Assembly (NCBI GenBank): GCA_021399345.1
Contig: JAAFKI010000069.1
Location: 1-33,726 of the forward strand
Reading direction: 5' to 3'
Source: Candidatus Heimdallarchaeota archaeon
GTDB lineage: Archaea > Asgardarchaeota > Heimdallarchaeia > Heimdallarchaeales > Heimdallarchaeaceae
DNA length: 33,726 nucleotides
Shown here: piece after piece, positions 1 to 33,726 of the stretch
Position numbering within the stretch: the first letter of the stretch is position 1
Layout: each line of letters opens with the position of its first letter
Notes under the pieces: model-generated
What the model saw: only the letters and a program-made list of their open reading frames with translations
Databases searched by the model: none
What the model was told of the DNA's origin: nothing
Translations under genes and position numbers: made by a program

Positions 1-345
1 CTAACTGCTGCACACCGTAGTGCTAGGACCAGTGTCTAAGTGTCCTTCTCGGGGCGCTAACTCTCATTACCCCTACCGATCATTGCCTAAGTGATCCTTT
101 ACATCACTTACTAGCTAATCGGCCGCGGCCTCATCCTATGGCAAACCGAAGCCCATTTTAGTATTGGCTCCTTCCAGAATTCCATACCTATCGGGTATTA
201 GTCTTAGTTTCCCAAGGTTATCCCCGTCCATAGGGCAGATTGGCGACGTGTTACTGAGCCTTTCGCCATGCCTCCGAAGAGACATTAAACTTGCATGTCT
301 ATTGCGAATCTGATAGCACCTAGGTCCGGCATGATCAACCGGCTT
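1..345 (-). rRNA. rrs: 16S rRNA, 5' portion (runs off the window start)
   Basis: Minus strand reads AAGCCGGTTGATCATGCCGGA...CATGCAAG...GGCGAAAGGCTCAGTAACACGT...GGGATAACCTTGGGAAACT...CTACGGTGTGCAGCAG, matching conserved archaeal SSU 5'-domain blocks. The exact 5' end is approximate. Confidence 0.97.
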
Positions 346-552
346 CCTGATTCGATTATGATACGATCTATTTGCTATCTTCCATGAATTGAACTATTTT
401 AGCGCACATACACGTACTAGTGTTTTTTGTACATACTAAATTTGTTCCTTAAAATTCTCTAAATTTCTGTAGCATCAGAACATCTCGGAGTTCTTGTTTT
501 CCTTGGAGGTGAGTGTAAAATTCATACAGTACTTTTTTATGTTTTGCAAGGC

Positions 553-840
553 TTTTTTAAGTTATCGTTAAACGGCTTATTGTAGACAGCCTACAATAAC
601 TAATATTGCACACTTGCAGATATGACTACTGTCTCTTCTCTTTTATTGGTTGCTATTTAAGTGTTTTTTGCCTCAACAACAAATCAAACATAAATTCAGA
701 AGAATCAGTAAACGTAAAGGAGCGGATTCTTTTAGCCGAACCCGCTCTAAAGACATGGCTTAACATCCACTCATCAGACGTGAGTCTGATTGTTCGTGGC
801 AATATACTTAAATGGAGTTCGATATATATACTTTGCTCTT
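553..840 (-). promoter_or_regulatory. Candidate tandem BRE/TATA promoters for the rRNA gene
   Basis: Minus-strand purine-rich BRE plus TATA-like boxes: GAGCAAAG-TATATATA (~823-838), CAAAAAACAC-TTAAATA (~654-670), CGATAAC-TTAAAAAA (~553-567). Confidence 0.45.
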
Positions 841-1149
841 TTTCCCGTTATACAGTTTCCATAATATTCACAGTTTAGAGGCTTAAAGTCGGTAAATTAA
901 CTCTGAAAGTATTTGACATAATTTTTTTTTGGAGATTAAAGATAATACTCTAGTACCACCTATGAGAAATAGAGGGTGGTGACAAGAAAAGGATAGTTTA
1001 GCTTTTTTAGCAATTGGGGATTCCTCTATTTCTTTTTTCCTCTGTCCCTTTTTTACGAAGGAATTTTATAGTGAATTCTCTACTTATTTACAAGAATAAT
1101 ATTTGTTAGTAATATATAACCCGAGGAAAGGTTATTGTGGGGATAAAAC

Positions 1150-2832
1150 ATGCTAGATATTGAAGATTTTCAAAAAATAAGGAAGAACGTTTTTGAGTAC
1201 CAAAATAGCTTGCATGATATCATTTCTGATAAAAATTATCTTTCAGATTTGAAGATAGTTTGCGCGAATGAGAAATCATCAGAGGTTACTAAACTTTTAA
1301 GAACAATTATTGATGAACTCAAAGAAAAGCTTGATATTAATTATTTATTCACAATTTACTGGTTATACTATTTACAAACCTATTATTATAATTTTACAGA
1401 GAATGAAGAAGAAGTTAAATCTCAAATAAAGGAAATGGAAGAAATTGCACTTTCAACTAAAAATGTTGAGCATCAAGCAAATGTTTTAACTGCAAAGGCT
1501 CTGTTTAATCAGTTAAAAAGAAATAGCCAGAAAGCTAGGGACCAACTGACTGAAGCAGAACAAATTCTGAAACCTTTCAAAAAAGATTATCTAGAATCAT
1601 ATTATGCTTTACTCTATGCCCATACATTTTATCTATCATTATCAGACAAAGATTATAAATTCGCAATTAGAAACATGAAAAAGTGCTTTGATTACTATTA
1701 TCTTGAGAGTAAGAACTCTTCAGGAATGATTAAATCTCTTACCTTATTACTTAACTATTATATCTTTCTGAATCAAAAAAAGAAAACGGAAGATCTACTA
1801 AAATGGGTTTTTCAAAAAGAAAAAATACAGGATAAAATAACTAGTTCTCAAGCCGTTTTGTTGTATTGGTGTGCGGGGACAATTTCTGCAATTGACCACA
1901 AAATAGAAAATACCATATCCTATCTTAAGAACTCATATGAGAAAATAACATATGAGGGTTTACAGAAAGAGCTGATGTATGAATATACATATACTTTGAG
2001 GCTTTTGAGTAGATATTATGCTTTCCAGGGTAAATTTCAAGAATCCTATGAACTTCTTGTAGAACTTGTTAATTTTATGGAAGATGATTACGTTAAATTC
2101 AATTATATTCAAAAAAACAGAAAAAAAGTATATTTTGGGTCATATTTTACCTTGCTCTTCATCTTTGTCCAACTAGATTTAGATATTGATAATATACAAG
2201 ATAATTCTTTGAAAAAACTCTATAATTATACCAAAAGAACATTATCCAAAAAAAGAATCTCTCAAAAACTTCTCCTTAATGAAACTACAGATAATCAGCA
2301 ATTAAGTGAGCTCCTAGATGATGAAATACACGAATCTAAGGATGATGTTTATCTAGTTCTTCATCAACTTCTTATAACCCATGACTCTTACGCCACTAGT
2401 GAAATAGTTATAGAAGACAAGATTTCTTCCTTACGCGATTATGTACACGATCCACATTATCTTGATATATTGTTGGCAAAAATTTTCCTTTCAAAAGGCA
2501 ATTATAAGAAATTTAACGAAATTTTGAGGAACTTCACGAAAGAAACTGCCGGAAGTAAAGAACCCATTTTATCTATTTGGAAAGACATTTTCAGTTTACT
2601 TTCAAAATATATTAATGATCCTTCTGATATAACAATCGCAGTAGAGCTAAGTAAATTAGAGGAAATGTGTAGAAATAAAAATTTCAATAAAATTGCAGAA
2701 GAAATAAACTTCTACCAAAAACTTGTAGCCTCAAAAAAGACAATAAGTAGCTTCACCGATAAATTCCGACATACAGCCTTTATGGATATTTTCAATGAAG
2801 AATCGAAGAGAATGGTTCTAGATTCAATTTAG
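1150..2832 (+). CDS. All-helical TPR-like protein (560 aa), paralog of 31600..33186; candidate peptide-binding protein
   Basis: Long ORF of amphipathic helices with TPR-like patterns (e.g. LLSRYYAFQGKFQESYELL). Shares CANEKSS, YAxQGK and a C-terminal CRxxxFxxxxxxIxxY segment with the 31600 protein. No TM segment or signal peptide evident. Confidence 0.75.
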   Translation: MLDIEDFQKIRKNVFEYQNSLHDIISDKNYLSDLKIVCANEKSSEVTKLLRTIIDELKEKLDINYLFTIYWLYYLQTYYYNFTENEEEVKSQIKEMEEIALSTKNVEHQANVLTAKALFNQLKRNSQKARDQLTEAEQILKPFKKDYLESYYALLYAHTFYLSLSDKDYKFAIRNMKKCFDYYYLESKNSSGMIKSLTLLLNYYIFLNQKKKTEDLLKWVFQKEKIQDKITSSQAVLLYWCAGTISAIDHKIENTISYLKNSYEKITYEGLQKELMYEYTYTLRLLSRYYAFQGKFQESYELLVELVNFMEDDYVKFNYIQKNRKKVYFGSYFTLLFIFVQLDLDIDNIQDNSLKKLYNYTKRTLSKKRISQKLLLNETTDNQQLSELLDDEIHESKDDVYLVLHQLLITHDSYATSEIVIEDKISSLRDYVHDPHYLDILLAKIFLSKGNYKKFNEILRNFTKETAGSKEPILSIWKDIFSLLSKYINDPSDITIAVELSKLEEMCRNKNFNKIAEEINFYQKLVASKKTISSFTDKFRHTAFMDIFNEESKRMVLDSI

Positions 2833-2900
2833 ACTGATTTGAAAAAGAAATAAGACTAAATTAAATTAAGAAAAGTAAAAAAAAATGGAATTAATCCCTC

Positions 2901-2969
2901 TTAAGGATAATACATGGGAGGAATTATGTCGTCGTCTTCTGTTGGATCATATGTTTGGTTCTTCATCAT
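2901..2969 (-). CDS. Small peptide pepD, MMKNQTYDPTEDDDIIPPMYYP (22 aa; could start at 2981 as MSMSMMK...)
   Basis: Read directly from the minus strand. Same MM..YDP-acidic-hydrophobic-PP-x-aromatic-x-P pattern as three ORFs at 31.3-33.5 kb. Followed by an oligo-T tract (2877-2885, minus strand). Confidence 0.8.
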   Translation of the reverse strand: MMKNQTYDPTEDDDIIPPMYYP

Positions 2970-3061
2970 ACTCATACTCATCGGATAGTAGCTTTTCTGC
3001 TGAATGCAGATTAACTCTCAATATAATACTCGTAAGAAGGTATATAGTGGGCTAGAAAATT

Positions 3062-3075
3062 TTGTGACATCACAA
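3062..3075. promoter_or_regulatory. Inverted repeat TTGTGA-N2-TCACAA between the divergent pepD and HerA-like genes
   Basis: Perfect 6-bp inverted repeat. It overlaps the TGTCAC motif (minus strand, 3064-3069) that also precedes the other peptide genes. Confidence 0.45.
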
Positions 3076-3181
3076 TTATGAAACTGAGCTATTTGCACTT
3101 TTTTTTTGGTATTTTTATATCCTAAGATGGTATCTCTTTTGATTATTTCCTGTACTTTGAATTTCTCAGAAGGGATATACT

Positions 3182-6013
3182 ATGGCTAAAAAGAAGAAAT
3201 CTCAGTTTCGTTATAATTCTAATAAACAAAAACAAACTAATACTAGAAGGATTATTAGAGTGATTCTTCCCTGGATCTGTGTAATTGCTATTGGTTTTGT
3301 TTCTTTTATATTTCTCTTTCCAGAATTACTGAAATTGTTTCCATCTGATTTTTTCGTTTCTATAGCCGCTTTCAGTGAAAAAACTGCTCTTTTCTTGAAA
3401 GGTCTCTTTGTTACTCTCTTTACTAATTTAGCCTTCATTTCCTCAATTTCAGTTATATTTTTAGTTTTTATTGTAGTTAGATTATTACCTTTCTACAACA
3501 TTGAAGATACAGAATTCTACACTCAAAAAAAATTGTTTCTACCCTTCTTTTTTAGAAAGATTGGTGTAGTAATGGTTTCTTCCTCAACAGGAAACGGCAA
3601 CAATAAATTCAGTCACAGTAGCTATTCTAACAAGATTCATGAAGCCTTCATTAATTGTCTTTCATTAAGAACAAAAGATAGAATGTTAGCAATTTATAAA
3701 CATGCTAAGGGAGTAAGCATATTCTTTCCAGTTATTTCTAGAGGTTGGCTAAAGAGTAGAACTAATCAGCGATTAAATCGAGATATTATCTTCATTTCTA
3801 ATTCTATTGAGAGTCACTATGATTGCAGAATCAAAATTTTGAAAGGTGACCAGACTAAAGATCTTGTTCAAGCTCTGAATCAAATGAAAGCCAAGAGTAA
3901 AATTGAATCTTCTTCTGAGTTGATTACTCAATTTAATATGACTGATCAAATGTATAACATTTTTGTTAAGAATGATATAAAGGATACTTGTTTTATCATT
4001 AAGACAGATAAGAAAAGGAGAGAATCCAAGAAGATTGTTTTTGATCTTCTTCTTCTATCTGAAGACAATGCTACAGAGTCATTTATTTTAAATGCGTCTG
4101 GTTTGTCCAAAAAGAAAAGAAAAATTATAACACCTAACAGGGATTTTCTCAGTCTAGTTTTCTCCCCAATTCGTAAGAAAGAATCTGTATTAATTGATGA
4201 TGTCGCTTCCTTAGTGCATGTTCCTATGGCTTATAGGGGTGGATCTTTACCCGTTAGTGCTAAGAAAGATGGTTTTAGCGCTTCTTTTCTAAGGGGTGAA
4301 GATGAACAAATCCTTGTTGGTAAAATGGTAGGTGACAGTGATATGGGAGAAGAGATTTCCCTTAGCTTAAAAGATTTCTTGCTTAATCTTGAAGTTGCAG
4401 GGCAAATTGGTAGAGGAAAATCTTACTTAATCACTTCTGTTATTGGACAACTACTGGAAAATAAGGTCAGTACATTGGTTTTCGATATTAAGGGTGAATA
4501 TGCGAGAACATTCACTGACCACCCAAATGTTGAGATATACACAATTGGAAAACCTCATCCATTATGTTTGAATATTTTTGAAACCACTGATTCTGATGAT
4601 TTACATAATACTTTACTAATTATTGAAGAAATGTTGGTTTCTTCAAATCAAGAGTTTACACCTGCAATGAAGAATCTGTTTGAGAGTGCTCTTATATTGA
4701 CTCACAACTCCCCAAAGAGGAATTTACAAGTCTTTGTGGAGAATATTTTCAAGGTTTCACGCGAATTACAAGCTCATTCCAACATTACCTATTTACAGCA
4801 GACAATAGATGCTGTTTTGAACAGATTGAATTTCATTTTCAATCCGATTAATTTTGAGATTCTAGGGGCTATGAGAACTACTTTGGATCTTTCACTTCTA
4901 GACAAAGGTAAGAGTATTATTCTTGATTTAAGCCAATTTCAAAGAAGGGCGGCAAGACCTTCAGATATTTTTTTAGTGTGTAATTTAATACTCAAAATGC
5001 TCTATAGACAAGCATCTGCAAAAGAAATGACACGCAATTTGAGATATTTAGTAGTTCTAGAAGAAGCAATCAATATAATCCCTAATTTCTATCATTCTGA
5101 AAGTTCTGCATCTTTAATTACTGCTGAAAATAATTTTTTATTAGGAAGAAGCCTAGGTATAGGACACATCACAATATTTCAGATGTGGGATAGTGTAAGC
5201 AAAATTGTTCATGGTAATTCTGCTACTAAGTTTGTATTTAGATCAAGTGAAAAAACAGATATTATTGCTAAGGCTCTAAATTTGGAAGAAGATGAAATAT
5301 CTAACATCCAGAGCTTACCTTCACGACATTGTTTCTTGTTCTTCGAAGGTTCAGATTCTGCTGTAAAGATTCAAACACTAGACTTAATAACAGATCCCAT
5401 TAGTTTTGCAGAATACCAGTCAAAAATGTTAAAAAAATATGGTAGAAGCGTTTTTCCTTTGTTGTTTAAAAGCTTCATAGATATGAGAACTTCAATTTTT
5501 CAACAGAGCAACGCAAATGCTATTGGAAGAGGCAAGAAATTAGCAAGCAAAAAACATGATCTATCGCAAAACAAATTGAATAGTTTCATATCAAAAGACG
5601 TATCGAAAATTGATTCTAACAAGAAAATGATTATAGAAAAAGATACTTTAGATTTCATTTCCTCCGCTGGACTATTGCCTGAAAATCTGATATGCGAACA
5701 ATTGTGTTTTCAAGAGGATAGCGAGAAAAACTGCTTAAAGTATAACATGGGTGCAAAAGTTGTGAAATCCACTATACTCAATGAATGTTCCACTGAGGAG
5801 ATTTCTATTTTGCTTACTGATGTGGGAGGACTTCATTCCTTGATTTCCGCAATATCTACGAAGAGAAACCTTGAGTTCGATGAAAATCTAGTCTTTTGTA
5901 CAGTAAAAACTTTGGTTGTGGACTTTATTTCAGAGAATATCCTGACTCCAAATGAAGCTTATAGCATTCTCACAAGATTCTCTTTTGGGATTAAAGAGAC
6001 AACAAATCCTTAA
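3182..6013 (+). CDS. Membrane-anchored HerA/FtsK/VirB4-superfamily ATPase
   Basis: Two N-terminal hydrophobic segments, Walker A GQIGRGKS, VFDIKGEY (HerA/DUF87-type), Walker B VVLEEA, GRSLGI arginine-finger region, GNSATKFVFR. Confidence 0.8.
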   Translation: MAKKKKSQFRYNSNKQKQTNTRRIIRVILPWICVIAIGFVSFIFLFPELLKLFPSDFFVSIAAFSEKTALFLKGLFVTLFTNLAFISSISVIFLVFIVVRLLPFYNIEDTEFYTQKKLFLPFFFRKIGVVMVSSSTGNGNNKFSHSSYSNKIHEAFINCLSLRTKDRMLAIYKHAKGVSIFFPVISRGWLKSRTNQRLNRDIIFISNSIESHYDCRIKILKGDQTKDLVQALNQMKAKSKIESSSELITQFNMTDQMYNIFVKNDIKDTCFIIKTDKKRRESKKIVFDLLLLSEDNATESFILNASGLSKKKRKIITPNRDFLSLVFSPIRKKESVLIDDVASLVHVPMAYRGGSLPVSAKKDGFSASFLRGEDEQILVGKMVGDSDMGEEISLSLKDFLLNLEVAGQIGRGKSYLITSVIGQLLENKVSTLVFDIKGEYARTFTDHPNVEIYTIGKPHPLCLNIFETTDSDDLHNTLLIIEEMLVSSNQEFTPAMKNLFESALILTHNSPKRNLQVFVENIFKVSRELQAHSNITYLQQTIDAVLNRLNFIFNPINFEILGAMRTTLDLSLLDKGKSIILDLSQFQRRAARPSDIFLVCNLILKMLYRQASAKEMTRNLRYLVVLEEAINIIPNFYHSESSASLITAENNFLLGRSLGIGHITIFQMWDSVSKIVHGNSATKFVFRSSEKTDIIAKALNLEEDEISNIQSLPSRHCFLFFEGSDSAVKIQTLDLITDPISFAEYQSKMLKKYGRSVFPLLFKSFIDMRTSIFQQSNANAIGRGKKLASKKHDLSQNKLNSFISKDVSKIDSNKKMIIEKDTLDFISSAGLLPENLICEQLCFQEDSEKNCLKYNMGAKVVKSTILNECSTEEISILLTDVGGLHSLISAISTKRNLEFDENLVFCTVKTLVVDFISENILTPNEAYSILTRFSFGIKETTNP

Positions 6014-6069
6014 TCATACTCTCGCATTTGATAAGATTTAAAAGCAGACATTCTTTTCTTCTCTTAAGT

Positions 6070-6115
6070 TCTGACCACGCTGACCGTTGTCAATGGGCTT
6101 AACGGAAGTGGTAGA
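6070..6115 (+). promoter_or_regulatory. 5'-UTR hairpin with kink-turn-like internal loop upstream of rpl1
   Basis: ACCAC(6074-78)/GTGGT(6108-12) and CCGTT(6084-88)/AACGG(6101-05) stems are separated by a GCTGA/AA internal loop. A TATA-like TTTAAAA lies at ~6037-6043 and an SD-like GAGGCTGA at 6114-6121. Confidence 0.5.
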
Positions 6116-6126
6116 GGCTGATACTT

Positions 6127-6768
6127 ATGGTAGAACAAGAACTTAAAATTGCAATTGAAAAAATGAAAAAAGATTCACCTGCTCGTAAGTTTGTTGAATC
6201 AGTTGATATAGCAATCAATTTCAAAGATATTAATCTTCAGGATCCTTCAAAGAGGTTTCAGATGGACGTTAGACTTCCTCACCCTCTAGAGAAAGATGTT
6301 AAGATTTGTGTGCTTGGAGAAGGATCGCATCTAGTAGACGCTGAATCAGCAGGAGCAGCTAGAATCATCAATAAAGATGAATTGGACAACATTAGTAGAG
6401 AACCTAAGATAGCAAAGAAATTAGCCCAACAATATGATTTCTTTATCGCAACAGCTTCATTGATGCCAACCATTGGTAGAAGTTTGGGAAAGTTCCTTGG
6501 TCCTCGCGGTAAAATGCCTAGACCTTTACCCCCAACTGCACCAATCAAACCACTCATCAATGACTTTCAAACAACAATACAAATCCGTCTGAGACAATCC
6601 CCCGTAATTCATGCTAGGATTGCTACTATAGCTATGGAAAATGATTCTATAGTTGAGAATGCATTGACTGTAGTAAGAAACATTGAAAACAGACTCGAAA
6701 AAGGGGAAAATAACATACGTACGATTTACATTAAATCTACAATGGGTCCTGCAATAAAGGTTAAGTAG
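6127..6768 (+). CDS. rpl1: 50S ribosomal protein L1 (uL1)
   Basis: RKFVESVDIAIN and LGKFLGPRGKMP motifs; C-terminal KSTMGP. Confidence 0.97.
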   Translation: MVEQELKIAIEKMKKDSPARKFVESVDIAINFKDINLQDPSKRFQMDVRLPHPLEKDVKICVLGEGSHLVDAESAGAARIINKDELDNISREPKIAKKLAQQYDFFIATASLMPTIGRSLGKFLGPRGKMPRPLPPTAPIKPLINDFQTTIQIRLRQSPVIHARIATIAMENDSIVENALTVVRNIENRLEKGENNIRTIYIKSTMGPAIKVK

Positions 6769-6776
6769 GTGGCAAA

Positions 6777-7793
6777 ATGTCAACCGTAAAAGTTTCTGAA
6801 AAGAAAAAACAAATAGTTGAGAAACTGAAGAACGATCTCACATCCCATCCCATTATTGGACTCGTTAGGATTGATAATATCAATGCAAGCGTTGTTCAAA
6901 GAATGAGAAAAGATTTACGAAAGGATGCTAAAATTGTTATGGCTAGAAATAGCTTAATGAGAATCGCTATTTCTGATTTGAAGAAAAAGGTTCCAGGTAT
7001 TGAAAAACTATTAGAATACGTTGTTGGTTCCTGCGCATTCTTGCTAAGTGAAACAAATCCCTACAAATTAGCTACTTTCATGGATGAGAATAAAGTACCC
7101 GCACCAGCAAAAGCTGGACAATATGCACCTAATGATATCATAATTAGACCAATGAATACAGGAATCCCTCCTGGACCTGTCATTGCTGAATTACAGTCAT
7201 TAGGACTCAAAACAAGGATTGAAGGGGGACAAATACGTATCGCAGAGGAAGCGATTGTAACTGAAGAAGGTGACCGTGTAAATAGAACTGTTGCTCTTCT
7301 TTTAAGAAGATTAGATATAAATCCCTTTCAAACTGGTTTAAGTTTTGTTGTTGCTTTTGAAGACGGGGAAATCATTCCTGGGGATGCTTTGTTACTTGAT
7401 TATGAGCAATATAGAGTAAATGTTCAATGGGCTTACAATTCTGCTTTGAATCTAGCGGTTAATGCTGGATTTATAACAAAACAAAGTTTGTTGTTGATAC
7501 TTTCAAATGCTCATCAATTAGCTCTCAATGTTTCAGTTAATGCTGGATTTATAACTAAGAAATCTCTGGCATTAATTCTCACAAAAGCAGTTCGAGGATC
7601 TCTTTCTGTCGCAGCTTCTGTAGCAGAAAAAGATTCAAGAGCTTTATCAGACAAAGCTCAGGCTAAACTTTCTGAAACTCCAAAAGTTCAACAGACTGAA
7701 ACTTTTGTAGCAAAAGAACCCGAGGAAGAATCTGAGAAAGAACCCGAGGAAGAACCCGAGGAAGATCTAGGGTTAGAATCGTTATTTGGATAG
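6777..7793 (+). CDS. rplP0: 50S ribosomal stalk protein L10/P0 (uL10)
   Basis: QRMRKDLR, APAKAG and NTGIPPGP motifs; repeated ALNxxVNAGFITK stalk-dimer-binding helices; acidic tail ending GLESLFG. Confidence 0.97.
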   Translation: MSTVKVSEKKKQIVEKLKNDLTSHPIIGLVRIDNINASVVQRMRKDLRKDAKIVMARNSLMRIAISDLKKKVPGIEKLLEYVVGSCAFLLSETNPYKLATFMDENKVPAPAKAGQYAPNDIIIRPMNTGIPPGPVIAELQSLGLKTRIEGGQIRIAEEAIVTEEGDRVNRTVALLLRRLDINPFQTGLSFVVAFEDGEIIPGDALLLDYEQYRVNVQWAYNSALNLAVNAGFITKQSLLLILSNAHQLALNVSVNAGFITKKSLALILTKAVRGSLSVAASVAEKDSRALSDKAQAKLSETPKVQQTETFVAKEPEEESEKEPEEEPEEDLGLESLFG

Positions 7794-7802
7794 GTGAAAA
7801 AT

Positions 7803-8108
7803 ATGGAATATGTATATGCAGCATTAATACTTCATGAATTAGGTGAAAATATTACTCAAACAAAGGTAAAAGGAATACTTGAAGCCGCTGGAGCAAAAAT
7901 AGATGAATCTCGAATTAAAGCTTTAGTAGCAGCCTTGAAAGACGTTAATATTGAAGAAGCTTTGAAAGCTACTGTTATGGCTGCTGCACCAGCTGCAGCA
8001 TCTTCTGGAGCTGCAAGTGATAAAGCAGCACCCGCAGAAGCTAAAGAAGAAAAAGAAGAAGAACCAGAAGAAGATGCCGATTTAGGCCTAAGCGCTCTAT
8101 TCGGTTAG
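7803..8108 (+). CDS. rpl12: 50S ribosomal stalk protein L12/P1
   Basis: MEYVYAALILH N-terminus (ATG 7803 after SD AGGTGA at 7792), Ala-rich hinge, acidic tail GLSALFG. Confidence 0.96.
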   Translation: MEYVYAALILHELGENITQTKVKGILEAAGAKIDESRIKALVAALKDVNIEEALKATVMAAAPAAASSGAASDKAAPAEAKEEKEEEPEEDADLGLSALFG

Positions 8109-8127
8109 AATTTTCTATTTCCTTCTT

Positions 8128-8173
8128 ATTTTCTTTTTCAATATCTTTTTATTTTCTTTTTCAATATCTTTTT
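8128..8173 (+). terminator. Two perfect tandem copies of 23-bp ATTTTCTTTTTCAATATCTTTTT; likely oligo-T terminator of the r-protein operon
   Basis: 8128-8150 is identical to 8151-8173 and lies between convergent genes. Confidence 0.55.
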
Positions 8174-8489
8174 ATTTATTTTTTAAAAAAACATTAAATG
8201 CATCGATAATATTTTCGCATTTTTCTAATGCGTGGTAAATTTCCAGATCAGAAAATTCAGTTTCTTGAACGGCACTTGAGCTAAGTGAGGCTACCCTTGA
8301 TCTTCTAATTTCACCTCTTCCGTCAATCGAAACGATTAATGTATGATCATCTGCGTGCATTAAAACAAAGTTAAACAACTGACTATCTCTTAAATTTTCC
8401 AATTGCTTTCTTTCAATTTTACATTCTAGCATTTTTCCACAATGGTCACAACTGACTGTTTTGTGAATAAATTTGTCAATATTTCTCAT
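8172..8489 (-). CDS. Small putative Zn-binding protein, last gene of the KaiC-GTPase operon
   Basis: CDHC plus HxxxH (HADDH) and a SIDGRGEIR segment; co-oriented 24 bp downstream of the GTPase. Confidence 0.65.
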   Translation of the reverse strand: MRNIDKFIHKTVSCDHCGKMLECKIERKQLENLRDSQLFNFVLMHADDHTLIVSIDGRGEIRRSRVASLSSSAVQETEFSDLEIYHALEKCENIIDAFNVFLKNK

Positions 8490-8513
8490 CTGATTACCTA
8501 TCTTTCTATTTGA

Positions 8514-9125
8514 CTAGAAGCTCTGATATTTTGATACTAGCTCATCAGCTAGATTTTGTTCCTTGTTTATTATCTGGTCGACAATATACTCAAATGGTTC
8601 TGAAACATTGCCTGATAAAAGGCCACTCACAAGAAAATGCTTTTTGATATTATAATTCTTCATGAAATCGTGGATATCTTCTATAGATACTTCCGAATCT
8701 TCTAAGTCAAGCTTGTTTCCAACTAAAACTTCTGGAATTTTAGGATAGAAGTGATTAGCTAAGTAATTACGGGTTAGATCAACAAATTCATTCAAATAGG
8801 CTAGGGTTTCTATATCAGTAATATCATAAACATACATTACACCTTTAACTCCACGTAGGAAAACATCAATCATGAATCGAAATTGTTTTTGCCCAGCAAA
8901 ATCCCAAATCTGTAGAGTTACTGTACGACCTTGGTAAACTATTCTTTTCACTGTAATGTCTACACCTTTTGTCATTGAAATTTGGTTTGGGTCATCAAGT
9001 TCCCCTGAATAGCTCTTAGATATTGTAGTTTTTCCCACTGAACCTAATCCCAATACGGCAATTTTCAATATATTGTCATGTTTTGAGTTTTGAGGGAGTG
9101 TTGTATTCATCATAATCATATCCAA
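8514..9125 (-). CDS. Ras-superfamily (Rab-like) small GTPase
   Basis: G1 GLGSVGKT, G2 TKGVD, G3 LQIWDFAGQ, G4 GNKLD, G5-like VSGL. No C-terminal Cys prenylation motif. Confidence 0.93.
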   Translation of the reverse strand: MDMIMMNTTLPQNSKHDNILKIAVLGLGSVGKTTISKSYSGELDDPNQISMTKGVDITVKRIVYQGRTVTLQIWDFAGQKQFRFMIDVFLRGVKGVMYVYDITDIETLAYLNEFVDLTRNYLANHFYPKIPEVLVGNKLDLEDSEVSIEDIHDFMKNYNIKKHFLVSGLLSGNVSEPFEYIVDQIINKEQNLADELVSKYQSF

Positions 9126-9134
9126 AAAAAATAT

Positions 9135-10493
9135 TTAAAGCACCACATTTTTTTGTGGTGAATTATTATATCCTGCAACCAACCCATGTACAGAAACCGA
9201 AGAGTAGATTGGCTTGTTTTTAATTATGGAAAATTCTCCCCCCGAATATAGTGTCATAAAAGGTACATCTGTTCCTATTGCTTCTTTGACCATCTTGTTT
9301 TCTTCTTCAATTTTATCACCAGCAATGAGCAATCTATTGCTGCAGTTAATAAAAAGGCCAAAAACAGGATGATCAATTTTCTGTGCTGCTGTATTAGCAC
9401 ATTCATAAGCAGATTTTTGCACCCCTAAACCAGATTGTGTGAAAAACTCCGCAATTTTTTCGCTCTCATCTAAAATTTCCTCTGGAATTGTTGAAATTAT
9501 TCCTTTCAAAGTTGGATGACATACGGATACAAATGGTAAATTCCCTTGATCTTTTGATTTCAATGTAGAAAGATACAACAATGAAGCATAAGCCATGTTT
9601 TTGAAGGCTTCTTCATAAAGCTCTTTGGACATACCCAACAGTTCAAGAAATTCTTCATGGGCGGGTCTTTCATTTATCTCATGAATATAACTGCTGCTTT
9701 TGAGTCCCTTTGATAACTCAAAGCTTTTAGTCTTCTGTGATTTATCAAATGTCCAATTATGTTCAAAGTTCAGGGTATCAGAAGAAAAAACAGTTCCAAC
9801 CATTGCATTTTGAAAAACATTTTCTCCTTGAAATTGATAACAAGAGAGCATGTCTAAATCAATAGTGGCTCCTCCTAGGGTATTTTCTACATTATTTTTC
9901 AGTAATTTCATCAGCATTTTGTATGCAAACGATGTTACACCATAACCATTTTTCCCCATATTTCGATTAATGAGTTTTCCAATCATATTGAACATTCCTC
10001 TAAATTTATGTGCGAAGATACTATCCAATATTTTCATATCTTTGAAAGCATCAGGTGGAAAGAACGGACCAGGTGTGAGGAAGAATCCTGTCTTGAACCT
10101 ATTTTGATCATCTTTAAAGAGTTGAATTAGTTTATCTACTCCTTTTTCGGGGTTTATTCTAATATTTGAATAGGAAACTGAAGAATGGATATTCAATTCT
10201 GATGATTTGAAAGCCATTGCAGAACAACCTTGAGTAGTTGGTATGTCATCCGATGTAGCGACAGCTGGAAATGTTCCTCCGATTACATTCTGTGTTCCGC
10301 TTTCTTCACAAATTTTTGATATAGCTTGCTCATATTGTCTTTTTTCACGATAATTTGGAGTATACGCAATAAGCAGAAAGTCAGGTGTGCCGTTAATATC
10401 ACCAATAACATCTTTGATGATATGTTTTGTAGTTATATTGATAGATCTGTGGCTAGTTGTTCTTGTTGCTATCTGCATAAAGAAACCCCTCAC
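9135..10493 (-). CDS. FIST-domain signal transduction protein
   Basis: N-terminal PDFLLIAYT...VIGGT, LGGA, IHEINERPA, C-terminal INCSNR and YSGGEF, typical of FIST N/C domains. Confidence 0.8.
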   Translation of the reverse strand: MRGFFMQIATRTTSHRSINITTKHIIKDVIGDINGTPDFLLIAYTPNYREKRQYEQAISKICEESGTQNVIGGTFPAVATSDDIPTTQGCSAMAFKSSELNIHSSVSYSNIRINPEKGVDKLIQLFKDDQNRFKTGFFLTPGPFFPPDAFKDMKILDSIFAHKFRGMFNMIGKLINRNMGKNGYGVTSFAYKMLMKLLKNNVENTLGGATIDLDMLSCYQFQGENVFQNAMVGTVFSSDTLNFEHNWTFDKSQKTKSFELSKGLKSSSYIHEINERPAHEEFLELLGMSKELYEEAFKNMAYASLLYLSTLKSKDQGNLPFVSVCHPTLKGIISTIPEEILDESEKIAEFFTQSGLGVQKSAYECANTAAQKIDHPVFGLFINCSNRLLIAGDKIEEENKMVKEAIGTDVPFMTLYSGGEFSIIKNKPIYSSVSVHGLVAGYNNSPQKNVVL

Positions 10494-10849
10494 AAATAAT
10501 TAGAGATTAAGAGAGCTTTTCTCTTGGATTCTATAGATAACAAACTAAGATTAGCATTTTTGCTTGCAATAGTTGTTAGGATCAGTATGCTATTTACAAC
10601 ATAAAAGATTACACAGAATTCACTTAATTCGTAAGTTACTTTATTGAGATTGTTTGATTTCATTTCTAAAGAAACTTTGTCAACATTTGCTTTGCACCAC
10701 TGAATTGTTCTTAATAAATTGTGAGAATATTCTTCCTTAAATGATGAATCAACAACATCCCCATCAATTCGGAAGAGTATTGCAGCTTCTACTTCATCTA
10801 AGTGATTTAAATCCATTAATTCAGAACCAATTCCTTGGTTAAAATTCAT
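10490..10849 (-). CDS. Roadblock/LC7 (MglB-like) domain protein
   Basis: 119 aa with VEAAILFRIDGDVVDSS and ILILTTIASKNANLSLLSIE roadblock patterns; 4-bp overlaps with both neighbours. Confidence 0.85.
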   Translation of the reverse strand: MNFNQGIGSELMDLNHLDEVEAAILFRIDGDVVDSSFKEEYSHNLLRTIQWCKANVDKVSLEMKSNNLNKVTYELSEFCVIFYVVNSILILTTIASKNANLSLLSIESKRKALLISNYL

Positions 10850-11778
10850 TTTCTTACCTCTTGTAATATCTGCTTATCTGTTAATACTTCAACAAGTTCC
10901 ATATTCTGAGAACTATCCCTATTCTCTCTTTCGCCAAGAAGGTTCTTTGCAATTTGAGCAATCACTCTTTTCTTTGGATCTTTATCTTTAGAAAGTTCTT
11001 TCACTCTTTTCATTAGCTCTTGGTATCTTATGTCGTTAACAACTGGATTAAATGTAACATTCTGAATTGAACTAGTATCTATAACTAGGCCTGGTCCATT
11101 AACAAAATTAAGAGGATAGATTCCTTCGTGATGGGGTGTTTTTCGAGATTTAACAACCTTACAAGTTCTGCTGTATTTTCCCCCCAAACCTAGATTTTGT
11201 ATGTGAATGACACTATCAGATAAGTAAATTGGTACTCTTGTTTCTTTGGCACCAATATCTGTTTGACCAAAAGCGTTTGGTTCTTCAACAGTTTGCAATA
11301 CCGTACCTAGAGAGCTCAAATGGTGATAGATCTTAGTTAGAACTTTTCTTTGCTCTTTTTCTGAAGGAAATTCCCACAATATAGGTGTGAGTGGATCCAC
11401 AATAATTCTTGTGTGTTTAACATTTCGATGTTTCAATTTTTGAGCTAGGGCAGGGAGTATATTTGTCATAAACTCAACAATCTTCTCACTTTCAACTAAA
11501 TGAATTAAGTCTTCAGCATCATTTGTCATTTCACGAATGTTAATTCCCAAAGATTCGGCTTCCCCAATCAGTTTTGAGGGGGTTTCTTCAAAGGACAAAT
11601 AAAGAGTATGATCTCCTTTTAAAAGTCCTTGATATAAGTAAGCTAAAGCAAAAGTAGTTTTTCCTGTTCCACTACTACCTACTATGGAATTTATAGAATT
11701 CTTGATTATTCCGCCATTCATTAGAACATCAAGACCTTCTATCCCCGAAGATATTCTTTCGTGGTTTATCATAGACAT
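10846..11778 (-). CDS. Single-domain KaiC/RAD55-family RecA-type ATPase with C-terminal helical extension
   Basis: RISSGIEGLDVLMNGGI, Walker A GSSGTGKT, YLSFEE, YLSDSVI, VVKSR. Confidence 0.9.
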   Translation of the reverse strand: MSMINHERISSGIEGLDVLMNGGIIKNSINSIVGSSGTGKTTFALAYLYQGLLKGDHTLYLSFEETPSKLIGEAESLGINIREMTNDAEDLIHLVESEKIVEFMTNILPALAQKLKHRNVKHTRIIVDPLTPILWEFPSEKEQRKVLTKIYHHLSSLGTVLQTVEEPNAFGQTDIGAKETRVPIYLSDSVIHIQNLGLGGKYSRTCKVVKSRKTPHHEGIYPLNFVNGPGLVIDTSSIQNVTFNPVVNDIRYQELMKRVKELSKDKDPKKRVIAQIAKNLLGERENRDSSQNMELVEVLTDKQILQEVRK

Positions 11779-11925
11779 CTATAGTTATACACTAACAACC
11801 TAAATAAACTCCACAATTTCTATTTGGGAGCAAATTATCATGTCAATCGCTCTAAGCTTTAATTAGTTCAATATGAGAATGAACACAAAGAGTAACATTT
11901 TAGAAAAGAAACGAAATTATCATTC

Positions 11926-12693
11926 TTGAATATAATGAATTCATTTTTACAAAAGATAAAAGATCTATTTGCTTCTGAGGAAAAAAAATTCACTAGAACA
12001 ATATTAGAGGAGTTAAAAACAACCAATTTCATTAATATAAGAAAGATTCAATCAAACCTTTCTTTGGAAAAACGCTATGTAACGATTAGCGACTTACTTT
12101 CAAACAGAAAAATGACAGGTGTTTTTCTTCCGGAGAAATCTCACTTCTTTTCCATTTTAGATGAGGAATTATCGGAAATCAGAAATTCACTTAAGAAACA
12201 AGGGATGGTAGAAATATCCTTAATCAAGAATCGTTGGACTGTAACAGAAAAAACCTTACTTCCATTGTTGAATCATCTAGAAAAGGGAATTATTGGTGAT
12301 AAGAAATATTTCACAATTACTTATCTTCAAAATGCTATAGATTCTTCCTTAGCAAATGTTCCAGAATATGAGATTCAAAAATTTGAGAAAAGATTTGGGA
12401 TAGAAGTGGACACTCTTGCTCAGATTATTGCTAATATGATTGAAAATGAAACACTAAAGGGTGTATTAAGACATAATTTGGTGTTTTTAAGCTCAGAAAC
12501 CTTTGAAAATATTGTTAATGAGTTTCTAGAGGATAAATTGGATAGTGAAAAAGAATTATCTTTTGATGAAATCTCCTCTGAACTAGAAGTACCTTCAACT
12601 AATATTGAACCTTTTCTTGTAAGTTATGTTAATAAAAATCCAGGTAGTTTAGTTATTTATCCTTTGGAGAAAAAGATAATCTTCAAGGGATAA
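11926..12693 (+). CDS. Hypothetical protein with tandem winged-helix (PCI-like) domains
   Basis: Segments FEKRFGIEVDTLAQIIANMIENETLKGVL and LSFDEISSELEVP resemble winged-helix/PCI C-terminal motifs. Start probably at ATG 11935. Confidence 0.55.
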   Translation: MNIMNSFLQKIKDLFASEEKKFTRTILEELKTTNFINIRKIQSNLSLEKRYVTISDLLSNRKMTGVFLPEKSHFFSILDEELSEIRNSLKKQGMVEISLIKNRWTVTEKTLLPLLNHLEKGIIGDKKYFTITYLQNAIDSSLANVPEYEIQKFEKRFGIEVDTLAQIIANMIENETLKGVLRHNLVFLSSETFENIVNEFLEDKLDSEKELSFDEISSELEVPSTNIEPFLVSYVNKNPGSLVIYPLEKKIIFKG

Positions 12694-12784
12694 TTGATAT
12701 GGTTAGAGAAAATTAAGAAATTTCTTTAATCTTATCTGTCGAAATCTTTAAAATAGTATGTTGTAACCCGAACTTCAGATAAGA

Positions 12785-13210
12785 ATGGCTAGAAGATTAC
12801 CGTGGTTACTACCTGGAATTCGCAGACCTAATTTCAATCTGCATCAAATATCAATTCGTATGCCAAAACGAATTCCCAGAAGTTTAATTTACGTTCTCAT
12901 ATATGGGATTGTATTCTATATCTTTGGAGGGGGGGCATATATGGTTGTAAATCAGGAAAATCTGATAAGTATAGGTCAATTTATGAATAGCCCTCAATTC
13001 ATTGCACAGTCAATACATACACAATATCTAATTGAAGGATTAGTTATAGGATTTATATTGGTTTTCGCAGCAGCAAGTCTATATTTGCTTGATCATGCAA
13101 CAAAATTTGCTTTTGATGTTGGAACTGCTCAAAAAGTTGAGTTGATTGGAACAATCCTAGTAGTTGTATGGTACATTGCTGTATTATTGATTTTTAGAGC
13201 TAAATTATGA
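12785..13210 (+). CDS. OST3/OST6-family, DC2/OSTC-like oligosaccharyltransferase subunit (3 TM)
   Basis: Three TM segments; GGGAY, QYLIEGL and C-terminal FRAKL match recalled DC2 motifs (GGIIY, QYIMEGL, FMRMKL); similar length; no thioredoxin domain. Confidence 0.8.
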   Translation: MARRLPWLLPGIRRPNFNLHQISIRMPKRIPRSLIYVLIYGIVFYIFGGGAYMVVNQENLISIGQFMNSPQFIAQSIHTQYLIEGLVIGFILVFAAASLYLLDHATKFAFDVGTAQKVELIGTILVVVWYIAVLLIFRAKL

Positions 13211-13215
13211 GTAGG

Positions 13216-13863
13216 TTAATACCTACTTTTGATGGTTTCAAGACCATCATTAGTTATTTTATAAAAAATTTCCTCTTTTTCTTGCTGTGCTTTCCACAGT
13301 TTTTTATTAACATGTTTTAATTTGATTTCTCTGTCTGAATAATTCATTATGGCTGAATTTGCTACAGGTCTAATAATTTTCTTATCCTTTTCTCTGAAAG
13401 CAGTAACTTGATTTGTTATTAAAACAGGAATCTGGTATTCTTTGCTAATCATGTTTAGGTATGCCATTTGCAATGTTAGTAGCTTATAAATGCTCATTTC
13501 ATTGATATTTGAGCTTCTAAATCTAAAATGATTCGTTATCCCATTAATGGCTATGAATGCATAATCTGTGTTTGAAATAAAATTATGAACTTTCATCAAT
13601 GTTTTGATTTGTTGACTCTTATCAAATAAGCTAACAACGGTGATATTTTTTAGTTCTACCTTGTAATTTAGATTAACTTCCATTAATCTTTGAGCACTAA
13701 AATTTATCTCACAATCAAAAAATAGCGCTTTCTTCCCTTTTAGACCTCTACATGTCTGATAAAGTAGTGTTGTTTTTCCTGAATTTGGAGGACCCGCTAA
13801 ATGAGTTATACCTTGAGGAATTGTTCCGTATTCCAGTAAATCTTGAAACGCCAAATCTATCAC
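13216..13863 (-). CDS. radB: RadB-like RecA-family ATPase
   Basis: GITHLAGPPNSGKTT, FSAQRL and IPVLITNQV motifs; lacks the RadA N-terminal domain. Confidence 0.75.
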   Translation of the reverse strand: MIDLAFQDLLEYGTIPQGITHLAGPPNSGKTTLLYQTCRGLKGKKALFFDCEINFSAQRLMEVNLNYKVELKNITVVSLFDKSQQIKTLMKVHNFISNTDYAFIAINGITNHFRFRSSNINEMSIYKLLTLQMAYLNMISKEYQIPVLITNQVTAFREKDKKIIRPVANSAIMNYSDREIKLKHVNKKLWKAQQEKEEIFYKITNDGLETIKSRY

Positions 13864-13935
13864 TGATATTAGAGAATATTAACTTATTCAGTTTTATTAT
13901 ATATTAAAGCTTTGAAAAGAAGATAATTTTCTTAT

Positions 13936-14160
13936 CTAAATCAGTAGTAGGTAAATTATCAAGGAGAAAATTATAATTCCGATACCTTTTCCAATTTTGT
14001 TTAAGTTATAACCTAGATTCTTTTGAATTAATCCCTTACTTGTTCTTTCAGTTGTAATCATTAAACCAATCCAAATTCCTGTTTTAGAGGCATAAAGAAG
14101 AATCAATAGAACCAAATCGAGAATATATTGAAGGGTTCCTTCACCAATTTCTACTACCAT
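13936..14160 (-). CDS. Small membrane protein (2 hydrophobic segments)
   Basis: 74 aa ORF with ATG start that fills the gap between nadE and radB; hydrophobic segments near both ends. Confidence 0.55.
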   Translation of the reverse strand: MVVEIGEGTLQYILDLVLLILLYASKTGIWIGLMITTERTSKGLIQKNLGYNLNKIGKGIGIIIFSLIIYLLLI

Positions 14161-14230
14161 TTCTTTTCAAATATTAAAACATAGTTTGAGTTAAATACTC
14201 CACGAAAATCAAGCAAAGATTTTTCTGTTG

Positions 14231-15013
14231 CTACCTTTGAATCTTTGGCATTCCAGGCATCATCCTTTTGTGTTTGTTATTTTTTATTAATTTCTTTATT
14301 CTATCTACTTGATTCTTCTTTAATTCAATTGTTTTAATTAACTCCTTCTCGCTCAATCCATTTTCTAAACCAAGAAGTAATAGATCTAGCTTTTTATAGG
14401 AAATCCCTATTTCTTCCTCATCTGTTTGTTTAGCCCAAAGTCCTGCAGTTGGAGGTTTTGTTATGATTTTTGGATTCACATTGAGTTTTTCAGCTATTCT
14501 ATACAATTCTGTTTTGTAAATGTCTCCTATAGGCCATATATCTGCAGCTAAATCGCCGAATTTAGTTCCATAGCCTATTGAAATTTCGGATTTATTTGAC
14601 GTTCCTATTACTAGTTTATTTTCGAGATTAGATATTGTGTAAAGGTTAACTCCTCTTAATCGAGCTTTTAAATTTCCTTTAGCTAAATGATTCTTTTTCA
14701 ATTCTGAATGTGCTGTTATCATTTCTCTTATCAAAGGTGAAATATCGATGATTTGGAGAGGAATATCTAATTGACTAGCTGTTAATTGGGCATCTTGAGT
14801 ATGGATTGGATCAAGCTCGTTTTCAGGTAAATGAATAAGTGATATTTTTTCTTTACCAATAGCAAGAGCTGTTAAATGTGTAACAACTGCAGAATCAATT
14901 CCACCACTGAGACCAATTACTGCCCCTTTTGTTTTTGAAATTTCAATTTTTTGTCGTATAAACTTCTTAATTTCTTCAATTATGGCGTTTTCATCTTTAA
15001 GGAAATCTTTCAT
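14231..15013 (-). CDS. nadE: NH3-dependent NAD+ synthetase
   Basis: GLSGGIDS, GNLKARLR, GTSNKSE, GYGTKFGD, PPTAGLW..QTDE. Confidence 0.96.
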   Translation of the reverse strand: MKDFLKDENAIIEEIKKFIRQKIEISKTKGAVIGLSGGIDSAVVTHLTALAIGKEKISLIHLPENELDPIHTQDAQLTASQLDIPLQIIDISPLIREMITAHSELKKNHLAKGNLKARLRGVNLYTISNLENKLVIGTSNKSEISIGYGTKFGDLAADIWPIGDIYKTELYRIAEKLNVNPKIITKPPTAGLWAKQTDEEEIGISYKKLDLLLLGLENGLSEKELIKTIELKKNQVDRIKKLIKNNKHKRMMPGMPKIQR

Positions 15014-15085
15014 TTAACTCATGATATCTAGATAATTGAGCTTAATAATTCTTTCAATACGAATATATGGGTACAAAACAGTCTA

Positions 15086-15161
15086 TGGAGCCCCGAAGGG
15101 GGTTTGAACCCCTGACCTTTACCTTACCAAGGTAACGCTCTACCAGCTGAGCTATCGAGGC
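15086..15161 (-). tRNA. tRNA-Thr(GGT), intronless, CCA encoded
   Basis: GCCTCGA/TCGGGGC acceptor, anticodon arm TTACC-TTGGTAA-GGTAA, T-arm AGGGG-TTCAAAC-CCCCT. Confidence 0.96.
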
Positions 15162-15356
15162 AAATTCAATAAAATCCTTTTTCTATAATTTTTAAAGATT
15201 CTGATTCAATGTTATATTGTAAGAAAAACCCCTTAAATTTCCCATCCCTTTCATCAAATCCACTATTTTCGAAATTAAGAATAAAAATCCACAAAGGGCG
15301 AAAAGTCTAAATATACTTTCTTTAATTTCCTAACAAATTACTTAATAAGGGATAAT

Positions 15357-16454
15357 ATGAAAAATCGCACTTTAGTATTCTTATTGCTCTGCTTGGTAAC
15401 TGTAGCAAATGTACCCTATGTATATGATATCTCTGGTCAACAGACACTGAATTATGTAATTCTTTTTGATGAATCACATGGACAAGTTTTCAATAGGACT
15501 TTTATGGATGCTGCTTTAAGCTCCCTTACTAATATTACAATTGAAGATCCGGACACTAAGCTAGTAATTGAACTTATATTCCAGACTGAAACAAGGTTTA
15601 ATTCTACAAACCTTCAAGGTGTAGATTTGCTTATTTTTACAAACCCTGGACTTGGAGAGGATGATAGCTTAGATCAAACAGAGAAAGATGCAATCCTTGA
15701 TTACGTAGAACTTGGTGGATCTTTATTTTTACTTTGCAATCCATTGACTCAACAAGATAATATTACAGGTCATCCTACCACAATGAATGAACTTCTAAAT
15801 GAGAGAGACAATTGGTTAACATCTGCAAGATTCATGTTTGGAGCAAACCAGTCACTTTCTAGAGTAATTGTAGATGATTTTAATAGTACATATGGAAATG
15901 CAACACATGTAACATTTAATGAGTTTAATTCAACAAAGATAATTTTCAATGAAAACATAGATTTCTTCTGGCAGGAAACAAAAATTGACAATGTCACGAT
16001 TTATTCAGACTCTATTTCATTAGGAAATGAAAGACTGGAGGATGACTCATCGGAAAAAATAGTTCAAGTTGGAAAAACACCCATTACATCATACGCAATT
16101 AACGAAGAATATGATATATTTAGAGATCCAACCAATGGTTTCCTTACTTGGCTTTTTGCAAAAAAAACTAAAGATACCAGATTAGTCATGTTGGGTTCAA
16201 CAATAATGTTCAGTGACTTAGAGATTGTAGAAAATTCAACTTGGATTGAACAGAATCAGAATCTCGAGCTATGGAATAATCTCATTCTCTGGCTCTTGGA
16301 ATATACCCCTCATCTAGAAAGAGATCCTCCTGCAATATGGGTTTTTGAGAACTATGCTTTACTTGTTTTTGCTCTCTCTGCTGTAATTTTTGGTATTTCA
16401 ATTCTTGTTTTCAAATATAGAAATAAAAGAAAAATCACTGTTACAATTAAGTGA
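15357..16454 (+). CDS. Type I membrane protein with GIFT/DUF4350/GldG-like extracellular domain
   Basis: Signal peptide; ILFDESHGQ, DLLIFTNP, EKDAILDYVELGGSLFLL and NLELWNNLILWL motifs; C-terminal TM plus basic tail; many N-x-S/T sequons. Confidence 0.7.
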   Translation: MKNRTLVFLLLCLVTVANVPYVYDISGQQTLNYVILFDESHGQVFNRTFMDAALSSLTNITIEDPDTKLVIELIFQTETRFNSTNLQGVDLLIFTNPGLGEDDSLDQTEKDAILDYVELGGSLFLLCNPLTQQDNITGHPTTMNELLNERDNWLTSARFMFGANQSLSRVIVDDFNSTYGNATHVTFNEFNSTKIIFNENIDFFWQETKIDNVTIYSDSISLGNERLEDDSSEKIVQVGKTPITSYAINEEYDIFRDPTNGFLTWLFAKKTKDTRLVMLGSTIMFSDLEIVENSTWIEQNQNLELWNNLILWLLEYTPHLERDPPAIWVFENYALLVFALSAVIFGISILVFKYRNKRKITVTIK

Positions 16455-16502
16455 TTATCAAGTTCTCCTCATACTTTTCGATTTTTTTTTCTTTTACAAA
16501 AA

Positions 16503-17801
16503 GTGGTGTATAAATATTCAAATTTCTTTATTTTTATGATGAATGTTCATAGAGCATATGATACTAGTACGGAAGCTCTTAGATTATTAAAATCATTATT
16601 TAATGGTGAAATAGATATAGCTGACTTTAGATTTGAGATTAATGAATATTCCCAAACTATGGCTAAGAATCTTTTTAGAGATAGCTTTCCTAGATTTAAT
16701 CAGAATTTAAGAGATAAACTTACTAATATTTTTCTAAGATATTGTTATAATGAAAAAAACGTGCAAATGAATGAATTCTGGAAGTTTACTAATTATAAAG
16801 ATTTTTGGATTGAAATGAAAAACTTTCATGATTACATTTATTCGAGAAGAATGAATTTAAGTGAGGTTGTTCAATTTTTTGAGACAAATCTAGTGACAAA
16901 TAAGAGGAAAGTAAAACTGGATTTTGTGGAAAGGAAAGTAATAGAAAAACTTGATAAAAACCCCAATATTCTCAATAAGGATTTAGCAAACGAGCTAAAT
17001 ATTTCAGAGAAAAAAATAAGCAATATAATTAATTCATTGAAATCAAGAGGTGTTTTTCTTGGTTGTTTTGCCGATTATTCTCCAATAGATGCTTATGAAT
17101 TCTTTGGTTTCACTGAAATTGAAAATTCGAGCAATGAGCTTAAATTCTTAGATAAAATAACTTTGTTTCCAGATTTCAAACTCTTCCATGGTTTATCTTC
17201 TCAAGAGATTAAACAGCCTTACATTTATCAAGTTATAAACAAAAAAATAGTTTGTAGCACAGAAATATTGAACCGTGGTCTTTCATTTCAGGATTGGATT
17301 TCTGTAAATAAATCTAAGAAAACTTCGAAAAACTTGAATCGAGAGAAAGATTTAGATGATTTTTATGTTCCTACATCAAGTAAAAACCACGTCCTGCAGC
17401 TCATGAAGAACTGTGAAACGGACTTTAGAAGACCAAATATTAAAAAGATAGCAGAAGAAAACAACGTTTCCATTAGAACATTATTTAGAATTAAATCTAA
17501 ACTTAAGGATAGAGGATTGATCCTACCTCAAATTATTGTGGAAAATGATGAATTGATGGCTCTAGTAATTATATCCCCGAGAGAACTTCTTGAGTTTTAC
17601 AACAAAGTACCGTTTATTAAATCATATGAAGTTCAAAACATGGAAACCAATAGTAAGTGGTTCTCTTTCATGTCTATTTTTGCTAGTGATTTTGCCTTCA
17701 TTAATTCAAAACTTAAGAATCACTCAGAGATTTTCCTAGTTGTAGGAAAAAAGGCAGTGAATTTAATATCACAATCCAATCAAAAGATTTATACAAATTA
17801 A
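16503..17801 (+). CDS. Winged-helix transcriptional regulator with two Lrp/AsnC-like HTH domains
   Basis: HTH1 NKDLANELNISEKKISNIINSLKSRGV and HTH2 IKKIAEENNVSIRTLFRIKSKLKDRGLI. Start may be an ATG about 33-36 nt downstream. Confidence 0.7.
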   Translation: MVYKYSNFFIFMMNVHRAYDTSTEALRLLKSLFNGEIDIADFRFEINEYSQTMAKNLFRDSFPRFNQNLRDKLTNIFLRYCYNEKNVQMNEFWKFTNYKDFWIEMKNFHDYIYSRRMNLSEVVQFFETNLVTNKRKVKLDFVERKVIEKLDKNPNILNKDLANELNISEKKISNIINSLKSRGVFLGCFADYSPIDAYEFFGFTEIENSSNELKFLDKITLFPDFKLFHGLSSQEIKQPYIYQVINKKIVCSTEILNRGLSFQDWISVNKSKKTSKNLNREKDLDDFYVPTSSKNHVLQLMKNCETDFRRPNIKKIAEENNVSIRTLFRIKSKLKDRGLILPQIIVENDELMALVIISPRELLEFYNKVPFIKSYEVQNMETNSKWFSFMSIFASDFAFINSKLKNHSEIFLVVGKKAVNLISQSNQKIYTN

Positions 17802-17818
17802 ATAAGGGAGTTTCTTAC

Positions 17819-19939
17819 ATGTCAAGTCAACGCTCATTAAAGGAAATAGTTGATATAATTTCAACTGAAACAAGTATGGGAAAAGAAGAAATTCATCAAC
17901 TTATCAATGATAAGATGGAAGAACTAGGGGAGTTTGTGACACAGCTTGGGGCTGTTCATATTGTAGCAAGGGAAATGGGTGTTGACCTATCTTCAGAACC
18001 TCCAATTCAGGTACAAACCACTTTAAGTATCAATCAATTAGTTCTGGAATTAAAAAATGTCAATCTAATTGGTCGTATTTATAGAATTTACAACCAACAT
18101 AATTTTAAGAAAAAAGATGGCACCGATGGAGTTTTGCAATCGGTTCTCATTGAGGATAAAACAGGTAAAATTCGCGTTGTGTTTTGGGATCAGAAAGTAG
18201 TTGAGTTACAAGACACTAACTGCAAAATAGGCGATCCAATAAGAATTTTAAATGGCTATACAAAAGCCGGACGGGATGAATCTGTAGAGGTACACTTAGG
18301 AATAAGAAGCCAAATTCAAATTAGACCCTCAGGTATTGATGATTCTGAATTACCTGCATTTGAATCTGAATTTTCTAAAATTAAGAATATTAGAGGAAAT
18401 GAGATTGATCTTTCCTTAATTGGTAAGGTAACTCAAAAAGATGACATCCTTGAATTTGAAAGGTCTGATGGTTCAAAAGGTAATAAACAAGGTTTAGTCC
18501 TTGGTGATGAAACCGGAGAGATTTATGTTAATTTCTGGAATGAAAAAGCTGATGAAGTTCAAGATATCGGTTTAGGGGACATTATTGAAGTTGTGAGATT
18601 AGCTTCAAAAGTAGGATTAAAGGGACACCTAGAATTGCATTCAAGCAAATATACAAATATTGTTAAGAGGGACAATTTGGCTGACATAATTGTGAAAAAA
18701 GGCTTTATTGGCTCAGGAACAGATATTGCTGCTCAATTATTACCAATAAATCAGATTACTGAATTAAGTTCTCTTATATCAACAAAAGGCTTGATAATTA
18801 ATGTAAATCCCTTACATGAATTTTCCAGAGAAAATGGATCTAAAGGTAAAGTAAGAGACATCAAAATTTCTGACAGCACAGGGATTATTCGTGTTGTTTT
18901 ATGGGATGATAAGACTCAACTAGTAAATGAAAATGACATAAACAAAATCATTTCTGTAATTAATGGTTTTACAAGAAAAGGAAGATATTCAGATATTGAG
19001 ATTCATTGCGGAAATCAAACACGAGTAGATGTCGAGAGCATAGATTCCAATTCAATTAGCCAATATCTATTAGATTTTACAAGCATTAAAGATGTCACTG
19101 ACGAAATGAAGGAAGCACACATACAAGGTATTGTAAGTGATTTAAGTCCAATTCAAGATATAAAAACCAAAGAAGATGAAATCATTCAACTAAGAAACTT
19201 AAGAGTTGAAGATCAATCAGGTACCATTCGCATTACTTGTTGGCGTGAAAATATAACTAAGATTTCTGATTTAAATATTGGTGATAGTGTTGAAATTTAT
19301 AATGCAGATGTTAAAGAAGACGCTGGTTATGGAACTGAATTGTTAATCAGTAAAAATTCAATTGTAAAAAAAGCATTAAATAATCCTTCTAATACTCAAG
19401 ACTTTGTATCTAGCTTAGAGGTTTCATCACTTGAAATTGACCTGGAAAAAATTAAAGATATAGAGGATATTGAAGAAGGAGATGAAGTTTCTATTCAAGC
19501 AACTGTAGTGAAACTCATAGAGAAACAATTTGTTTATCCATTATGTCCTGAATGTAAAAAGAAAATGAAAAAGGAAAATGATACTTACAACTGTGCAGTG
19601 CATGGAGATACTGATAAACCATTAAATCGTATTCTTTTTACTTTCGTTGCTAATGATGGAACAGGAAATATCAATGTACTATGCGCTGGTAAATTGGCTG
19701 AAATTGTTTTAGAACTGTCTGCTGACACTGCAGCAAGAATGGTGGAGGAAAATGAATCAGAAAAAGCGCCTTATTCCTTTTTGAAAGCTAATAATTTTGT
19801 TAACTCAGAATTGATAATAAGTGGCAAAGTAAATCAAAATCTTTATCTTAAAAGCTTAGAACTAATTGCTAAATCAATAGAGAAGGTTAAATATGCAGAA
19901 ACAACCAAAAACATGGTAAAGCAGATTTATACTGAATAG
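17819..19939 (+). CDS. rpa: Replication protein A large subunit (multiple OB folds plus Zn finger)
   Basis: Repeated DxTGxIRVVxW OB motifs (5 copies) and CPEC...CAVH Zn finger. Confidence 0.92.
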   Translation: MSSQRSLKEIVDIISTETSMGKEEIHQLINDKMEELGEFVTQLGAVHIVAREMGVDLSSEPPIQVQTTLSINQLVLELKNVNLIGRIYRIYNQHNFKKKDGTDGVLQSVLIEDKTGKIRVVFWDQKVVELQDTNCKIGDPIRILNGYTKAGRDESVEVHLGIRSQIQIRPSGIDDSELPAFESEFSKIKNIRGNEIDLSLIGKVTQKDDILEFERSDGSKGNKQGLVLGDETGEIYVNFWNEKADEVQDIGLGDIIEVVRLASKVGLKGHLELHSSKYTNIVKRDNLADIIVKKGFIGSGTDIAAQLLPINQITELSSLISTKGLIINVNPLHEFSRENGSKGKVRDIKISDSTGIIRVVLWDDKTQLVNENDINKIISVINGFTRKGRYSDIEIHCGNQTRVDVESIDSNSISQYLLDFTSIKDVTDEMKEAHIQGIVSDLSPIQDIKTKEDEIIQLRNLRVEDQSGTIRITCWRENITKISDLNIGDSVEIYNADVKEDAGYGTELLISKNSIVKKALNNPSNTQDFVSSLEVSSLEIDLEKIKDIEDIEEGDEVSIQATVVKLIEKQFVYPLCPECKKKMKKENDTYNCAVHGDTDKPLNRILFTFVANDGTGNINVLCAGKLAEIVLELSADTAARMVEENESEKAPYSFLKANNFVNSELIISGKVNQNLYLKSLELIAKSIEKVKYAETTKNMVKQIYTE

Positions 19940-20011
19940 AACCCCTTACCTTTTTTTGCATTTGGTCGAAAAGCTTATTAATAAACAAAATGCAACTTCA
20001 ACCGTGTTAGT

Positions 20012-20122
20012 ATGGATTTCACAATAATAAAAACCGTGATAATTATTGTAATTATAATTGCTGTCATTTTTGCACTGTTTTATCATGCATTTAGTGTAGG
20101 AAAAGAGGAAGAAACAACTTAA
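20012..20122 (+). CDS. 36-aa single-TM micro-protein MDFTIIKTVIIIVIIIAVIFALFYHAFSVGKEEETT, OST4-like candidate
   Basis: Not in the ORF track. Preceded ~30 bp upstream by BRE/TATA-like CGAAAAGCTTATTAATA (leaderless geometry); single TM ending in FYHA followed by a charged tail. Confidence 0.65.
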   Translation: MDFTIIKTVIIIVIIIAVIFALFYHAFSVGKEEETT

Positions 20123-20126
20123 ATGC

Positions 20127-23015
20127 TTAAATTTCTAGAACCATTCCTTTTTTCTTCTTGTAGATTTTAGTTACAGCAGTGATTGCACCAAGAAGTACCC
20201 CTGAACTTGATACTAATGGTACTACTACGTTTGTTATAGACCTTGTATTTGATACCTTGGTCCCCACCAGATCAAGCATCAGTGCACTTCCCTTTGTAAT
20301 TTGCAAATTTGTTGCATAAACGTAAATATCATTTACCTTTAATTCATACAAACTAGTTACATCATCCTGAACATTTGATATAAGCTTCCACTCATATTTC
20401 GAAGTAGAATAACTTTCATTAAAATAATATAATATGGAAACATCGGAATAGCTTCTAACCTCAGAATTAATAATGAAGTGTATTGAGATTATATCATCGT
20501 TCTCTTCTGTCGTAGCTAATAAACTAGGACCAATTGTAGTTATTTTCAATTTGTGGTCATCTATACTAGAATCTGCTTGAATATGCCAATAGAGCGCACC
20601 TGAATCCACATGAACAGGAATTTGTAAGGTATTTGTTTCAACATAAACATCTAAAAGTGGCACCATATCATCATTAATGTGATATACCCACCTATCATGT
20701 GTAGATGGATAAGTAATATCATATGTAAGCGTAATATTTTCTGTAATTATTACATCTTCATAGCCTTTTTCAGCCGTTATAAGTAAATTTTCTAGCACGA
20801 TTTGAAATGTCTTTATTACAATTGGTGTATAAGCTTTGAAAATTGAACAATTAATGTTGACAATAAGGAGATCTTGAGGTAAAGAAATTACATGTGTATA
20901 AAGCCCATATTCGTCAGTAACTCCAGTGTGAGCTTCATATTCATTGATTTCAATTGTGATTGGTACTAGACCAACCGGTGAATTATCGGAAGTTACATTG
21001 AAGTGCAAAAGAAAATCTGATGAAATCTCTGCATTTTCATACTCGAAATCTATATTTATTTCACTGTCATAAATCAAAACATTAACGGATTTTCGGATTG
21101 TTGCATGAGAAGAGGACTCAGCATGAATCTCCAATGTATAGTTATTTTCTGTCAGATAGAAAGAAGAAATTCTAAAAACATATTGACCTTCTATTATGAA
21201 ACTAGGAATAACTTCATTATCCAAAATTCCATTAATGGTAGCATTTTCAATTTCCACTAAATGATTAAGGCTGAGATAAGACACACTTATTTCTTTCAAC
21301 GCATATTTTGGAATATTAATTTCTTGTTCAACTATTAATTCCGAAGCTTCTCTCATTAGAGTTACAGTGGCATTTTCATACCCTATTAGATTGTTTTCGA
21401 TTACAAGGAACGTTATCTCAACACTTCCACATGTGATCCCTGGTGGAAAGGTAAATTCTAATTCATCATTTACTAACTCACCTATTGCACTTCCATTTTC
21501 AGCACCAACCCAGAAAAGCTCAATTAAGTTATTTTGAAGTGTTTCTCTAAAGATAAATGTGGCATTTAGAGTTTCGAAAATAGTTAAATTTTCAATACTT
21601 GTAGACTCTATTTGGTTCGGTAGAATAAACTGAAAATTAATATCATAGATTCCAGCTTTTCTTGCTAAAGAAAGATTCCAATATCCTCCCCCTATATCGA
21701 CATCACTCAAAATATCTGCACCCTGTAGACTTCCTGTCAGCAACCAATTATTGGGATACGAAAAATTGACTGGGTTTACAAGTAGTGAAAGATTACTAAT
21801 TGAAATAGAAAGTATAATAGATATTTCATTTTGCAAAGAGATTTGTTTTTCATACTGTATGGATACTACACCTGACGCTCTTACTGTGAAATTAGCACTT
21901 ATTTTATAATTTGAATTGTGATACCAACCTAAATTATATTCATAGGGTGCTATCCCCTCAAATAAGATATCTGCATTAAAATTCCCTTCCCCCATGTTTG
22001 CTGAACTTATCTGTATGTCATTTAATCTTAGATCAATATCTGAAGGTGTTAATGAGGTTTCGAGTTTTAGATCATCAAATAGAACTGTACAATCCGAAAC
22101 CTCAGGAGATATCACATAAATTCCAAATGATTTTAGCATTGTGGGTATCAAAGGATTCTCTTCAGAAAAAAGATCACTCATATAAAGCGTATAATCGTTC
22201 CATTGATTGTCCCAGCTACTGTTCTGTAATAACCTATATACTATGAATGGCGATGTTGTATTATCTCCAATTGATGGTGGTTCCACATTTGTGTAGTGCC
22301 AATGAATCACCATAATACGACAAGTATCAAAAACAAAATCAAAAATTAAAGATGAATTTAACACATACTGTAAGCTTGAGTTTGATGCTAGAAGATAATT
22401 ATAAGATATTTTTGTATTAGTATTGTATAAGTTTATGTCTTTTTGATTAAGTGCATACATTATGGATTCAGAATTGTAAGAATAGAATTTCCATACATAC
22501 TCCCCATCCCAGCTTCCGGAATAATGCAATCTTTCAACTTCTACTCCAGCTTTAATAGCACCTTCTGAATAGAATTCTTGACTATCCTCCGCCCCTGGAT
22601 TATTGATGTATTGAGCTTGTAGATCAGTAATATTTCCTTCTAGTGAATATTGTCCATTGCTAGGTAAGAAAATACTTGAGTTTTCATCTTCAAAATTTCC
22701 TTCTAAGGATTCCCCTACATAATTTCCCGTCAAACTTATATTTGGACTGAAACCATTTAACGCATCCTCTATTGAATTTTCCTCATTGCTTGCCGATATT
22801 TCCTCATCTAGCACAGCTTGACTATTTCTTAGAAACCCAGAACTATCAGTGATTTCAATTCCTTTCTTTCCCTCTTCTTCATTTAGATCTTCTATGATTT
22901 CATTGCCATTAATATCAACAATAGACGTGGAATCATTACTATCAACTAAAGGAGATTTAAGAAATATTAGCATATAGAGTAAAAATATTACTGGAATTAT
23001 TTTTTTGAGTCTCAT
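20127..23015 (-). CDS. Large acidic cell-surface glycoprotein-like protein, C-terminally membrane-anchored
   Basis: N-terminal signal peptide, beta-rich acidic body with many N-x-S/T sequons, C-terminal TM followed by KIYKKKK. Confidence 0.75.
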   Translation of the reverse strand: MRLKKIIPVIFLLYMLIFLKSPLVDSNDSTSIVDINGNEIIEDLNEEEGKKGIEITDSSGFLRNSQAVLDEEISASNEENSIEDALNGFSPNISLTGNYVGESLEGNFEDENSSIFLPSNGQYSLEGNITDLQAQYINNPGAEDSQEFYSEGAIKAGVEVERLHYSGSWDGEYVWKFYSYNSESIMYALNQKDINLYNTNTKISYNYLLASNSSLQYVLNSSLIFDFVFDTCRIMVIHWHYTNVEPPSIGDNTTSPFIVYRLLQNSSWDNQWNDYTLYMSDLFSEENPLIPTMLKSFGIYVISPEVSDCTVLFDDLKLETSLTPSDIDLRLNDIQISSANMGEGNFNADILFEGIAPYEYNLGWYHNSNYKISANFTVRASGVVSIQYEKQISLQNEISIILSISISNLSLLVNPVNFSYPNNWLLTGSLQGADILSDVDIGGGYWNLSLARKAGIYDINFQFILPNQIESTSIENLTIFETLNATFIFRETLQNNLIELFWVGAENGSAIGELVNDELEFTFPPGITCGSVEITFLVIENNLIGYENATVTLMREASELIVEQEINIPKYALKEISVSYLSLNHLVEIENATINGILDNEVIPSFIIEGQYVFRISSFYLTENNYTLEIHAESSSHATIRKSVNVLIYDSEINIDFEYENAEISSDFLLHFNVTSDNSPVGLVPITIEINEYEAHTGVTDEYGLYTHVISLPQDLLIVNINCSIFKAYTPIVIKTFQIVLENLLITAEKGYEDVIITENITLTYDITYPSTHDRWVYHINDDMVPLLDVYVETNTLQIPVHVDSGALYWHIQADSSIDDHKLKITTIGPSLLATTEENDDIISIHFIINSEVRSYSDVSILYYFNESYSTSKYEWKLISNVQDDVTSLYELKVNDIYVYATNLQITKGSALMLDLVGTKVSNTRSITNVVVPLVSSSGVLLGAITAVTKIYKKKKGMVLEI

Positions 23016-23352
23016 TCTAATCTTATATACTAACTATATTTTAAAAACAGCACAATTTTCAATGGGTTTGAGTAACCTAAAACATACTCTTTTTGTATTT
23101 GGAGATTTCATTCTCACTTCTTGTCTATTTTTTTATATCTTATATTAGTTTCATTTGGGTAAAAAGGTGTTTAAGCACACAAGAATGCTTTTTTCCTGAG
23201 GACTGAATACTTTCAACCCTCTGCCCCTTCTTTCTTTTGAAGTCAGACAAAAACACCAAACATAGCATTGAATTGTACATAAAATAGTTCATAGCTTCAT
23301 TTCAATCTTAACAATTTTGAATAGTTTCGGAAAGGTTATTTTTCTGAGTAAA

Positions 23353-24384
23353 ATGGAAAGCTGCTTGTGTGATGAATGCGGTTCTAGGATTATTCAAGAA
23401 AATGGCCTCAACGTGTGCCAAAAATGTGGTCTTGTACATGATTCCGTTCTTGAATCATCTTCCTTTCAACTGGGTACAGTGTCTCGGGATGGAACCCGAA
23501 GAAATCAACAGTATACATCAATTAATAATAATCTAGCCGTTGTAAGTTCTTTGGGTTCTTCGATTGGTTCAGTTGAGGAGTACATGTTTAGAGATGCTAA
23601 TGGATCTCTATTAGACGAAACAAATCAGTATAAATTTCGAAAGTTCAAAAATTATTATCATATTCCAGGAGCTATAAAAGGGAAGGAAACGGATTTTAGA
23701 ACGATTAAAATTTTAAATGAGGTGTTTTCACGACTTCAAGTTCCTACTAAGATAAGAGATCGAACACTCTTTCTTTATCATAAATATAAGTCTGAACATA
23801 AGAAGAAAATAACAAACCATGTTCTTTTATCTGCAATGACTTTACTTCTAAGTGTTCGTGAATGTGGGCATATTTGTCCTCTCACCTTAAAAGAGATTGT
23901 TGGAACTTATAGAGAACTAGGGCATAGAGTTCTTGGTAAAAATTTACTAAGTCTCATGCAAGATTTGAATATTAAGCCCTCTGTAAGTGGAATTAGGAGA
24001 AGTGAAGACTATGTTTTTAGAATTTGTTCTTTAATTTGTCGTTCTGAAGCAATAAAGGAAAGAATTGAGAAAAAATATTCAATAGATGTTTATGTTTATG
24101 AAAAAATACTTCAACTTCTTTGCTTAAAAATACTTGAAAGAATCCCTTATCCTGATCGTGGAGGAAGAAGACCTTATCCTCTTTCTGCTGCCTCAGCTTA
24201 TGTGGCTGATAAACTCCTATCACGAAAGATAAAACATTCTTCTGCTTTAACCCAGAAGTTGGTTGCACAATCTGCGAATGTTGCTGAATTCACAATTCGG
24301 GATCATGCGGAGTTCATGTTTTCCTATGATTATGAGGATATAATCACAGAGATTAGTGAAAGATTATCCTCTAGTTTCGAATAA
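23353..24384 (+). CDS. tfb: Transcription initiation factor B (TFIIB/TFB) paralog, divergent
   Basis: Zn ribbon CDEC...CQKCG, two cyclin folds, GRRPYPLSAASAY, C-terminal HTH TQKLVAQSANVAEFTIR. ATG 23353 preferred over TTG 23317. Confidence 0.85.
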   Translation: MESCLCDECGSRIIQENGLNVCQKCGLVHDSVLESSSFQLGTVSRDGTRRNQQYTSINNNLAVVSSLGSSIGSVEEYMFRDANGSLLDETNQYKFRKFKNYYHIPGAIKGKETDFRTIKILNEVFSRLQVPTKIRDRTLFLYHKYKSEHKKKITNHVLLSAMTLLLSVRECGHICPLTLKEIVGTYRELGHRVLGKNLLSLMQDLNIKPSVSGIRRSEDYVFRICSLICRSEAIKERIEKKYSIDVYVYEKILQLLCLKILERIPYPDRGGRRPYPLSAASAYVADKLLSRKIKHSSALTQKLVAQSANVAEFTIRDHAEFMFSYDYEDIITEISERLSSSFE

Positions 24385-24431
24385 TTTCAAGAAATATCTA
24401 CAGAAATAACTAGGATATTGAAGTCTTCTTT

Positions 24432-25061
24432 CTAAATAGGGATAAGATTTAGTATGAAAAATCTGACCCCTACTACTATTGCTGAATGCAACAAAATCAC
24501 AGGAACAAGCCTGAGCTTTATTCCTTCTTCATTACCCATTTTAAGTAGATAGTAATTGTTTAGTAAATTTATGATAAGGAATGATACAGATAATATTGAC
24601 CAAATAGAAAAAGAACTAGTAAATTCCCCTGTGCTAATAAAACTATATAGATTTGAGAATATAGGAGAAAAACCCGCAATCATTGCAATAGTAAACATAG
24701 TTACATAACGTATAATTTTTAGTCTTCTTCTATGAATTTTCAAAGATGATTCCTTTTCTTTAAGAACCTCTTCACGCATTCTAATTAATTTAGATGTAGT
24801 TTTCACTCGTTCAAGAATTTCCGTTTCATCTGCGTAGTCAACAGAGGAAAAGAGATTTTTTAAAGCAGGATAACTGAAATCAATGGAAGAAATTATTTCT
24901 AGTAAATTTTCTCCTAATTGCAATCTAGTAAGAATTTCTTTTGGTACATTTTCTGATAGAAAAAAAGATCTTTCTAGATTTTCACCATTTTCAAGTTTTA
25001 AAGCAATATTGTTGAGAAAGTTAAAGTCTGTGCAATTTAATCTTATCATATCAATCACCAA
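24432..25061 (-). CDS. TadB/TadC (T2SS F-domain)-like membrane platform protein
   Basis: LENGENLERSF F-domain-like start and three C-terminal TM segments; in an operon with the secretion ATPase. Confidence 0.6.
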   Translation of the reverse strand: MVIDMIRLNCTDFNFLNNIALKLENGENLERSFFLSENVPKEILTRLQLGENLLEIISSIDFSYPALKNLFSSVDYADETEILERVKTTSKLIRMREEVLKEKESSLKIHRRRLKIIRYVTMFTIAMIAGFSPIFSNLYSFISTGEFTSSFSIWSILSVSFLIINLLNNYYLLKMGNEEGIKLRLVPVILLHSAIVVGVRFFILNLIPI

Positions 25062-25854
25062 TATTCTTATTGTTCATGAAACGAAGAATTAGGGTTCCAA
25101 AGACTGCATAGAGAAGAGGAAAAATGAATATTGTAGGAGAGTTTGATGGTAACAAGAATGATAGAACCATACTTAGCACTAGTGGTAATAGACAAGAAAC
25201 CGCGATAAAAATTACTATATTATCTTCTATTAATTTGATTCCTTTTCTTACATATAATATAAATTCTGGATCAGATTCAATGAAAGCATTTTCGTTCTTT
25301 ATGTTTTGGAATGATGTTTCATACTGTTTATTCAAGAAAATTTTTCCACCATTATTAATTATCTCATCTTCATTTTCCCCTAGATTCAAATTGTAAAGCA
25401 TATCTTGAAAATATTTAGTATAATATTTGTCTTTGATTCCCTTAGTTAGTAGAAGCTCAACAGAGTGTGGAAAGGATTGAGTTGCAACCATATTGATTGA
25501 CAACGAATTAATTATTAGAAAAGCTGTTTCCTCAAATTTTTGATGACGGTTTAGTATTTTAGTGCGAATATAATCACTTAACACAAAAAGAAATGATATA
25601 CTCGCTATTGAGCTGATAAGTAAAGCAATTGGAACATTAATTAGAGTAACATAGTGGAAAAGCACAAACGAAATTACAAAAAACAATAAAGATGAATTTC
25701 CAATTAACCTTATGTTCCTATAATCCTTCTCAGAAATAAAGAATTTGGAATGTTTCTCAACTTTTCCTAGAGCCAATCTATATAATATTGCCTTTGGAAA
25801 AATGCTGAACTGAGTAACTTTGGAACTGGATTTACCATAATTTATTGTTTTCAT
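25051..25854 (-). CDS. TadB/TadC (T2SS F-domain)-like membrane platform protein
   Basis: 2 TM + cytoplasmic domain (LNLGEN) + 2 TM; overlaps the ATPase stop codon by 4 bp. Confidence 0.6.
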   Translation of the reverse strand: MKTINYGKSSSKVTQFSIFPKAILYRLALGKVEKHSKFFISEKDYRNIRLIGNSSLLFFVISFVLFHYVTLINVPIALLISSIASISFLFVLSDYIRTKILNRHQKFEETAFLIINSLSINMVATQSFPHSVELLLTKGIKDKYYTKYFQDMLYNLNLGENEDEIINNGGKIFLNKQYETSFQNIKNENAFIESDPEFILYVRKGIKLIEDNIVIFIAVSCLLPLVLSMVLSFLLPSNSPTIFIFPLLYAVFGTLILRFMNNKNIGD

Positions 25855-27314
25855 AAATAATCTTTCTCACTTTTATTTGAGTCATTATTTTCAAGCTTTA
25901 ATTCCCATTTCTCTGCTTGCATGCTTCTGAAAAAATGATTTCTCTCTAGAATTGAATTAATTTTATTACTTAACCTTGATTTGTTTTTTATTATTTGAAA
26001 CATTTGATTTTCATTCATATCTTCATCATATACTTTAGTTAAGAAACCATAATCATTTTCTTTGCTAACGTTGTTTGGATTTACTTCATAGACATCAACT
26101 ATCTTTCGAATGAAAGTGCTTTTTGTTATTTCCCTCCTCATTATTATGATAATATCCAAAGAAAGAAAGTCTGAACGAGCAATTTTGTGAAGATTTTCCC
26201 ACCTTCTAAGGATTTTTTCAACTGAATCTGAATGGGCTGTTTGTATTCCTTTCAAACCAGCATTAAGAGCTTCAAACATTGCTTGAGTGTGTTCCCTAGA
26301 TTGAATTTCTCCTAAATATATCCAATCTGGAGATCTGTGTAACAATTTTAAGATTTCAGCTGTCTTGGTATGGTTACTTTTGTTTGATTCAAAAGAATCT
26401 ACTTGAATAGATAGATGCTTAAAACCCATTGATGCTTGGTTAGTTGATTCTATTGCATCCTCAATTGCTATTTTTCTCCAATGCTTAGGCGTGTATAAAT
26501 CAATAGCATTTGCCAAGGTTGTTTTTCCCGCATTAGGTTCGCCTATAATGGTGATATTTTGTCTGTTGATTACAGCCTCCACTAAGTAAGATCCTAAAGA
26601 TGTAGGTAAAGTATTGAGATTGATTAAATCTAATAACTCGAGTGGTTTTCTTTTTAGTTTTCTAATATTAAAGGTGGGTCCATTTGGTGAAAGAGGGGGA
26701 AAGTCCATTGAAATACGTGAATGAAACCCTTGTGTTTGAAATTCAATTTTCAATGATGGTTTCTTAGCCGAAACAGTAATTGGGTGTTCAAGCTTGATTC
26801 TAGTTATTAGTGCTTCCAACTCCTCCTCCTCAAGGATTACTTTAGTGTTACACCTTCCAAAGGTCTGATGATCTAAGTACAAGGCAGATCCTTTTTGATC
26901 CATATAAATTTCATTTACATAATGATCTAATAAAGCAGGAATTAATCTGTCTAATTTGATTAACCTGTAAATAAAAAGTTCTGTAAATTCTTCAGGATCT
27001 ATTTCAAGCCCATCTATTTCTAAAACCTTCCACATACACACTGATTTAATTGTATCAACTAGATTATCGAATCTTAGAATCTCTTTTCCAAGTCTGTCCT
27101 TATTTTTATTGACTAAAGCGGACAATTCTGCAAATAATAATGGATCTTTTTGAAAGGCAAACAATGGTTTTGCTGTATAGTAGACTGTTCCATCTTCCTC
27201 ATGAATAATAATTTTGAATCCTTGTATGGTATATTCACTGATAACCTTTTTTTCAGCATGTTTTCCTTGTTGTACACTATTACAACTAGTCATCTTTATC
27301 AGCTTCTTTTTCAA
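25851..27314 (-). CDS. Type II/IV secretion system ATPase (VirB11/TadA/FlaI family)
   Basis: GPTFNIRK, Walker A GEPNAGKTT, IEDAIE Asp box, LLHRSPDWIYLGEI Walker B, QTAHS His box. Confidence 0.9.
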   Translation of the reverse strand: MKKKLIKMTSCNSVQQGKHAEKKVISEYTIQGFKIIIHEEDGTVYYTAKPLFAFQKDPLLFAELSALVNKNKDRLGKEILRFDNLVDTIKSVCMWKVLEIDGLEIDPEEFTELFIYRLIKLDRLIPALLDHYVNEIYMDQKGSALYLDHQTFGRCNTKVILEEEELEALITRIKLEHPITVSAKKPSLKIEFQTQGFHSRISMDFPPLSPNGPTFNIRKLKRKPLELLDLINLNTLPTSLGSYLVEAVINRQNITIIGEPNAGKTTLANAIDLYTPKHWRKIAIEDAIESTNQASMGFKHLSIQVDSFESNKSNHTKTAEILKLLHRSPDWIYLGEIQSREHTQAMFEALNAGLKGIQTAHSDSVEKILRRWENLHKIARSDFLSLDIIIIMRREITKSTFIRKIVDVYEVNPNNVSKENDYGFLTKVYDEDMNENQMFQIIKNKSRLSNKINSILERNHFFRSMQAEKWELKLENNDSNKSEKDYL

Positions 27315-27452
27315 TTGCTATTCTAGTATTTAGTATATCAACACCACTTTTTTTCTTGATATTTCAAATCTGATTCTTAGAAATAACCTTTTTTACCAAA
27401 CTTCTGGTAATAGATTTAAATAGAAAAAACTTTTAGTTGATAGTGTGGAAAA

Positions 27453-28430
27453 ATGGCAGATAATTACGACATAATGTGGACTGAAAAATATAGACCAAAA
27501 AATCTAAACGAACTCAAAGGTCATGAAGACATTGTTTTGCGGTTAAAAGGCTTTGTTGAAAGGGGAAATCTTCCACATCTTCTTTTTGCTGGTCCTCCAG
27601 GTACAGGTAAAACAACAGCTTTACTTGCTTTAGCTAATGACTTATTTGGATCCAGTAATGTGTCTAGAAACCTTTTAGAGTTAAATGCATCAGATGATCG
27701 TGGAATTGATGCAATTCGTAATAAGGTCAAAGAATTTGCAAGGACTGCATCATATGGCGGTGTTCCATTCAAAATTGTTTGTTTAGATGAAGCTGACAGC
27801 TTAACATCAGCAGCACAGCATGCTTTGAGACGTACTATGGAAAGATATGTAAAAACTAGCAGATTTGCTCTAATCTGTAACTATTCAAGCAAATTAATTG
27901 AACCTATCCAATCTAGATGTGCGATTTTTCGTTTTAGACCACTAGATGAAGTAAGCATGAAGGAATTTCTGACTCAAATATGTGATAAGGAAGGTTTAGT
28001 TTATGATGCCGAGGGTATTGAAACTGTGCTCTATATTTCAGAAGGTGATTTGAGGAAAGCCATTAACATTTTACAATCAACCGTTGCTTCAGGTAAATCC
28101 GTTGAAAGGTTAACCGTTCTTCAAACAGTAGGCCATGCAGACCCTGAAAAAATTCGTGAAATGCTTAAATTTGCTCTCAAAGGCGATTTTAATAAAGCAA
28201 GAGATATTCTTCAACATTTGATTCTTGAATATGGCCTCTCTGGAACTGATGTAACCTATCAGATTTACAGAGAAATTCCGTCCTTAACTTTACCAGATTT
28301 AAAAAAATTGGTGTTAAATGAATACTTAGCAGAGGTTGATTTTCGAATATCTGAAGGCGCTTCAAGTAACATTCAACTTAGTGCATTTTTAGCAAAACTA
28401 GTCAAAGAAAGTGGTTCAAAAGATTCCTGA
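27453..28430 (+). CDS. rfcS: Replication factor C small subunit
   Basis: WTEKYRP, GPPGTGKT, ELNASDDRG, LDEAD, ALRRTME, IQSRC; no intein. Confidence 0.97.
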   Translation: MADNYDIMWTEKYRPKNLNELKGHEDIVLRLKGFVERGNLPHLLFAGPPGTGKTTALLALANDLFGSSNVSRNLLELNASDDRGIDAIRNKVKEFARTASYGGVPFKIVCLDEADSLTSAAQHALRRTMERYVKTSRFALICNYSSKLIEPIQSRCAIFRFRPLDEVSMKEFLTQICDKEGLVYDAEGIETVLYISEGDLRKAINILQSTVASGKSVERLTVLQTVGHADPEKIREMLKFALKGDFNKARDILQHLILEYGLSGTDVTYQIYREIPSLTLPDLKKLVLNEYLAEVDFRISEGASSNIQLSAFLAKLVKESGSKDS

Positions 28431-28451
28431 ATTCTTTCTACTTTTTCTTCC

Positions 28452-29291
28452 TTATCCCAAATCAAGAAAGAATTTATGAGCCGAAGTAACGAGGTTTTCT
28501 CTTTGCCTCAGTTTTAGTATTTCTGTTTCAAATTTCTTTAAAATTAATTCTTTTGTTCTTTTACTTATTAACCAGTTGAGATTCTCATAGAAATGTTCAA
28601 CCAATACTAACTGCTTCGGATTAGCTGGTTCTAAGTTTAATGCATTAACACTTGTTTGTGCTTGAAGAAGCTTTTTTGTATTTTGTAGTTCTTTTGATAA
28701 GGTATCAAAATTTAGGATGTAACTTGTGATTCTTCTTACTTGTTCCCATAAGAAGGAATTCGCTAGAAATTCAAGGATAATTCTATTTTCTTGCTCGATT
28801 ACTGTTAGTTTATCAAGTTTTCTAGTCGTTTTTCTATGATCCTTCTTGCAAAATAAACTAAAATTATGTTCTCCTCTAAACAAAGAACTGACAGCTTTGA
28901 TTTTAGCAACTGTCATGGAAGAGTTCGATTCTAAAAACTCCTTAGAGATGATATACCAGTATTTTTTCCACATACTGTATTTTGGAGAAAAATCCATTTC
29001 AACTTCAGAATACCCCCAACAAGCAATTGTTTTGTCTCTTGGTAAAACAGAATTTAATTCTTCTAAAATTATGTTTCTTTCGCTATTAAATGAAAAAACA
29101 TTGCCTATAGCATTAACATATTTGTCTGTCCTACTTGCACTTCTAAAATTGCTTTCTTCTGGTGAATCTATGTATTTTATTTCTTCTAATGCTTGGATAA
29201 TGGTTCCTTCTATGGTCCTTTTTTCAAGTTGCCTCTGATAACCATAATATCCTTTACCTTCGTAAAATACACGTACAGCATATCTCTTCAT
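28452..29291 (-). CDS. truA: tRNA pseudouridine(38-40) synthase
   Basis: YEGKGYYGYQRQ, ASRTDKYVNA, GEHNFSLF, SFLWEQVRRI. Confidence 0.93.
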   Translation of the reverse strand: MKRYAVRVFYEGKGYYGYQRQLEKRTIEGTIIQALEEIKYIDSPEESNFRSASRTDKYVNAIGNVFSFNSERNIILEELNSVLPRDKTIACWGYSEVEMDFSPKYSMWKKYWYIISKEFLESNSSMTVAKIKAVSSLFRGEHNFSLFCKKDHRKTTRKLDKLTVIEQENRIILEFLANSFLWEQVRRITSYILNFDTLSKELQNTKKLLQAQTSVNALNLEPANPKQLVLVEHFYENLNWLISKRTKELILKKFETEILKLRQRENLVTSAHKFFLDLG

Positions 29292-29379
29292 TTCTCATGA
29301 AGCCCTAATTAATTGCAATTAAAAACCTAGTGTATTAAGAAGAAAAATTAAAAAGCATAATGATTTTCAGTATATTACG

Positions 29380-29457
29380 GCCTCGATGGTGTAGCTTGGC
29401 CAATCATTGCGGACTCTCACTCCGCAGACCCGGGTTCAAATCCCGGTCGAGGCACCA
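29380..29457 (+). tRNA. tRNA-Glu(CTC), intronless, CCA encoded
   Basis: GCCTCGA/TCGAGGC acceptor, anticodon arm GCGGA-CTCTCAC-TCCGC, T-arm CCGGG-TTCAAAT-CCCGG. Confidence 0.96.
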
Positions 29458-29465
29458 ACAATTTT

Positions 29466-29765
29466 TTAGTTCTCTCCCCATATTTTGAATAATTGTTTCA
29501 AAGAATGAGCCAAGATATTATTATCTTTGAATTGATATATTAAGATTCTACCAAATCTCTTTTCCTTTATCAACCCTACATCTGTTAGAAATTTTAAATG
29601 TCCTTTTACTGCAGAATGATTGAGATTTATACTTCGTGATATCGCAGAAATGTTTAATTCCCCTAATTCAGCTAATAACTTTAGAATTCTTACCCTTCCT
29701 CTTGAGGAGAAAACATCTTCTAATGGTATTTTAAGCTGTATCTCTCTATCGCTTTCCTTTGTCAT
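29466..29765 (-). CDS. ArsR-type winged-helix protein, co-transcribed with cdc6
   Basis: FSSRGRVRILKLL..GELNISAISR..HLKFL..VGLIKEKRFGR; lies 9 bp after the cdc6 stop. Confidence 0.85.
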   Translation of the reverse strand: MTKESDREIQLKIPLEDVFSSRGRVRILKLLAELGELNISAISRSINLNHSAVKGHLKFLTDVGLIKEKRFGRILIYQFKDNNILAHSLKQLFKIWGEN

Positions 29766-29774
29766 TGTTTTCCC

Positions 29775-30998
29775 CTATTTTTCAGCATGTTCTACTGTTT
29801 TCTTTTGATTTTCGATTGACTTCATCAGAAAGAGTTCTATGGTTTCTACTGATATATCTGGTATGCTGATTAGTGTAGTTTTACCACGCATTCCTTCCCC
29901 TGAGATTTTTGTACTGATAACATCTTGTTTTGATAATTCTTTCAGATATGACCAGATTTGGGTATGCCGTCTAGGTTCCTCTTCATATTCCTCACAAACT
30001 AATCTATAAGAGCTAATTGCATCATTTGTTGAAATATATGCGTTTTTTGTGTGTTTTAGTTTTCTTATAATTGCAAGCAGTATCAATTTCTGATGCAGGG
30101 TTAATGTTAAAATTACTTCTCTTCTTATTTCTGGGTGAATCAAAGCTTTTGCTTTTCTTACATGATCAGGATAAACTATGGGAGAACTCTCGTCGTCAGC
30201 GCATTGTCCTGCCCCCCAAAGCATTTCTATTGCATATCGTGCATCTCCTGATTTACTTGATATATCTGCAATAAGTTCAACGGAGTCTTCGGTTATGGTA
30301 CTATCATAGAAGGCTAACTCTGATCGAGATTTAATAATGTCTTTTAAATCAGTTTCAGAGTATCGATCCAAGGAAATATGATTAGATTGAAAACTGCTTT
30401 GAGTACTTGCATCCAGTTGATGGATAAAATTCAGGTTTCTTGCTATAAAAATATATGAGATCCATTGTTTAGTTGTCATTTCACTAATTCTAAGTAGTGT
30501 GTAAAGGAAATCTGTACCTACTCTAGATATAAGGTAATCAATCTCATCTAAAACTAACAAAACCTTTGGGGAATAAAAATCAAGTAATCTAATGAGAAGT
30601 GATTGTAATTCTTCAAAGGAGTAACCTCTAGGTGGAATAGCCTTATTTAGTTTTCTTGCAAGAGTACTAATAATGAGATAAGGACTTTTGTAAATTCTAC
30701 AATTAATGTAGACAAGCAAAAAATTCTTGTTTTTATCTATATTTTCCAAAAGCTGACCAAACCGTTTAGCGAGAGTTGTTTTTCCAGATCCTGTTGGTCC
30801 AGTTATGCAAATTTTTCTCAATGGTTCATCTTGTTCTTCGAAAATTGTTTTGAAGTATTTAGCCAAAGTCCTGAGTTCTTCCTCCCTGTGTGGAAGATAT
30901 GGAGGGGTATATGTAACAGACAAACAACCAATGTTTTTGAAGACAGTTGGTTTTTTGATTAGCGAATTAAAATATTCTTCATCTGATGAGTGCATCAT
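29775..30998 (-). CDS. cdc6: Orc1/Cdc6 replication initiator
   Basis: YTPPYLPHREEE, GPTGSGKT, YINCR, LVLDEID, SGDARYAI, C-terminal winged helix with GMRGKTT wing. Confidence 0.96.
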   Translation of the reverse strand: MMHSSDEEYFNSLIKKPTVFKNIGCLSVTYTPPYLPHREEELRTLAKYFKTIFEEQDEPLRKICITGPTGSGKTTLAKRFGQLLENIDKNKNFLLVYINCRIYKSPYLIISTLARKLNKAIPPRGYSFEELQSLLIRLLDFYSPKVLLVLDEIDYLISRVGTDFLYTLLRISEMTTKQWISYIFIARNLNFIHQLDASTQSSFQSNHISLDRYSETDLKDIIKSRSELAFYDSTITEDSVELIADISSKSGDARYAIEMLWGAGQCADDESSPIVYPDHVRKAKALIHPEIRREVILTLTLHQKLILLAIIRKLKHTKNAYISTNDAISSYRLVCEEYEEEPRRHTQIWSYLKELSKQDVISTKISGEGMRGKTTLISIPDISVETIELFLMKSIENQKKTVEHAEK

Positions 30999-31198
30999 AT
31001 CGTCTCTAAGATAGTCAAGGGAATTTACTATTTATACTTAATAGAGAGACATCTCTGAAAGTGAACTTTCTTCGAAAAACCTTCTTCTTCCTATACGGGG
31101 TTTTGTTTTGTTTAAAATACAGTTTTAGAAACAAAGCCAAAATCAGAAATATCTGTAAGTGTTGAATGTAAAAAACTAAATCATTTCTGTTTTTTACC

Positions 31199-31271
31199 TG
31201 TCAGTCTTTTCTTCTTGTGCTTATGTATGTTTTTTCTTGTAATATTATAGTGCTTTACAAAGAGTTGAAAC
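31199..31271 (+). promoter_or_regulatory. Upstream element of pepA (TGTCA ... TATA-like ... AAGAGTTGAAAC)
   Basis: TGTCAG begins 73 nt before the ATG; TTATGTAT begins 22 nt after the motif start; same spacing as the other copies. Confidence 0.5.
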
Positions 31272-31343
31272 ATGATGTACGAACTAAAATATGATCCCGA
31301 CGAAGGAGATGGGGATATTATGCCTCCTGTATGGCTTCCTTAA
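31272..31343 (+). CDS. Small peptide pepA, MMYELKYDPDEGDGDIMPPVWLP (23 aa)
   Basis: Read from the sequence; member of the four-copy peptide family; pyrimidine/T-rich tract follows. Confidence 0.82.
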   Translation: MMYELKYDPDEGDGDIMPPVWLP

Positions 31344-31374
31344 CTGTTAGGTTTTCTTCTTCCTTTCCCTTTTT

Positions 31375-31446
31375 TGTCACATTTTTCTTTTGGGTGTTTT
31401 AATAGCTTCATTCTACTATTAGAGTAACCTTTCCAAGAGTTGAAAC
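31375..31446 (+). promoter_or_regulatory. Upstream element of pepB
   Basis: 64/72 nt identical to 33349-33420 (counted by eye); contains TGTCAC and TTTTAATA. Confidence 0.65.
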
Positions 31447-31521
31447 ATGATGTACGAACTAAAATATGATCCCGACGAAGGAGACGATGGAGTTTTACCT
31501 CCCGCCTGGTCCCCAGGATAA
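31447..31521 (+). CDS. Small peptide pepB, MMYELKYDPDEGDDGVLPPAWSPG (24 aa)
   Basis: Read from the sequence; family member; followed by TTCTTTTTTATTTTT. Confidence 0.82.
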   Translation: MMYELKYDPDEGDDGVLPPAWSPG

Positions 31522-31599
31522 TTCTCCTTCTTTTTTATTTTTATTTACTTCCTATTGGATTTCTCTAGTTTATATATCAATTTAAGGATTAGATTCTGA

Positions 31600-33186
31600 G
31601 TGAGTGATATGGTATTCGATAGTTTTGTAGAAGAACTAAATAATATTAATACTTCTGATGCTTTTTATAATTTCATAAACAAAATCCGTCCTATTTGTGC
31701 AAATGAAAAATCCTCTCGCATTAATCTCTTAATAGATGATTCAATCAAAAAAAGTGAAAGCTTCAGAGACACAAGAATTCTAGTAGATTTATATGATTTG
31801 AAAATCAGACAACTATATTCTTCTATGGTCAATCTTCCTGAAATTCTTGAGATTCACTCAACTATGCGGCTTTTATGTGAAAAATTAGAATATGATCAAG
31901 GATTAGCTTTGGTATTCCAGTTAGCATGGCACATAGAAAAACTTGGAGGAAATATAGATATAAGTTCCAAGAATATTAGCCAAGCAATTAACATTGTAAA
32001 AAATTCTTCTTCTATAGATGACTATACAAAATATTTTTGTTTATACTCCTATGCGATAGAAAAATGGTTAAAAAATCACAGCTTATCCAGTTCAGATATT
32101 CTTGAGGAATGTGTTTCCTACTTTTATTCTAACAACTACTATCATGGATTGGCAATGTCTTTGGGTGTTCTAATCATAATCTATCAACAAACACAAAACA
32201 AAGCAAAAGCAATGAAATTAACTCAAAAGATTCTTAGTGATAGAGTCCTTTTAACCAAATTACCTAAAGATATTAAATCTATCATTCACTTTTTTGTAGG
32301 TTTCACTCACGCATTAAGTTTCAATCTTGATAAAGCAGAAAACCACCTATTAGAGTGTCAAAGTATTTTGAAACCAATTTACAATTCGAGCATTTACTCC
32401 AGTTACTACTTAACTTCTCTCTCATATTTAACTTCAACTTATGCACTTCAAGGAAAGCTAGAATTAGCTCTTAAAACAATGAAAGAAGTAGATGGATTAA
32501 TAGAAAAAGGAATTGCTACAGTAAATCTAGATTCTTTCAACAAAGAACAAATGAAACATATTTTCAATTTAACGAAGTTTTACATACATTCGAGATTACA
32601 AAACTTTCAAATTGAAGATTTACAGGAATTAGCGCAAAAAATTATTGAAAATGTTGACAAATACCAAAGTAATGCAATGTTTTTTAGTGAATTTCTCTTG
32701 AATTCTAAACTTACTAAAGATCAGTTAGTGAAAATAAGGAATTTGAACAATCCCAGCACTGAAAGAGTTGAACACATCATTAGTTTTCTAATTGAAAGAT
32801 CAATTCATTCGGATGAACAACAGATTATGAACCACATATCTACACTAAAAAGGAGACCTGTTGAGAAGAGAATGACTTTTTCAGAGAAAGCTTTTGCTGA
32901 TTTACTAGCGGCTCAAGAATATTACAAAATCAACCGTTTTGCGGAAATCTATCCGTTATTGAAGAAGTATGAAAAACAACTTCATAAGATAGAAGTTCTT
33001 GAAATGCGTGTTTTCATGGAAGCCTTTATTCAAGTTGCTGCTTACAAGAATGGAGATCCATTGGGACCTGCTTTACAATACATGGCAATAAAGAAATGCA
33101 GACAGTATGGATTTAGTAGACTGGAGGATAAATTGTCAGATTATCTAACAATGCAAGGAAACGATACAATTAGAATGATACCGTAA
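31600..33186 (+). CDS. All-helical TPR-like protein (528 aa), paralog of 1150..2832; candidate peptide-binding protein
   Basis: CANEKSS; TPR-like HFFVGFTHALSFNLDKAENHLLEC and YLTSTYALQGKLELALKTM. Own TATA TTTATATA at ~31569. Start is GTG 31600 or ATG 31609. Confidence 0.78.
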   Translation: MSDMVFDSFVEELNNINTSDAFYNFINKIRPICANEKSSRINLLIDDSIKKSESFRDTRILVDLYDLKIRQLYSSMVNLPEILEIHSTMRLLCEKLEYDQGLALVFQLAWHIEKLGGNIDISSKNISQAINIVKNSSSIDDYTKYFCLYSYAIEKWLKNHSLSSSDILEECVSYFYSNNYYHGLAMSLGVLIIIYQQTQNKAKAMKLTQKILSDRVLLTKLPKDIKSIIHFFVGFTHALSFNLDKAENHLLECQSILKPIYNSSIYSSYYLTSLSYLTSTYALQGKLELALKTMKEVDGLIEKGIATVNLDSFNKEQMKHIFNLTKFYIHSRLQNFQIEDLQELAQKIIENVDKYQSNAMFFSEFLLNSKLTKDQLVKIRNLNNPSTERVEHIISFLIERSIHSDEQQIMNHISTLKRRPVEKRMTFSEKAFADLLAAQEYYKINRFAEIYPLLKKYEKQLHKIEVLEMRVFMEAFIQVAAYKNGDPLGPALQYMAIKKCRQYGFSRLEDKLSDYLTMQGNDTIRMIP

Positions 33187-33348
33187 ATAATCCAATTATT
33201 CCGCTTTTTTTAGAAGTTTATCGAGCGCTCTAAACAAGCATAATTTATCTTACCACACAAAAAATAGTTTACGTGGTAAGATTTTCCAAACGTATTTTCG
33301 TCGCTGGTTTGGCTTTAAAGAGAGATTGGAACGCTTTCCTTCTTTTTT

Positions 33349-33420
33349 TGTCATCTTTTTCTTTTGGGTTTTTTAATAGTTTCGTTCTACTTTTAGAGTA
33401 ACTTTTCCAAGAGTTGAAAA
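33349..33420 (+). promoter_or_regulatory. Upstream element of pepC
   Basis: Near-identical to 31375-31446. Confidence 0.65.
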
Positions 33421-33489
33421 ATGATGTACGAACAAAAATATGATCCAGGCAATGATGATGATTTGCCCCCTGGTTGGTTCCCAAACTAA
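33421..33489 (+). CDS. Small peptide pepC, MMYEQKYDPGNDDDLPPGWFPN (22 aa)
   Basis: Read from the sequence; family member with synonymous codon differences versus pepB; T-rich tract follows. Confidence 0.82.
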   Translation: MMYEQKYDPGNDDDLPPGWFPN

Positions 33490-33643
33490 TCAAATCCTCG
33501 TTTCTTTTTTCTTTCATTATCCCGATGGTTTGAAATCAAGAAGAGATTAGAATTGTTCCTTCTTGTTTTTTGATATTTCCTGTTCTAAAAATCATATGCC
33601 GATAAAGTTAAAAATCAGTAGGTTGGGTCTAATACATACTTAG

Positions 33644-33726
33644 GCGGAGATTGCCGAGTGGTCAAAGGCGCTAGAATGAGGATCTAGTCCTTAGTGGTCC
33701 GGGAGTTCGAATCTCCCTCTCCGCAC
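33644..33726 (+). tRNA. tRNA-Leu(GAG); CCA cut by the window end
   Basis: GCGGAGA/TCTCCGC acceptor with A73, anticodon arm CTAGA-ATGAGGA-TCTAG, variable arm, T-arm GGGAG-TTCGAAT-CTCCC. Confidence 0.93.

Follow-up and report, generated by a model that had tools for sequence, protein, structure and literature searches.

Peptide genes in the window

The analyzed window is the whole 33,726-nucleotide stretch of contig JAAFKI010000069.1 from a Candidatus Heimdallarchaeota archaeon. The four small ORFs proposed in the initial annotation, pepA–pepD, were all found intact. They encode acidic peptides of 22–24 residues (pepD counted from ATG 2969) and had been missed by gene calling. The distal and proximal members of a tandem pair, pepA (31272–31343, plus strand, 23 codons) and pepB (31447–31521, plus strand, 24 codons), lie upstream of the gene for a 528-aa TPR protein, and pepC (33421–33489, plus strand, 22 codons) lies downstream of it. 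The fourth gene, pepD, is on the minus strand at 2901–2969, and its frame is open back to 2981, giving 22 or 26 codons. It has Tyr where the others have Trp, and is convergent with a gene for a 560-aa TPR protein and divergent from a gene for a HerA-like ATPase; orthologues with the same arrangement were found in three genomes (G009, G018, and G024).

A shared upstream architecture had been described for the four genes, and most of it was confirmed. All four have a TGTCA element, an SD-like GAGTTGA 3 nt 5′ of the ATG, and a T5–T9 tract 3′ of the stop codon. At pepB (TGTCA 31375–31379, TATA-like box 31397–31405, SD-like 31437–31443, T6 31531–31536), pepC (TGTCA 33349–33353, TATA-like box 33370–33379, SD-like 33411–33417, T6 33505–33510), and pepD (minus strand; TGTCA 3065–3069, TATA-like box 3040–3046, T9 2877–2885), the TGTCA is followed by a 16–18 nt spacer and a TATA-like box, whereas at pepA (TGTCA 31199–31203, SD-like 31262–31268, T6 31370–31375) the spacer has diverged.

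The peptides share an acidic core of 17 residues, which reads aromatic-Asp-Pro-x2-Gly-Asp-x4-Pro-Pro-x-Trp/Tyr-x-Pro. It is preceded by unconserved N-terminal extensions of 0 to about 12 residues, and some members of the family consist of Met plus the core, which leaves no room for a leader or a processing site. As noted initially, a signal peptide is absent; there is no hydrophobic stretch, and the net charge is −4 to −5. No export signal was indicated by sequence inspection, which leaves room for another export route. The six peptide sequences that were looked up were absent from 15 billion catalogued proteins. None of the peptide genes reaches 90 nt; common gene callers skip genes this short by default, and the family has been overlooked so far for this reason.

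A RiPP-like system had been offered as one alternative, in which the peptide would mature into a natural product by modification, with the helical protein as a novel modifying or recognition component. Short peptides that conserve Trp, Tyr, and Pro and are encoded in multi-copy arrays resembling those of precursors could be read in this way, as could the DUF917/S-Me-THD-like genes interspersed in some of the arrays. However, no radical-SAM, YcaO, LanC-type, P450, or protease gene was found in the window, in line with the initial annotation, or in 20 related loci. The peptides are conserved along their whole length instead of having a conserved leader and a variable core, leaderless Met-plus-core forms occur, and the large protein is modeled as a plain TPR solenoid. 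Because of the missing enzyme and the conservation along the whole peptide, the RiPP reading is considered very unlikely.

Coding status of the micro-ORFs

In a six-frame regular expression scan of the 3.27-Mb genome, the motif was retrieved only at the pepA–pepD sites and at three more on contig C199. A strict DNA pattern was enriched across the genus, with about 127 matches in 22 of the 25 genomes and one match for the reversed-pattern control; the genomes compared are kin, and the counts are therefore not independent. Nucleotide diversity among 58 unique cores was 0.19, 0.19, and 0.55 at codon positions 1, 2, and 3, respectively. Gly6 and Asp7, which were not part of the search pattern, were conserved in 57 and 58 of the 58 cores, with a third-position diversity of 0.45–0.48.

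Twelve orthologous pairs contained 41 synonymous and 7 non-synonymous codon differences (binomial p about 4e-17 if a share of 0.27 is synonymous under neutrality). The synonymous changes at conserved residues reported for the window are thus real and general across the family. Peptides were 100% identical in pairs whose TPR proteins share just 74–87% identity; the pepA orthologue in genome G013 encodes an identical peptide, with six synonymous differences within the 17-codon core. About 13 of 100 DNA-level units had a broken frame, and DNA homology alone is therefore not what keeps the frame open. The substitution pattern identifies pepA–pepD as genuine protein-coding micro-genes under purifying selection.

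The units might instead be non-coding repeats in which the ORFs are accidental, serving as origin boxes next to orc1/cdc6, as promoter modules, or as a small RNA. Consistent with this, they start 273 nt from the orc1/cdc6 start, and the non-coding DNA ahead of the ORF is conserved to the same degree as the ORF itself. The codon-position periodicity and the synonymous excess speak against it, as do the broken copies, most units are far from any cdc6 gene, and Rfam gave no match over the window. The codon substitution pattern refutes this explanation, which is left with next to no probability, and its specific form, replication-origin repeats next to orc1/cdc6, was rejected on that pattern and on the many units distant from cdc6.

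Linkage of peptide and TPR genes

A same-strand ORF of 450–600 aa was located within 700 nt downstream of 56 of the 72 peptide genes, and several of the other 16 were convergent with a TPR gene of the 560 type. When the search was started from the TPR genes in a GTDB sample, all 51 loci with upstream DNA carried a peptide unit, which was intact in 49. The TPR genes without a strict-pattern match proved to be accompanied by variant peptides in which Y is replaced by F, H, or N. The hosts belong to the Heimdallarchaeaceae, with peptide genes in two genera (including MAG AB_125), and the link also holds in the second genus. None of the genomes searched had peptides but no TPR family, and, when three other genera (g11–g13) were examined with a relaxed regular expression, no peptides were found beside their distant TPR homologues. 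The peptide genes are thus tied genetically to the TPR-protein family in near-obligate linkage, which bears out the co-occurrence suggested initially.

In the relatives, one to three peptide genes stand upstream of each TPR gene, mostly on the same strand and 26–140 nt away. This position, together with a length of about 22 codons and the conserved Pro-Pro, Trp, and C-terminal Pro, would suit a cis-acting leader whose Pro-Pro-x-Trp-x-Pro-stop end stalls ribosomes and tunes the downstream TPR gene. Known arrest peptides such as TnaC have Pro-Pro, Trp, and C-terminal Pro features, and TnaC and SecM resemble the present peptides in their about 22–24 codons, conserved Trp, terminal Pro, and upstream location. 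In contrast to TnaC and SecM, each peptide gene comes with a promoter and a terminator of its own, and selection also acts on convergent and orphan members. A T5+ tract follows 35 of the 43 proximal peptides, 35 of the 43 TPR genes have a TATA-like box of their own, and the tandem copies (two or three) are each independently promoted. Genes of the pepD type are convergent with their TPR gene in at least eight genomes and so have nothing downstream to regulate, and paralogue-specific residues are kept between orthologues, which is unexpected for an arrest motif. The gene arrangement (convergence of the pepD type; pepC with no gene downstream) largely refutes a cis-acting leader, and we consider it highly improbable.

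The variable residues of the peptides are kept between orthologues and differ between paralogues, and those of the proximal peptide track the TPR clades, a matching that would also be expected from co-duplication of linked genes without any binding. Up to 12 matched pairs were counted per genome. A peptide of the pepB type, ending in PPAW(S/V)PG, is also carried beside the closest relatives of the 528-aa protein (G024 and G020), and pepB presumably encodes the cognate peptide of that protein. The modules lie in chromosomal synteny (tRNA-Glu, cdc6, tRNA-Leu; PPase-PEPCK), not in mobile islands.

Loss of TPR genes and a conserved palindrome

The genome under study has retained two TPR genes, six intact peptide genes, three of which are orphans (pepC and two copies on contig C199), and one frameshifted copy. 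In G013 and G009, a peptide of the pepC type is located directly upstream of a 524-aa TPR gene, and the 1.8 kb holding that gene is absent here between 33521 and 33528. No protein gene lies downstream of pepC in the window. It is because its own TPR partner was deleted that pepC stands downstream of the 528-aa gene, and the earlier description of peptides arrayed around one TPR gene was therefore misleading: pepC is an orphan, not a working flank. Intact orphan peptides may either act on non-adjacent proteins or be recent relics.

A conserved palindrome with 10-bp arms and a 16-nt AT-rich center (33247–33282) lies 60 nt past the TPR stop codon. Eight copies were found in the genome, four of them at peptide loci, and related loci totaling 309 kb contained 24, typically immediately 3′ of TPR genes. 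The neighborhoods of the four copies outside peptide loci had no common pattern.

The 528-aa TPR protein and its family

The gene for the presumed receptor occupies 31600–33186 on the plus strand. Its likelier start is ATG 31609, preceded by GAGTGAT, so that the protein probably has 525 residues; the gene has its own TATA box (31569–31577) and SD sequence (31602–31608). The helical, TPR-like character noted initially was upheld by an AlphaFold2 model (pLDDT 89.6), an all-helical TPR superhelix of 28 helices with hairpins from residue 2 to 526. No TM segment was predicted, consistent with a cytoplasmic protein. Pfam detected neither an HTH nor a P-loop/NTPase domain, and the model likewise had no HTH, as the initial annotation had stated; no DNA-binding or enzymatic domain was found by Pfam or in the model. 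The sole Pfam match was TPR_MalT (E 0.005, below the curated cut-off).

In structure comparisons, the model matched APC5 (Z 20.9), Rap (Z 18–19), MalT DT3 (18.5), and NprR (17.8), and residues 180–527 superposed on the whole of peptide-bound Rap (Z 18–19, rmsd about 5.4 Å, about 320 residues); TPR matches at such Z-scores are generic for helical repeats and do not show homology. MalT domain III, the SUPR/TPR-like sensor of STAND ATPases, was matched over 288 residues (rmsd 4.0 Å), but the 528-aa protein is TPR from end to end and has no NTPase domain or LuxR-type HTH. The conserved C-terminal 129 residues were considered as a separate output domain (e.g., an HTH) and rejected, as they formed three further TPR repeats when folded alone; Rgg2 (12.2), PlcR (11.3), and NprR (10.8) were among the top structure matches of these repeats. 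A whole-family profile search of PDB sequences retrieved only designed TPRs and IFIT1 (E ≥ 5e-4), and the C-terminal profile gave nothing useful.

The protein belongs to an orphan family with 110 relatives among 1.84 billion proteins. All labeled full-length relatives are Asgard MAG proteins, nearly all from Heimdall, and the weakest of the 110 are partial matches within much longer proteins. The N-terminal two-thirds are variable and the C-terminus is conserved.

Such a lineage-restricted, multi-copy, and fast-diverging family, with tight linkage of peptide and protein and frequent pseudogenes of both, brings to mind a conflict pair, also raised in the initial annotation. The TPR protein would be harmful or inhibitory and the acidic peptide would neutralize it as an antitoxin or inhibitor, or the reverse, and the rapid turnover of paralogues would be the mark of an arms race or of addiction; the variable N-terminal part and conserved C-terminus would fit. 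However, PADLOC had no match for either TPR protein, the family was not found on IMG/VR viral contigs, and the modules keep their chromosomal synteny. Orphan peptides outlast TPR loss, whereas under addiction the toxin should disappear first or together with its partner, and a TPR solenoid that lacks a catalytic domain is unlikely to be toxic. We regard a conflict pair as improbable.

The 560-type TPR protein and the neighboring ATPase

The 560-aa ORF convergent with pepD (1150–2832, plus strand) is a distant paralogue of the 528-aa protein (23% identity over 369 aa; family-profile E 9e-112), so that pepD does adjoin a paralogue of that gene, as first proposed. Orthologues with 95% identity are present in three genomes. 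On the other side of pepD, a gene at 3182–6013 (plus strand) encodes a 943-aa, membrane-anchored P-loop ATPase of the HerA/FtsK type (Pfam DUF87, E 2e-12; weak matches to PADLOC HerA/mad8 models, E 2e-10), with two or three N-terminal hydrophobic helices and a Walker A motif at residues 407–414. Across two genera, at least 18 genomes have an orthologue next to a 560-type TPR gene or a peptide gene, and the orientation varies. Makarova et al. (2014, PMC4158269) mention TPR proteins and HerA-like ATPases in 'dark matter' islands of archaea but do not describe the present system.

The preserved trio of ATPase, peptide, and 560-type TPR genes could represent a secretion substrate and its chaperone, where the TPR protein passes the peptide to the membrane ATPase, comparable to type III class II TPR chaperones. 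The varying orientations and the N-terminal membrane helices of the ATPase are compatible with this, and TPR chaperones were among the generic fold matches. However, one ATPase would have to serve up to a dozen TPR-peptide pairs at scattered loci, and a 530-aa chaperone is disproportionate to a 17-residue cargo. Genome G014 (assembly 82% complete) retains the ATPase, and a search of it turned up no TPR gene and no peptide. The secretion reading appears quite improbable, somewhat more so than a conflict pair.

Comparison with known peptide-TPR systems

The closest parallel is RRNPP signaling of Bacillota and their phages (Rap-Phr, NprR-NprX, PlcR-PapR, Rgg-SHP, PrgX, and AimR-AimP). There, too, a small peptide gene neighbors the one for a cytoplasmic TPR receptor, many paralogous cassettes occur per genome, and peptide types are matched to receptor clades; the modeled receptor shape is similar, within the generic resemblance noted above, and Rap also has no DNA-binding domain. 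Here, in contrast, the system is archaeal, sequence homology to Rap, NprR, PlcR, Rgg, PrgX, or AimR was not detected (Pfam, PDB-sequence profile), and the receptor has about 14 repeats instead of 7–9. The peptide gene is upstream, not downstream as in Rap-Phr, and the acidic peptide of about 17 residues has no signal peptide or pro-region, with export, processing, and re-import not indicated.

In extracellular signaling of this type, the peptide would be exported by the HerA/FtsK-like ATPase or an FtsX-type ABC transporter, re-imported, and bound by the TPR protein, and the pairs would be pherotypes. The cassette architecture, the Rap/NprR-like receptor shape, the number of orthogonal pairs, and the adjacent membrane ATPase fit, as do the FtsX/ABC transporter genes abutting modules in at least six genomes, including on contig C199. 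Set against this are the charge and leaderless forms of the peptides and the lack of an HTH output domain in the receptor; neither transporter is a known peptide exporter, and transporter adjacency in two genera may be inherited synteny. Extracellular signaling is thus unlikely, yet it deserves more weight than the other alternatives. The same low likelihood is given to its Asgard form, peptide communication or self-recognition in which either transporter would export leaderless acidic 17-mers and up to a dozen orthogonal cytoplasmic TPR receptors would read them.

Eukaryotic TPR readers of short linear motifs (kinesin light chain with W-/Y-acidic motifs, Hop/CHIP with EEVD, PEX5 with PTS1, and APPBP2 with the R-x-x-G C-degron) hold a short, extended, often acidic and aromatic and frequently C-terminal peptide in the TPR groove, and the present peptides likewise combine an acidic run with Tyr and Trp. 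APPBP2 (Z 17.9) and KLC2 with a W-acidic peptide (Z 9.2) were among the fold matches, which reflects generic TPR geometry and does not show homology. The eukaryotic motifs lie within large proteins, whereas the peptide here is the free-standing product of a neighboring gene.

Proposed function

Taken together, we think it fairly probable that pepA–pepD are translated and that peptides and TPR proteins form matched ligand-receptor pairs, probably intracellular. The 17-residue acidic core would be the ligand of the soluble TPR solenoid encoded alongside. The invariant residues may fix the peptide, extended and kinked by its prolines, in the groove on the concave side of the superhelix, and the variable residues (the pair before Gly-Asp, those before Pro-Pro, and those flanking Trp) would assign each peptide its TPR paralogue. 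Peptide occupancy would alter the effect of the TPR protein, which has neither a DNA-binding nor an enzymatic domain, on a partner protein; in the oldest (560-type) module, the adjacent membrane ATPase is the candidate for this partner. Separate promoters would allow the ratio of peptide to receptor to be regulated. As no export signal is present, the peptide most likely acts within the producing cell.

Significance

Peptide-receptor cassettes of this design have so far been known from Bacillota and their phages. A full-text literature search found no description of the present peptide-TPR system, in agreement with its initial designation as undescribed, and no archaeal counterpart of such cassettes was found in the searched literature. 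The Heimdallarchaeaceae are close archaeal relatives of eukaryotes, and up to a dozen matched pairs per genome amount to a sizeable unannotated regulatory layer. With a 17-residue unmodified ligand and a soluble 60-kDa receptor, binding, specificity, and structure are testable without cultivation. If binding holds true, the paralogue series would be a natural specificity code for TPR-peptide recognition, and the conserved membrane ATPase neighbor would give a first handle on the output. If the peptides do serve Asgard communication, they would represent the first archaeal peptide pheromone system, one that arrived at an RRNPP-like design by convergence from unrelated components.

Peptide genes and their coding evidence

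The host MAG of the window was 3.27 Mb in size (33.5% GC, 88.6% complete), and the window corresponds to one whole contig, C194. The four small ORFs reported in the initial annotation were present at exactly the positions it gave: pepA (31272–31343), pepB (31447–31521), and pepC (33421–33489) on the plus strand, and pepD (2901–2969) on the minus strand. Their upstream architecture was shared, as had been described: all four were preceded by a TGTCA box and had an SD-like GAGTTGA 3 nt 5' of the ATG, and a TATA-like box was located 16–18 nt past TGTCA in pepB, pepC, and pepD, the exception being pepA, in which this spacer had diverged. The ORFs consisted of 22–24 codons and a stop, followed by a T5–T9 tract. 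By these sequence signals, each looks like a complete archaeal gene. The peptides had a net charge of −4 to −5 and contained no hydrophobic segment, in line with the reported lack of a signal peptide, and none of the six peptide sequences looked up was found among 15 billion predicted proteins.

The peptides share a 17-residue core (aromatic-Asp-Pro, x2, Gly-Asp, x4, Pro-Pro, x, Trp/Tyr, x, Pro). When the genome of the window was scanned in six frames with a regular expression, the motif was detected at the four window sites and at three sites on contig C199, and nowhere else. A degenerate DNA pattern of the core gave about 127 matches in 22 of the 25 genomes of the genus, none in 16 genomes from three other families of the order, and one match when the pattern was reversed as a control. 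Across 58 unique 17-codon cores, nucleotide diversity at the first, second, and third codon position was 0.19, 0.19, and 0.55, respectively. The Gly-Asp pair, which lay outside the search pattern, was invariant at the protein level with variable third codon positions. In 12 orthologous peptide pairs, 41 synonymous and 7 non-synonymous codon differences were counted (binomial p about 4e-17); pepA and its orthologue in genome G013, for instance, differed by six synonymous changes and no replacements, and peptides were 100% identical even where the adjoining TPR proteins had drifted to 74–87% identity. The codon-position pattern and the synonymous excess thus agree with the earlier claim that the ORFs are coding.

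Units (peptide genes with their flanking elements) were also counted in the own genome and 20 related loci using a DNA-profile search blind to reading frame. Frame-breaking changes, which the initial annotation had regarded as evidence against the peptides, did occur, in about 13 of the 100 units, by frameshifts, start loss, or TGG-to-TGA changes; about 84 were intact. Decayed copies thus do lose the frame, and the intact majority is maintained by selection.

The change of the conserved Trp codon TGG to TGA inactivated four of the about 13 broken copies (L040 5833–5967, L041 7552–7683, L043 4242–4306, and L048 4654–4733). In an AT-rich genome, no nonsense change arises more easily, yet its recurrence among broken peptide copies is notable.

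The 528-aa TPR protein and its family

The 528-aa ORF (31600–33186, plus strand) had a TATA box of its own (31569–31577), and a GAGTGAT site preceded ATG 31609, which is the more likely start. The high-confidence model of the protein (pLDDT 89.6, pTM 0.86) comprised 28 helices in a single TPR superhelix, with no second domain. Foldseek searches of the model against the PDB returned only TPR proteins. In fold comparisons, the matches were APC5 (Z 20.9), peptide-bound Rap proteins (Z 18–19, rmsd about 5.4 Å over about 320 residues, model residues 180–527 against the whole Rap chain), MalT domain III (Z 18.5), APPBP2 (Z 17.9), and NprR (Z 17.8), all Z values of a size within the generic range for helical repeats. 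The C-terminal 129 residues alone, containing three TPRs, had Rgg2, PlcR, and NprR among their top matches (Z 10.8–12.2). The suggested likeness to RRNPP receptors was therefore retained for the TPR fold, with its Rap and NprR matches, but not as homology, the scores being generic for helical repeats. We take the modelled protein to be a TPR solenoid that is Rap-like in shape, homology not implied.

Sequence searches agreed with this fold-level reading. The sole Pfam match was a sub-threshold TPR_MalT, and a PDB sequence search with the family gave nothing meaningful. When 1.84 billion representatives were searched exhaustively with a profile, only 110 proteins were returned (E ≤ 1e-3); those with a source label were from Asgard MAGs, nearly all Heimdall, with one filed under Thorarchaeota. 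In whole-genome searches, members of the protein family turned up in 28 of the 30 other genomes belonging to the taxonomic family, against none of 16 genomes from the rest of the order. The N-terminal two-thirds of the protein were variable, and residues 441–520 were the most conserved. The 560-aa ORF of the window (1150–2832) is a distant paralogue, referred to here as the 560 type.

Linkage of peptide and TPR genes

Starting from the peptides, a same-strand ORF of 450–600 aa was found within 700 nt downstream of 56 of 72 peptide genes (22 loci), the proximal gaps being mostly 50–140 nt; several of the remaining 16 genes were convergent with a 560-type gene. As this sample was biased, TPR-first sampling was added. 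When 14 TPR genes were picked for having no strict-pattern match nearby, 12 had a peptide variant in which Tyr was replaced by Phe, His, or Asn, one had no upstream sequence, and one was a 560-type gene, whose peptide normally sits elsewhere. A TPR-first scan of one genome per species (185,579 species) gave 56 loci, every one from an Asgard MAG, with the label Heimdall in nearly all cases. Upstream DNA was available for 51 of these loci, each of which had a same-strand unit, and 49 of the units were intact. The arrangement was also present in a second genus (MAG AB_125 is one genome of the window's genus), and per-genome counts of peptides and TPR genes were correlated (Spearman 0.77, among kin and so not independent). 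Co-occurrence with the TPR-like family, as proposed, is borne out by these observations.

The residues at which proximal peptides vary followed the clades of a tree built from 55 TPR proteins, and between orthologues they were conserved, a pattern that fits a role of these residues as specificity determinants. Clade matching is not proof of binding, because co-duplication of linked genes produces it too.

History of the locus and orphan copies

The order tRNA-Glu, orc1/cdc6, peptides, TPR, tRNA-Leu was syntenic in G013, G009, and G020. In G013 and G009, a pepC-type gene was located directly upstream of a TPR gene (524 aa) that belongs to another clade. In the window, the pepC unit (33334–33521) was followed, from 33528, by the sequence that in relatives comes after the 524-aa gene, so that 1.8 kb with this gene and its palindrome were missing. 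The simplest history would be an ancestral two-module array followed by differential loss. The peptides had been described as flanking the 528-aa gene; this holds for pepA and pepB upstream, whereas pepC is an orphan through deletion of its own TPR gene.

Two intact copies on C199 (22469–22540 and 22630–22701, minus strand) had as neighbours the genes of an M42 peptidase and of a protein of 153 aa, and the corresponding locus of G011 (L050) retained a 528-aa TPR gene. A seventh unit (C199 32927–33009, plus strand), flanked by an inorganic pyrophosphatase gene on one side and by the 3' end of the 23S rRNA on the other, had an 8-nt insertion (a partial duplication) shifting the frame past Asp-Pro and is a pseudogene or an assembly error. 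In total, the genome contained two TPR genes, six intact peptide genes (three orphans), and one broken copy. The end of C199 fell within a 23S rRNA gene (3' part), and the start of C194 fell within a 16S gene on the same strand (5' part; 1–345, minus strand), which makes it probable that the contigs adjoin across one rRNA operon. In that case, a stretch of roughly 50 kb would hold all seven copies.

Elements near the modules

A sequence-specific palindrome (33247–33282) had 10-bp arms (ATCTTACCAC / GTGGTAAGAT) and a 16-nt AT-rich centre; further copies were on C199 (22426–22457, 22863–22894, and 22932–22963). The genome had eight copies, of which four were at peptide loci, and the related loci (309 kb) had 24; the usual position was 50–150 nt past the stop codon of a TPR gene, or else a doublet followed a gene of 151–153 aa. 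Possible roles of the palindrome are those of a terminator, an RNA element, or an operator. The 153-aa gene (C199 23008–23469, minus strand, equal to L001:6009–6470) was beside peptide genes in at least six genomes, and the C-terminal half of its product was wHTH-like (a weak match to Pfam HTH_40 with E 0.008, and an Atlas feature score of 0.93 against Penicillinase_R-type clusters). The protein is a candidate for regulating the locus.

In both genera, many TPR genes had tandem (A/C)TGCAAT repeats, spaced about 11 bp, at 15–20 nt 5' of their TATA box, in the interval that separates the peptide stop from the TPR start (L045, L050, L051, L056, L059–L061, and others); none preceded the 528-aa gene of the window. 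In the own genome such repeats also occurred before unrelated genes (C197:4100, C197:6269, C171:4117 on the minus strand, and C136:7404), which hints at a shared regulator. DUF917/S-Me-THD-like genes (366–378 aa) lay between modules in four genomes (L032 8467–9585, L036 1761–2879, L040 4667–5785, and L042 14077–15195), and none near those of the window. Divergent from pepA were an orc1/cdc6 gene (407 aa) and, behind it, an ArsR-type wHTH gene (99 aa; together 29466–30998, minus strand); the 273-nt spacer between orc1/cdc6 and pepA may hold a putative replication origin.

The 560-type module and the membrane ATPase

pepD and the 560-aa gene were convergent, and on its other side pepD was divergent from the gene of a 943-aa protein (3182–6013, plus strand) with 2–3 N-terminal membrane helices and a HerA/FtsK-type P-loop domain. 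The pepD orthologues in G009, G018, and G024 had the same arrangement. In at least 18 genomes, drawn from two genera, the ATPase orthologue adjoined a TPR gene of the 560 type or a peptide gene, with varying relative orientations; that the adjacency persists through inversions suggests that the genes are functionally linked.

The TnaC-like length and the Pro-Pro-x-Trp-x-Pro-stop ending had raised the rival of a cis-acting leader or arrest peptide, which the convergent arrangement of pepD rules out. The T-tract after 35 of 43 proximal peptides and the TATA-like box before 35 of 43 TPR genes point the same way.

Proposed mechanism

No publication on the peptide/TPR system was found in the literature searched. 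The best-supported reading is that of matched pairs of peptide ligand and TPR receptor, for which we infer binding. Rivals held to be less likely are extracellular signalling, a conflict pair, a secretion chaperone, a RiPP precursor, a leader peptide, and non-coding repeats. Intracellular action is more likely than secretion, since the peptides have no export signal and Met-plus-core forms occur. Export is kept alive as a model by two neighbours: the membrane ATPase and an FtsX-type ABC transporter (ATPase and 603–621-aa permease; C199 24140–26798, minus strand; also in L033, L036, L039, L042, and L050). The latter directly adjoined peptide-TPR modules in at least six genomes, in a conserved PPase-PEPCK region, and may reflect inherited synteny or an exporter. 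In the ligand-receptor reading, the invariant peptide residues would be shared docking elements and the variable ones a specificity code. Lacking an output domain, the TPR protein would act on another protein, which for the 560 type is possibly the membrane ATPase.
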